From: Phyllosticta citribraziliensis
Lineage: Eukaryota
DNA: 64,000 nucleotides
Direction of reading: 5' to 3'
Assembly: GCF_038025025.1 (NCBI RefSeq)
Contig: NW_027117353.1
Location: 372,001-436,000, forward strand
In this document: one piece after another, positions 1-64,000 of the stretch
Numbering within the stretch: position 1 is the stretch's first letter
Layout of the letters: the number at the start of each line of letters is the position of its first letter
Program-made: the position numbers and the translations under genes
Notes under the pieces: generated by a model
Seen by the model: only the letters and a program-made list of their open reading frames with translations
What the model was told of the DNA's origin: nothing
Databases searched by the model: none

Positions 1-2
1 TC

Positions 3-1112
3 CGCCACCTCTTCACCGTCAAGGCCTACGTCGTCCCCGTTGCGGCAATCGCCTTCTTCATTTGGTTCATCGTCAAAGCTGGCGGAATCGGACCAATCGT
101 TCACCAACCGGCATCTCTCAAAGGCAGCGCCTTGGCCTGGGAAATTGTCAAAGGCATCATGAGCTCCATTGCAAACTTTAGCACCCTCATCGTCAACGAT
201 CCGGATTTTTCGAGATTTGCAAAGTCTCCGCGCAGCGCGCTTTGGTCGCAGCTGTTCACCATTCCGATTGGATTTGGAATCACCTCATTTATTGGCATCA
301 TTGTCTCGTCTTCGGCGAAAGTTATTTACCCCGACTCCGACCCGGTGTGGAATCCTCTTGATCTTTTGACCATGGTGCTGGATCGGGAGAACACGAACGC
401 CAACCGCTTTGGCGTCTTCGTCATTGCTGCCGCGTTCTCTCTCGCCCAGCTCGGCACAAACATCGCAGCCAACTCTGTGTCAGCCGGAACTGACATGACT
501 GCTCTCCTTCCGCGCTACATCAACATCCGCCGTGGAGGCTATGTTTGCGCGCTCGTTGGCCTCTGCATGTGCCCATGGAACTTGGTCAACACCAGCAACA
601 ACTTTACCACGTACCTGTCCGCCTACTCGGTCTTCCTGTCGTCAATCGCAGGCGTCATGATTTGCGACTACTACATTGTTCGCAAGGGCTACTTCGACAT
701 CAAGCAGCTCTACTCGAGCCGAGAGGCCGGAGCCTACTTCTTCACGGCAGGCTTCCACTGGCGCGGCTACGCGGCGTACATTTGCGGAATCCTCATCAAC
801 GTCGTGGGCTTCGCCGGCGCCGTCGGTCGTAAAGTGCCGGCCGGAGCGACGTACATCTACAACCTGAATTACTTTACTGGATTCATCGTCAGCAGCGTGG
901 TCTACTGGTTGCTTTGCAAAGTCAGCCCTATACCGGCGACGAGTGACGTGTGGATGGAGGTTGGCGACGAAATTAATGACATTAGCCTTGCTGAAGGGGA
1001 TAGGGCGAGCGAACGATATGATGAGGAGGTCATGGCTGGTGGAGTCAAGGCGGAAGACGGTAAAGAGCACAAGACGTCGCTTGCCAGTAGAATTAGAAGG
1101 CGCCTGGACTAA
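3..1112 (+). CDS. NCS1-family (Fur4/Dal4-like) uracil/allantoin/nucleobase permease, 5'-truncated by the window edge
   Basis: The frame is open from base 3 (RHLFTVKAYVVPVAAIAFFIW...) into the 132..1112 ORF. It has multiple transmembrane segments and NCS1 motifs 'NDPDFSRF', 'NIAANSVSAGTDMTALLPRYINIRRG' and 'CPWNL'. Confidence 0.92.
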   Translation, partial: RHLFTVKAYVVPVAAIAFFIWFIVKAGGIGPIVHQPASLKGSALAWEIVKGIMSSIANFSTLIVNDPDFSRFAKSPRSALWSQLFTIPIGFGITSFIGIIVSSSAKVIYPDSDPVWNPLDLLTMVLDRENTNANRFGVFVIAAAFSLAQLGTNIAANSVSAGTDMTALLPRYINIRRGGYVCALVGLCMCPWNLVNTSNNFTTYLSAYSVFLSSIAGVMICDYYIVRKGYFDIKQLYSSREAGAYFFTAGFHWRGYAAYICGILINVVGFAGAVGRKVPAGATYIYNLNYFTGFIVSSVVYWLLCKVSPIPATSDVWMEVGDEINDISLAEGDRASERYDEEVMAGGVKAEDGKEHKTSLASRIRRRLD

Positions 1113-1370
1113 AAGGGTATGTGGGTTTGGAGGTCATTCGATATCACGACGGAGCTTCGACGGGAAACCGTTGTTACGAGAGCAAAAAAATTTCTTTTAT
1201 CTTTCTAGAGGAGCACTTTCGCGACGGTCGAAGAATGAGACATTCCATCGAGCCGCAGGGACGAGGCACGTGAGAACGAGTGGAGCTCCGATCCAACTTC
1301 CCAAACGGGAAAGTTGCTTGCTGTCCTCTTCGGAGCCGCCTGACTAATCGAACGGTGGCGGCGGACGCGC

Positions 1371-1400
1371 TGACAACCTGGCACCTGGCACCTGGCCACC
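1371..1400 (-). promoter_or_regulatory. Candidate UPR element (HacA/Hac1-type) upstream of the PDI gene
   Basis: TGACAACCTGGCA (reverse complement TGCCAGGTTGTCA) resembles the CAN(G/A)NTGT UPRE core. It is followed by repeated CACCTGG units and lies about 120 nt upstream of the tigA ATG. Confidence 0.3.
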
Positions 1401-1498
1401 TCTCCACTGCCCCCAAGCTCTGAGCTCCAAGCTCAAAAACACCACCTCTTCACGCCCGCTACCAACCAATTCCACCCACGACCGTCAACACACACACG

Positions 1499-2638
1499 AT
1501 GGTCCGTCTCTCATTCCTCAGCGGCCTCGCCCTCCTCGGCGCGTCTGCCAGCGCCGCCGTCCTCGACCTCGTCCCGGACAACTTTGACGACATTGTCCTC
1601 AAGTCGGGCAAGCCGGCGCTCGTCGAATTCTTCGCGCCGTGGTGCGGACACTGCAAGAACCTGGCGCCCGTGTACGAGGAGCTCGGCGGCGTGTTCGAGT
1701 ACGCAAAGGACAAGGTCAGCGTGGCCAAGGTCGACGCCGACGCGCACCGCTCGCTGGGCCAGAAGTTCGGCGTGCAGGGCTTCCCCACGCTCAAGTGGTT
1801 CGACGGCAAGAGCGACACACCCGAGGACTACAAGGGGGGACGTGACTTGGAGAGCTTGAGCGCCTTCATTCAGGAGAAGACGGGCGTCAAGCCCAAGGTC
1901 AAGGGCAAGGCGCCGTCGGAGGTGGTCGAGTTGGACGACACGAGCTTCAAGGAGCAGGTTGGTGGCGAGCAGCACGTCATTGTTGCTTTCACAGCGCCGT
2001 GGTGTGGACGTACGTACCTTCACAATTCCATCATTTGTCGAGATCAAGTTGGCTGACCTTAGACAGACTGCAAGAACCTTGCGCCCACCTGGGAGACTGT
2101 GGCTCAAGACTTCAAGACGGAGCCTTCGGTCATCATCGCTAAGGTCGACGTCGAGTCCCCCAAATCCAAGAGCCTGCCTGAGGAGTTTGGTGTCAAGTCT
2201 TACCCCACCATCAAGTTCTTCCCCAAGGGCAGCTCCATTGCTATTGAGTATGTTGGCGGCCGCTCCGAGGAGAACCTCGTCGACTACCTGAACGAGAAGG
2301 CCGGCACCCAGCGCGCGCCTGGCGGCGGCCTCACCGCTCTCGGCGGCACCATCGAGGCCTTCAACACCGTCATCGACAAGGCCAGGGACAACTGGTCCGA
2401 GGGCATCGAGGCGGCCAAGAAGGTCGCCGGCGAGGCCGAGGGCAAGTACAAGGAATACTACGTCAAGGTGTTTGAGAAGCTGTCGGCCAACCAGGGCTAC
2501 GTGGACAAGGAGCTTGCTCGTCTGGAGGGCCTGCTCAAGAAGGGCTCGCTGGCTCCTGAGAAGGTCGACGACTTGACCAGCAGGACCAACATCCTCCGCC
2601 TGTTCAAGAAGCAAGATGATGAGAAGAGCGAGTTGTAG
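1499..2638 (+). CDS. tigA: Protein disulfide isomerase TigA/ERp38 (two thioredoxin domains plus an ERp29-like C-terminal domain)
   Basis: Signal peptide and two WCGHCK active sites. The second site is split by the intron 2010..2066 (GTACGT...CTGAC...CAG). The protein ends in KSEL, an ER-retention-like signal. Confidence 0.93.
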
Positions 2639-3493
2639 ATGGCACTTGACTGGCATTTATTGTTGATTGGATTGGGTCGTTGGGGCGAGCATAGGTTTTC
2701 TTGAATCACAAAAAGCGCAATTCTTGGACTGGATGTGGCATGATGGCTCTGGTGAACCTTTGATGTGGTATACCATTCGCTTTGGACACAATGCTTTGAA
2801 ACGCTCTGGAGGATAAGCATTCTACGGAATCGATCTAGTCCCTGTTGCGTTGCTCCTATCCCTTTCGACTTCTTGCCGCAATGACGCGCTGTGGTTTCTT
2901 CGGCTGCTGCTTGGCCGTCGACTTAGTCTGCCCTATCGTTGATGTCTGAGAGCTGGCTGTTAAAGTTGATTTGACTGGTTGTTTGGCTGGCACTTTGGCA
3001 AGTTTTGTAGGGCGTAATTTTGGAGGTGCAATGAGGTAGGTGAAGGCAGATTGGGGTAGCAGATGGATTGACGGAGTCACTACTCAGATAAGTCACAATT
3101 ATTCCCCGCGAAAACACACAGCAAACAGCAACCATTCATTGCTTCCCCCAGAACCCGCCCCCTGCCCCTCCCCTCCGTCCGCAGTCCAGTCCAGTCCATC
3201 GTAGTTCATCGCAACCAGCCAAGCACCAACGCCCGCGGCCCCCCCCCCCCCCCCCAGTCCCTGCGCCACGCGCGCAAGGTCCGCCCCCGCAACCACGTCG
3301 TCTTGTTTCGGGCCCTTGGCACTGGCTGCTTGCTCTGTAAGCCGTCAGTCACAGCCTCTTTTCTGCTGCTGCTGCTGCGGCGGCGGCGGCGGAGGCCGTG
3401 GCTGCTGGTCCTCGTTTCTCTTTCTCATCCAAACGAAGGCGCTTTGGCCCCCATGTGCGCTTGTGCTTGCTTCATGTTTGAATCCAATCGGAC

Positions 3494-3549
3494 GCCAGAA
3501 GCCGGAAGCCAGAAGCCGGAAGCCAGAAGCTAGAAGCCAGAAGCCAGAA
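3494..3549. repeat. Heptamer tandem repeat (GCCRGAA) x8
   Basis: GCCAGAA, GCCGGAA and GCTAGAA units are directly visible. A C17 homopolymer lies nearby at 3239-3255. Confidence 0.9.
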
Positions 3550-4483
3550 GTGTTGAAACAAGTGTCGCAGCGGCGGAGGCGGCGGTGTGGCTGCTGCTGC
3601 TGCGGTTGCTGTTGGCGGTGGGTTGGCGGACCGCATGCACGCACATGCTTCTGACGACTGATCAGATGCCGTTTTCGGATCTTGGAGTTCTGCTTGTCTT
3701 GACGTCTTCTTGTTTTAGATGTGCGCGTGTCCGACGCATGTGGTGGTGACTTGTGTGCGTGCTGGCTTGTTGGCTTGACTGCTTGCTGCCGGCCTGCCTG
3801 CCTGCCTGCTGCGATGGACAGATGCCACTGTTCGGATGTTCGGATAGTTCGTGCAAGAGGTTGGGTTGGCGAGCGACTATCAAGGTCGCCGGGGTCTGCG
3901 AGGTCGGTGGCTGGGCAGAGTAGATGGAGACGTGGCGGCTGTCTGTCTACCTCGTCTAGGGGAGGGAATAGCAGCGTGCGATGTGGGCAGTTAGGTGAGA
4001 AATATCGGAATGTTGTAGTCGAGGCTCGCATTGGAAAACAGCTTTGGAAGAACCTTTTCGCATTTTGAATAGAACAAGCTACATATCAAGCGCCGTGAAA
4101 AGCTAAACCTCGGAGAAAGAAAATTGAAGAAGAGAAACAGGCCGTGAATTATGTTCCTTTCGTCGCGGCGTCCATCGATCAATCGATCCATCCATCAGTC
4201 ATCGTGTCCAAATATGAGATCGAAGTTGAAAGGGAAAGGGAAAAAGACAACACCATTCCCACAGGAGAACATTGGGGGGACGTTGGTAAACTGGAAAATT
4301 CGCAAACACGAGAGCCGACAGGAAAAAAAAAAAAAAAAGAAAAGAAAACCGCAGAGGGGCAAGATCGAGACGGACAAGAAAACAAATGGTATAATGCGAC
4401 GTCCCAGCGACAACGCCCAGGAAACACACGCAGGAGCAATCTCGGAATCAGGGGTGGGGGGCAAAGGGTGGAAAAGGGAAGTA

Positions 4484-6784
4484 TCACTCCTTGAACGCAA
4501 ACATAGTCCCACATTCAAACTCCGTCCCAAACTCCCAACACTCTCTGACAATTTCCAGTTCGTCCCACCACCAGGTGCCCTCACTGACGAACGAGCCCCA
4601 GGAATCCTTCCAAAGGCCGCGCGCGACCAGTGCGGCGAGCTCACCTTTGAGCCTCGCAGCCGCGTCCTCTGTTTCCTCGTCCGCGGGCGACTCTTCCACG
4701 ACCGGCTCCAACCCGGGCGACCTGTCCGACAGCTTGGGACCGCCGCCGCCGATGATGCCGAAGCGCTTGCTGTGGCTCTCAGCGCCGCCGCCGCTGCCCT
4801 CGCCCGGCCGGCCGCCTCGCATGTCTTCCTGGCGCACCTTGCGCCGCAGCGAGACGGGGCTGGTCTCCTTGCTCTTGCTGCCGCTGCTCGACTTGCCCGA
4901 CCCGGACTCGGCCTTGTCCAGCTTCGATGACGGCGACCACGACCCTTCGATCATCTGCGACATGGCCGTCGCCGGCAGGTGTAGTTTGTGCGCCACCATG
5001 TCTTCGTTGCCCTCGAGAATGTTGAACCCGGCGTCTGCTACCCACTCCGGTATCACAGTGAGCGGCTTGTGGCAGCGTGTGCCGCGCTCGAGTCCCGGAA
5101 GCAGCCGGTCCTCGAGCCAGTCGCGGAAGAGGGGACCGAGCGTTTTGTTGACGGGCGTGGGTTCGACGAGGCGCAGCTCGAGAATGCCGCCGGGCGCGAG
5201 GATGCGGAAAAGGTCGCGGAGGAGCGCTTTCATTTGCGACGAGGGGAGCTGAGCGGGGAGCGTGGCGGCGCGGATGTGGTTGAAGGAGGCAGCGACGTAG
5301 GGAAGGGGGAGGAGGCCGGCGTAGGGAACGGTGAGGGGCTGCACGTTGGAAGGAAGAGGTATGGAGGTGAGAGGCGCTTTGGTGGTGAGGAAGGAGATTT
5401 GCGACTTGGGATATACGGCGGACAGCTGATAAACCTCGGCTGCAAACATGTCAGTATGATCATGTAGTAAGAAAATAGGTAGAATGCGGACCTAGGTTGC
5501 TGTACAACTCGAGAGCGCGCTTGGGTTGTCGGAAGAGAGTAGGAAGGCCCATCAAAGGACCAACGCCTTGGTTCGGGACCAACGAGTTCTCCATATTCTG
5601 CAGCTGGAGTGCCGTCAGAGCCCACAAGTGTCGCTCAACCTCAATTTCACCCTCTCTTTCCGGATGGTCAAAGTCTTCGGGAGCTACATCACTGTTCAAG
5701 TGGCTCAGGATTATCTCAGGCCCGGCCTTCTCCATGCGGCGAATGAAGCGCTGAAAGTCGGACAGCGTTTTGGCGTCGGGCTCGCAGACAAACATGTCGT
5801 CAAACGTGGGCGTAGCATCGGAGGACACTCGGCTTCCGTGAGACTTGTTGGAGGCAATGTCCCAATCCGAAGGCGCTTGCCAATTGCACGCAGGGGTGGC
5901 CTTCTCAGCGGCACCCTGATCAACAAACGAGTCGATTTCGTTATCGGCGTAGATGTGGGAGGAAACTGAAGCTGACAGAGATATGGAACTCGTGGACCTG
6001 GAAATGTTAACCATCACCGACTTGATGGATTTACCTATGCGACTGGGTCGTAAAACGCGAGGTCTAAGGCAAAAAATATCATCCCGCGAGAACGCATTAG
6101 ACGCATGTGTCATTTCACTCACCGGCCGTGTAGCGACGGAGATGTCTGCTCCTCATCAGTACTCGCGCCATTGGAAGGACACCAGACCTGTGGATGAGAT
6201 TGTGAGAAAAATAGTAGAAAGATATGCGGAAAGATGCGTACTTCTTGAGTCGTTGTGCGCGTCACATATGAATTCTCGCTCAGTGACTGTACTTCATGCA
6301 CCTGAACCTTGCCAACGACTTTCTTGTCCTTGTGTGATTCTTCGTCCGGCTCGTGGCCATTGGCTTTGACTGTCGACACTGCTTATCTCAACATGACCAT
6401 CCACATTGATTGTGACCAGACGGACGTACCGGATGAAGTCGTAAAGCACGACTTGGGTATGCTCTCGCTCGAATTCGCGGGGATCGCGCCAGGAGGCGCA
6501 AGTGAAGTCTTGCCTGACAGCTTATATCCAGACTTTGCATGCCCTGCCTCCAGTCGATTCGACGATTTGGACAACTTCGGGGATCTTCGCGGCTGGACCG
6601 ACTTGACGGACTTTTTGCGAGTTGGAAGGGACCAGGAGGAGGCGCTACTGTCGATTTGAAGACTCGGGGCAGAGGTGTTCTTTTCGCGGTCCCTCAGTTT
6701 CCTCTCTCGCGCCTGGCCCACCGTCTCGGCGGTTTCATGCGTCCACGAAAGGTCTGCGGAAAACATTGAGGTAGCAGTTACCAT
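4484..6784 (-). CDS. Multi-exon fungal protein with a C-terminal class I SAM-methyltransferase-like fold
   Basis: Joins ORFs 6383..6784, 6119..6379, 5460..6122 and 4484..5449, with GTACGT/GTACGC/GTGAGT donors visible. The C-terminal segment 'LPYVAASFNHI...LRDLFRILAPGGILEL' resembles methyltransferase motifs II/III. Internal exon boundaries are approximate. Confidence 0.65.
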
Positions 6785-7868
6785 GTGGATGGGTCAGACC
6801 TCGCGGATGGAGGAGAATCTCCCGACGAACGAGAAACAATCCGGCGTAGTTCGAGAGTGGGTGTGGTCTAGCAGATTGACGTGCAGCTCTAAGACAGAAC
6901 GGAGCGGGACAAGTCCAACGCGGCAGGCCAGGCGAGTCAAGGCACCGAAGCCTGAGAGAAGATTCGCGGGCGCCCGCACATGACGGCTAGCAACTAAGCT
7001 TCGAAGCTAGAGACACTGACACAGGGCGGCCGAGATTGTGTGCGCGTGGCACAGAGTGCACAGGCACGAAGCGGGGATGGAGAGCATGGGAAAGTTTAAA
7101 GAAACCTGGGGGTCGCTTGAGGTGCCATGGGGTTTGCTGCCGTGGGAGCCTGACAAGGCTAGGACTGTCCCATGAGTGCGGCCTGCAAACTCTCCGCGGC
7201 CGTTTCACACGCCCGCTCTCATCCGCTTCCCAGAGCGATACCACTGTGCCATTTGGACGTTCCGCGCCGCATTGGTATCGTTGAGTTCGCGCTGCTGCCA
7301 GGTACGCGCATAAATTTTCGGGGTCGTGATTGCGATACTTGCTAACTTGACGCCAAGTGAGGCTTTCGTACTGCGCCGGGCGTTGCCAACAAGCCAACAA
7401 TGATCGAGATGCTTCAAGCAGCCGACCGGCCGCAAGAGTTAAACCTCCTCCGCGCTGTAGCTGAGGTTGCGATAACCGCCAAAGCCACTGTCGTGCTTGG
7501 GGGCGTCTCAGGCGCAGTCCCTGCAAGAAAACCCAACCCCTCAGGGTTAAACCACGTCGGGCCGGCTAGATAGGTGGTTTGCTCTGATCTCGCGCCTCTC
7601 TTGTCGGCCCCTGATATGTGCAAGGATAGCTTCCCGTCGCTGCCGGCCCCTCATGGTCTTCGAATTGTCGATTCCCTTGCGCTCAGGTAGATCGGTCTAA
7701 CTGTTACTTCCCGCTCCTGGTAGCCCAGCCCTCTCTGCTAGCGCGAGGTATTGGGGCACGAAATAGGAGGTGTTTAGTCCAGCTATTAGTCACCCGTGGC
7801 TTTCTTGTCATGCGTTGTACGTCGACCTCTGCGACTCTGCACATGCAACCTTTGGAAGCCTCAATGTC

Positions 7869-10001
7869 ATGGAGTCAATCAGGCGACAATGCGCGAAGCT
7901 GGACAAGAGTATAGCGGAGTCGGGCTTTGGTCGCTTCTTCCGTTTGGATGGATCCGGCCACGTAAGTTGAACCTGCAATGGGAACATTCGGCCCATATTT
8001 GCTAACCGATGGTGTAGAGCAAAGAAGTCAAGAACACGCGGTTCTTGTCAGAGATTCGGGCCGGTTTGACCACCTTCTTCACCATGTCCTATGTCATATC
8101 CGTCAACGCGGCCATCCTGACCGACTCCGGTGGAGCTTGCAAGTGTAACGACCCAAGGGATAGGACATGCGCAAACAATAAGGAGTACCAGGATTGTCTT
8201 CTCATCCTCAACCGCGATCTGATTACTGCAACGACTGCGGTATCTGCCTTTGGATCTTTCTTCTTTGGTTTGATCACCAACCTCCCTGTCGCATTAGCCC
8301 CTGGAATGGGTCTGAATGCCTATTTCGCGTATCAAGTGGTTGGGTACCATGGCACCGGTTCCGTCTCGTACGGTCTGGCGCTCACGGCGGTTTTTACGGA
8401 AGGCTTCATTTTCGTCCTGCTGTCTCTCCTCGGAATGCGTCAGTGGCTCGTCCGGTTGCTCCCAACTTCGTTAAAGGTCGCCGCTGCTTGTGGTATCGGG
8501 CTCTTCCTGGCTGAGATTGGTTTGTCGTATAATGCGGGGATTGGAGCAATAACGGGCGCGACGTCGACGCCGCTAGACTTGGGCGGTTGTCCTCAGCAGT
8601 ACCGCAACGCACTTGGCGAATGTAAGAGCCACAAGATGCAAAACCCATCGGTAAGACCACTTTGAGTTCACGAGTCAAGTGTCGAGTTCTGACCAGGTCT
8701 AGCTTTGGATTGCCATCTTCTGTGGTGGTGTCTTGACTGCTGTTCTTATGGCGTACAAGATCAAATCAGCCATGATTATTGGCATACTTGTGGTGTCCGC
8801 GATTTCTTGGCCGTAAGTGTAAATGTTGCTGCGATTGTCGTCTCTTCAAGCAGTTGTCTAACCCCTTGGCAACGCCAGGCGATCGACGTCATTCACATAC
8901 TTTCCCCACACACCGGACGGCAACGTCAGGTTCGATTTCTTCAAACAGGTAGTCACCTTCCATCCCCTGAGAACCACGCTCAATGCGCTCGAGTGGGATG
9001 TCAGTGCCTCACCTGGACACTTCGTACTGGCACTGTTTACCTTTCTATATGTCGACATTATAGACTGCACCGCAACGTTGTACAGTATGGCCCGCTTTTC
9101 CGGTGTTGTGGATGCTTCGACAGGGGATTTCCCGCGCTCCACACTCGCATACTGTACCGACGCCGTGAGCATCGCTTTCGGGTCCCTCCTTGGCGTATCC
9201 CCAGTAACTGCGTATATCGAATCCGGTGCTGGTATCGCCGAAGGGGGTCGAACTGGCATTACCGCGATTACGGCAGGGCTCTGCTTCTTCATCACCCTGT
9301 TTTTCGCACCGGTATTTGCGTCGATACCTCCATGGGCCACGGGTTCCACGGTCATTTTGGTTGGAGCCATGATGGTACGCCAAGTTACCGCCGTCAACTG
9401 GAACTATATCGGAGATGCCGTACCCGCTTTCGTAACCATCATCTTCATCCCCATGTCATACTCGACCGCATACGGAGTTATTGCGGGCATGTTGGTTTAT
9501 GTCGCCATCAACGGGCCGCTGTACCTAATTCGGCTCATTACCTGCGGGCACGTTAGGCCCGTTGACGAAGAGCGCCGGGAGTACTGGAGTTTCGGCAAGT
9601 ACAACGCGGGCGACAAGCCGCTTTGGTTCGTCTCGTTGGGACGCAACATTGCAGATCGCGTGGGAGGAGGCAAGACGCGCCACCCGGACGTCAAAGTGCG
9701 CGAGGTCTCCAGTCGAGAAACACTGGAAGAGTTCGCGGCCAAAGGTGCTGAAATACCCTTGGGTGACGTTCGCTTCAGCGGAAGTACTCATCAGGGATCA
9801 GATCGGTCGACGCAAGACAGTTCCGCCGAATCGAGCAACGTTGCTGCAAAGCTCGCCGCCAGCTTGGGAGGAACTGGAACCAGCCACGTCAAAGTCGAAC
9901 GTCGAAGCCCCTCTCCGCCTTCAAATCCGGGAGACGGAAAGTCGGAACGCGAGGACTTTGATCTACGTCAATTCCGCGTACCACCGCGGGATTCTTCTTG
10001 A
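7869..10001 (+). CDS. azgA: AzgA-family purine (adenine/guanine/hypoxanthine) permease
   Basis: Four exons (introns 7962-8017, 8651-8702, 8813-8878). Motifs 'FFRLDGSGH', 'EIRAGLTTFFTMSY', 'NLPVALAPGMGLNAYFAY' and 'YIESGAGIAEGGRTG'. Confidence 0.9.
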
Positions 10002-10591
10002 ATGACTCCAGTACATTCGAGATGTGTACCGCGCCGCCTTTGATCAGGCGATTCAAATTCTGGCTTCTAATGCCTTGTGCATAGTCGTAATTAGGTTGGA
10101 GGTTTAGAAAGATTAGGGAAGGATGCCTCGTACGATATTTGCGGTCAACATTATGGATGCCTTGGGTTTGTACAGTTGCCGAGGCCGGAACTTGAGTTGG
10201 TTTACCATGGCGAGAAGAGCCATTTTCATGACGAAGCGACAACGAGGAGTTTACCTTGGCGTAATGTTGGAATGAATAACTACTCTACAAGATTAGCCCA
10301 CTTCAATCTGCAAACTGGCGAGTTGGCGTGGTCAAATGAAAAGTCTCCACAGTTGAAGTCCACCCCAAGCATGGAAGAAATTCGAAGCTCGCCTTATCCT
10401 TGTCGATTGGCAAGTTGGGGAGCACTTCCCAAAAGAGCTAGTTGTTTACAGCCAACAGATCAATACAACCTACCGAGCCGAATCTGCCTTCCCAGTTTAG
10501 AGAGCAACAACGCCGACAACGCCTAGAATGCTTTTTTCCCGCCTGTCCGATGCTCAAGCGCCTTCTCCGCGAATGTTGTGTGCTGTTGAAC

Positions 10592-11896
10592 TTATTTTCC
10601 AGCATGTCTCCGAGCCTTCCCTGGCCTCTTCTTGGCTGCGGCTCCCTGTCCCTTCATCTTCTTCACCGAGAATCCTCTCATGTCGGTGCTGCTCTGCGCG
10701 TCATTGCTTTTGGCAAAGCGCTTCTTGCCTCCGAAGCCGAACTTGGCATCCTTCTTTGCCCTCTTAGTATTAGCCACACCATTGGCGCGGCGGGCTGCTT
10801 TGTCTTTCTTCTCCGTCTCGGCAGCATCTTCAAGGGCGACGTCGAACATGTCGTTTTCGTTTTCGTTTTCGAGGTCCGCGCCCTGGCGCTCTGTTTCAAC
10901 CGAGTCAGCCACAATTTTGCAGATTGAGCAAAGAGACTTACTTCGCTTCAACACGTTAATCTTCTCCAGCGTCTCACGCTTGGCCTTGTCGCGCTCCTGC
11001 TGCTTCGCAACCTGAACTGCCTTGCCAAACTTCTTGAGGTCGCGTTGCTTGCGAGCCTCGGTCGACGCCTGCTTGCTCGCCGCCTCATCAACCAGCTTTT
11101 GCTTGATTTTGCCCATGTGTTCATCACTCTTGACCATCTCAGCAAAGAAGTCATTCGGGCGCGAGAAGGGCACGCCTTCTTTCTTCAAAAGGCCACGAGC
11201 CTCCTTCGCTGCCGCAAGCGCCTGTTTGTAAAAAGCCAGTTCCCGGTTCAGATCATCGTTGGTGTCCTCGACCTCTATAGGCTCAGCGCTTGTAATGGAT
11301 TGATGCTCGGAAAACGAAAGCTTGGAGGTCTTCATCTCGATTCGCTTGACAGCGGCCATAAGTGCGGTGGTATTGTTGATGGTGAGTTTTTGGTGAGGAA
11401 TTATGTCGCCCTTTTCGTCCGACGCCACGGACTCCAGGTCAGACAGAGGCACGTCCTCGTCATCTTCGTCGTCTTCGTCGTCGTCGATTTCCTCAAGCTC
11501 ATCGCCGCTAGAATCCGAGTCGCTATTTTCGAGCCTCGAGAGGTCAACCTACGAAGGCGAGTTAGATAAACAAGCTGTATAGACGTGAGGTTGCGGAGGA
11601 CCTACATTGGATGCGTCCTCCTCGTCGTCGCTTTCCTCCTCAGACTCGGATTGTTCATTCTTTTTTGCGACCTTCGCTTCCGAAGTCTTGCCTTCTTTTG
11701 CGGCGCCAGTTACCCCAACACCTCCAGCTTCGATATCCTCGCTGCTATCATCCTCATCGTCCTGCTCGGGTTGCTTCTTGGTCTTCTTCTTCTTCTCAGC
11801 TTCCTTGCGCATGCGCTTTTGCTTTTCCTGTTTGTAGTCGAAACCCTTTTCCTTCTGGAGGGCGTTGAGGAGTTTGCTACCGCTCGGCTTGACCAT
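10592..11896 (-). CDS. EBP2: rRNA-processing protein Ebp2
   Basis: Acidic/basic N-terminus starting MVKPSGSKLL. Ebp2 domain 'DDLNRELAFYKQAL...RPNDFFAEMVKSDEHM...KKFGKAVQ' and C-terminal 'KFGFGGKKRFAKSND'. Two short introns. Confidence 0.93.
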
Positions 11897-11984
11897 GGTG
11901 ATCGGATACGGAGGAGATCCGGATTGCAAAGGTTGAGGGTCTTGGTGGGGTGGGGATGATGGCAGGAGTTGGTTTTTGCGATTC

Positions 11985-11994
11985 TGAAATTTTT
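11985..11994. promoter_or_regulatory. RRPE-like element upstream of EBP2
   Basis: TGAAATTTTT lies about 90 nt upstream of the EBP2 ATG and resembles the ribosome-biogenesis RRPE motif (TGAAAAWTTTT). It sits in the divergent EBP2/HSBP1 intergenic region. Confidence 0.3.
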
Positions 11995-12227
11995 GGAGAA
12001 ACGCGATCAACAGGTCTTGGCCGACGCTCACCGCCCTCGGCGAGCTCGGTGGGGCCGTGCGCTGTCCTGGGGGACATCAGCCCCCGACTCCAGCGCTCCA
12101 TTGTTCTCACCCATCAGGGCCTCGTCCATCTCTCAGTCTACCAGATTGCTGCCCTGAAAACGATAACGATCGCGATTAAGAAATCATTCCTCGAACTCTG
12201 CCGCTTGCAAGCTCCTAAATCCTCAAC

Positions 12228-12757
12228 ATGTCGGACCGCGTAGAGACAACCACCCCTAGCAGCTCGGTACTACGCGGCATGTCCTATCACTTGAATTGTG
12301 TGCTAACAGAAGATACTATAGGACTCCGAAAGCGGCTCTGCTGAGCTGACAGCCGTTGTTGATGATCTGCTGAACCAGTTATCGACTAAGTTCCAGGGCA
12401 TATCGAAAGAGCTGCTTGACAAGAGTGAGTGCCGGAGCGCATATTTCTTTCGCACCCCCCTGCCGCAGCTCTCATCCATTGAGGGCATCCAATTTGAATT
12501 AGGACTCTGGGACTTTCATGGCATGCCGTTTATATCTTGTCTGCTGCTTCACCATTCTACAATCATCGCTTTCAATTTTGTGAAAGAGCAGTGGACTTCA
12601 TTTCCTCCTGCTCCATGACTAAGACCCTGGCTGACCGCAACCTTTCTTCGCCACCGCAGTGGACGACATGTCTCGCCGACTCGACGCGTTGGAGTCTACC
12701 ATTCAAGGCGGGGGCCCATCAGAGGGTTCCAAGAGCGAGAGTGACAACGGCTCCTAG
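12228..12757 (+). CDS. HSBP1: Heat shock factor binding protein 1 (HSBP1)-family small coiled-coil protein, 79 aa, 3 exons
   Basis: Exons 12228-12266, 12322-12424 and 12660-12757 splice to MSDRVETTTPSSSDSESGSAELTAVVDDLLNQLSTKFQGISKELLDKMDDMSRRLDALESTIQGGGPSEGSKSESDNGS*. Splice sites and branch points are canonical. The gene is absent from the ORF track. Confidence 0.88.
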
Positions 12758-15700
12758 CGACTCCGTCCATCCGTCACACCTCCGCTGCTCCGCACCTCGT
12801 ACCGTAATGATCGGCCCCTCCCGCTCTCCCGTCCTTTCGAGCCTCTCACCTGGTCCTTTTCCGCCTGGTTCTAGACCGCAGTCCTTGACTCGGGTACTCA
12901 TCAGGTGCAACCCGCAAATCGTCACTTTTCTGCTTGGCCGACAAACTCTGCGTAATTCTTTCGATTCGTGGGTCCTCCAAAGCAAGAAGAATGCGCAGGG
13001 CATGATACGAATTTTCGGATACTTTGGAAAATCAGCGCGCACGCACATCGTCATGATCCTTCTTCACGCAACAATATCACGGAGCGGGATTACGCTGCCG
13101 TTGATGGCGCAAGGCGTTTTGACTTTACCAAGCAGTTGCTTATCTGGCTTCTCCAATCGTCTTCTGTCCAATAAGCTTGAATGATTGCCGACCTCCTCAA
13201 AAGCGAAAGAGCATCATGGTGCACTCTCTCCAACGCCTTGTCGCCTTAAAATGGTAACTTGGCAGTCGTTTTCACACCGGAGCCACACTTGGCATCGCTT
13301 TCAACAATAGCGATCGCGGCCGGGCGAGCGAGACTTCAGCCCTGTCACATCCGCAAAACTACCAAGACAGCCCATCACCCATCAACCACATCCGCCTTCC
13401 AAAAGCAACGATAGCATAAGCATGGATAAGCAAATGCGAGCAAGGGCCAGCCCGACAATGGATATTGACTTGTGGAACATTAATATGTTGGACAACTAGG
13501 TCTCCATGTCTAGCACATTGCAGCGAAGGGGCTGGAACCGGGAGAAGCAAGGGTTCTATTTAGGATTGGGGTCCGGGACAAGCTAGGTTAGCTGGCGCAG
13601 CGCACTGAACACACCTTACCCGCACACTCACCACGCTCCTTACGCTGCACATGTGTTTTCTTCGTCTTTACCCAGCTTTCTGTCTCGCTGGAGCTCGCGG
13701 TGTGCGTTCTAGATCGCCGTATGCAGGTACAGCTTACTGGGTTCATCGCCGACTACCAGAGTGACGGGCTGTCCGTCGAGACCACTAATAGTCAACCCTT
13801 ACTACAGTAACTTCACTCTGCAAAATCGACAGTCTCTTCTCAACGCAGCCATGGACCGTCGCGAATCACTGCTCGCCGCCCGCCAGCCAGTCACCAGCCA
13901 GCCCATCAAGCATCTCGAGCACCCAGCCAGCCAGCCAGCCACCACCTCGCAGCACAGTCGACTGACCAGCAAACCCCCTGCCTGATCCAAGTACGCAGCA
14001 CCTATTGCACGGCTCTCGACCGGTGGCCGGTCCCAAACCCACCAGGATACAGCGGGACACGCGCACTTAGCCGCGTCCCCGGCCCAGCTCCCTGTGCCTG
14101 TCCATCCATATTGCTTGCTTGCTTGCGAGCTAGCTAGCTACCTGGGCCCCCTTCCCGCCTGCCTCGGAGCCGTGACTAAACACGTTTCGAACACTAAATC
14201 GCACCACTCGTGTTGATCTGCCTCGCTCTCTCTCCTTTTTGGGACAGCCAGCCAGTCAGCCCACATAAAGTCAAGTCAAGCTGGTCGGTCTGGTCTGGTC
14301 TGTGCGTGTGTTGCGTGCTGTGGCTGCAGTAACCAAGTTCGGTGGCTTGCTGCACCATCAGAGTACAGCCTTTCGCCGCGGCTCCGCGACTCGACTCGAC
14401 TCTGTGACCAACGCTTCGATAAGCATGTCCTCTTTCTCACCCTCACACCTTCGCGCTTACTTTGCGCTTTATGGTTCGCGCTCGCGGGCCGGTCTTTGAG
14501 TCTAACTGACGCCCTTCTCTTTGGGACCGAGGGTCGGCGATTGCGCAATGTTGTAACTATTTGCGGCGACGGCTGGCAGGGCGTGTGTGTTGGTCTTCAG
14601 CCTTGTGAACTGGTTGACCGAGGCCATGGCTAGTCGATGAGAGTGGACCTCTCGAGGGGATGGACGTCGCGATGCAGCCTGGCCGCAGGCACGCAGCCCG
14701 TCGCTGCGGGAGCGAGCTCTACGGAAATGTGAAACGAGACCTTCGCGGCTATGTGTGATGGAGGGTGAGTTCAGTTGGCTGAAGTCCTCGCGATATGGAT
14801 GCTGTGAAGGTGTAGATAGGATAAAAGGCGAGGGCCGCCGCATGCTGTGTCGGGCTGGAGTGGGAGTCAGTCAGGGGCGGCGTGAATATGGGCAAAGCAG
14901 CGGATGTGAAGACTGAAGCTTGATAGCAGACAGCATCCACGTTATACTTGTTGTTGTGATGCCATCTTCACGATGAACTAGAGGCTATGCGTAGCATGAT
15001 AGCTTACGGCCATGCTGTAGTCAACTAGGGGGGGGGTAAACACCTCGATAGAGGATATCACCTACAGAAAAGAAAGCGTACTAACCACGGTAACCACCCA
15101 TTCTACATCTTTCATTAAATTCAACTACGCATATCCACAGCCTCCTTACACAATAATACCCCAGCACCTACCCTATCTCCTAACGCCCATTATACCAATA
15201 ATCCCATAGTACAGGGTTACTCGCCCAATTTCTCTCCATCCCATCCCATCCCATCACATCACACCGCATCCTATCCAGCCCAAAGCGCTCTAGTCAGGCA
15301 CCACCACCACCAGCACCACCACACCCTGACACATGCATGCACACATGCCTGCCGCGCCAGGCATCATTTCCACCACCCACACCACCCTCCGTTTACACTT
15401 ATACGAGGCAGCGTGCGCATCGCGAGCTCTCTCCTCCACACATTCTCAAAGCACTCAACGACCAGCCAGCCCCGTCCGCCGCTCGCATGCCCCCCTGTTT
15501 TCCAAGCTGTGTCATGTTGGTAATGAACGGGGTGTTTTTGTTTACGAATCCCCTTTTTCGTTATGCGTTAATGCCCTGGCTGGGGTTTTTCGCTTCGTCT
15601 TTTTTCGTACGCTGGAGCTGTGGGGTTTGGGTCTCTTGCACCCCCTTTTTTGCAATTTTTCCCTTTCCTTTTCTGGCTCTGAGCAGGAGGGGCTGAGCGT

Positions 15701-16105
15701 CCGGCGAGAGGAACAACAGACAGACGGACGGTCTGTCAGACTGACTGGTCCCGTCACGTCAAGCAACAGCCCTACACACAAGCCCAGCCTAATGAGTTTT
15801 TTTCGGCAGCAGCGTGCAAAATCCGCACGGGTAGTACATGTCACAGGCGGCATTTCCAAGGCACCCGAGTCATCGCAACAGCAGGAGAGAAGGCATTGTT
15901 GATTTAGAGGTATTTGCCTGGTATCTAGCTTCTCGACTATCGTCTGTTCTGCGTAGCTCTGCGTGTGGTGGCTTCGCTGCAGGCCCTGAGCGGGCCAACA
16001 GAGTCAAGCCAGCTTTCCAGCAATCCTTTCTCCCCTCTGCAGCCGACATTCCCCCTATGCTGCTGACACCTCGACGCAGCCGCCGCCCTTCGCAAGCTCA
16101 ATACT

Positions 16106-16301
16106 TCAGGCTGACGTAGCCCCGGCGCCGCACTGCGCGCACACGAGCCGATGCCCCGCATCCAACGCCTTCGCGTTGAACTTCCTGCAGCCGCAGCCGC
16201 GACAGAAAACGGCGTCGCCTTCGCCTTCGACGCTGCTGTCCGCCTCGCTGCTGAGCTGACTGACGAAGCTCGCGCTGGGATGCGGCGCCGGCGCCGGCGC
16301 C

Positions 16302-16348
<47 letters not shown>

Positions 16349-19285
16349 CTGCCCCTTCCACGTGGGATGGACGTTTTCCTGCCGATGGTTGCCGTTGACC
16401 TCGCGAACGGCGTCGCCGTGCGGATTCGTCGACGATCGCTGCGATCGAGGGACGGGCAGTGACGGTTGAGGCGATTGCGGCGACGAATGGGAACCCAAAG
16501 CGCCGCCGGAAGTTTGGGGACGAAGGTTGGAATCTGAGCGCTTCTTGGCGGGGGCGGCGGCGGCGTTTTCGTGTAGGTGGTGGTGATGGTGCTGGTTCGG
16601 CAGAGGCGGCGGAGTGCCGTTGTCGATGCGAGCGTGCGATGATCGCGCAGAAGCAATGCTGAACCGGTTGGGAGACGCACTTCGGCCGCCTCCCGTCTTG
16701 CCATTCCTGATGCTGCTTGCGCCGCTGCCGGCTATATTCTGGCGCCACGAAAGTATGCGATCGGATGAAGGTTGCGTATCAGTGGTCGCTGTCGAGTCCC
16801 GCCTGTTGCGATTACTCGACTGTGTCTTGGTGGAGTTGCTGCGGCGTACGCCGATGCTGAATCCCATGCTTTTGCCCGACCCAACAGTCTTTCGAGAAAA
16901 GACGGAGCCGGCGTCCCAATTGTCATGGGCATTTTTCCTCTTGACGAACGCGCAGTCCTGGCGGAACACTTTGATGCATCCCGTATAGTCTGCAGTCACA
17001 ATGATTTGACCGTCAGTGTGCGCCGACCTCGCAATGTAAGCTGGCGTTTCCTGCGCTCGTTTGAAATTGCTGGCTTTCGGGGTTCCTTGGACGCTTCCGT
17101 TTTCCGAGTTTGGCTTTGAAGATACGGATTCGGTGCGGCTGACAAGAGTCACGGGCGGAGGATTACACAGGTCGTATACGGGATCTTCGGAGCCACTGAG
17201 GAGTTGCCGCGTCTTCGTAGGGGCCATAATGGCGCACGTCGCGATTGAGTTGTGAGCTTCAAACATTTCCACGGGTCTCTGGTTTCTGTTGTCGCCTTCG
17301 GTAGGGCCCGTTGACCAAATGTAGGCTTTGTGGTCCTCACTTCCACAAATCACGTACTTGGCGTCATCACTGAACGAGGCTCGTATTTGGCTGTAGTTGT
17401 TTTCTTGACCTCGAAATTTGATCTCCAGTCCCTTGTCCCGGAAACTGTATAGCCGTATTCTGGAGTCATTGCTCGAGACTAGCAGTTTGACCTCCCCGGC
17501 TGTTGCTCCTGGCGTTGTTTGCATTACTTGGATGCCTGTGATTTTGCTGCCTTTTGAATTCTTCCCGCGGTTTGATTTGACGTGTAATTGCGTCTGATAT
17601 TTCAACCCGTCCGTGTCGTAAAAGAGGCACAGTCCGTTGAGCGTACCGGCGACAGCTGTCTTGCCGTCGGGCGTGAAGGATACCGCCGTAATCATTTCTG
17701 GAAGTTGGTTCCAGAATGCCACACTCTTGTCGGGGATACTCCATAGCCTCAATTTCGTGTCCAGGGATCCGGCGAGGAAGAATCGGTCGTCCTTGGGGTG
17801 AAACTGGATCGACGGTACAAAGTCTGCGTGCTTGAACGTACAGAGGCAATCCGGCCTGCTGATGTGCCAGAGGCGAACTGTCTTGTCCATGGAAGAGGAG
17901 AGCAGGAAGTTGTTCTGCTAATGTTAAAAAACCGTCGCATGCGTAAAACATGGCCCACATACCTTGCTCCAGCTCAAGTCTAATATCGTTGATTCGTGTC
18001 CCTTGTATTCCCTAAACGTCTTCTTTTGGAAGACAGGTGCGTTGAGATGCAATCCCGAGCCGTCTAAAGACCCGTTGCCAACCTCCTCGGCCTGCTCATG
18101 CGCTGCGCGCTCTTCTGGGTTTGCAATTACCGCCCATACCCGTACAACCTTGTCCTGTCCGCCCGCAGCGAGGTATCTCCCATCCTTACTAAATTCCAAA
18201 GCCCACACTGGGTTGTCCGAAGCCTGCCTCGGGGGGTTGCCGCTTCCCGATCCTCCGCTCGTGGTTTGTCTTTGATCCTCTTGTCCAGGGGGTTTTGTGC
18301 GTAGTTCTTGCGCCAGGAACACACGATCAAACTCCTTTTCCTTCTTGAACTTCGCCCGGATCTTGATATAACGTGGAGGTTGCGGATGGCGTGGGCTGTA
18401 TCCAAAGTTGTCGATGGGTTGCGAGAAGAGTTCAGCGTCCATGCCTTCGGGTCGGAATACGCTCGAAGCGTCATCGTCGGCAATCTGGAAGGCAGCGTCT
18501 TTCTTCTTATTGCCGATGAATCGACTCAGAAATGACACTCCTTTCCTGCTTGGACAAATAGGGAGTCGTCAGCGTCGGTACCAGATCGTCAGTACGGCTT
18601 ACGTTTGCATGACTAGTGTAATTGGGAACAATCAAAGCTTCAACTCCCGACTCTGCCTTAAATGTGGATCCAACCGAACAGAGACGCGCTATAAATAAGC
18701 GGCGGGAGATCAATGCGAGCTTACTTTTTCGAAGGAGCCAAAGACGCGGCATCGCTCTTGTTCACTTCTCTCGAGGTTTTGGGACTAGCCGCGTTGTCGG
18801 TCGTCGCGTTGGCCGCGTCTTCAGTCGCGGAGCGAAACTTTTGCAGAACGTCGGTCTGGGTGTTTGTACGCTTGAATATTTGCTGCATTGGAGCGGGTTA
18901 GAGGACGGAGGCTGAAGAGTGGGGTAGCGATGGCGACATGCCTGCGAGAGAGGATCTATGGGTGCCTGCGATTCAACCATGGCGATTCCCTCGTCCTTGT
19001 CGGCCGGCGGTTGCTCTTTCGAAGGGCGGGTGCCTGTGGAGACTTGGTCCTTGGAAGTGTTTGACTGGGACATGTTTCCGCTCGACAGTGATCGGGCTAG
19101 TGGTCGAGTTAGTCTGGGTTCTCAGCCAAAATCAAGCTCCCTCTCGTACTCGAGCTTGCCGGTGTAATGCGACCCCCATCGTCGAAAGCATTGTCAAGCG
19201 GCGACTCGGCCGGAGCGGCGCTCAAGGGGGCGTATTCGCGACTATGCGTATCCGTAACACGGATCTTGGGCAGTGCGTCGGACAT
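16106..19285 (-). CDS. WD40-repeat protein, WDR44/Dgr2 (YMR102C)-like
   Basis: WD repeats 'VWALEFSKDGRYLAAGGQDKVVRVW', 'GHESTILDLSWSK/NNFLLSSSMDKTVRLWH' and 'FHPKDDRFFLAGSLD'. N-terminal exons start at MSDALPKIRV (ATG at 19285). It has a poly-Q tract and a C-terminal CxxC...CxxC. Confidence 0.88.
16303..16346 (-). repeat. (CAG)14 trinucleotide tract encoding poly-Gln in the WD40 protein
   Basis: Run of ctg repeats on the + strand, translating as QKQQQQQQQQQQQQQQPAPAPAP. Confidence 0.9.
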
Positions 19286-19950
19286 GTTGAAGGCGTGGCC
19301 TGTGTGGTCTCGGGAGATGCTCTGAGGGGCAGCGTCGGGGCCCCAGGGTCATGATGCGCGAGCGAATTGACCGCCGAGGATGTTTCAGTAGGGCGAGCGC
19401 AGACCGGCGTGCAGCGGACAGGTGGAGAGAAGGAGGAGCGGTGGCATCATCTGGAGTATGATCGTGAGGAAAGGCGGCAAGGGTGGTGATGGTTCCTGTC
19501 TTGTGTTAAATGAAAGCTAATTCCAGGTTGCCTTGCGGAGGGCGATGATCGTACACGTCCAGAGTCCGGTTGCGCCGGGTGACGTCCGTCGCTTGGCAGC
19601 ACGGAGGATCGATCCGACGGGAACACCTCACCATCATCCATCACCCATCATCCATTCCACCTCTAGGCTGCAATCCGCACGGCACGTGGTCTCGTAGTGG
19701 TCACGTCTGCTCAATTGGTATCTACGTATAGCCTCATCGTCCGGAATCTGTTACTCCAATGGATCATGCCCGTCCAGTGTTCCCCACCCTAGTCCGAAAA
19801 CGCCGTGTCCGTGAAATACAACAAATGCTCCAGCGCGCATCATGTGCTACGCTTGCCCACTAGAAGGAAACAAACGCCACAATCCAAGTGGAGAGTAAGC
19901 CGCCTACTGTACAATACGTCGTCATTGGTTGAAAGAGAATGGCGAGTCGC

Positions 19951-21349
19951 TCAAAAGTCCTCGTCGAAGGCAAAGTCACCCGACATGGTGGCCGGAGCGC
20001 CGTTCGACGTCTCGGGCTTCTTGTTGCTCTTCTCCATGACACCGGCCTTTTGGTAGTCACCAACCCGCTTCTCGAAGAAGTTGGTCTTGCCGTTGAGCGA
20101 AATGTTCTCCATGAAGTCGAAGGGGTTGGTCGAGTTGTAGTACTTCTTGTTGCCAAGCGCCACCAGCAGGCGGTCGGCGACAAACTCAATGTACTGGCAC
20201 ATGAGGCCGGAGTTCATGCCGAGCAGGGCAACGGGGAGAGCATCAGTGAGGAACTCTTGCTCAATCTCGACGGCCTCGATGATGATCTTCTGAACGGCCT
20301 CGGGCGAAGGCTTCGACTTGATATGAGAGAAGAGCAAGCAAGCAAAGTCGGTGTGCATTCCCTCGTCGCGAGAGATGAGCTCGTTGGAGAAGGTGAGACC
20401 AGGCATCAGGCCACGCTTCTTGAGCCAGAAGATGGACGCGAAGGAGCCGCTGAAGAAGATGCCCTCGACGGCGGCAAAGGCAATCAGACGGGATGCGAAG
20501 GTTGAGTTCTTGTCACAGATCCAGCGGAGAGCCCAGTCGGCCTTCTTCTTGATGCAAGGAACTAGGACGCGTCAGTAAGACGAGCAGGACAGTACAATTG
20601 ATGGCACATACTGTTGTCAATGGCGTTGAAGAGGTAGTTGCGCTGCTTGGGCTCGCTAATGTATGTGTCGATCAAGAGCGAGTAGGTTTCCGAGTGGATG
20701 TTCTCCATCATAATCTGGAAACCGTAGAAGCATCGAGCCTCGGGAATCTGCACCTCGGAGCTGAAACGCTCGACCAAGTTCTCGTTGACAATGCCGTCAG
20801 ACGCGGCAAAGAAGGCGAGAACGTGGGAGATGAAGAAGCGCTCATCGTCGTTCAGACGCTTGTTCCAGTCGTGAAGGTCCTTGGACAGGTCGATCTCCTC
20901 GGCGGTCCAGAACGAGGCCTCGGCCTTCTTGTACATTTGCCAGATCTGTAGCGATGTTAGCCCGAGTTTTCGCGTCCCACTTTACGCGTCGACGCGTCGA
21001 AACACGAACCTCGTGGTACTTGATGGGGAACAGCACGAAACGGTGCGGGTTCTCCTGGAGCAAAGGCTCGTGGACCTCGTCCTTCTTGATTGTGGGCGCC
21101 ACGCTGGGGTGTTCTTCATTGTCCTCGGGCAGGTCTTCGAGGTCGGGGATGCCGACGATGGGACGGGCGACCGAGTCGTCGTAGTCTTCAGAGAAGTCGA
21201 GCTTCTTGGGGGTCGAGTCGTTCATGTTGAGAGCCTCGACTGCAGCGGCAGCCTGCAAAATGGCCATTAGCATCGAGTCGAATTGGACGCGTCTTGGGGC
21301 TGAAGGGGCGGCGGCGAACCTTCTTGGAGGGGGTGACCTGAGCAGACAT
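19951..21349 (-). CDS. RNR2: Ribonucleoside-diphosphate reductase small subunit
   Basis: Four exons (introns 21253-21319, 20946-21009, 20562-20611). Motifs '[15 protein letters not shown]', '[13 protein letters not shown]', 'ENIHSETYS', '[10 protein letters not shown]', 'KTNFFEKRV' and a C-terminal FDEDF. Confidence 0.97.
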
Positions 21350-21722
21350 GACGAGACGTCTGGATGCGAGTGAAGCAAGGTGCAGATTCGAGGCAGAGAG
21401 GGGTGAATTGACGTGGAATGAGGATGCTGGATGAGGATGGCGGATGGGTAAAGAGGAAGAGGAAGCGCGGGCGGCTTTATGGGAAGATTCTCGCTTGGCG
21501 ACGCGCTAGCGTCATCGACAACGCGTCGGGGGAGCAAAACAGTCTCCCTCCACTCACAGGCCCTCAACCGCCCGCCCTGACCACCGCGATGCCGCTCGCC
21601 CAGGCATCAACCGCCCGACCACGGAGCCAGACCTGACGCATCGACGCTGTGCCCATTCCGTACATCCGACCCCCGGACCCAGTCTTAGCTACGGTACTGT
21701 GCCTCGACGCGTTGAGACGCGT
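20567..21722. promoter_or_regulatory. Cluster of MluI cell-cycle boxes (MCB, ACGCGT) in the RNR2 promoter and introns
   Basis: ACGCGT at 21717, 21707 and 21521 (upstream), 21287 (intron 1), 20992 and 20984 (intron 2, which also has ACGCGAAA at about 20968-20975) and 20567 (intron 3). Confidence 0.7.
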
Positions 21723-21887
21723 CTCCCAGCCGCTGTCTGTCATCACAACATCCAATTCATCTCACTGTGACGCCAGCCTCCGACGAGAACCATGGTTGAA
21801 TTTGGTCAGAACCAAAATACAGACCCCACCGCGACTCACAACAGCTGTCACCACTCACCAGCTAGCCAAGGCCCACCGCAAACCACG

Positions 21888-23175
21888 CTACCACGTTATG
21901 ACCGCCTTGACAGTCTTGCCCAGCTCCATATCACGGACTGCCTCGTGCCACTCCTCCGCCCTGTACAACCGAACGAGCTTGTCTACCGGAAACCTGCCCC
22001 CCTTGAACCACGCGACCATCTTCGGCACAAACTCTGAAGGGGTGGCATCTCCCTCGACAGTCCCAATAATGTGTCTGCCACTCGTCATGTGGGGGAATAC
22101 TTCGAAGCTCAATTCTTCGCCAAAGGGCGCGACGCCAACCTGCACGTACTTGCCTGCAAAACGCGTCATGGCGAGGCCTTTTCTGATGATGGCCATGGCA
22201 CCGGTCGCCTCAATCGTCACGGCCGCGCCATACCCGTCCGTCAGGGCTTGGACTTGCTTGACAAGCTCGTCCAGATTGTCCATATTGGACGTGTCGATGG
22301 TGTGCGTCGCGCCCAGCTCCCTCGCTACGCGCAGACGCGAATCCAGGCGGTCGACGCCGATGATCGTCGTGCATCCCTGCAACTTTGCACCCTGTTGTCT
22401 CTCAGCCACGTGCGTGCTCCAGGTCAAAAGAAACATAGGAACCCAAGAAATCTTCATACCATGATTGCGCTCAGCCCTACGCCGCCGAGTCCCAGGACCA
22501 GGACAGAGTCGTTCGGCCCGGGGCGCGTGAGATGTACGATGCTTGCGCTCCCTGTCTGGATGCCGCATCCGAGCGGCGCCAGAACCCGCAAGTCGGCATC
22601 AGACACGGTGCCCTTGACATTGACCACCGAATGCTGCTTGACAATGGTCCAATTGGCAAAGCTCGACTGCGAGAAGAAGCCGCCTCGCAGGTCTGGCGTC
22701 TCGCTCGCGTTGTCCTCTGAGAAGAACGCGTCGTACCCGAGAAAGTTCATCGGAGTCGACACGACGCAGTGCGCTGGATGGCCTGCCTTACAGATTGCAC
22801 ACGTCTCGCAGAAGGCGTACGAGAGCAGCACCGGGTCGCCGGGCTGTGCCACCGTGACCTTGGGGCCAACACGCTCGACATAGCCAGACCCTTTTTTTTT
22901 TAAAAAAAAAAGCCATTAGTCGCCGTCCGCTGCTCGTCTCCCATGCGTCGGCACTCACCTTCGTGGCCCTTGACTGACGGATAGTGAGTGAAGGGCGTGC
23001 CCACGGTCAGACTCCCAAACGTCACGTCCGTATGGCAGATGCCCGACGCGACGATCCTCACCACCAGCTCGTCGTCTTCTATCTCGCGCAGCCGCACCGT
23101 CTCCATCTGCCAGCCCTCACCGTCGCCAATCGGCTTGCGGCACACGATTGCGCGGGTAGAAATTGGCTCTGCCAT
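21888..23175 (-). CDS. Zinc-dependent medium-chain alcohol dehydrogenase (aryl-alcohol dehydrogenase-like)
   Basis: Motifs 'GICHTD', 'GHEG/SG', the structural zinc site 'CETCAICKAGHPAHC', 'LGCGIQTG' and the Rossmann 'GLGGVG'. Introns at 22891-22958 and about 22392-22459. Confidence 0.92.
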
Positions 23176-24849
23176 GGCCCTTTACTCTCGGATTTCAGCT
23201 CAGTGGAAAGACGCGGCGTGAATGTGGCTGGGTCAACGATTCGAGTCGACTCTTCTAGAAAGGTCACGGTGACTCGGCGCTGCATTGATATACGTACGTC
23301 TTTACCGAACGGCTAGAAAGATAGCTGCAGCAGACGTTGTTCCTTTCCCGCGACTCGTCCCGTGCCGTCGGCAACCCCGCGCCATCTCCCTCCTCGTCCT
23401 GTTCCAGCGCGGGGTCACTTCTTCCTCGAACGCGACCACCCCAGACCCGATGAAGGGCGAAGCTGGCTAGCGGTCGGGTAGGCTCACCGTTGCTGCGGGG
23501 ACTGGAACGCGGCTGTGATGGGCGGGAGGGAGTCTGTGTGGAGCTTTGCAAACTAGTTGCGTTGGCGTGGATGCTGTAGGACTGACCGACTGCTTAATCC
23601 TGAAGATTTGACGTGTCGAGAGGCTGCGGGTTTTGATGTTGCGTTCGTCTCGGTGCTGGCGACGATGCCGACCATCTTCTCTAGATTTTGCTGATACGCA
23701 CAATTAGGCGGTTTGGGGGAATTCTCAGAGACCCGTCATCATCCCACCAACAACGATAACAAAACTACCACTAACGGACGACACATCATCAGTTCCAGGA
23801 CAACCACCACACATACTTGTCTGCTCCACTGCCCCACTGCCCCTGTCCAGCAGAGCACCCTCCTAGAAGGAGAACTTAGGTCAGCATCTAGGAGTCGGGT
23901 ATGCCATGATGCGGCAAGACACAACACGGTAGTAATGTAGAAGACAGCAGCAGCAGGCAGACGCCACGAGACAAAACGAAGAAGAAAAGTAGAAGTGCTT
24001 GTTCCGCCCTAACAGCCTCCTCCCTACGCATAAGCCAACCAGCCAGTCAATCAATTTGCCAGTCTGTCTGTGCAAAAATGAGAGTCGCCAACTTTTTGAC
24101 GCGGTAACCTCCACCGCTGCGTACCCACGCAGCCATCCAGCCGTCATGAAGCGCTGACAACTCACTCCCGCTCTCCCTCCCTTCCTCTCCCTTTTCTCTC
24201 TTGCCATACCAAGCCATACCACACAGGAAAGACGTACGTACGTACGCCTACAAATCACCATCCACGATCAGCCCAGCCCCTTTCCATCCGTCCATCCGTC
24301 CATATGTATCCGCCAGCACGGCTCAACCAGACGAGCAGCCTACCCTGCCTACCATCGAAGAAAGACATGGACGAGGAGAAAGAGGACAGTGAGAGGATAG
24401 AACGGGAGAGGGGATGGGGAAATGCAAAGGACGAGGGGTAGAGATAAGACGAGGAAACCAGGACGAATGATGACGACGTACCCACAACCCTCGCCCGCAC
24501 GCTGCACTATAGGTATAGGCAGGCAAGAAAGCGTGGTGGTCGTGTTGTGTTGTAGCACACACATGACCGACTGCGCAGCGTCGACCACCCACCCACTTAC
24601 GGCGGAAACAACCAAGGGGGTAAGGTAAGGTGAGGTGGGTGTTGGAGCGTAGGAGTGTAGGAGGGAAGGTACACTCATACGCACGCACACGGCTCCCCGC
24701 CAGCACGTCCCGACAACAACACCAGCAGCAGCAGCAGAGTAGTATCTCGCACACCAAAACCTGAAACTTCAATGCAGGGGGCCACTAGCTGGCTGGCGGA
24801 ATAATGCATAACATTTTTCGTTCATTTCCACCTTCGCCTACACGCCTAC

Positions 24850-25480
24850 ACGACCCACTCGCTCGTTCGCTCGTTCGCTATACACGTGTATATGTAAAAG
24901 GAAAAAATAAAGCGAGCGAGCGAGCGAGCTACAGCAGCAGCGGCGGCGGCGACGTGCGAGTCATATATATATATGACGACCAACCAACCAACCAACCAAC
25001 CAACAGGACGAGACAGACAGACAGGCAAACTGACTGACAGACAGACTGACTAGACTCCGCCCGCCTACCACGCCACGCCACGCCAACAAACGAACCCACG
25101 ATCCGATCCGATCCGATCCAGCCCCCGCACGCAAGAAGAAAAGGGGGATGATCCATCCCACCCCTCATCCCTCAAATATGCAACAAGGAAGAGAAGGCGA
25201 ACGCAAAGGAGAAAAAGGGAGAAGGGGATGAGAAGAAAGTGGGAAGAAAAGAGGAAGCCTCCCGGAAAGAAAGAAAGAGAGAACGAAAGAAAGGGAAAAG
25301 ATGAGCGACCGACGGAGCGCTCGCTCGCTCGCTCGCTCGCTCGTTCGCGCGGAGCTGACTGTACGACAAGGACGACGACCGAGGGAACGAAGATCAGAAC
25401 GAAGAACGGAACGAAGAACAAAAAAAAAAAAAAAAAAAAACAGCATCCGCGGCGCCTGTAACGAGCACTCAATCAATCAA
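24850..25480. repeat. Dense microsatellite zone ((CGCT)n, (CCAA)n, (GACA)n, (GATCC)n, A21) downstream of amdX
   Basis: Simple repeats are directly visible. Confidence 0.8.
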
Positions 25481-25955
25481 TCAATCCCAGTGGATACATA
25501 CGGCATCTGGGCTGCCCTGCTGTACCATCGTAGAAACCGCGGCACGTTCCTGAAAACCTAACTGTAGGTAGCATCTTCTTTTTCCGTCCTCCCCATACGC
25601 GACCGCCGACGACGACGACGACGACGACGACATGTACACACTTTGGTGGGAGATGTGGATGACGGGACTTTTTTTCCTTTTCTCTCCGTGTCCGATCAAA
25701 TGATGATGATGAAGCAATGGTTGTTCGAGGCTTTTTTATTCTGCTGTTTGCAACGGCGCGCGCCTCGCCTCGAGCTTGGTTGGGTATCACACTTTCTCAA
25801 TACATGATCCGCGTTTTCGTTGGTCGTTCGTCGTGGGGCGCATTAAAATTCCGTTACGTGTCGAGCTGAAACCTTGCCACTCATTTCGTTGTTGGGTCGG
25901 TATTCGCCAAGCAAAGGGAGTAGTTTGTCGCATTCAATTCAAAGGGCGCAAAAGA

Positions 25956-28900
25956 TCAGGACGCTATGGAAGCTTCCGCCCTTTGGTGCACATGGTTGGC
26001 GTGGGACTCGAGGGCGCGAGCCATAACGTGGGTCACTGTTTTCGCATTAGACTTGTTTATTGTACCCGGGACGGAGAACAAACCTGGCCAAACCGCGGAC
26101 CTCTCCATCATGTAGGCCGTCACGAGCAAGAGTTTGCTTCCAAAACCAAAGTTGGCCAACGACGGCATGCCGAGCATGGTTGGGGATCCTAAATTCCTTC
26201 CATCCAGCGTGATTTTGATCTCAGCGTTGCTGACAATGTCGCCGATTTTTTGCAACAGCTTAATATCCTCGTCTTCTAACAGCATGATCGCAGGCACCTG
26301 GGTGAGATCGATTTCCGTCTTGCCCAGAATGCCCATGTACCGACCGACGCGCTCCTGAACTGTTGCGACCCATTCCGCCAAAACCTGGGCGCAGTCAAAC
26401 GTGCACATGGCCGACTGAATGGGGAGCTCCCGAGACGTAAAGTCCGCAAATGTTACCCCCAGCTTATCAGACATGGACAGCGAGTCTGCAGCGTAGAAGG
26501 CAGCTTTGCGGAGATGACGCTCCCGCTTGGTTGACTTGGCGGAAGAGAAACCATTGGACATGTCGTTCGGCTCGCCAAAGTTGACCATGATTTCTCCGGG
26601 CGAGTCCCTTTGTGGCACACTGGGATTGGCGTTCGAGTCTGACGAACCATCGGAATCAGTCTCGGCGTGCTGAATAATTTCGTCGCCGCGAGCGAGCTCC
26701 TCGGCCATTGCATCAAAGTCCCGCGCCCAGAACCGTTCTTTCGATCTCGCTAGGCTGACAAAGAGGCGGACATATGCCAGGTCGAGGAGCGGGATGCTGT
26801 CGGCGGGGAGCGGACCGTAAGGATTTGGGCGTTCCAAACTGTGGTGAGGGTTCGCCCTCCACGCACTTTGCCATGCTTTGAGAGCAGGCTCGATCTGGTT
26901 GTGCATCTGCTCGGTTTCCGCTGTTGACCATTGCCTTCCATTGTGCCTTTGCCGAGTTTCCCAAATGTAGACGTGAAGGGCGTTGATCAAAACGTAGCAG
27001 CCAAACGTGCTCGGCTTCAGTAAGCTTTCCAGGACGCCATCCCGCTCGCCCCATTTGCGCTGCCTGTCGCTCGCTGTGAGCAGGATGGTAAGTGCGTCTG
27101 CAAAGGCTGTGCCCTTTTGGCTCGCAATCTGCGGGCCCCCCAATCCGGCCCAAGACTGAGCACTTTCGGCAGCCCACAAGTTTTCTTCGCACGGCAAGTC
27201 GAGATGAAGTTCTGAATTGAGGATTCGAGGCGCGTGGTTGTAGGCTGTGACGGTAAGACTGGACAAAACAAACACGGCGTACAGGGTCCGTTTTCGCTCC
27301 TCCTGAGTTTTCCATCGGATCCAGTGGGCATGGTCATCTCCACTCATCCACGCATCAACCGGCATTCCGTCCTCTCCCATGTGAATATCGTGCTCGCCAC
27401 TTCCGTCGTTACGCGGCGACAGGCCTGTGAATGGATCTTCAAGGGGTTGATCCAGGTTGGCCGCCTTTGCGAGGCTGACCAGGGCAGCGCAATGAGTGTA
27501 GGCAACGTCATTGGCTTGTTTGTCGCCACACTGGTGCCCGTAGATGAGGTTGAGAAGCATCGACTGCACAAGCCATAGTGGCGTTGTGTGACTGAATGCG
27601 TCATGCATCGGATTGAGCCCGTTGACAGCAGCGGCGAGATCCGCTCGTCGGCGCTCCTCGAGGTAGAAAAGAATCATCTTTTTGGCAGCCTCGAACAACT
27701 CCTTTCCAGCCGCGGGCTCATACTCGTACAGCGCACCAATGGCAGCCATTGCCAAAATCAAGCACTCTCCCCCACCAATGGTGCCTCCTTGACCAAATGT
27801 CGACGCGCGAGCGTTGCCCAAGTGCAAAGGGGAATCGAACGACAGGGTTGGAATGTGCAGGAACGGCAGGTGCGGATGAAAGTATTGTATGTAGGCATTG
27901 ACGAAACGTTGCAAATCGCCAGTGCTTGGTAGCGCGGGAAGTTGTGACATGGAGCTGACGCCAGGCGACAAGGGTGAACTGATTGCCGGGTGCGAGTATT
28001 TACGCTGAATGGGACTGCAATTCATCGCCTGCGAAAGGCTCATGAGGAGGGACTGGCGAGTGGCATCAGTGATTGAATCAGTTGATACGGAGGTCACCGA
28101 GCTTTGTCGAGCACTGCCGTTAACTGAGGAGGAAGCTATACTTGTGCTATCAGAATTGAACGTCTTCGTCCCGTGGAAGTAATTATTGGACATGCCCGGA
28201 ATGGCGCCTGTTGTTGGACTCATGGCATGTATCGGCGGTGGGGACGAGAAATAAACGTCGCGTTGATTGTTTGGATCTTGGAGTTGCTTGGGAGAGACGG
28301 TGTGGAGTGGGTCCATGAACTCGGGGAACACGGCGTTCATGGCGTCCATCTGGGCCGAACTGGTATCAATCATGGAGCTGGCGTTGAGCGAGTTCCCCCA
28401 CACGCTGGACGTCGAAGCGTCGCGGTTAGACCCGTCGACCATGATTTCGCTGAACCCACTCTGGCTAGCAGTGCTGATTGCTGACGGCGAAGACTCGTCC
28501 ACGGCAGCCTCGCTGGGGCCTGCGTCGAGGTTCAATGAACTTTCGAGACCAGCCATCCAGTCAAACTCCTCGTCCTCAAACCCAGTGTTGGCGCTCAGCG
28601 GGTGGAACTGAGAAAAGGGAGACATTTGAGCACCCAGAGCTCCACTAAAGTGGAGCTGTGCCGGGTTCACGGTGGAGCCCGCAAACAGCTTGTCCAAGTC
28701 CATTACGTGGTCTATCCCCGGGATCGGAGCGGTCCGCAGGCCGCCGCCGAGGCCAACTCCAAGGTGGGTGTCAATCTTGGGCAATCCGTGGGGTGTATGT
28801 CCATTTTGTTCCATCGGGGGCTGCATCCTCCCAAACTCAAAGTTGTGGGACCCTGGGAAACCGGAGAGACTTGGGTGATGGCTGTGGCCCATTGGCATGC

Positions 28901-29516
28901 CTGGTCCTCTGGCAGCCGGAGTGGTGGTAGTTTGGGCCGCAAGGAAACTGTTCAGCGCAGAGCCATCAACGTGGCTGATGGTGTTGGCTCTCGGCCTCGC
29001 CGGAGGAGCACCTCCAATGCCGACGCTCGCATTGCTGGCAATGGAGCTTTTCCGCACCTTGTTGTTCGTGGCGTGTGTGGGCAGCCCGGTAGTGCTCTCA
29101 CGACGACCGTTTCTCGGCCTCGACGACGCCGCTCCAGCCTGGTGCAATTTCTGTTGGTGCCTGAGGAGGAGATCCCGTCTCGCAAAGCATCTCGAGCACT
29201 GGGGGCACTCGAATGGTTTCTCCTTGGTGTGGGAACGCTCGTGACGCTTGAGGTGCTCCAGTCTCGCAAATGAACGACCACAGGTGTTGCAGACATGAGG
29301 CCGTGGCTTGTCGGTTTTGGGAGGGGGAAATGACGCAGTGGGAGGAGCCTGCGAGGCTTCGGGGTTGACTGGTGGGGTGGAAGCTGGCGAGGAACAATGG
29401 CGGGTCAGCAAAGTAGACGTCAAACGCAGAGCGTCGCGCAAGCGGAGCTTACCCTTCAAGTCCAGAGGAACATCGGCGGCACCATTTGCACCGTCAATGG
29501 TCCCAGGGGCTGCCAT
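25956..29516 (-). CDS. amdX: C2H2 zinc-finger transcription factor with a fungal-specific TF domain, AmdX (Adr1/Rsf2/Tda9-like)
   Basis: 'KTDKPRPHVCNTCGRSFARLEHLKRHERSHTKEKPFECPQCSRCFARRDLLLRHQQKLH' and a Fungal_trans-type region 'YFHPHLPFLHIPT...EERKRT'. Two in-frame introns, 29384-29452 and 26036-26083. Confidence 0.88.
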   Translation of the reverse strand: MAAPGTIDGANGAADVPLDLKGKLRLRDALRLTSTLLTRHCSSPASTPPVNPEASQAPPTASFPPPKTDKPRPHVCNTCGRSFARLEHLKRHERSHTKEKPFECPQCSRCFARRDLLLRHQQKLHQAGAASSRPRNGRRESTTGLPTHATNNKVRKSSIASNASVGIGGAPPARPRANTISHVDGSALNSFLAAQTTTTPAARGPGMPMGHSHHPSLSGFPGSHNFEFGRMQPPMEQNGHTPHGLPKIDTHLGVGLGGGLRTAPIPGIDHVMDLDKLFAGSTVNPAQLHFSGALGAQMSPFSQFHPLSANTGFEDEEFDWMAGLESSLNLDAGPSEAAVDESSPSAISTASQSGFSEIMVDGSNRDASTSSVWGNSLNASSMIDTSSAQMDAMNAVFPEFMDPLHTVSPKQLQDPNNQRDVYFSSPPPIHAMSPTTGAIPGMSNNYFHGTKTFNSDSTSIASSSVNGSARQSSVTSVSTDSITDATRQSLLMSLSQAMNCSPIQRKYSHPAISSPLSPGVSSMSQLPALPSTGDLQRFVNAYIQYFHPHLPFLHIPTLSFDSPLHLGNARASTFGQGGTIGGGECLILAMAAIGALYEYEPAAGKELFEAAKKMILFYLEERRRADLAAAVNGLNPMHDAFSHTTPLWLVQSMLLNLIYGHQCGDKQANDVAYTHCAALVSLAKAANLDQPLEDPFTGLSPRNDGSGEHDIHMGEDGMPVDAWMSGDDHAHWIRWKTQEERKRTLYAVFVLSSLTVTAYNHAPRILNSELHLDLPCEENLWAAESAQSWAGLGGPQIASQKGTAFADALTILLTASDRQRKWGERDGVLESLLKPSTFGCYVLINALHVYIWETRQRHNGRQWSTAETEQMHNQIEPALKAWQSAWRANPHHSLERPNPYGPLPADSIPLLDLAYVRLFVSLARSKERFWARDFDAMAEELARGDEIIQHAETDSDGSSDSNANPSVPQRDSPGEIMVNFGEPNDMSNGFSSAKSTKRERHLRKAAFYAADSLSMSDKLGVTFADFTSRELPIQSAMCTFDCAQVLAEWVATVQERVGRYMGILGKTEIDLTQVPAIMLLEDEDIKLLQKIGDIVSNAEIKITLDGRNLGSPTMLGMPSLANFGFGSKLLLVTAYMMERSAVWPGLFSVPGTINKSNAKTVTHVMARALESHANHVHQRAEASIAS

Positions 29517-30794
29517 TTTTCGGGTAGCTCAGAGGGACTGGTGTGGTTATTGTGGAGACGAGTGTAGCAGGCCAGTCAAAGAGTCAATCGCCAGCGGTGC
29601 GTCCGGGAGCATCCAATGGCAATGCAGGCCGCAAGAGGTGCCTTGGGCGGCCAGGTCGACTTGAAAGAGAGTGTGGGCGGCGAAAGCAAGAGTACGAGGC
29701 AGCGAGCAGGCTGAGGGCGGCTCGCGCAGGCGGGAGCGAGGGCTGTGGGGTGGAGCGAGGCCAACAGGATGGCTGCGACTGGCGGCATGGCGACCAAGTC
29801 AGTTGGAGGATCAATGCAGAGGGAAACGAGGGCGGAGGGTACCTTTGCAGAGGAGCGTGGTGGTGTCGAAGCTGGTCGACGTCGAGGCGGGCGTGACTCG
29901 AGCGAGGCGGAGTTAAGGGTAGCGAGCAGCTGTCAAGGCCGAGTCGATGGGGACGGCGGGGCTCTTGGGAGCTAGGCTGGTGGCGCGCGGCGGACAATGG
30001 GCGGCGGCGGCGGAGTGGTAGAGCAGAGCAAGGCAGCGCGGGGGCGCGCGGAGGGACTCGTTGGACGTGGTTGTCGTCGGGTGGTTATGGTATAGAGCAG
30101 AGAAGAGGTGGTGGTTGTGGTGGTGGTGGTGGACCTGACGGACGGGTACGCGCGACCCGTCTGAGCCAAGCAGGTAAGAGTAAGGTAGTCAGGTGGGCCT
30201 CTGCTAGAGTAAGGTAAGGTAAGGCAAGGCAAGGTAGTAGGTAGACTTTTGCTCGCACTTAACCTCCGGCCTACCCGCGCAGGTTGTCGATGGTGGAATG
30301 AACGGGCTCGGCACCAATCAAGGCCCGACGTGCTAAGTGATTGAGCAGAAGGGCAGGTCGAAATATTGGCGCGGGACTGACTGAGAAGAGCGATGGGATG
30401 GACGTCTCACTCGCTCTGGCGGACTGCACGTCTACTTAGTCAATTGGCACCGGGAGACGCATCATGCCAGCCCGCGACAGGGTTGCGCTGCACGCCCATC
30501 CGCCCTCGGGTGCTTGCGCTCGCCGGTGGTGCCCCAGTTGCAGGGAGCGCTGGCCGACGAGCTGCTACCTTTCTGACATGAGGCAAGCCGTTCCTGTGCC
30601 TTCGCCCCCGGCTCCAGGTCCACAAAAGCTCTGCAAGCTATTTCCCGCCCGTCGAGCATGCATCGAGGTAGTCGACGACCAAGCCGCCGCCGATGGCAGC
30701 CTCGCCGTCCGTCTACATCGGACATGGGAAGCCATCAGCTTTTCCGACGTCGAGCGTGGATTCCCCGTTCAGCAGGCCGCGAGCGCAAGCCACC

Positions 30795-30826
<32 letters not shown>

Positions 30827-30897
30827 GGGCGGCCATGTGCCTGAAGGCTGAAGGGACCGACGGGCGACGGCGCAGAGAGAGAGAGGCAAATATGGCG

Positions 30898-33800
30898 GAT
30901 TCTGGGGTAAAAATACAGAGACCGGGTTTTTTGCTGCAACTGGCCACTCTCCGCCCCTCGTGACTTTACCCCGGAATTGGCCGCCCGGCGCACCAAGTGG
31001 CGCGCGCGCTGAGCTGGACCGGCCGGGGGCATGAGGACGGGAACTAGAACCGGACTGCAACTGCAACTGGGACCGGTCGTTGCGAGGTGAGGTGAGGTGA
31101 GCGACATTTGGTGTTGACGACGTACGTGTTGACACCAACCGTCGCATCGCCACACGGACAGGACCTGATTCGTGACGTGAAGTCTGTCGCGACGTTGCAG
31201 AAACGGCGCCTCGCCAAGCCCTCGAGACACGTCTTGACCTGGGCTTCACGGGAGAAACGGCCGAGGCAGTTCTGCTCGCAGTTCAACACCTCTCTTGTTC
31301 CCCTTTGCTGTGGGCCGTCATTACGCATGTCGACGCCGCACATGACCGCCGGCCGGAAAAATGGCGCAAGGATCCGACATCCATGGCATCCATTCAAGAG
31401 ACCACCCAGTCCAGTCCAGTCCAGTCCGGCCTAGTCTAGCACGAGCTCTGCTGCGCTGCGCTGCGCTGCGCTGCACTGCCCTGCCTCTCGCCTTGCTTGC
31501 CCACTACAGTACAGTCTTGCCAGCCTCCCTGCGTCCATCCCACAACTCTCTGCTCTGGTATAAGCCGCCTCGCTGTAGGCCAAGCCCCGGCTCTACTCGA
31601 TAGGCCTAGCCGTGCCTTGACGTCGACCTGGAGCCAGGCAGTTCATGCGCAGCTCGCAGATCAGGGTTTGCCGCCATCAGTCGACGTCCTCTTGAAAAGA
31701 GTCAGTCGTGCAGTAGCGCTGCTGCTCGACCCGCTTCAAATCAGGATACAACGGGGAACCTCCTCGATGCAGCCTCTCCATCTTGCAAGCCTCGCCTGCA
31801 TCATCAACTGCTCTCAACTGCTGCTGCTCTGCTGCACGTCAGGTCATTGCAGCTGTTGCCAGGGTGCTGAAACCAACATGCCTCATCACGTCATGTCTGT
31901 CTTGTGGGTCCATCAGATAGGGTCGATACATACATAGCTATGGATACAGTACGTACACACCAACGAAACCTCTCCGAGGCCCCACCTACTCGTTTGAGAC
32001 GCTCGTATCGTTGCCGACTCGCCCTCTGTGAAGAAGCCGTTTGTCAGCCCAAGAGGCCGAGATGCTCACTCACCCTGCCTGCCGCGTCGCTCCTGGGTAA
32101 CCTCTTCCGCTCCACTGTACTCGGAGTCACGTCCATTTTGGACGCTGATGGCCCGACGTCCAACCAGGCCTCGCCGCTCTGCCATCGGCTTCGACCTTCC
32201 CTCGTTTCCAAACGCTATCGTCGGAATGCCCAATCGCAACTCAATGCCTCAGGCCAGCTCCTGTCGACATATAAATCCCAATTGCACCCAACTGCAGCGC
32301 CGCCTTGCCAGGAACCAGTGCCACGCTGGAAATCACATCCCGACCGCCACCCAGGTGCCACTGGACGGCGTGTGCTGCCGGCCGTCACGGTTGCCTCGCT
32401 GCAAACTTGCAATTGATTGTTTACGAACCTCTGTTGCACGCCCAAAAACTCTATTTCGCGGAGGACGAAGAAAAGGTCGGAAAAACTCCCAAAAATCAAT
32501 CATGGCCCGTCTGATTGGCCGCCTGTAACGCTGCTCGCGCGCTGCTGCCGTGTCTTCGTTCCTATGCTTCAGTTGTGCGAGTATGCTGCTGCGCGTAAGC
32601 CGGTTTCAGCCGATCAGACTCGAGCCCTCAAGCGCCGTGCATCACGAGGCAGCTTTTTCAAATGGATTTCCAGTAGTTCAGCCCGCCGTCGACCTGTTGT
32701 CGACAAGAGAACCGGGGCGTTCGCTGCAATGCCATTATTACCCATGCTTATCCAACAAAGTCGTTGCCGCCCTGGGCTGCCTCGAGCGATTCTGATATTG
32801 CAACGCCTCATCTGGACTTGTAGACCGACCTGGATAGTCTGCTGCGCTAGGAAAAGTCGCTTCGGACAATGTCTCAACTCTACGTAATCTTCCAACCCGT
32901 GTGCCCACAGGCGCTTTGCGCACGAAGCGTACGACAGACGTTGTGGTTGCGTTTCCTCAAAATCCGCCACGCCCTTCACGAGTGATGCGTGGGCAAACCA
33001 CCAATCTTGTGAACACTGCCATCATCCAAATTGGCCTTCGAAAAGGCGGAGCCAACAATGGCTACCGTTGAATTGACAGCTCTGCATATTGAAGTTTATC
33101 CTCGGCAGTCTGGGTGGGCGAACTTGATGCTCGCAGGTTCAAACTCTCTCGACTGCCCACTAAGCATTCGTGAACCTATGCAGCACCTTGAGCTGCTCCG
33201 ACCCGGCAACACATAGAAGCTCGACTCCCTTAATTCCCACGACAACGGTGCTCCGGCTATGTGCTCCGGACTACTCAAAAAGGGCTCAGGGTGGCACGAC
33301 GGAAGCGCCTTCCCATACCAAACTCCGTCTCTCCAATATCATGGGAAACCAACAGCAGCAGCAACATCGGTTGTCTGCTGATGGTGGTACAATCCCCTTC
33401 CCGCCCAGTGGGCCCGCTCCGAAACGTCAGCAGTTCGAGACGACTCCCGCCACGAGGATGGCTTTCGCACACGCCGTGCGACCACGATCTTGGGTGCCCG
33501 TCCGTCCATCCGTCCGTCTTGACCGCTCTCAGGCCACCTCACGCGGACGACTGCCGCTGCGCTGCGCTGCGCTGCGCTCGTCGAGGGACAGGCAACAAAG
33601 AGACTTTGATTGTGAGGTTGAACCGGCCAGCTGGAGCCTCGAGACCAACAGACAAAAAGCGTGCTAGCTGAGCCATGCCCCCCGGCCGTGTTTCCTGGCT
33701 CCTCCGTTGTGCTGGAGCATGACCAACGGTCGTGCGCGCGGCTCCTTCAACGTAGTTTGCCACTTGTGCACTTTTCCATTTCCCATTGGAACCCAATGAC

Positions 33801-36800
33801 CTTGTCCGATGCGCATTGGACGTGCCGGTGGCATGGGGATGGAGGCTGTGAGGTCAACCTCTGACGTCATAATGGAATTTCCCAGCCCACAACCACACAC
33901 CTCACCCGCGGCACCGCACCACATGAGCCAGCCAGCATCGACAGCAACAACCCAACAAGCAATGCCACTTTTCCATTGCGAAAGCGCCAAAGTTCAATTC
34001 AACCGGCCAGCCAGCCAGCCGGCCGGCCGTCCGGATCTGGATCGCACGTTTGGCGGCCCAGATCTGGTCCATGCCGCGGACCAGTTGGGCCTATCGGTCA
34101 GGACTCAGGTCCTGCGTCTTTTCATCGCGCCATGGACGGTTTCTTTTCAGCTCTTCATGGCACGAGGTCACTTTTGAAACCCGCTACTTGGCTGCCGCAG
34201 CCTCCTTGACCGCCCTGCCCGTCTGCCGACCGACCGACGGCTGAATAACCAGCACGCTCTACCGATCAAGCGACTGAACGCGAGCATCGCAATCCACTTC
34301 ATTTCATCTCCCCCGTCATCCGAGCGACTCGCCAGTCTTGGACAGCGCCCGGCCAGCGCAGGTTACATGTGTTTTGTCAAGCATGACCAAATCGCAAGGC
34401 TCTGCGCAGCCCATTCTACAATCGCCATTTGTTCATCTTCCTCAAGTCCTTCTCGCGACACGCTGGCCGTCGACGGTTGACACATGAACGACAGCTGTTC
34501 GCCGAACCGATCTGATGTCGTCCATCCATGTCCGTCTGACGCGCGGGCTCTCCACGTGCGCCGCGCACGTTGATGTACTCCGTCCCTCCCTCCCTCCCTC
34601 CCTCCCGCTATCCGGATTCGGGTTCGGGAGCAAGCGACCAAAAGTAAAGAAGAGAGCCAGAGGCACCAAAAAAGCAATATGAGCCACAGAGCATGGCATG
34701 CGCGCAAGGCCGGCCGGCCGAGGTTTGATGTCGAGACCACACCTTGTCTGCTGTGGATCTCATCGTGGATTTCGTGCTGGCACGAAGCCTCTCTGTCGTA
34801 TCTGATGCTCGAGCATTCCTCTGCCAACTTTTACTGGGACTCGCGCAGCGCCTGCTCTAGCCCATCACTGACGGCTCTTTGGTTCAGTCTGGTCGACACT
34901 TCACCACTGCACTACGCCACACCTCTGTCTCGCTCCAGCCTGCCTGTGGTCGCATGCTTGGCGTCTATAGACCTGGACATCGAAGGGCGCTAGGCCAAGG
35001 GTAGGCAGGTTAGTGGGTAGCGCGTGCGGGCGGGCACACAGACGGGCTGCATTGAGCGCGCGCGCGCGACGTCATGGTATGGCATGGCGTATCGGCAGGG
35101 CGCAGACGGCGCAGACGGCGCGGGTCATCTACCTGCCTACCCTAACCACCGACCGCGCCACTGTATCGACAATGAATGCAATGAATGGGCGCGGTGTGGC
35201 GAAGGACCGGCGAGCACTGTGTGCGCGCAAGAGGTGGGTGTAATCAGACCCAAGCAAGCATACGCTCTGGCAGTTCTGAACGTCGAGACGACGAGACCAA
35301 CGAAAAGCAGCAGCAGAAGGCGAATAGCTAACATGCACGCAAGCCAGCAAGCGCAGGAAAAATTTTCCCCTCGCTGGTCAAGGTACCCCTACACACCCAT
35401 CCCTTGCCCTTCCCATTCCTATTCCCTTTTCCGCCTCCCCCTGTCCGTCTGGGCTGGCTGGGCAGGCGTGTCTTCCCGTCCTGAGGCTTGCGCCCAAATC
35501 GAATGAATGCAATGAGTGTAAAAGAGAGTGCGCCACCATCAATATGGACAAAGGCTGCTACTCTGACTTACTCGCTGAATGACGCCTTCGCCACGGGAGC
35601 GTGCTGGTTGGTTGGCTGTTGGCTAAGTTACGGCGGCGCCCCGGATTTTGGTCGTCTGGGGTCTCTCCGCTGTCCCGCCCCGCCCCGCCTCCACTGTACT
35701 GCGCTGGTGTACTGTCCTGTCCTGTACCGTACGCTTGGGGGAGTGCGGTAGTACTGTATGTACATGATGTTGCTGAAGGGCTTGCGGTGCTTTGCGTTAG
35801 ACTCTCTGCAGGACTTTACGTAGATATTGGAACGGGGGGTGGGTTTCGTAATCTCTTTCTTTCTTTCTTTCCTCTCTCCACACTGCTCTTCCACTCCTTT
35901 TTCCTTATCCGCTTCTCGTACCAGCTACGCTGACTGTCTCTTATGTTGCATACATACTAGGTAGACGCGCGCCATCACCACGAAAGCCATTCCTGCCTCT
36001 CCCTCCCTCCATCTCTCCATCCTGCTCCATCCGCCCCACCACATCTTCACCTCTTCACTTCAAGCCTCGCCTTGGCTCGTTCCCTTTCCCATTCCCATCC
36101 TCATCCCTATTCCGCCCGTCAGTAAGCCACGCACCCACTCACTCGCTCGCTCTGTCGGGAGCGAGACGCACGGCAGAAACAAGACGCCAAAGAGGCTTTT
36201 CGCTGCGCTGGCATCATCCCTCTTTACCCCATACCCTACCCCATACGCCAGACATACTTTCTGGGCCGCCCGGGCGCCGTGACGGGGATGTGGCTGGTTG
36301 GCTGGTTGGCTGGCTTAGGGGCGTCCTTCTGCGTGGAGCCTCTCGCTCGCTCGCTTGCTCGCTTGGCCACCATGATTCTTTGGGTTGGTGTGGGTGTGGG
36401 TTTGACGATGGTTTGATGAGTTGATGAAGATGATGGTTTTTGGGGAAGTGTTATGGAGATGGGAGTGCTGTAGGAGGGAGAGGGCGTGGTGGCGTGGCAT
36501 TCACCTCCTGACGCGCATGCCCATGTACAGGAGGAGCAGCAAGACAGAGAGAAGATGTGTGTGTGCCTGGACGAAGCCATGGACGACGCACAGCCAAAAC
36601 CCACTCCTCTCTCCCTCTCTCTTGACCGACTCTCCACTCTCCTCATTCCCCTCGCGACAGGCGCGCAGACTCTCGCTCTCTCGCCCCTCCCCTCCATTTA
36701 TCTCTTCACCTCTCCATCTCCCCTCCCCGATCCTCTCTACTCCACCAGCCAGCCAGCGGAAATACTCAACCCCAACCCAACCCAAAACGTCTCGAGCACT

Positions 36801-36916
36801 AAAAAACGAATCATCTGGGGTAATTCCCTTCCCTTCCTTTCCCTTCCAGCCTGGCCCCTGATCGCATCCGAGCCTGGTCTAGCCCGGCGCCTCCGCGGGA
36901 CAGAAATCTGGGGTAA
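30898..36916. promoter_or_regulatory. Two clusters of CreA/Mig1-type GC boxes with AT-rich flanks in the long region upstream of amdX
   Basis: TCTGGGGTAA occurs three times (30901, 36814, 36907). AATTCCGGGGTAA occurs on the minus strand (about 30966-30978) and ATGGGGTAA on the minus strand (36224-36232). The CTGGGG and CCGGGG sites fit the SYGGRG consensus. Confidence 0.5.
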
Positions 36917-38766
36917 ACGGGGGTCACCCCAGCCGCGCCGCTTGCCCGTCGACCCATCCGTCTGTCTGTCTGTCTGTCTGTCCGTCCGTCCGATGCTTGC
37001 CTGGCTGCCTGGGCACGCACGCACGCACGCACGCTGTGTGGGAGGGTGTAGACGGGGTTATGGAGGATGCGTGCCTGGTATTGATTTGCGCTGCGCTGCA
37101 CTGCGCGATGTTGTTGCGCTGCGTAGTAGCTTGGGCAGTGAGTGCAGCGAGTGCGGTACCCAACGGCCTGAGTGGTGGTGGCAGCAGAGCCCAAGAGAAG
37201 GCGATGGCTGAGTTGAGATTGCAATATATGGCGGGTAAGTAAGCAGGCAAATGGCAAGTGAGTGAGTGAGGTGCGTGCGCGTTAGAGGAAAGGGGGGTGG
37301 GAGGGAGAAGAAGGGGGCGCTGGGACCTCGAAATATGAAGGGTGACTTCAGCACCATTGTTTGCTTGCGTGCTTGTCTGTCGTGTACCACGCTGTTCTCA
37401 TCGAGGATTGCTTTTCTGATTATGGAGGCGACTTACTAGAGTAATGTAGGTAAGGTAGCTTGCTGTAGCCATAGCATTGGTAGCCAAGTCTCTTTAGCAC
37501 TGCGTACACTCACCCCCAGTGTCGTGTGCCCAACTGCCCAAACCAGCTCGCTGCGGGCACAGCATTGCTTCTTTTGCTCCAGTCGTCTCCTATTGCTCTC
37601 TCCCTTTCCCGCGGCTTGCTTCATCTTCTTTCCTTCTCTTTCTCTTTTCCTCTTTTGCGTCATAATATTCCCTACATACCTACCTCACCTACCTGCACGC
37701 GCAACCCTTGGCTTCACTTCTCAACTCTGCATAACGCAGTACAGCACCACAAACTCTTCCCCCTTTCTTTTCCTTCCCGTCTTTGCCTTCGCCCTCGCCA
37801 TCTCCTTCCTTGGTTCCGTCCATCATTCCGCCCACCCGCCCGCCCGCCTGTCTGTCCGTCCGCGTCCGTCCCGCCCTCCGTCTGACATACCAATGCCAAT
37901 GCTACCCGTCTTGACCGCAACGCAACGCAACATTGTATATTACATGCCATGCACACATCGCACCACATCGCATCGTGTGCATCACATGCAACGCAACGGC
38001 GACGGCAGACGGGCTAGCCCGCTCATTCGGTCGTTCGTTTGTTTTCCCGCTCTACCCTACGCGCGCGCGCGCGCGAGATGCGCTGGACGGACAGGACGGG
38101 CGGCGGACGGGACGACTGACGGAAGGTGGAGGACAAAGAAACGAGGTGGCTGGGCTGGTGAAGCGAGCGGGAGAAGGAGTGGAGAGAGTAGGGGATGGTG
38201 GTACTAGACCGTGGCGATGTCCTTGCGGCTGAATAAGATGGCGATGATGAGAGGACTGTGGGAGCTGTGGGGAGGGAGTTCATTGGTCGATTGGTTGGTT
38301 GGTCGGTCATTAATAGTAGGCTGGTGTGTTGAAGCGAGGATGGGAGAGACATTGCGAGAGGTGGTGGTTGACATGGAGCTTTGCTAGAGCAGAGAACGGC
38401 GGATAAAAATGCGGCGTGGGTTTTATTTATCTACATGTAGACGAATCGGTATTCGGCCTGAAGGCTTTCGGTCAAGGTACGTGGGTAGGTAGGAATGATT
38501 TTAGCGACTACGTGCTCGTCTTCTCCTCTTCCTTTCCTGATGGCGTGAAAAGGAGTAGTACAGAATATGTTTCTCTCAGAGTCAGCCAAACAGACATCGC
38601 GAGGCATTCAATTGACGTGTAAAGGTATGGTAGACTACACAGCGCACGGTGAAAAGGGAGCAGACTTGAAAAACTTCTTTACCTCTAGTTTGCTTGCGTG
38701 TTCAACCAGCCAGTGATTAATTTCCATCCGCTTCTCATCCTCCCCTTCCACTCTTTACTTTCTTGC

Positions 38767-40782
38767 TCACACATCCAACACACCGCCTATGCCCACCCTC
38801 ACGTCAACGACATCAACCCTCCATCCGCGCCATCCCTCGAGCCCACGCTTGATCTCCTTGACGCGCTCGATACGCTTACGTCCCTCCTCCTCCTGCGCCG
38901 CACGGAACGCGTCCTCATCGAATTCAAAGTCGTCGTCTCCCAACAGGCTGCTTCCGCCTGCAAGGCTCTGCTTGCGGGCGCCTTGATGAAGATTGGATGA
39001 GGGACGCCGAGGGCGATCACTGCCCGTAAAGGCGCTGATGCCGCTTTGGATGACGTCCGTCAGGCTGCTGTGCTGTTGTTGATGACTACTGGCTCCCGTC
39101 GCCCGGCGCGAAGGGGAGACGGGCGTGCCAGTCGAAAGATCGACCTCGTCGAAGCCGCTGGCAGCAGCCCCCGTGTCCATGTGCGGCTGCATTGCCGCCC
39201 GCGACTCGCGCCATATGCCACGGCGCAGGTCGGTGTTTTCTTCCTCGAGCGCCTGGATCCTCGCCCGCAGCCGTCGTCGCTCCTCGTCCTCAATCTCTTC
39301 CAATCCTGCGTCGTCCGCGTCGTCGCCGTCGGCTCCCGCGCTCGCCCGGCTCCGCCGCTCCGACTCTTCCTTCAGTCGCGCGTTTTCATTGCTGAGCGCC
39401 GTCACGCGGCTGCGCAGCTCGCGGGCTTCGCGCTCTACCTTTTCAGCCTCCCGCATGCGAGCCTGCGTCCGCGCGTCAGACTCCCGGTGCAGCGTCGTCA
39501 AAGTCTCGACCTTCTTCTCAAGCGTCTCGGCCCGCTTGGTCGCGTCGGCCAAGGCCCGTTGAGCTGTGCTGAGCTCCGCTTCCAGTTGGGCGATCCGCGT
39601 CTCCGCCGATGACCGTGACGTGCCTTCTGCCGCCGCAGACTCGCTGGCTTTCTCGAGATTCTGCTTGAGGTCGGCGAGCTCCTGCGCGGCCGACTGAGCG
39701 GCAGCGTCGGATTGCGCAAGCTTATCAGTCAGAGCTGTTATTTGATCGCTTTGCGAAGACGAAGCGGTGTTTGCTTGTGAAATTTGAGTGTGCAGATTGG
39801 AAATGTCGAGCTCGAGGGATTGAATCGTGGCGGATTTAGAGGCCAGTTGCGCGGCGAGGTCATCTTGTGACGGCGAAGCATTGGAGATGCGGCGATTGTG
39901 CTTGGCCGTCTGGCTTTGGAGCTGCGAGTTTTGGCGCTGGAGACTGGCAAGTTCGGTCCTCTGTGAAGTTGTTAGCCCCGACCTATTGACACCGGGGATG
40001 TGCGGCATACAAGCTTCTCTGATTCGGCTGCCTTTGCCTCTGCCTGGTCGGCTTTGGACTTGAGTTCGGCGACCTCGTTGTTAGACTCGCGAAGCTCGTC
40101 CAGCTCTTGCTCGGTCTTCTTCCACCGCGCCTCGGTATCCTTCGACTCGCTCTGCAGCCGCTTGTTCTCCTTTTCCAGCTCCTCGATGCGCTGTACCTGC
40201 TTGCGGTAAATGTCTTGCACGTCGTCCCCCAGGTTTGCCGTTGGCGACTTGACGCTCGTTGTCGGCGACCCTGTATTTGCCGCTGAGGAGCTCCGCCGGA
40301 ACGAGTCCGATCTCAGCTTGGATTGGACAGATAAGGATGGCTCGCGAGCGTGGGCGTTCTGGTCCGCCTCCTCGACAGTCTTTTCAGATTCATCCGATTT
40401 CTTGCCCTCCTTGTCATTATCGGCTGATGGCGACTCCGTGACAGCTTCTTGGGTGTCGTCATCGGCTGGGTTGACGTCTTCGCCGGCGGCGGTAGTTGAG
40501 GCTTCTTCGGCGGGCTGCTGATCGGTTGCTGGCGGGCTCGATGATTCGGCTTCGGCTTCAGGCAGTGCTTCTTCCTTCTTCTTCTTGCCTCCACCCTTTT
40601 TGCCCTTTTTTTCCTTCTTCAATTGCTCAAACTGGGCGTGCTGTTAGCTTGCAAGTCCGATTGCTAGCTTGCAAAGAACAGCTGTCCTGTCCTTGCAGAA
40701 TGCGGCTCCAAAGGAAGCGACCTACGCGCTTCTTAGCGGCAGCGAGCTTCTCGGCTTTTTCCTTGTCGTCGACGTCTGCCAT
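38767..40782 (-). CDS. Long coiled-coil protein ('M protein repeat'-type), possible GM130/Bug1-like cis-Golgi golgin
   Basis: Exon 1 MADVDDKEKAEKLAAAKKR is spliced to FEQLKKEKKGKK. Extended heptad repeats in ORFs 39972..40622 and 38767..40008. The tail reads 'ERVKEIKRGLEGWRGWRVDVVD...VLDV'. Confidence 0.75.
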
Positions 40783-43700
40783 GATGTCTGAGGTTTCGTT
40801 GATGGTTGGTCGTTGCTTGGGAAGCTCTGGCGCCGCGTGCTGTTGGAGCTCCCAACACGTGATGCCGATCCTGCCAAGGACGTCCCCCTTTAGCCGAGTC
40901 GTTGCAGGTGAACCTCAACACCATTTTCCCATCATATTTTCATCGTCAAGTCTGGTCATCATCCCAAGTGAATGGCGGTCAAAATGAGTTCCAACTTGAC
41001 TCACCACCTGCCTCCTCAGGTCTTGGGTGACCTGGAAACGGCTCGGGCACCTTGTCTCTGCAAGCATGGTTTTCTCGAAAGATCAATTCCACAACCCGAG
41101 CCATCTCATTCAAGCCATGGTGCCAATGTTTCTGTAAATTGATCAGAGTCATTGGCACAAGTCTTTTTTATTTGGCCAATCAGCCAGACGCAGCTGCTTT
41201 GTCAAGACGCGACTTGCCGTGCAAGCCGTCATAGACATCAAGGACGGCCCGGGACTAAGAAATACAACAGACTCTACTGGATGAGTTTCTAGACAAGCGA
41301 AGCGGCTTTCATGCTGATCGAAATTCAACTTGCCAGCTGAATCGCGCATTCCTGGTCATCTACCAACAATGTCTCCGTCTCGATCAAGACCAAACTCAAT
41401 GGCAACCTTCCACAAAAACGACCGTTCCTTGCAAGCGAGAAAACATTTTGACATGAGTAAGTTGGTTTCTACTTATGGCTCAGTCTCATTGTTTGACCAA
41501 TCGATTACCTCTTTGTTGCCTCAGCAAAAGTAAAAGTCCTCGTGCTGCAAAGGGCATTGAGAAATATCACCCGGCATGTAGCATGCACCACGTCTGGCTG
41601 TATTGTTTGGTATTGCCCAGAAGCAGAGCGTGCAACGCAGCATTCGTCCAGCCACCGTCAACCACGTTTCGGCATGAGTGCAGAAGACCCTTCGGCACAC
41701 TTGGACAGCATCAACAAGCCACAAGCGCCATTTGCACAGACATCGGGCTTCGTCCAGAACTCACCAAATCTGGTTTATTCTCCTTCGTATAATTTCCAGG
41801 AATGTTGATTGCGGACGGCCTCGCACGGCAGAATGACTGGCGGCCAGCATCGGGAATAAGTGTGTCTCAGAGCGCAAAGCAGATCGCGGTGACGTGGCTG
41901 GAGTCGTGGAGACGAGCAAGGGTCACCGTCAATGGCAATGCAAGAGTCCTCAAAGGGGCACGAAGACCGCGCGGTCTGACGAGCAGCCAGGATGATGACG
42001 GCGGACAGTGATGGTGGTGTGGCGGCGGCGGCGGTTGGAGGGGCCAGACATGGGACCCACATGGAGTGGAGAGCCTGAGGCGATGTGCCGTCCCCGGACT
42101 ATGATTTGCATACGCCGCAGGATTGTGTGGGGACCGGAAGGGGAGGGGGTGTTTTTACTACCCCCTGACGCCCGCAACTGCAGAACCGTTTGTTTACATG
42201 TCCATGTCCGCGCTCCATCTGCACGCCACGGACTTGGACATGGCAGAGCAAAGCAGGGCAGGGTGAGCAGTCAGCCATTCGGTCAGCCAGCAGGAGATCG
42301 GCGCGAAAAGCTGTGGCTCATACAACTCCAGTCTCTATGGCTAGGTTTTCCTGGCATTGTCCCGCTAATCGCCATGAGATCTTGCCGCTCTCTTTCAGTA
42401 CGCCGTCCAAGTCGCCATGCCAGTCCATGGGAGGAGACGTGTGAGGCCTATCCTCATCTCCATCCTCATTGGCCCATCAGCGCGACGACTTCATTCACGA
42501 AGCCTTGAAGACCGGCCGAATCATGTCATCCCATGACATCCATCCCGCGCCTCCACGAAAATGTCTGGGCGCATGTTGCCTGGCTGCGGCCTGGGCCGAG
42601 GAGTAATGCTTCGTCCAGCATCCGGCCATCCACCAAACCCCACGACGCCCGCATCCGGGCAGATGGTTTCTTCCAATAAACCGCACAACCGCATATCACA
42701 TCACCACTCATCCGCCAATCCATCCAATCCATCCGCCGTATCCCCGGGCCGCCAGCCAGACATCCGACGACGCCAAGGCCATCCAGCCTCGCCATGCCAT
42801 GCCACACCACGCCATCTCAGATGGCGCCGGGCCAACAGTGCGCTCCAGGAACGACGCGGCAATAGACGGCAATGGAGCGCGGTCACGGTACCACGGGCAG
42901 GCGAAGTGGTTGGCCCTCTCTGCTCGCCAATCACGTTTGACTGCTGGCCCCTTGGGATCCAGACGCGGGTAGTTCCCCCATCTGGGCACTGGCCCGAGCC
43001 GTGTCCGCCTGGCCGTCCAGACGCTCTCGAATGCTTGTCTGCTTGCCTACAGTTGCCCGTCTCCACTACTGCTCTCTGCGGGGCATGCCATCTTGCATTT
43101 GGGTTGTTCGCTGCAAGCGCGCGCACACGCACGACCCAACAGTTGGTGTGATTCGAGCGCAGGAACTGGAGTGGCGATCTGGCAGCTTACGACGAGGGCC
43201 ATTCGGTTCTAGGTGGGCCGAGAAGGCGTCAAACCTCGTCTGAAGTACCCAGGTCTGGACGTGGTCCATTCCGGATTGACAATGGCTGTGATGGGGCTTG
43301 AGGTTTCATCGTGTCCTTTGAGCTGTAAAGGCTAGCTGCGGAGACGTTGTAGTAATGTTTGGTTCACGATGCAAGCAGGCCGACTTAGGCACAGTATTGA
43401 AAATCCCATGAGTAAACTTTGACGTTTAAAGTTTGTGGTTACTATTCGATAATACAGCATGCGGAATGCAATCATTAGATGCTACGCGCGGGTCTGTAAG
43501 AAGTGTTACCGACAGAATCAAAGCCATTTCAGATGGCTAGAAGTAAGCCTTCCATCTCCTCCATCTCCTTTCTGCCCTATTGGATTTCGAAAACTGTGCC
43601 TTCGTCAACCAGTTTTCGATGATTTCCCTGCCTCCTATTCCTGACTTCATTTAAAAGTGTTCCGGTCGTACAGAGACAGCCTGCCTCGTCTCGAAGTGCC

Positions 43701-43842
43701 GAACGTTGCGCCTCGAATCTCGTAACCAGTAAGATACAACAGCAAAGCGGAGCAAGTACAGGCAGACCACACCAGAAACTCCCGTCAACCTGATCGGCAG
43801 AGTCGTTCTCGGTCCCCAGGAAAGACCAATTCAAGACGATCC

Positions 43843-44631
43843 CTAGATGTGGACGACCGGAATGGCCTGGCTTCTGTCGATGTGAAAATTCCACGGAAGC
43901 GAACCATCCTCGATCTTCATCATGAGCTCCCTCATGCCTTTACCATCCTGGCCGCTCCACTGGCCACACATGAACTCAGCAAACATGCGAAGCTGCATAG
44001 GCATCCTTGGCTGGCCGTAGTGAGAGACGAAGTCGGCCTTTTCTGGTGCACGGCGCAGGCTTTCCCAGGCATTGTCGTCCAAACCTCTCTTCTCGCACTC
44101 CCTCCTCTTTTCATCGCTCCACCACTTTGGCAACAGATGACGGTGTTCCCTTTCGACCTTGTCCATGAACTTTTTGAAGCCATCGATACTGCTGGATACT
44201 TGCTTGCTGAGAACGCTGTCCGAGGAGACTTTTCCCAGCAATTTGTACTCATCCATTGTACGGATACGGTACGTATCAATCAGAAGCCTGTAGGTGTCGC
44301 GCTCGGACCGGCCATGCAACCAGGTGCCATTGTCAAGGCGGGTGAAAGGATTCGGGACTGGAACATCAAGAACGTTGTCGGGGAAAGAGGCAGGCTCGGC
44401 AGGGTTGCTGCTCGCTGAGGTAGAGCTGGAGGAAGTCGAGCTACCGGCTCCCGCTGCTGCGTTGGCAAGAGACGCGCAGACCTTCTTGTGCGTCTTCCAG
44501 TGAGCCTTCTGGCAGTCTCGATTGCAGTATCGTTCGGTTTGACACTTGGAGCAACGCTTAAGGCTGGTGGAGGTCTTGGAACAATTGCCACAGGTGTGGT
44601 TGCCGCCGTCGTTTTCCACAGCGTCGGCCAT
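43843..44631 (-). CDS. MYND-type zinc-finger protein
   Basis: 'CGNCSKTSTSLKRCSKCQTERYCNRDCQKAHWKTHKKVC' is a zf-MYND. It is followed by a C-terminal domain 'LLIDTYRIR...LLPKWWS...MPMQLRMFAE'. The likely ATG is at 44631. Confidence 0.88.
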   Translation of the reverse strand: MADAVENDGGNHTCGNCSKTSTSLKRCSKCQTERYCNRDCQKAHWKTHKKVCASLANAAAGAGSSTSSSSTSASSNPAEPASFPDNVLDVPVPNPFTRLDNGTWLHGRSERDTYRLLIDTYRIRTMDEYKLLGKVSSDSVLSKQVSSSIDGFKKFMDKVEREHRHLLPKWWSDEKRRECEKRGLDDNAWESLRRAPEKADFVSHYGQPRMPMQLRMFAEFMCGQWSGQDGKGMRELMMKIEDGSLPWNFHIDRSQAIPVVHI

Positions 44632-45750
44632 GTTATGAGGACAGGCGTCGATGTGAGCTTGGGGAGCAGAGTCGAGCAGCAGTGCAAGGAACAAACGTGT
44701 GGAGAAACGCAATGGAAGCACACAGATCGATGGAGTTGAGGGAGAGAGAAAGTGAAGGAAGCTGGAGGGAGGATGGTGGACGCAGGCAGCAACAGCACAT
44801 GCCTTCCTTGTACAGTCATGTCGCAGTTGCTTCGTTCGACAAGTTTTCTCGTCAGGAAGTTTCGGTCAGTCTCTAGCTCAGCGTGACCTTCGTACAACCG
44901 CCCGACTTTTCGACGTGTCTCTGGGCGGAGACTGGCAAAGTCACTACGTTATTAGAAATAAGGTAAGTTGAAAATTGGAAGCGCGGATTGTTGGCAATGA
45001 GGAAGAGGTTTCACATAATAGGAGTTGGCACAGCGTGCATTTCACGGACCACCAAGGAAAGAGGAAGAACCTCACATCCATTTCGGAATACCATGCAGAA
45101 AAGATAGGCAGACAGAAGCTCTCCACTAAACCAAGCAGATCAATCACAGCAAAGCACATGTCCCATGCCCGACACGTCTCACCGTAAGGAGTTCGCTAAG
45201 ACGACGACGACAACGCGCTCGCTAACCTGTGCTTGCACAATAAACAGGCAGCCAGATGTACGCAAAGAGATGCGGGTCACAAACTTGGAACTTTGGAGCC
45301 ACAGCGTCAACGCGAAGCTAAAAAAAAAGTGCAAGAACAGAAATTCAGGGAGCAAAAGCATGCAGTAAAAGCCATTGCTATTCGCTAACTACATGTACAG
45401 AGATGCGTAGAACGAACGAGGAAGGCAGCCGCCAAGCATGACCACAGTGAGGTGAACACATAGAAAACGAATGCGCTTCGCAGACAGCATGTACAGAGAG
45501 ACAAAAAGAAGCAATCAAATCAAATCAAATCAACCAGCCAGCCTTTGAAAAAAACGTACCTTCGCCAATGACAGAAAGACTTCAATCCACCCAGAGAACA
45601 AAAGAACCAAGCAAGACAGAATACCAGCCCGATGCCGCCATCTGGGCTCCAAACACCAAACAAGCAGTCCCAATACCTTCTCAGCTCTTCCATTTACAAA
45701 GCAGCGCCATCGCCCTGTTTACAAGGACGTCTCCGCCGAGCTGGGCTCCA

Positions 45751-48700
45751 TCACAAGCCGAAATTGCCGCCGTCGATGACGGTCAAGGGCTCACACTCGC
45801 CGTGTCCATGCGCGTTATAATCCGACGGAATCACCAAGCCGCGGTACGACGAAGAGCCACCGGCACCGCCGCTTCCACCTCCACTGTAGAGAAACTGACG
45901 ACGGCCGGGTGAGGCGCCGGGTTCTGACGATGGAGGTGGTGCCTCCAGCCTGCTGCCAGCAGCGCCGGAAGCCGGGCCGGGTCCGGCGGACCCCGTCGAT
46001 GCCGACGCGCTTCCAAAGTCTACGTCAAACGCGTCACTGCCGCTTGTCAAACTCTCGTCTGAAAAGCTTAGGACGCTCTGGGGTGGCGGTGCTTGGGGCT
46101 CGTGATCCGACAGACCCACGTGCCACATGCCCGGCGACCAGACGAGACCCGTGTCTGCGATGGCAGCAGATGTGTTGGGCAGCGAGGGCGGAATGTCGGA
46201 AAGCGCATCGATTGGAGCACCGCCGTAGATGCTGTCGTATATGTTGGTAGCGCCGTTGTCTAAGCCGCCCAGAAGACGTTCCCATTCGTCGGAGGCTTGA
46301 ATGTCTGGTTTTGCGTGCGAGGACGCGGAATAGGCATGAGCAGACGGGTCGTTACCAAAAGAGAGAAAGTCGAGATTGGTGGAAGAACAGCGCGCGGCTG
46401 CTGGCGCATTAAGATTTGTGTTCGTGCGGCGAAGTCGGGGGTTTGGTGTGGTACCAAACGAAGCGCGGTGGGTGAGCGGCGACATGGTCGGCTCGGAACG
46501 GGCTTGTTGTACGTGGGCAGGCTCAGAAGCGACAGAATGAATCGAGTTGAGGCTTTGGACGCTGGGGTTGGTGTGTTGACCAATTCCGTTGATGCTGATG
46601 TTTGGCACCGTGGCACGGCGATCGGGGTTCTCGGTGTGGGAGAGCCTGCTTGGAGATAGTCGTGAAGCAATCGCTTTAAGGTGCCTATGAGTGGCACGGA
46701 GAGGATCCGGTGAGGAAGAAGCCTCATGGATGGAGTCTACTGGTGAGAGCTGCGCCGGCTCTTTTGGCTCAATCCGCAAGCCGGCCATGGAATTGACGAT
46801 ATTTCCAAAAGAGGCTGCTGCGGGCGAGAGCGATCGGTCGAGGTGATCAGCAATAACGGCTGTCAATCTCAAGTTTTCTTTGAACAGCTTCGAGTCCTGG
46901 TCAAGCTCAGCAGCTTGGAATAATAGACCAAAGCCAGACGACACGAGCAAATCATTCTTGTTGAGACAGAGCGAGAAGCTCAAATTCCTCTCTTCGAGCA
47001 GCTGGACAACTTGCACAACATGCTTGCACGAACCTGCAACGGCAAGGACGGCAGCAGAGGCCCGGCTGCCCGGATCAGCACACAGCACAGGCCGCCAAAT
47101 GAGTATGCGAATGTAGTTGTAAAACAGGGACTGCCAACGCCATCAGCACTGCACGTGGTCCACTGCGGGAAGAACTTACCAGTATTGGGGATCGGCTGCT
47201 CGTCATGTTTGTGCTCGGTTTGTCCTGAGCGAATTGCAGTTTGAGATGCGAAGGAAGGTTGCTGGACCACTGATCGAGCTCGTCTGACTGTGCCGTCATC
47301 TTGCGAAAGGATAAATCATGAGACGGAGAGGTGGGGTAATTCTCCTCAAGGATTCTGCCAAGGATCCGGACAGCCCTGAACAGAGCCAGGGCACTCGACA
47401 CTTTGGTGAATTCGCCGGGGAGTGAGGGCAAGAAGCCTTTTTCGGTAATGTACTCATCGTCGGCGTCTACTGGGTATTCGCAGTGAATGTCCTCCTCCCT
47501 AAAGTGCTTCGGCAGACCTAGTTGAGCAGCAGTGAAACTTGGCCAGTCAGCTGGATGAAACTTGAGACAGTGACAAGACTTACCAATCAAGAGTGTAGAG
47601 CGTCCAAAAGACCTTCTTCCGCGTCTCCCCAGTCAGGGCACCTAGCGCAAAGCGCTTCTGGGACTGGTGCAGTCCAAGGCGGTGTGAAAGACTAATGGCG
47701 ATCCCCTTGTACTTGAGGAGACGAGAGTAGTCTGCCCTCTGGATGCAGTAAAGTTGGGCAAGGACGAGGCACTGGAGGGTAGATATCGAAGCGTCGTGTA
47801 AGACAGCGTCAAGAGCTGTCTGCCACTGGGTTTCGAACGAGTCCACGAGCGCCTTGTCCAGAGACTTGAAGCTTGTCAGAAAGGTACGCGACAAGGGGTT
47901 GGGGAAGGGTGTCAGACCTCGCCAGCCAGTGTTGCAATACCGAATACGAGATTGAGTTGAGCAAGGGCCTTTTTGTCAGTCATGGCTTCGGGGTCATTCA
48001 CAAACTCCTCGTACAAGCTGAGGAATGTCGGCCTGTGGAGAACGGGGAAGATGGGAGCGAATTCTTGGAAGAAACAGGTGATGGCCTTGTCAGAGACCAT
48101 TCGAGGGGGAGCCTTTGGGGTATCTGTCGCTCCATTTTCTGTTGCGGGCCTACTTTCAGCTTCGAGAAGAGACTCAGGGGAGACAACCCGGAACGGTTTT
48201 CCAGTCTCCTGCACACGGCGGTTGAAGGCATCTGCAAAGGTCAGACGACGTCTGTGACTCGGATTGCGCCTGCATACCGATCAACGTTCTTCCACTAGAA
48301 GAACCAACAAAGTACGAGTTGGCGGAGCCCTCATCGAGCAGCAGCGGCGACTGCGTGACTTTGAAAAGATCGTCCTTGTCCATGGATTCCTCACTCGGCG
48401 ACCTGGCTTGGGGAGTGACCGATGGAGCCGGTCTCCTATTGGCGCCATGAGGCGATTTTGAGTGTATCCGCGAAAGCACATCAATCTTCTCATCCTTTTC
48501 GTCAAGCAGATCCTTCAACTCCCTCACTTCACACTCGAGCTGGCGCACGCGCTCCTCGAGCGACTCGGTGTATCCACGGGGAAAAGCTCGGCGGCTCAAT
48601 TTGTCACTGGTGCGGCACTCGAAGCCAACGTTGAGGCATTGGGTGCAGCTGGGACGCACGCCATCGCAGCGTATCTTTTTGCTCCGACAGCGATCACAGG

Positions 48701-48767
48701 CCTGGGCTATGCGGGCCTGAGAGGTGGTTCCGACCTTGATGACCTTCATGGGGAGTATTCCAGGCAT
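45751..48767 (-). CDS. facB: Zn(II)2Cys6 transcription factor FacB/Acu-15 (Cat8/Sip4-like), acetate utilisation regulator
   Basis: N-terminus 'MPGILPMKVIKVG...RIAQACDRCRSKKIRCDGVRPSCTQC...FECRTSDKLSRRAFPRGYTESLEERVR' and a fungal TF domain 'LGLHQSQKRF...RKKVFWTLY'. Four introns. Confidence 0.92.
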
Positions 48768-50052
48768 GACGGGGGCGGGGGAGGGCGCGCAAGCCCTGTC
48801 ATATATGGCGAAGCGGTCGTGAGTCGGCGGTCTTGGGCGAAAAGCGGACAGGCATACGGCGGAGTCGCAGGCTTGCAGGAACGACGACTGGAGCGGGCGG
48901 CACGCAGCGGAGGCTGGTCGATAAGAAGGATGTCGGGCGTGAGGGGTCGGGAGGGGATGGAATTGTACGGGTTGGAGTTGAGTGGTAGAAGACGTGTCGG
49001 GGGCAAAGAAGAATAACGCCGCGCAAGAAGTCTGGGGGATTGCGGGGAGGAGTCGCGCGCAAGCCAATCAACCCCTGCGTGTTTGCTCGAGGCCTCCCGG
49101 GCTCTTTTCGTTTCAACAAGCCATCCAGAAGCTATCACTTACTTATTCGTCCCATCTCAGGCGGCACGATCAGCAGGCGTGGCATCATGGGCGGTCGTTA
49201 CACGGAGAATTGGTGCTGCTCGCTCGGCCTCAACACCGACCATGCTGCTACGGCCCTCTGAGTGTGCCCTGCGTCGCCGCCAGCACCCACTCTGCACCCC
49301 AGAGAGGGTCACGCGGGGAATGGTATGATGTTAGACCTGCGTGCCTGGAAACTTGCAAGCTGCCGGACGGGATACCCCAGGGCTGACTCGCACATCATGC
49401 ATGCATCCAAGAGCAAAAGCAACGCTCCCTAGGCTTTTGCTCTGGCTTTTCTCGGGCGTCACGTACGCCAGACACGCGACATGCAAGAGCTATTTTTTAG
49501 CTGACGGGTGGACATGCACTCGAGAAATGGCCTGACTAGCCGGCAATGGCGCTCAGCCATAATCTCAACCGTGGTACCCTCGTACCGCAATGTTGGACGA
49601 CAGAGAACTAGACCCCAGTGGCGCCCGCTCAACACCATTGAATTGTCAGCATAGAGGGCCTTTGCTGGACATTGAACTTCAGTCTTGACCTGGTGTCGTC
49701 TGATATTCCCAACATTCGGGTCTTCTTTTCCGGACGGCTGGCAGCGTCGTTGACTCGTACAATGCATCAAGTGCTGTGCTCGGAAACAGCCGGAGCATGT
49801 CTTTTGGCTGACATGACCTCGCTTCCGGATCGCGATTCTGGGGAAAGCTGGACCACGCAAAGAGACTCTGCCGGGGTGATCGACGGTAAGGTTGTGCGTG
49901 GGGAACGAGCTTGGGCTGCTTGGATACCTTGGCACTATGCGGAATGTGTTGGCTTCACTTCGAGAAGAATTCTTTGATTCGGCGCTCTGTCGTCAAATTT
50001 GTACAAGCGAAGGTGTTGAATGCTGTCAATCGGCCGTAAAAATGTTGAACGC

Positions 50053-52090
50053 TCACGAGAAGTCCTCTTCTTCTTGCAAAGCAAGGTACCGCTGCACCGT
50101 CTCCGTGGCCAGAAGCTTTTCCTTTTCTTCCTCGAGATCCCCGTACGACCGCTCCAGCAGATCTCTTTCCAGATCCCTGAACCTCATGGCGAGATTCCAG
50201 ACTCCTTGTCTTACCAACTCTCCGTCTTTATCTACACCCCTGACATCGTTCTCAGAGCTGTGCAAAACACGAAGCTGTGACTCAACTCTGTCTTGTATCA
50301 ATGCCACGGCCCGGAGCTGAAAGACTGGCCACAACAGATTGGCTTCGAGTAGCTCTTTGAGTTTGTGTGGCTCCTCGAGCTTCTCCTCTTTCCAAAAGAC
50401 TTGTAGCTCTCTGCCACCGTCGTTGGTCTGCAAGATTTGAAACTCCAGCCCGTCTTCTTCGTTGACAATTACAAGCCAAATGAAGTCGCTCATCCAGCCA
50501 GTGCCCTCGCTTGAGACATTGGGCTCCTCACTGTCAAAGATTTTGAAGCCTGGTGCCGCTTTGTTGATGTGCATCTTGGCAACCTTTAGTGGATCATCTT
50601 GGGGGATTTCCAGATCGAGGAATAGCTCCGTAGCCGAGTTCATGCTGTCCTCGATAAAACCATAGGAGAAGAGCATCTCACAAGCTCCTTTCTTGTCGCC
50701 GTAGCTAGAAAATGTTAGCATGGTTCGCGGACAGAATGTAAATGTCCGTACGTGATTGTAACCTCCTCTCCCTCGTTCACCGTCTTGCCCTCTCTCAAAA
50801 GGAGGACAGCATTTCCCTTTGAGTCCACTTCGTATAGAGCGGCCGTCTCATCTCCACTGGCGTGGTTGGCCATGTCAATCCCCGGGACCATGCTGTCTCC
50901 AATTCCTGGAAACTCGAGCGCACGGGATCGATACATGGCATCGACTTGGAGCCAGTCGTCAAAGGTGAGACCATAAGTGTCGTCGTACCACCAGTCATCA
51001 TTGCACCAGGCAATGCTCTCAGTCAACTTGTGAAGCTTCTCATACTCCTTGTTCAAGCTCTTCAACTTGGCTTCAACCGCTGGTTTGAGCGTCGTCCCAA
51101 TCAACAAGGTGCGTTCCTCCTCGGTCCAAAAGGTAGGGAGGAGCTCTTGAGGGAGAAATTTGACATATCTGGAAATGTCAGTACCTCTGAACATGGTCTG
51201 TTTGATCCCTCATACTCTGTCATTGGATTTTTGACGCCAATCTTGTTGTCTGGACGCGAGATCGAAGACTGATAGAGAAGAAAGACAAGAATGGAAATCC
51301 TGGCAGTCTGGAAACGTGAGCTTGAATGCTATCTGCAACCCCGCAAGACTATCTCAAAGCCCAAATAAATTTGCCGTCTGTTACGCGAGACGAAGTCAGA
51401 CGCCTGCCAGCGACTGGGACATGTTGACGTCGGATCAAGAATTAGGTGCCCCACCTATTCTGTGAGAAGACAATGGACTGCGTGGAATGAAAAGTTTGTG
51501 CTGTCCTCAACCTCTCAGTGTCCGACATCTCACACGACAACCGCCGTCTCAGCGGCAACATCTTCAGTGGGCACGATGAGATGGCAACACATACACCAAG
51601 CTGTTGCGTTGGGTCTTTTCTGCAAAGTTCGACGCTCTGGGATATGATATCGAATCGACAAGCTGCACTCTAACAAGACATGCGGGTCCTTGCAGCGCCG
51701 CGCCGAAAGACGTCTGATTCATCTCGCGTAACAAGGGCAGGATGGCAAGGCGATAGCCGCCCAGACGCATCTTCAACGACGATTGGTGAAGCTTACCATG
51801 CCAAAGTCGCCCAAAACCTCGAGCAGCTGGCGCAAGTGTTTATCCGACTTTGCGTGCAAGCGCACCCCCTCGAGAGAGAGGACAAGATCGCGCGGAATGG
51901 CCATGAGCGGGTCGTTGTTGTCTCCGAGCAAGTCCCGCTCGGCCACAACAGCGGAGCCTCGATGCTCGAGCCCAGGCAGAGGGCCAACAGACACGTTGTT
52001 GAAAGCCAGGCCGTTTAGGTCAGCCCATGGCTTCAGCGCGGTGATGGGGAGGGTGAGCCAGCCCTCTTGTCTGCCACGGCGGATCAACAT
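50053..52090 (-). CDS. SET-domain protein lysine methyltransferase (Rubisco-LSMT/Rkm-like class)
   Basis: Motifs 'WADLNG...GSAVVA', 'LPTFW', 'YRSRALE...MVPGIDMANHAS', 'GEEVTIT/YGDK' and 'MLFSYGF'. Intron 1 is 51308-51796, and two further introns are short. Confidence 0.88.
51371..51748 (-). other. Long-range inverted repeat / structured RNA element within intron 1 of the SET gene
   Basis: 51379-51405 (TGTTACGCGAGACGAAGTCAGACGCCT) is the reverse complement of 51708-51733 apart from two substitutions and a 1-nt indel. Both substitutions give G-U pairs in the minus-strand transcript. Confidence 0.8.
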
Positions 52091-52685
52091 GGCTGCTTGA
52101 CAGGAACCAAAGCAAGCGAGATTGCCTGATTGGGAAATGACCGGCCAGCGGTGAAAATTGAAAGGCGTGTCGGCGGTACAGCAGCGCGGTGGCACAGGCT
52201 GACACGACAGTAGAGAGGCGAAAGGTGGCACGAGCCAGAGGGACACGGGGCTGAGATGGGGACGAATGACGCGGGACGATGACGGTGATGGAGGTTGACT
52301 GGCGTAGCGACGGGGAAGTGTTGGCGGTTGTTGTGGAAAACAATGTCGGCGCCCGTGCACGGCATCTGCGGGGATCGGCGCATTTACCGCCGTAACGGGA
52401 GCTCTGGCCAGTGGCAATGCGCCGTCACGCCGCCGTGGCGCTCATAACAATTGACTAAGCGAGCGATTCTTGCCCGGGCAACCGCAAACCAGGCCATGCC
52501 CAATTCGGACGACGCCAAAACATTGGACTCCCACTCGCCATCGCTACAGCACCAGCTGCTCTCCACCACTATTTTACCACCTCACGCCCACCCACACGCG
52601 CTCCGCCGTCTTCTTCCGTCCCATCACCGCGCCGCCCCTTCCCCTCTGCCGCGATCCATCCGCCTGACCGCGCGCATCGCCCGCC

Positions 52686-54633
52686 ATGCCTTCGAACGCC
52701 TCAATTGAGGAGGATCATCGCAACGGCGCCCAGAGCATCGGCCAGGTTATCGAGTACATCCAGGACCGTCTGTACCTAGCTTCGTATACCCACCCGCCCA
52801 ACGCGCACACGCCGTTTCCCTACCCGGTGTCCAAGGAGCGCAAGTCTCCCAGCAAGCGCTCCTCGCGAGCCCAACAGAGCACCGCTGCCTCCAAGCCCAG
52901 CTCCCCTCCTCCCGTCTACTTTTCCGTCGACCGCCGCCTGCTCTACAATGCCTTCCACGCCGACTTTGGCCCACTCCACATAGGCCACCTCTACCGCTTC
53001 GCCGTGCTGCTCCACGAGGTGCTTGCGGCCCCCAAGAACGAAGACAGGCCCGTCGTATTCTGGTGCCATGCCGACTCGAGGAGTATGCAGCAACCCCGCT
53101 CCCCTAGCATCGTCACTGACCTTCTTAGGCCGCGCAAATGCCGCTTGCTTGCTTGCTTGCTACATGGTGCTCATCCAAAACTGGCCGCCACACCTTGCCC
53201 TTGCGCCAATTGCCCAGATGGATCCGCCGTGCATGCCATTCAGAGATGCCGGATACAGCCAGGCCGACTACATTATCAACATTCAGGACGTCGTCTACGG
53301 CGTGTGGAAAGCGAAGGAGGAAGGTATCTGCAGCCTGCGGGATTTCAGCCTCGAGGAGTATGAAAAGTTTGAGCGCGTGGACATGGGCGACTTCAACTGG
53401 GTGTCGCCCAACTTTCTCGCCTTTGCATCGCCCCAGCACCTTCCAGCCAAGGTGATTCCCACCTCGGACCCGCTTTACGCCCAGGTGCCAAAGACGATTG
53501 CAGAACTTGAAAAGGCCGACATTCCCACTCCGTTCAAGAACGTCCTGGCGCACTTTTCGACGCGCAACATAGGGCTGGTTGTCCGCCTCAACTCGGAGCT
53601 CTACTCGCCAACATACTTTACGGCGCTGGGCATTCAGCACCTGGACATGATTTTTGATGACGGAACTTGCCCTCCTCTCAACCTTGTCCGCAACTTTGTC
53701 AACTTGGCCCACGAGATGATTACGGTGCGGAAGAAGGGCATCGCGGTGCACTGCAAGGCTGGCCTGGGGCGCACGGGATGTCTGATTGGTGCCTACCTGA
53801 TCTACAGGCATGGGTTCACTGCCAACGAAATCATTGCCTTTATGCGATTCATGAGGCCCGGAATGGTCGTTGGCCCTCAACAACACTGGCTCCATCTCAA
53901 CCAGGGCACTTTCAGGGAGTGGTGGTTCGAGGACAGTTGGAAGGAGAAGATGGCGCTTCAACCGGCGACGCCCACCAAGTCGTATAGACAGCGCTTGGCC
54001 AGCAACGGACAAACCTTTACGCCTCCCAACGGCAGCCAGAAGCGCGCGGCGCTTGGCGAAATCAATACCAACGATCACCGCGTAACGTCTGCATCCCTGG
54101 GAACCACAGTTCATGACGACAATCTCCCTGCGCCTACTCCTGGGCAGCCCCGCAAGACTAGCAAGATTTACGGGCCTGCAAGCCGTCACCAGTCGCCGTG
54201 TCGCGGGCATGAGAATGAGCCGTACATAATGCCAGACTCTGAAGTCATCAACGTGCGCCGCGCGTCTGCCGTCGAGCCTGAGTCGGACGAGGAATATCAG
54301 CTTCGCATGCTGGCCAAGCGTGCTGCCTCCCGCTCCCCCAACTCCAAGACCCCAACGAGCAACAGCAAGAGGCGAGCCGTTAGCTGCACGACAACCACCA
54401 TGTCCACGACGACTACGACGTGGAATGGAGGCGAGAGTGATGTTGAGAACCGCGTCGGAAAACCCAAGACGCCCTTGGGCAAAACTGGCAGCGGTGCTGG
54501 CGCAATCAGCGTCTCCAAGACCAGGGGAAGCCCCACCAGACGAAGCACTGATGGCAAGACGAGCGGCGTGAGGAAGACTAGCGGCAGGGTCGGGAGCGTG
54601 GGCAGCGCGAGCACAAGGGCCAAAAATGTCTGA
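52686..54633 (+). CDS. CDC14: Dual-specificity phosphatase Cdc14
   Basis: Motifs 'IEYIQDRLY', 'FHADFGPLHIGHLYRF', 'RANAACL', 'HCKAGLGRTG' and 'RFMRPGMVVGPQQHWL'. Intron 53083-53128. Confidence 0.96.
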
Positions 54634-55879
54634 TCCGCAATGGCGTCTTGGAGACGAGAATTCTTATTGACCAGAGCTCGTCATCTAGAGACCATTGCGC
54701 TTCAGACGTTGGCGTTTGCGACGATCGTGGGTTTGGAGATCCAAGGGTGGCGAGTTGCAGTTCGGTTCCTCTTCTACTTTTTACGGATCTTCGTCCCGCC
54801 GTCATGACCACCGCCCGGAAGGTTGTTTATGTCTTTGTACAGCACGACCACAGCAGCAGCAGCAGCAGCGTCATCAACGGCACCAAAACCACGACTTTTA
54901 CGACAGCGGTCCTTTTCTTCATCGTCCTGTTTATCGTCGCCGTTCTGTTTCTTCTTCTCGCATGGGGTTGCTATCGCAGCGATCCAGCTTTCGATGAGCG
55001 TTCTCGTTTTGAATCCTGCTTTGTTGCGTCACGCAAAGGATGATTGACGACGACTGCCTGTGGAGGGCTAGGCTACATGGCATGATGTTTTGGGGCCATG
55101 TCGGGCAGTTGAGGATGTTTTTGATGGGATGGATGGCTATTTGCTGGGTGTCTCTAGGGGGGCTGCTTTGTACACTTGGCTACTGGTGCTGTCCAAATCG
55201 GGCTGGGTTGTTGGGTTGGGTTTCCATCCTGCTCTTGGGATGACGCATGCAGGCTACAGCTGTCATCCTCTTCCCCGGCTGTCGATGACGGCCTTGCTTC
55301 TCAACAACCCACAAGGTCTCTGTTTTATTCTTTTCTCTTTCACGACTCTCGTCTCGTCGGTCGGTTCGTCAGTAGGGTGGGCGTCAGGAAGGGAAGGAGA
55401 ATGGGGGGTTTTATTCTTTCCTCTCGTATGCTGATTTCTCTCACGGCTCGTCGTCGTCGTCTGTTTGGCGTTGTCTTTTGTTCTTTCGTCTAATTTCTTT
55501 GGGCGTTTTGAGCGCTTAGGTTTCTGGTCAACGGATGGATGGAAGGATGGGTGGACGGCCGGACAGGATGGACGGATATTTGAAGGGGCGGGTTAATATG
55601 GCCTCGAACCTCGAATTCGAGCTCGAGGCCGCAGCCCAAGACTCTTTATTTCTCGTTTGAATGGCCAAAAAAGTTCAGATTATCGTTGTTGATTCTGATG
55701 GTGTGGATTGCGACTGGCCGAGAGCATCGTTGCTGTTGACGGTGTTTGTGATGAGTCTGTTGATGCCGCTCCATGGTCGAGGTCTACTCTGAGCGGAGCA
55801 GTGCTTCTAGTTCACCTCGTGTTGCTGCCACGTCTGCCACCGATAATGGCCCCAGCGTCTCCTTCCCTCCCTCCTGACC

Positions 55880-55888
55880 TATATAAAC
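55880..55888 (+). promoter_or_regulatory. TATA box upstream of the U2-like RNA gene
   Basis: TATATAAAC followed by a pyrimidine-rich tract, about 45 nt before the U2-like 5' end. Confidence 0.55.
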
Positions 55889-55926
55889 CCACTCCCCGCC
55901 CGCAATCCCCATCTCCTCTCCTCTCC

Positions 55927-56122
55927 ACGCTCTCTTCGCAACTCCGCTTAGATCAATTGTAGTATCTGCTCTTGTAAGTGCAGCTTAATCAGTGAAACGG
56001 ATCCTTTGGACCCTGCTTGATCAGCCTTTTTTGGAGCTGGGATTGCCAGGCGCCGTTGGACATGCTCATGCGCTTTGTGGTCATGGTGTCGTCCCTGTTG
56101 CCCTGCTGGGTGGGTGATGCGA
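55927..56122 (+). ncRNA. Divergent U2 snRNA variant or pseudogene (~195 nt)
   Basis: ACGCTCTCTTCGC-AACTCC-GCTTAGATCAATTGTAGTATCTGCTCTT matches the fungal U2 5' end (CTCTCTTTGCCTTTTGGCTTAGATCAAGTGTAGTATCTGTTCTT, recalled from memory), including the branch-recognition GTAGTA. It continues with a TTAATC stem-IIa loop, a small IIb hairpin, a U6-GG Sm-like site and two 3' hairpins. Confidence 0.75.
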
Positions 56123-56753
56123 AGGGGGGTGTGGAGGATGGGATGGGGATGGGCTTGCTTTAGGTGCACTGGGTTGTTGAGGAGGTGAGGTGAAGAGAAG
56201 GCGATGCGGGCTAGGATGGGACGGGATGGGAGGATGCTTGTCTCGTTTCTCGAGGCTCTTGCTGTATATAATGAATGGTCAAGAACACAACGTCGTGGTC
56301 GTCGTCCCATTTACATATCATGTGCATGTAGGTCTGACAGACTGCCGTGGGGATCCCCCGCCAGCAGACCATTGGCAGACGTCGTTTCTAATGGGCGCGC
56401 GCGATTGGCCGGCGCCCGTGGTTGTCGACCGGACGGCCAGGCACCCTGGTGGCTTCGCCCTCACCGCCCGACCGCACCGCCGCGCCCCATTCGCTCACCC
56501 ACCCTCTCTGTGTGTGTACGGACGGACTCCAGCTCCATCTCTCCGCTGCCTCCCTCGACAACCCACCTTTTACTCCACGCCCGCACCCGATTGACACCGC
56601 AAACGCCCCGAACCCGAACCTCCGCATCAACACCACCACCGCACCCAGCTCACGCTCAGACCACCACCTCTAACACTACGCACGCCTCGTCGCCCGACAA
56701 CCTACAACGCTACACTGTAGCTACCACGTTGTTAGCTGGATACGAGCAGCAGC

Positions 56754-57349
56754 ATGACGATTGCGGAGAAGATCAAGGACGCGGTTGGGCTGGGCGGCGC
56801 CGCCGGTGAGTCTGTCTGTCTGGGTTGTTGGAGCGATGCTCCTGTCTGCCTGTCCACCTGTGCCATCTATCTCTCTGTCGCTACCTCCACACATCTACGC
56901 ATCTATTCGTCGTCAATGCCAATTGGGCAGCCCTCTCCCCCTCTCCCCCCTCCATCCCTCACCACACGAACGACACCACGCGTCTCTGAACGCCAGCTAA
57001 CAAGAACGACAACAGGCCCCGCATCCCGCGACGACATGGCCGCCGCCAAGCTGCCGCTCGCCTACCGCGACGGCTGCGCGCACCTGCTCATCCCGCTGAA
57101 CCGCTGCCGCGTCGACGAGTACTACTTGCCATGGAAGTGCGAGGTGCGTAACAATTTGGGGTTGGGGTTGGGGTTGGGGGGGCAGTGGAGAGAGAGAGGG
57201 AGAGGGGAGAGGGAGGGTCGCGCTAACGCCGTGCCCACGCGCAGAACGAACGCCACTCGTATGAAAAGTGCCAGTACGACGAGTTTAAGAAGCGGGTTGC
57301 GAAGATGGACGAGCTGAAGCGGGAGAAGGAGTATACGCGGAGCAATTGA
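56754..57349 (+). CDS. NDUFB7: NADH:ubiquinone oxidoreductase B18 subunit (NDUFB7)
   Basis: Exons 56754-56805, 57016-57143 and 57245-57349. Twin CX9C motif 'LPLAYRDGCAHLLIPLNRCR...LPWKCENERHSYEKCQYDEFKKRV'. Confidence 0.93.
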
Positions 57350-57933
57350 TTGGGTGGCTGCGTTGCGCTGCGCAGGGAGAAGAGATGTGTGGAGAGATGG
57401 GCTAGACTGGGAGGGCCAGGAGAGAGATGAGTGAATGCATGCTTTGAGCTCTGTTGCGTGCCTCTGCCAATCTGCCTACCTAGGTACCTACTAGTGTCTC
57501 TCTCTGAGCACGCCTCGTCTCGTTGTCTTCCTACTATGGCGGTGGTGTGGACGTGTGGATAGAGTGGCCTGGCCTGAGACGCCGATGTGCACATTGAAGT
57601 GGCTTCAAGCTTCTCATGCGAGGAACGAGCCGATAAACAACAGACAGTTGAAGGTAATGCTGTGCTCTGCCATGCTACATACGCTACGCTGGGCCATGCA
57701 CCTTGTGCTAGCTACCTTATTGGATGTCTGTTGACACCTGACTATGCAGGTACTGTTCTCATGTTGAATTTCTGTCAGAGCTGAAGTGGCCGCCCGCCTG
57801 CCCATCCGTCTATCTATTGGATCCAACCTCGCCCATCTGCTGCTTCGCTGGTACGCAATAATGCATGCAATGCTCCCACTACATGTACCTTCGCCGTAGC
57901 GCTTGCTCACAACCGTTCCGATGCGTCGTCCTC

Positions 57934-60281
57934 CTACCTCCTCTCCCCAAACATATCCTTCGCCACCGGATCGCGGCCATCGCTCGTCGTGATGCCCTCG
58001 ACCGCCTTGACCAAGTCCCACTGCACGTCGTCGCCAACGACGCTGTCCTTCTCGTACGCCGGGTGGCGCTGGACAAAGTGCCGGATCCAGCGCGCCGCCG
58101 TCCACAGCGACCCGTCGGCGCGGCGCCGGATCAGGTCGAGGTAGCGCGCCAGCTCGCAGCGCGTCTCGACGTCGACGTTCATGCTGTCCAGGTACGACTC
58201 GACCAGCGGGATCAGCCCCGGGAAGCCCGCCGTCGACGCCGACCCGTTGATGATCTCGTCGACGCTCATGGCCGCGTATTCGTCCTCGACCGGGCCCAGC
58301 GGCGGCGGCGGTGGCGGCGTCGTTTCGCGCGTCGCCGGCGTGTTGCGCCCGTTGCTGGCGGCCGCTGTCGTTGCGGGCCGCGGCGAAAACGGGTCCTTGC
58401 GGAACCAGAACTTCTGCGTGTTGACGGCGTCGCGGGCGTGCGCCGTCTCCATGTTGTCGGCGACGCGCGCAATCGGAATGTACAGGTTGAGGTCGAACGA
58501 CAGGATGGCGCGCGTGATGAGCACGATGAAGATGCAAAAGGCGGCGTTCTCAAAGTCCGTCATCTGGATCTCCATGGGGCGGAACTCGACGCGCCACCCC
58601 GTGTCGTTGCCCGGCGGCGGCGGCTTGAACCGCATGTGCTGCCAGTTGGTGCTCTGCAGGTTCTCAAAGTGGTCGACCTTGGTCAGGTCGAGCTCCTGCA
58701 GGTCCTCGGCGAAGACGACGATGGGGTCGCGGATGAACAGGTGCGCAAAGTGCGTCGCCAGCAGGTCGTCCATGCCCCCCTCCATCAGACGCGCCTTGAG
58801 CGCAGGGTCAAACACTAGCTCCGGATCCAGGTACTCCTTGCGCAAGCGCGCGTCCTGCGAAATGTACGTCGAGTTGGACGCATAACGTGACTTTGGGATG
58901 CGCCAACGGTCGTTCTCGAGCGGCTACACACGCCGATAGGTTAGCCCAAGTCTAATTTCTGCAATCTCCGACGTTGCGCCTACTTTTTCTCCAAGCTCCT
59001 CTGGCGTCCTATCGTCGACCGACCGGCTTATCTGATTCCACCGCGCATCCGTGTCCGCAAGGAAGCCCTTATAGATGGGTGTCGCGGCCGTCAGGGCCAG
59101 CATGATTGGCGCCAGCGGGCTCAGCTGGTCGTACATTTTGCGGCCCTCTTCAATGTTTTTGGCCTGAAACGTGATTTGCACGCAGCAGCTGCCCATGCCG
59201 AATGCCATGGCGTCCATGTAGATGTGATTGTCCTTGGCGGCGCCATTGCGCACGTCGTCGTCCTCGGGCCAGTTGTGCAAGTCGTAGTCGACGGTGGGGT
59301 CTTTGAAGGGCCACGGGGTGCGCTCGTCGCGGAAGACGGGCACGTTGATCTCGACCTTGCGGCCTCTTCTGGCGCGAATGTTTGCTGCAAGGGTGGGGAA
59401 TCGGATGTGCGGGTTAGCAATCTCGTCTGGCAGGAACTGGGAGCGCAGCTTGGGGCCCGAGGGAGGGTAGGGAGGCGAGATGCAGTCGGGGGATCCGAGC
59501 CGCGGAAAGGTCGTCATGGTGATGGGGAATTCGTTTGGGGCCATGTGCTCCTTTGCAATGACGCGCCTGCGGGTTTCAGCTTCTTCGGGCGGTTGCATGA
59601 CACGGCCATGACGACAACGGACCTCCATTTCATGTTTTGCTCAACGTCGAGCAAGTCCTTGAAACCAATGCCCCAGGGCTTGCCGGGCGTAGCTTCGAGC
59701 ATGAAGCGGCCGAACTCGGGGTGGAACACTGGCGCAGCGATTTCGCTCTTCCTGCGGCCAGGGTCAGCATTGGACGTGGCGTGCCTCGGTGAGGTGGGTG
59801 GTGGTACTTGGGGTCGCCGCGCTGGACGTCGGGCACGCCGCCGCCCTGGTTGAGCAGCTTCTCATCGTGGGCCAGGGCGTCGAGGATGTCTGCCTGGCGC
59901 AGCGAAAGGCGGACCTTGTTGTGGTCTTGATCGTAGGCGACGACGAGGTACTCGATCTACATACACGACACGAGCTTCAGCGCTGCACGGCGGGAGATGT
60001 GCGACGCGGGCACCCTACCTCGTCACCCCACAGCATGGCGTCGCGCTCCTTGGCCTTTGCGCGGCGCCATATGGCGAGCAGTTGCTGCGGTTGGTTGGTT
60101 AGCAGCACGAATTGCGGCGAGAGAGAGATGCAATACTTCGATGCCCCATTGTCGGACCTGGCCAGCGACCTTTTTGGCTTCGGGCCAGTCGAGCGGGGTG
60201 CCCAGGGCTCTTTTCAAGTCAGGGTCAGTTGGGGCCGGCGGGCAAGGTGGTGTTGGCGTTGGGGTCATACAGCAAGCCCAT
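57934..60281 (-). CDS. GSH1: Glutamate-cysteine ligase catalytic subunit (gamma-glutamylcysteine synthetase)
   Basis: Motifs 'MGLL/ALGTPLDW', 'MLWGDE', 'FHPEFGRFMLEATPGKP', 'IYMDAMAFGMGSCC' and 'HFENLQSTNWQHMRFKPPP...GWRVEFRPME'. Multiple short introns. Confidence 0.96.
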
Positions 60282-61844
60282 GCTTGTCCGACGTCAGAGG
60301 GTCGGAGATGAGGAGCAACGTGGGCTGTGGGGTGTCGGTGTGGCTGGTGGGGGAAGCGAAGGGATGCAAAGGAGATGAGCAGGAGAGAGGATTGATGTGA
60401 AGCTGGAGCTTGAGCGGCAAGGCAGGGCAGGGACGCGCCGAACCGCCAGCCGAGAGATGAGAGGCTCTGACGAATTGCAGCGTGACGATAATTTTGTAGG
60501 TGGTAGATGCTGATAAATCGGCCAGGCATGTACACCGGCAGACAGATGCGGCACGGGCTCCGCAGCGGGTCGGAGTCGGCCAGTTTCAACGGTTCAGTGC
60601 AGATGATGGGTAGGCATTCGGACGCGTGGAGGAGAGCGCGTCGTCATGTGTGTTCTAGATTTGCTCGAGTGTTGGCTGGGCGTTGCCCTGAGCTGGGAAC
60701 AGAGAGTCAAAGGGTGAAACGGCGCGTTGGCGACAGCGAAAAGGCAGTTCAGTCCCGGCCGGGCTGATTGCGCGCTCTGGCCGCTCAGGGGTCCTTTTGT
60801 CCGTCTTTTTTTTCTTCTTTGCTTGCGACAAGCGAGCAGTGCAGATGCAGATCCAGGTCACGGTGGCGAATCAATAGCCGTCGAGCACAATGGGAGGCTT
60901 TCGCTTTGTGCCGCCGAGTCAGGATTGGCTCGTTGTAGGCGCTGAGGGGAGTCTGGCCTGGCGTTGGGTCTGGCGAGGCCGAGACTGGGAGGGGTGTTCT
61001 GAATGCGTCAAAGGGCCAAAGGGTCAAAGGTGTCAAGAGTGTCAAGAGGTTAGATGGCAGAGGCGTACCAAGGTAGAGAGCAGCCGTCGTATATCTGATC
61101 TGCCTTCGCCCTGAGTTGTTCGGTCGACCTGACCATCGTGGGAGCACGGACCACTGAGCGCACCGGGGCCCCTGTCTGCCAATAATACCTTGGTTCCTCT
61201 CGCTCTCGCTCTCTTTCATCAGCCCGCCGCCATCCACCCACGCCCACGCCCACGCCCGCCCACCTTCTCTTTGCTCCTGTCCCTCTTCTCACCCTCCGTC
61301 TCTTCCTCTACCTCCACCTCCACCTCCGCCTCCACAAACCTCTCCTCCGCTCCGCCTCCAATTCTCTCCTCCTCCTTTCTCTTCGACCCTGTGTGCCTTC
61401 TGCTTCTTTACACACATTTGCCGCCTTGGGCTCTTGCCTCGCACATCATCATCATACTTAGCCGCGTCGTCGCTCCAGTCACGTCTCCGAGACTCCACAC
61501 CAGTCAGCCTCTCCACGTCGCTCCCTCGTGCTTCTTTGCAGAGCAACCAGCACCCATTCGAGTCCTCTGCTTCCGCCCGCCCGCCCGCCAGATACCCAGG
61601 CCTTTAGACCACCGCTTTTTCATTCTCTTCGCCCGACTTCCACTTCACATCTTCGCTGTACGGTATTCGCCTTGAGCATCGCTTGCTTGCTTGCTTCCGC
61701 CTCCCCGCGACCCATCCGCCCAATCCACCACTCGACACCCCGACTACTTCGACCATTGTAATCCCTAATTCTGTCCGGTCGCATCCGCTTCCACTCTTCG
61801 ATTTCTCTCCACCAACCACCTACCTACCTAGTCTGTTCGTCGTA

Positions 61845-63410
61845 ATGAGCATGGACGCAGGCGGTCTTGCTCAAATGTCCTTCAACAAAAACAACTCGTT
61901 TGCCTCTGGCGGAGGCCTGGGCGCTCCCGCCTCCAGCTTTTCTTCTCGTGGCAAAGGCAATCACCTCAAGCGCCTCAGCGCCGCCGCTCCGCCCAAGGTC
62001 GACTCCATCAGCGAGCATCCCGCCAACGAAAACCCCACCCCGAGAACCAGCCGCTCGCACCTGCTCGCTGGTCTTCGCACCGCTCCACGCAACAACAGCT
62101 CGAGCCCTGTCCCCCAGTCTGCTCCCTACAACAACAACAGCTTTGGCGCTCAAAGATTCGTCCCCAACAACGGCCGGAACCCCGCCGTTCCGCAGACCGC
62201 CATTGCTTCTGGCTTTCCCGTGAACCAGCAGTCTCAGTTTGGCTACAACGCCGGTCAGCAGTACTACGCCCTGCCGGAGCACGTCCTTGCGCCTCCCCAG
62301 GTCAAGCTTGACACGCACGACGATGGAGAAATAGACCCCAGCATTGCCGCTCAGCTGCTGGCCACTGAAATGTACCTGCAGCAGCGCCAGCAGCAACTCC
62401 AGCAGCAGCTGCTCAGTCTCCAGCTTGCTGGAATGAGCCTCAACGGCGCCAACGCCCGCCAGCAATTCCCCATCACGCCCATGACGCCGCAGGCCGGATT
62501 CTACGGTCAGCAGATGCAGGCCGCCCAGGACTTGTCCGCGTCCGTGTCCGTGGGCTACAACCCCCTGACTGGCCAATACCAATACGTCTTGAATCAGGAC
62601 GTGCAGCCGCCGCAACTCTCGGATTCGCCGCCTCCTCCCACGCCCAGCTTTACCAACTCTCCCCCCAAGTCGGCCACTCCCGCGTTTCGCGCCCAGGTCT
62701 CTCCCCCGAGCGACGTCAGCGCCAACCCCTTTGACTCTCGCAGCTCCACTCCGCCCAAGGCTAGAACTCCTCCGGCCGACATTGCGCCGCTCCCGCCGCC
62801 ATCCGCAAATGCGTTTCGCCGCGGTCACCGCAAGAACATCTCGTCTCTCAACTTGAGCGGTACCGACGCCGTCGCCGACGGTCCCAAGTCTGCCTTTGTC
62901 CGTCCTGTCGGTTTTCCTTCTACGCCAATGACGGGCACTTTTGGCCCCGGTCAGGCCCGTGCTGGTGAGCATCCGACCCGCCAGCCCCGCGGACCGCCAC
63001 CTCTTGAGGAACTCCAAGCTGCCCCGACTGCCAAGCACGAGGGTAGCAAGAACTTTGCGACTCGTCAGCGCCGTTCGGCTGTGCGCAACCTCGTTCGCGC
63101 GGGCATCGAGCGTCGCGGAGTGCGCAGCAGCGGCAGCGGAACGCCAGTCAGCGAGATTGAGACGAGCTTTCCCTCGTCGGACAATGACTCTGACAGCGTG
63201 CGCAGCGGCAGTCTGTCGGCCAAGCCCAGCATTGGCAGTCTGCGTGCAGCCGCCAGCGGCGCCATTGGTTCGGAGCGCAAGACGCTCAAGGAGCGGTCCA
63301 TGGAGAGGAAGAGCAGCGATGAGCATTCCAGGTCTGGCTCGGGCGAGCGCAGGAGGATGCCCATGCTCGTGCTCACGAGCGCCGAGAAGCGCAAGAGCTC
63401 CATGTTCTGA
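61845..63410 (+). CDS. Low-complexity / intrinsically disordered protein of unknown function (~520 aa)
   Basis: Long ORF with strong coding-type third-position bias, likely starting MSMDAGG at 61845. It has a Q-rich helix, a Pro/Ser-rich region and the short motifs 'SRSHLLAGLRTAP', 'FRRGHRK' and 'RQPRGPP...GSKNF'. Confidence 0.8.
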   Translation: MSMDAGGLAQMSFNKNNSFASGGGLGAPASSFSSRGKGNHLKRLSAAAPPKVDSISEHPANENPTPRTSRSHLLAGLRTAPRNNSSSPVPQSAPYNNNSFGAQRFVPNNGRNPAVPQTAIASGFPVNQQSQFGYNAGQQYYALPEHVLAPPQVKLDTHDDGEIDPSIAAQLLATEMYLQQRQQQLQQQLLSLQLAGMSLNGANARQQFPITPMTPQAGFYGQQMQAAQDLSASVSVGYNPLTGQYQYVLNQDVQPPQLSDSPPPPTPSFTNSPPKSATPAFRAQVSPPSDVSANPFDSRSSTPPKARTPPADIAPLPPPSANAFRRGHRKNISSLNLSGTDAVADGPKSAFVRPVGFPSTPMTGTFGPGQARAGEHPTRQPRGPPPLEELQAAPTAKHEGSKNFATRQRRSAVRNLVRAGIERRGVRSSGSGTPVSEIETSFPSSDNDSDSVRSGSLSAKPSIGSLRAAASGAIGSERKTLKERSMERKSSDEHSRSGSGERRRMPMLVLTSAEKRKSSMF

Positions 63411-64000
63411 CGGGGGTTTGGCCGGCTATGGCGAGTTGGCGGGAAAATTACGATGACGATTACTGCATGTGGACTTTTTTGAATTTTGCCTAGGATTGCT
63501 ATGGAGTTCCTTTCGCTGAAGCCCCTCCTCCCAATGGCCTTCTTTGCCTCACATTCGCTTGGCACGCTCCTTTGCGGCGTTTTTTGCTTCCCTTCTTCTT
63601 GTCCGGAGCAGTAGGAATGGAAATACGCGGTCTCGGGCGTTTCTTTTTGCTTCTTTACTGCGTAAATCTCGTCGGGTCGTCATCGTGGGGAGATTGACGG
63701 CGCCCTTGAAACGCTTTTCTTGCTTCCGGTTTTGGCTGAGCCATGATTGAGCGGCAGAGGAGAAAGCGTGTCTTCTTTTCAACCGGGCACCAACATCACG
63801 TTCACTTTTTTCTCTTCTTCTTCCATTCGCTTCTGAACTCGTTGTGTCCGCTTTATTTCGTCCTCTTTGAGAGATCTGCCTCCCTTGTGCGGGGAGGAGA
63901 AAACAGCCCTTTTTTTTGGCTGGTCTTAGGTATATTTGCACGCTGCTAGCTAGGTTGCGCAAGCACTCTGATAGGAATCGGTGCCGTGGCTGCTATCTGC

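Follow-up and report, generated by a model that had tools for sequence, protein, structure and literature searches.

How does a fungus whose introns normally measure about 50 nt carry an intron of 489 nt, and does the fold of that intron serve its splicing? The question arises at a SET-domain gene of Phyllosticta citribraziliensis, in a 64-kb stretch of DNA (the window). An earlier sequence-only reading placed there a long, highly structured intron in a SET methyltransferase gene and proposed for it a splicing element, an intron-encoded noncoding RNA (ncRNA), or ligand-controlled splicing.

The host gene and the splicing of its first intron

The gene runs on the minus strand from 52090 to 50053 and comprises four exons with 484 codons in total, whose translation equals P0004, a 484-aa database protein of P. 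citribraziliensis. Exon 1 (51797 to 52090, minus strand) begins with an ATG at 52090 and has 98 codons, ending in ...GDFGM; it translates to residues 1 to 98 of P0004 and is covered by an RNA contig of run X1 (51797 to 52318). Exon 2 (51216 to 51307, 92 nt) and exon 3 (50752 to 51168), both on the minus strand, are delimited by RNA joints and by the match to P0004, and exon 4 (50053 to 50704, minus strand), with its stop codon, is 100% identical to P0004. Upstream, a 5' UTR occupies 52091 to 52318 of the same strand. The contig from X1 stops at 52318, where adapter letters form a loose end, and X1 depth is zero in the intergenic stretch from 52349 to 52522; the transcript start is apparently near 52318.

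The database sources of P0004 name it an uncharacterized or SET domain-containing protein, and local Pfam and NCBIfam scans of the host protein return no family. Compared with solved structures, a profile of 28 homologues (A1) matches Rubisco LSMT (1mlv, 7.4e-14) and SETD6 (3qxy, 1.2e-4). As the profile finds these two enzymes, and as the sources speak of a SET domain, the earlier label of SET methyltransferase is reasonable, the host being an LSMT/SETD6-like enzyme.

Contigs of four public runs were placed on positions 50000 to 52600, five of them from X1. Intron 1 (51308 to 51796, minus strand) is 489 nt long and in phase 0, with donor GTAAGC and acceptor TTTCCAG. The borders first drawn from the letters alone prove exact: an X1 contig joins 51307 to 51797, giving GT..AG ends on the minus strand. 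The two other introns, both on the minus strand and both of 47 nt, are fully spliced in X1: intron 2 (51169 to 51215, joint 51168/51216) and intron 3 (50705 to 50751, joint 50704/50752). A single X1 contig spans both of these short joints and another spans the 489-nt joint; all three read CT..AC on the plus strand, that is, GT..AG on the gene strand. Removal of intron 1 restores the frame as ...GDFGM/TARISILVFLL..., the sequence of P0004 and its homologues. By its ends, its removal from RNA, and the restored frame, intron 1 is a U2-type spliceosomal intron.

This intron is also found unspliced. A further X1 contig (51279 to 51826, depth 96.5) crosses all of intron 1 into both exons. With the junction contig at a depth of 160.3 and the exons at 369 to 377, roughly 26 to 38% of X1 RNA retains intron 1, a rough figure drawn from the contig depths of one run. 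The bins of the two 47-nt introns have a depth of 169.8, which the spliced contig alone accounts for, so unspliced forms of these introns were not assembled; indeed, none of the five X1 contigs is unspliced for either. Because the joints are spliced, the short introns have no unspliced contig, and intergenic depth is zero, X1 represents RNA without assembled DNA. Intron 1 is thus the sole poorly spliced intron of the gene in X1, and no alternative splicing appears in the five contigs. Unspliced RNA reads ...GDFGM-VSFTNRR-stop, with the stop after 7 intron codons.

The fungal branch-point motif is CTRAY. The short introns carry CTGAC and CTAAC at one acceptor spacing, and at this spacing a motif scan of intron 1 finds only a non-consensus CTCAC (51316 to 51320, minus strand). 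As the spacing is shared, CTCAC is the candidate branch motif, with A51317 as the putative branch A, 9 nt before the acceptor G.

One long-range stem in intron 1

The long stem predicted by the sequence-only reading, pairing 51733-51708 with 51405-51379 through 24 Watson-Crick and 2 G-U pairs with one bulge, is present as described. Its 5' arm has a core at 51708 to 51734 and its 3' arm a core at 51378 to 51405, both on the minus strand. The G-U pairs are U51721-G51391 and U51710-G51403, and the bulged base is C51395. The core duplex has an energy of -42.8 kcal/mol and, in a 701-nt pre-mRNA context, a mean pair probability of 0.98; extended through small loops to 51739-51701 and 51412-51372, the stem reaches -57.6 kcal/mol. 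On these predictions, the stem would be expected to form in vivo. A consensus-type CTGAC (51399 to 51395) lies within the 3' arm, where the stem would hide it.

Chance falls far short of explaining the stem. Its local inverted-repeat score is 39, whereas shuffled sequences score 14.2 +/- 2.2 and none of 500 reaches 39; the longest long-range helix measures 33 bp, and the longest among 40 shuffles is 18 bp. Across the 64 kb of the window, the sole other comparable inverted repeat that is not of low complexity is 23 nt long at 87%. The repeat core is sharply bounded: its outer and inner flanks are complementary at chance level, with 267 and 379 of 500 shuffles, respectively, reaching the observed score. 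A linker of 62 nt separates the donor from the stem and one of 60 nt separates the stem from the putative branch A, so that 357 of the 489 nt are looped out.

This stem is the only part of the intron that departs from random folding. The interior that it encloses (51406 to 51707, minus strand, 302 nt), which contains a GTATGT at 51594, folds at chance level when taken alone (z = -0.49; 30 of 100 shuffles fold equally well). The whole intron has z = -3.06 (-2.07 against 40 shuffles), with -1.73 for the opposite strand, and since interior and flanks are at chance, the whole-intron value is carried by the single stem. The sole nonrandom structure of intron 1 is therefore one strong hairpin, and the description of the intron as highly structured throughout does not hold. 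As for the inner helices listed by the earlier reading, GAUGUCGGA/UCCGACGUC, the GAAUAGGUG hairpin, GCUGCA/UGCAGC, and the CCGC hairpin do recur in the minimum free energy (MFE) or centroid fold, whereas AUGUUG/CAACAU is absent from the MFE fold; given the interior z, these helices are chance pairings.

Aligned over 27 positions, one arm shows 2 substitutions and 1 indel relative to the other (7 to 11%). Both substitutions read as G-U pairs on the transcribed strand, and the stem is accordingly stronger in sense (-42.8 kcal/mol) than in antisense (-34.3 kcal/mol). The G-U pairs had been offered as a mark of selection at the RNA level, an argument not confirmed on counting: two transitions are involved, each with even odds of falling this way, so that we infer P = 0.25.

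Age of the intron site and origin of the repeat

Contigs from relatives allow the intron to be followed through the genus. In organism B (run X3), the intron has a like length, and the contigs are 95 to 99% alike, with 43 differences in the 914 nt from 50772 to 51685. Run X9 holds three versions. Over 51315 to 51800, the first has 39 differences and 8 gaps in 486 positions, and the second has a 62-nt stretch exchanged for 68 nt. In the third, more distant version, 474 letters are replaced by 430 that cannot be aligned, giving an intron of 445 nt between exon-containing flanks that are about 84% alike. In run X11, 10 of 30 bins are covered, intron 1 not among them. By these alignments, the long intron form is common to congeners and is no recent insertion; as the distant relative's intron is also long, intron length predates the alignable clade. 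The interior evolves fast.

Of the differences between the relatives' contigs, 40 of 267 substitutions and 12 of 35 indels are listed, 23 of them within the intron, and most of these listed between-species differences lie in the interior. Placed on the MFE fold, these 23 comprise 10 at unpaired and 13 at paired positions; among the latter, 9 break a pair, 4 are tolerated as wobble pairs, and none is compensatory. The 52 paired positions of the stem core carry none of the 23, with one difference at the bulged C. By length, the core pairs should carry about 2.5 (P about 0.07), and with 40 of 267 substitutions listed, this absence may be read as a weak hint of constraint.

An alternative model from the congener P. 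capitalensis (P0007) includes 62 extra residues read from its own intron, and a tblastn search of these intron-derived residues against intron 1 gives nothing significant (best E, 34 to 79). Because this model reads into the intron, the case documented here is useful for gene-model curation.

The site itself reaches well beyond the genus. Among 80 metagenome loci encoding homologues, the site region is covered in 69 and not covered in 11. An intron is present at the same phase-0 site in 63 of the 69 covered fungal loci; one has none, four probably have none, and one is unresolved. The 63 orthologous introns represent 45 distinct sequences of 51 to 353 nt (median, 93), 17 of them of at least 140 nt, and the 489 nt of intron 1 is the longest seen at the site. 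None of the 45 shows similarity to intron 1, the best match being 11 nt (E = 0.62). By these comparisons, the intron position is ancient and often occupied by a longish intron. Among the 21 other introns of at least 110 nt, just 1 contains a long-range helix that fewer than 5% of shuffles match, and a long-range stem is therefore no general requirement of the intron at this site. Thirteen homologous loci with long orthologous introns yield no Rfam match at the gathering score, so no shared known snoRNA would explain the frequent length.

The breadth of the site bears directly on whether intron 1 could be a recently gained mobile intron, either an introner-like element (ILE) or a proliferating "symmetrical" intron. 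Like the ILEs of Dothideomycetes, which belong to the same class, intron 1 exceeds regular fungal introns in length and has a stable predicted structure, and the (stw)introns of Hypoxylaceae also bear inverted repeats (PMC3609843 and PMC4457414 for the former, PMC8469720 for the latter). ILEs are multicopy and create new intron positions, whereas intron 1 occupies a position shared by 63 of the 69 covered loci of distant fungi and so was not gained here, and the window holds no copies of it nor any similar intron. The symmetrical (stw)introns are closer in kind, being spliceosomal, with long inverted repeats, possible double-stranded intron RNA, and no flanking duplications. Their repeats are, however, terminal and 45 to 55 nt long, and the introns themselves are sequence related and proliferating (PMC8469720); the repeat of intron 1 is internal, shorter, and single copy as far as seen. 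We regard a mobile origin of the intron as extremely unlikely. An introner-like origin was rejected as contradicted by the ancient position.

A mobile origin of the repeat, rather than of the intron, has more to commend it. MITEs typically have dimensions like the 357 nt found here, with an unstructured interior. The segment bounded by the stem might thus be a dispersed MITE copy, its hairpin a by-product of terminal inverted repeats: inverted repeats of 27 to 33 nt, sharply bounded by flanks at chance level, enclose about 357 nt of noncoding, fast-evolving sequence that is itself unstructured. However, no target-site duplication is visible, the flanks (...CTGCCCT and GACGGCA...) having no direct repeat in common; the element has one copy in the 64-kb window; and the arm, scanned as an exact pattern, has no match in the metagenome contigs. 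Organism B and both alignable X9 contigs also carry the segment at this site, so that the relatives sampled show no presence/absence or insertion polymorphism. A dispersed MITE is therefore improbable in our view, and with neither a target-site duplication nor a second copy an insertion origin is unproven, although a duplication could have decayed. In the literature on Phyllosticta transposable elements, nothing relevant stands among the matches listed. Most likely, the inverted repeat stems from one event in the relatives' ancestor, either the insertion of a MITE-like or foldback inverted repeat or an inverted duplication on the spot. Because the divergence of the arms (7 to 11%) is of the same order as intron divergence between species, neutral decay since that event would be enough to explain the stem.

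The chance-level, fast-changing interior likewise bears on the proposal that the intron encodes an ncRNA, be it an intronic snoRNA or a small-RNA hairpin precursor cut from the 26-bp stem. A stem of 26 bp is in principle long enough to serve as a Dicer substrate, and the RNA contains much intron sequence (depth 96.5). However, the contig that carries it crosses both exon borders, as unspliced pre-mRNA would. Fungal introns often host snoRNAs, according to PMC3596301, yet a motif scan of intron 1 finds no C box (neither RTGATGA nor TGATG), and an Rfam 15 search of 51000 to 52100 at E <= 10 has no match inside the intron, to a riboswitch, a snoRNA, or any other family. The only matches, both below threshold, lie outside intron 1: mir-6827 in exon 1 (17.8 of 80 bits) and Ocean-VII at 51196 to 51218 (14.1 of 53.5 bits). 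The earlier reading likewise recognized no known RNA family here. With an interior that is neither structured nor conserved in the congener, we consider an encoded ncRNA very unlikely. Control of splicing by SAM or another ligand deserves still less credence, next to none: it is suggested only by analogy with the cofactor of the enzyme, no Rfam 15 riboswitch family matches over 51000 to 52100 at E <= 10, and the interior fold is at chance and not conserved. Riboswitch and snoRNA readings were both rejected on the lack of an Rfam match, the lack of a C box, and the chance-level interior.

What the stem may do, and comparison with known systems

On balance, we lean toward an old intron that was enlarged in this lineage and holds the relic of an inverted repeat, the hairpin passively shortening the path from donor to branch point while splicing stays inefficient. 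An ordinary, ancient U2-type intron would have grown long in the Phyllosticta lineage; it carries one inverted repeat, with arms of about 27 to 33 nt some 300 nt apart, which would have arisen once in the ancestor of the close relatives and then drifted. In the pre-mRNA, the arms would pair into a 26-bp stem of great stability, looping out 357 nt. Of a donor-to-branch path of about 480 nt, there would remain about 122 nt and the stem itself, the physical effect of a yeast zipper stem. Such looping probably makes the long insert tolerable where introns are normally about 50 nt. Removal is slow or incomplete despite the stem, probably owing to the length of the intron and to the non-consensus CTCAC, and retention would bring in the stop codon after 7 intron codons. 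The predicted fold suggests, in this way, an effect of the stem on splicing.

This explanation agrees with a repeat core that none of 500 shuffles matches, with flanks at chance and an interior at z = -0.49, and with the absence of compensatory changes among the 13 listed differences at paired positions. It sits less easily with the empty core pairs (0 of 23 listed differences, P about 0.07), with the near-symmetric placement of the stem, and with G-U pairs on the transcribed strand, the latter two being as RNA selection would give. Further points against it are that neither a target-site duplication nor a second copy, in the window or the metagenome contigs, marks the repeat as an insertion; that the distant relative's intron is also long (445 nt); and that the unspliced fraction comes from the contig depths of one run. 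In kind, a hairpin in a long intron is an ordinary feature. What the locus presents is a well-documented case of a long intron that is spliced inefficiently and holds a single strong hairpin, and no new RNA class or regulatory mechanism.

Among known structures, those that conceal branch sites, as portrayed in PMC11162794, offer a partial likeness, as the stem here would mask the CTGAC at 51399 to 51395. The difference is that the acceptor in use implies the CTCAC branch motif, so that the hidden CTGAC would be at most a masked decoy.

The closest comparison is with the zipper stems of yeast, found in the RPS17B and RPL7B introns of Saccharomyces cerevisiae (Rangan et al. 2025, PMC12350175), with precedents for a part in splicing in PMC12311795. 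In both yeast and Phyllosticta, a donor-side segment pairs with a branch-side segment and the middle of a 400- to 500-nt intron is looped out. As defined in PMC12350175, zipper stems have a total linker of 42 to 85 nt. In stem (26 bp, pair probability of 0.98) and in location (62 and 60 nt, with a putative branch A), the Phyllosticta structure agrees with that definition, and in linker it does not, the core leaving about 122 nt and the extended stem about 111 nt. Outer predicted helices that would fit the window of 42 to 85 nt are at chance level, and one of them is broken by a change at 51745 (X3, X9). As the linker falls outside the range, the modeled stem is zipper-like in geometry and not a member by the definition of PMC12350175. 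It is also much longer than the yeast stems, a near-perfect inverted repeat of 26 bp, and its host is a filamentous Dothideomycete with introns of about 50 nt, the structure here being predicted only.

Given this likeness, the stem might be a selected splicing element, either a zipper-type enhancer required for splicing 489 nt with a weak branch motif, or part of a switch that governs the amount of stop-containing, intron-retaining mRNA and thereby tunes the level of the methyltransferase. The near-symmetric placement, 62 and 60 nt from the donor and the putative branch A, would suit such an element, as would core pairs with no listed substitution in the contigs of three relatives, arm differences that both read as G-U on the sense strand (-42.8 against -34.3 kcal/mol in antisense), an unspliced fraction of about 26 to 38% for intron 1 only, and the RPS17B and RPL7B precedents (PMC12350175, PMC12311795). 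The geometry fits the earlier proposal that the stem brings donor and branch point together (62 nt on the donor side, 60 nt on the branch side, and 357 nt in the loop). Selection on the structure is not detected: the 23 listed differences include no compensatory change, and in other fungi most of the long orthologous introns are without a significant long-range helix. Yeast zipper stems themselves diverge quickly in sequence and are sporadic among orthologous introns, according to PMC12350175. Arm divergence is moreover compatible with neutral drift, the 122-nt linker exceeds the 42 to 85 nt given there, and no competing fold that would exclude the stem was identified. We judge a selected element unlikely. 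More doubtful still is a bolder version, in which a retained or domesticated zipper would let a short-intron fungus splice 489 nt and hide the CTGAC decoy and, combined with the weak CTCAC motif, would hold retention at a high level by design (stop after 7 codons), dosing an LSMT/SETD6-like methyltransferase genus-wide.

Returning to the enlarged old intron with its relic hairpin, which we prefer, a passive aid to splicing would still carry meaning beyond this gene. If the stem aids splicing, the locus would offer a natural example of an inverted-repeat insertion tolerated inside an intron, and the zipper-stem principle, documented in budding yeasts so far, would reach a filamentous ascomycete.

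Retention and internal motifs of intron 1

Intron 1 of the SET-domain methyltransferase gene (489 nt, 51796-51308, minus strand) is present unspliced in run X1, a public run that behaves as RNA. The unspliced contig, spanning 51279-51826, has a depth of 96.5, as compared to 160.3 for the spliced intron 1 junction and ~370 for the exons. No unspliced contig of either 47-nt intron of the same gene is found among the run X1 contigs, and none of the 5 X1 contigs carries an alternative joint. Translation into the retained intron meets a stop after 7 codons, giving a 105-residue product.

Only two consensus-type branch motifs occur in intron 1, CTGAC at 51399-51395 and CTAAT at 51445. The former lies inside the 3' arm (51405-51379) of the 26-pair inverted-repeat hairpin, its final letter being the bulged C, and could be a decoy branch site that the stem masks. 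In addition, a perfect internal donor-like motif, GTATGT, is located in the stem's loop at 51594-51589.

Gene models, transcript start, and flanking gene

A deposited gene model from Phyllosticta capitalensis, P0007 (526 aa), includes 62 residues read from the long intron and omits a portion of exon 2. Two further models from this species, P0006 and P0008, are 484 aa each, and the exon 1/exon 2 junction found in the window is present in the P0006 sequence. The length of the intron seems to have led to an erroneous annotation in the 526-aa model. The homologue table gives a precomputed Pfam family, PF27829, for P0004, the 484-aa database protein of the gene; a Pfam scan of P0004 returned no family at an E value of ≤0.01.

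Sequencing-adapter letters close the X1 contig of exon 1 at 52318, and the 170 nt that follow (52349-52522) have zero RNA cover in this run, which places the transcript start near 52318, with a 5' UTR of ~228 nt. Cover of a highly expressed neighboring transcript (depth, 1,730) starts at 52569. The divergent neighbor (52668-54633, plus strand) has long open frames with the motif HCKAGLGRTG, a putative signature of Cys-based protein phosphatases of the CDC14 or dual-specificity type.

Run X9, which holds contigs of relatives, contains at least three different versions of the locus over 50000-52600, ranging from 99% to <90% alike (26 records), so that the run represents several related strains or species and not a single genome.

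Orthologous introns in other fungi

The metagenome loci encoding homologues (L001 to L080) show that distant fungi have in common an intron directly following residue 98 in this SET protein family. Orthologous introns at this site are often far above the usual fungal length, with 17 of the 45 distinct sequences measuring 140 to 353 nt; in three related loci (L024, L027, and L040), the intron is 340 to 353 nt long.

Within one metagenome fungal group, the orthologous introns (172 to 213 nt), located in L061 (3292-3494), L063 (3289-3500), L064 (1996-2208), L072 (3127-3298), L077 (3289-3468), and L080 (1433-1609), share a conserved block, CAG-TG.AA..TGATGGG.CATCA-GTA(T/A), with no Rfam match. The block forms a small hairpin, UGAUG/CAUCA, flanked by an acceptor-like CAG and a donor-like GUAUG or GUAAG. 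It may represent a micro-exon, the boundary of a nested intron, or an element that controls splicing.

Follow-up and report, generated by a model that had tools for sequence, protein, structure and literature searches.

The stretch at 55880-56128, on the plus strand between the CDC14 and NDUFB7 genes of a Phyllosticta-like Dothideomycete, certainly descends from a U2 snRNA gene, since it matches 26 of the 28 bases of the 28-nt U2 core, a match that occurs once in the window (by which we mean the whole 64-kb stretch of DNA analysed) and in none of 100 shuffles. We consider it somewhat better than an even bet, at about 55%, that the locus is a decaying U2 paralog, possibly still transcribed. It would then be an additional U2 gene of the Pezizomycotina type, copied at the DNA level and equipped with its own TATA promoter, that would have drifted under relaxed constraint and be on its way to becoming a pseudogene. 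Canonical U2 genes elsewhere in the genome would supply the spliceosome, and this copy would yield at most a poorly assembling RNA; any remaining transcription could start from its own promoter or take place within CDC14 read-through. The original prediction proposed an expressed variant U2 and named a decaying pseudogene as the alternative. Judged on the sequence comparisons below, the alternative appears to fit at least as well.

Results

A full-length U2-like sequence between CDC14 and NDUFB7

Pfam and protein matches agree with the predicted neighbours of the U2-like locus. CDC14-type phosphatase domains lie upstream. The protein cluster that best matches the CDC14 reading frame (53200-54633), at 97% identity, bears the name of Phyllosticta citriasiana; the next-ranked matches come from other Botryosphaeriales and Dothideomycetes. 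The downstream gene is NDUFB7 (PF05676, E 1.5e-17), with an intron at 56806-57015 that carries a standard CUAAC branch site. All the sequence features that had been named at 55880-56128 (+) are present in the letters of the window.

At its gathering score, Rfam finds no match anywhere in the 64-kb window. A permissive Rfam search of 601 bases returns the U2 family (RF00004) at 30.1 bits (E 3.3e-4), and U2 is the sole family among the permissive snRNA matches, which argues against the other snRNA families. The alignment runs end to end, from 55926 to 56128 and over model positions 1-192 of 192, and contains nine non-standard pairs according to cmscan. Because 55972-56160 searched alone gives no Rfam match at E up to 10, the score is owed to the 5' end. 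In the covariance-model check proposed with the original prediction, the full model aligns, but the score stays below the gathering cut-off of 46 bits.

Our comparison set comes from Davila Lopez et al. (2008; PMC2396436, Supplementary Data 1). The part of it used here holds at least 26 U2 entries from at least ten Pezizomycotina species, and the model used by those authors gives 23 of 26 a score of 95-130 bits, on a scale not comparable with Rfam 15 bits. The species are Ascosphaera apis, A. nidulans (for example contig 1.84:492355-492547), A. niger, A. terreus, C. globosum, C. immitis, F. oxysporum, F. verticillioides, G. zeae (supercontig 3.1:1445813-1446005) and H. capsulatum; among the entries used, each of the ten has a canonical copy scoring 95-130 bits. 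The U2 sequences of A. nidulans, C. immitis, C. globosum and G. zeae, a set without a Dothideomycete, served as the reference for invariant sites and were compared by eye.

In these by-eye comparisons the U2-like body (about 200 nt, 55927-56126) is colinear with all four reference sequences, from a 5' end of CCA.GCUCUCUU to a 3' end of GUGUC...GAUGCGAA. The claim that the gene is full length is upheld by this colinearity with Pezizomycotina U2 to the 3' end, although Rfam is blind to the 3' half. The papers searched on U2 and other snRNAs in Phyllosticta, Dothideomycetes and Pezizomycotina do not describe a gene of this kind.

An intact pairing core

The U6-pairing element GCUUAGAUCAA (55946-55956) and the branch-site-pairing GUAGUA (55959-55964) form an intact core at 55946-55964, as had been claimed. 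No substitution falls inside GCUUAGAUC or GUAGUA, and the two bases of 28 that differ (G to U at 55957, U to C at 55969) lie outside both.

A metagenome scan with the variant core returned four contigs from unrelated eukaryotes that carry U2 at 121.7-157.6 bits with the same AAUUGUAGUA; none of the four loci is related to the window copy. Because the G-to-U change at 55957 is present in high-scoring U2 genes of unrelated eukaryotes, it is, by this comparison, compatible with a working U2. A scan of genome contigs with a degenerate core returned 84 loci, all of them eukaryotic host DNA within bacterial MAG records and none fungal-like. The U2 sequences in those records have the canonical G and U at both changed positions in all 33 unique sequences traceable to the scan.

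Broken stems and a changed 3' domain

Stem-loop I survives as a remnant (55933-55952); in its predicted fold a 6-nt loop is closed by 3 + 2 base pairs. Its apex reads GCA-ACUC-CGC, with six differences within 9 nt, and two of the seven model pairs are non-standard according to cmscan. In the canonical Pezizomycotina sequences compared, stem I is GCC-loop-GGC; in the window copy the top pair is altered on both sides, from C-G to an unpaired A.C, and the upper stem of stem-loop I is broken.

Relative to the Pezizomycotina U2 sequences compared by eye, the window copy has two insertions, one of a single nucleotide and one of 5 nt (GUAAG, 55974-55978) placed before stem IIa. With the next U the latter reads GUAAGU (55974-55979), which resembles a 5' splice site, and we considered whether it begins an intron. 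Removal of any GU...AG segment from this point would delete stems IIa and IIb, or else would take out an 'intron' of 10-19 nt; the Rfam alignment also proceeds without a large insertion, and on inspection by eye we reject an intron here.

Stem IIa is needed for U2 function in yeast. It reads UUCAG - UUUAAUCU - CUGAA in all the canonical Pezizomycotina copies compared, and has degenerated to UGCAG - CUUAAUCA - GUGAA (55979-55996) in the window, where three of five pairs are kept and two are broken without compensation relative to those copies. The separate 5-pair stem IIa alignment of cmscan likewise has two non-standard pairs, and a proper stem-loop IIa is not found. The long-range pairing of the stem IIa loop with a downstream UUGAU is kept, with five pairs in the minimum free energy (MFE) fold. 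The stem-loop IIb-like hairpin that follows, GGAUCC UUU GGACCC (55999-56013), is recovered in both the Rfam alignment and the predicted fold; this element is variable among species.

The Sm-site-like U6GG (56027-56034, positions 101-108 of the U2-like RNA) is missing its leading A, which is replaced by U/C; the canonical Pezizomycotina sequences compared have AUUUUUG at the same place. Beyond it lie a stem III-like helix (56041-56082) of 12 pairs, four of them G.U, with one C.U mismatch, and a stem-loop IV-like element (56086-56123). Against the canonical copies compared, the apex of stem-loop III has two changes (GCUUGC to ACAUGC), as does the loop motif of stem-loop IV (ACACU to GCCCU). The base of stem IV is kept as GUGUC/GAUGC; a C-to-U change there still pairs, as G.U, and in that comparison it is the sole changed pair to do so.

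The original prediction held that the 3' half can still fold. Both of its helices are indeed present in the MFE folds, but they are no better than those of shuffled sequences: 178 of 200 shuffles fold at least as well as the 3' domain (z +1.20), 159 of 200 at least as well as the stem III part (z +0.71) and 28 of 200 at least as well as the stem IV part (z -1.12). For the whole RNA the z-score is -0.70, with 52 of 200 shuffles as good. The broader claim that structure has been retained despite sequence drift is not supported, given pairs in stems I and IIa that are broken without compensation relative to the sequences compared, and 3' helices at the level of shuffles.

Divergence from canonical U2

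The four reference U2 sequences are highly uniform. Apart from the loop of stem I and the two bases at the very start, their first 48 nt are identical, and the entire stem-loop IIa and several 3' motifs are identical as well. The window copy resembles these canonical sequences in length (about 200 versus 193 nt), in element order and in its fungal-type 5' end. Its U6-pairing and GUAGUA core are identical to theirs, and the UUAAUC at the core of the stem IIa loop, the stem IV base and a GCGAA tail at the 3' end are shared as well. It differs from them in its broken stem I apex and stem IIa, in the missing A of the Sm site, in its 5-nt insertion and in the changed apex of stem-loop III and loop of stem-loop IV.

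Counted over the 108 positions that are invariant in the four genera, the window copy differs at about 19, which are split evenly: nine of 61 (15%) in the 5' part and ten of 47 (21%) in the 3' part. About nine of the 19 are A/T-to-G/C changes, which bring the sequence closer to the GC-rich composition around it, as would be expected without constraint. Repeat-induced point mutation is rejected as the cause, as only about two of the 19 changes are C-to-T or G-to-A, the kind that it would produce.

Putative promoter, flanks and RNA cover

On both strands of the 64 kb, the motif TATAWAA occurs only twice, at 55880 and 56265, and the U2-like gene lies between the two. The upstream occurrence, TATATAAA at 55880-55887, is a putative promoter whose first T stands 47 nt upstream of the inferred +1, and so a TATA box at promoter distance, as predicted, is borne out. 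A pyrimidine (CT)-rich tract (55888-55926) fills the space between this box and the U2-like start; CT tracts are usual at the start sites of filamentous fungi. The tract is complementary to a purine-rich tract downstream, with which it forms an inverted repeat (I1). The fold of 55845-56260 reaches a z-score of -3.36, which none of 100 shuffles equals, and which may reflect mere segregation of pyrimidine and purine tracts.

Downstream, 56265-56305 comprises the second TATATAA and then AAUGAA, and may hold the 3'-end or poly(A) signal either of the U2-like unit or of a long CDC14 3' UTR. In the part of a study of S. pombe that we draw on (PMC6195540), snoRNA genes are reported to use poly(A) sites and snRNA termination to be unaffected by loss of the cleavage nuclease; reading 56265-56305 as a poly(A) signal is therefore tentative.

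None of the sequencing runs is listed as RNA, but two of them, X1 and X4, contain cDNA, because the spliced NDUFB7 junction is present in them, the loose end at 56806 continuing at 57017. A contig of 3691 nt from X1 spans 55300-56305 without a difference and is continuous with CDC14. The TATA box and the whole U2-like body lie within it, as do 177 nt past that body, and its end at 56305 falls 30 nt after the AAUGAA, which shares bases with the end of the second TATATAA. The U2-like locus is thus present in RNA of at least one data set. The contig may represent CDC14 read-through; contigs merge overlapping transcripts, and strand, ends, level or a separate transcript are not readable from it. 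X4 has no contig over 55840-56650 and X1 has none over 56306-56594, and such a gap in cover is not evidence. The pieces from two further runs, X2 and X3, match the window exactly and hence carry no information on divergence.

Other origins for the locus were considered. A 16-nt repeat (D2) surrounds both TATA motifs, as a remnant of a tandem repeat might, but no second U2-like sequence follows, and this origin is rejected. The copy is not a retro-pseudogene, given the TATA box at -47, its full length and the G-rich sequence, in place of an A-tail, after its 3' end. No direct repeat or target-site duplication immediately flanks the U2-like gene. A search with a 120-aa ORF on the minus strand over the locus returned no translated relatives, and this ORF has no Pfam match.

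Divergent U2 copies in Fusarium and in animals

Fungi have one or few genes per snRNA (Davila Lopez et al., 2008; PMC2396436). In the portion of those data compared here, some canonical U2 copies are already accompanied by divergent or decaying ones. Divergent U2 paralogs are listed, beside canonical U2 copies, in F. oxysporum (2193125-2193322, 51.68 bits) and F. verticillioides (2253470-2253667, 56.20 bits) (PMC2396436). Like these paralogs, which are 198 nt long, the window copy is full length and low-scoring. In the entries compared, the Fusarium paralog is common to two species and its stems are compensated (IIa as UUGAGG/CCUCAA, IV as CCUUGG/CCAAG). It also keeps the GCC/GGC pairs of stem I and the loop of stem-loop IV, unlike the window copy. 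Conversely, the Fusarium paralogs have changed bases inside the U6-pairing and branch-adjacent core, whereas the window copy has kept its core and broken its stems. We read the Fusarium pattern as the look of a maintained variant, and the window copy as the opposite. A common origin is disfavoured, as one or two shared derived bases are all that the compared sequences offer, and the window copy and the Fusarium paralogs are probably of independent origin.

The locus can also be set beside animal snRNA variants and pseudogenes, which belong to multi-copy families, such as the human snRNA variants (PMC8457000), whose diverged copies may be dead or may form variant snRNPs. Some bovine U2 pseudogenes among the entries compared share the U-to-C change of the window copy (CUGCUCUU; PMC2396436). 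Most animal U2 pseudogenes are retro-copies or truncated, and promoterless; the window copy, in contrast, has an upstream TATA box, no A-tail and no target-site duplication.

Discussion

Several lines of evidence lead us to favour a decaying U2 paralog. Relaxed constraint is suggested because divergence from the reference sequences compared is even along the molecule at sites invariant in two fungal classes, and because stems are broken without compensation, protein-binding motifs are lost and a structural signal is absent. In the by-eye comparison with those references, the locus has both the loss of functional elements and the substitutions random with respect to pairing that characterize a pseudogene. 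A normal U2 very probably exists elsewhere in this genome, an expectation that we draw from the canonical copies in ten of ten Pezizomycotina species compared.

An expressed variant U2 under selection, transcribed from its own TATA box and acting in a minor or specialised U2 snRNP or in a regulatory RNP, is a possibility that we entertain tentatively. Such a molecule would use the U6-pairing and branch-site-pairing core, which is intact, together with an altered stem I and stem IIa. Genuine U2 genes elsewhere put up with the G-to-U change at 55957. At 13-18% neutral decay, the core would escape substitution by chance in about 4-11% of cases and both TATAWAA motifs would survive in roughly 5-17%; these odds, each roughly 4-17%, apply to blocks chosen partly post hoc. 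The six changes in the stem I apex may be a single event, in which case the true decay is lower. Also in favour of this reading are a TATA box at promoter distance paired with an AT-rich signal downstream, the only two such motifs in 64 kb, and an RNA-derived X1 contig that spans the locus and stops 30 nt past AAUGAA. The long-range pairing of the stem IIa loop with UUGAU persists, and conserved divergent U2 paralogs exist in the compared data for Fusarium, another Pezizomycotina genus. Weighing against selection are the uncompensated breaks in stems I and IIa, the loss of the Sm-site A, the altered motif in the stem-loop IV loop, substitutions at about 19 of the sites that are invariant over two fungal classes in the sequences compared, and a fold signal that does not rise above shuffles; the X1 contig, moreover, is continuous with CDC14. 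A more specific version of the idea, which we find rather doubtful, posits a selection-maintained U2-derived RNA with its own promoter, a 3'-end signal and an exact core. Having lost stem IIa and kept the long-range pairing, such an RNA would represent one U2 conformation and could serve in a specialised or competing U2 particle.

Two further explanations assign the locus either to its neighbour or to the spliceosome itself. The continuity of the X1 contig, which extends from CDC14 across the TATA box and the U2-like sequence as far as 56305, would also be expected if the U2-derived stretch were now no gene of its own but part of a CDC14 transcript ending near 56305, either as a long 3' UTR or by read-through, with any role exerted there, for instance through the CT/GA flanks. 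These flanks pair, and the region from 55845 to 56260 folds better than all 100 shuffles (z -3.36), but tract segregation may produce this score, contigs merge overlapping transcripts so that continuity does not prove one RNA, and the TATA box at promoter distance would be left unexplained; we regard this explanation as quite unlikely. It is more improbable still, to the point of being scarcely credible, that the locus is the principal U2 of the organism, divergent in a lineage-specific manner. The window, the sole DNA searched, contains no other U2, the core pairing elements are intact, and genuine Dothideomycete snRNAs can score low: the U1 entries of Stagonospora nodorum reached 36.5 and 32.7 bits in the part of the 2008 screen consulted (PMC2396436). 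Set against this are the near-identical canonical U2 sequences in all ten Pezizomycotina species compared, and the small likelihood that an intron-rich fungus with a standard CUAAC branch site would cope with a broken stem IIa in its only U2.

If the locus is only a decaying duplicate, as we favour, it is a routine annotation point: it should be labelled a pseudogene or variant and not a U2 gene, and the Rfam threshold rightly separates it from working copies. On the entries compared, the structurally intact Fusarium U2 paralog shared by two species is possibly the more promising lead. If the window copy were instead conserved and expressed, it would be among very few candidate variant spliceosomal RNAs in fungi, whose snRNA families are small. 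As a copy that has lost stem IIa yet kept the catalytic-core pairing, it would then amount to a useful natural experiment on U2 conformational switching. Were a selection-maintained, U2-derived RNA to prove true, then together with the Fusarium paralogs it would make variant U2 snRNPs a recurrent feature of the Pezizomycotina.

Sequence surroundings and transcription of the U2-like locus

The motif TATAWAA occurs only twice in the 64 kb window, with both strands searched, and both copies lie on the forward strand (window 55880-55886 and 56265-56271). This number is unremarkable against shuffled sequence, in which 1.76 copies are expected; the positions are striking, as the two copies flank the divergent U2 snRNA-like gene, one on each side.

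Spliced contigs from two sequencing runs, X1 and X4, both bear out removal of the 210-nt first intron of the neighboring gene NDUFB7 (window 56806-57015), which has GU...AG borders and a CUAAC branch motif approximately 15 nt upstream of the AG. Runs X1 and X4 therefore contain cDNA. An RNA-derived contig of run X1 begins in CDC14, on the other side of the U2-like gene, and terminates at window 56305, 30 nt past an AAUGAA (56270-56275); no X1 contigs cover window 56306-56594. Position 56305 may be a site of polyadenylation, either for a CDC14 transcript with a long 3' UTR or for the U2-like unit.

The flanks of the U2-like gene are complementary to each other: a pyrimidine-rich tract upstream (55850-55926) can pair with a purine-rich tract downstream (56124-56250), the latter consisting of GGGAUGGG-type repeats. 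The region 55845-56260 folds with a z-score of -3.36, and none of 100 shuffled sequences folded equally well. This complementarity may be a mere matter of composition, or it may form a long stem in read-through RNA.

U2 variants in the window copy and in other genomes

A 5-nt insertion in the U2-like RNA creates GUAAGU (window 55974-55979), which resembles the 5' splice site consensus and lies immediately 3' of the branch-binding region. The G-to-U change of the U2 core in the window copy (AAUUGUAGUA) is also present in the U2 of metagenome contigs from a eukaryote (L001, L003 and L004), and this U2 nevertheless scores 121.7 bits. The U2 genes of these contigs belong to snRNA clusters (L001:2185-3264, L003:750-2123 and L004:90-1168) in which U3, U5, U1, U2 and U4 are compactly arranged within the rDNA spacer, adjoining SSU rRNA; the L003 cluster is flanked by LSU rRNA/5S on one side and SSU rRNA on the other. 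A single further metagenome contig carries three U2 matches (L002:359-554, 3296-3445 and 4469-4542), comprising a full-length U2 with AAUUG (157.6 bits), an AAGUG copy that scores 117.9 bits and has an internal deletion, and a U2 fragment of 35.4 bits.

Eukaryotic U2 genes also appear as long tandem arrays with a period of ~1378 bp in bacterial MAG records (L005-L015 and others), one of them labeled Hormoscilla. These arrays are evidently host DNA binned into MAGs. Their stem-loop I has a variant, compensated apex (GCUC-UCAA-GAGC).

Divergent U2 copies are also found among published predictions for Fusarium, scored with the authors' own model (PMC2396436); the consulted sections of that paper's main text contain no discussion of them. 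Its Supplementary Data 1, as far as available, includes an F. verticillioides copy with several small insertions (73.35 bits). In addition, F. oxysporum (51.68 bits) and F. verticillioides (56.20 bits) have in common a 198-nt divergent U2 paralog, in which core bases are changed and stems are compensated.
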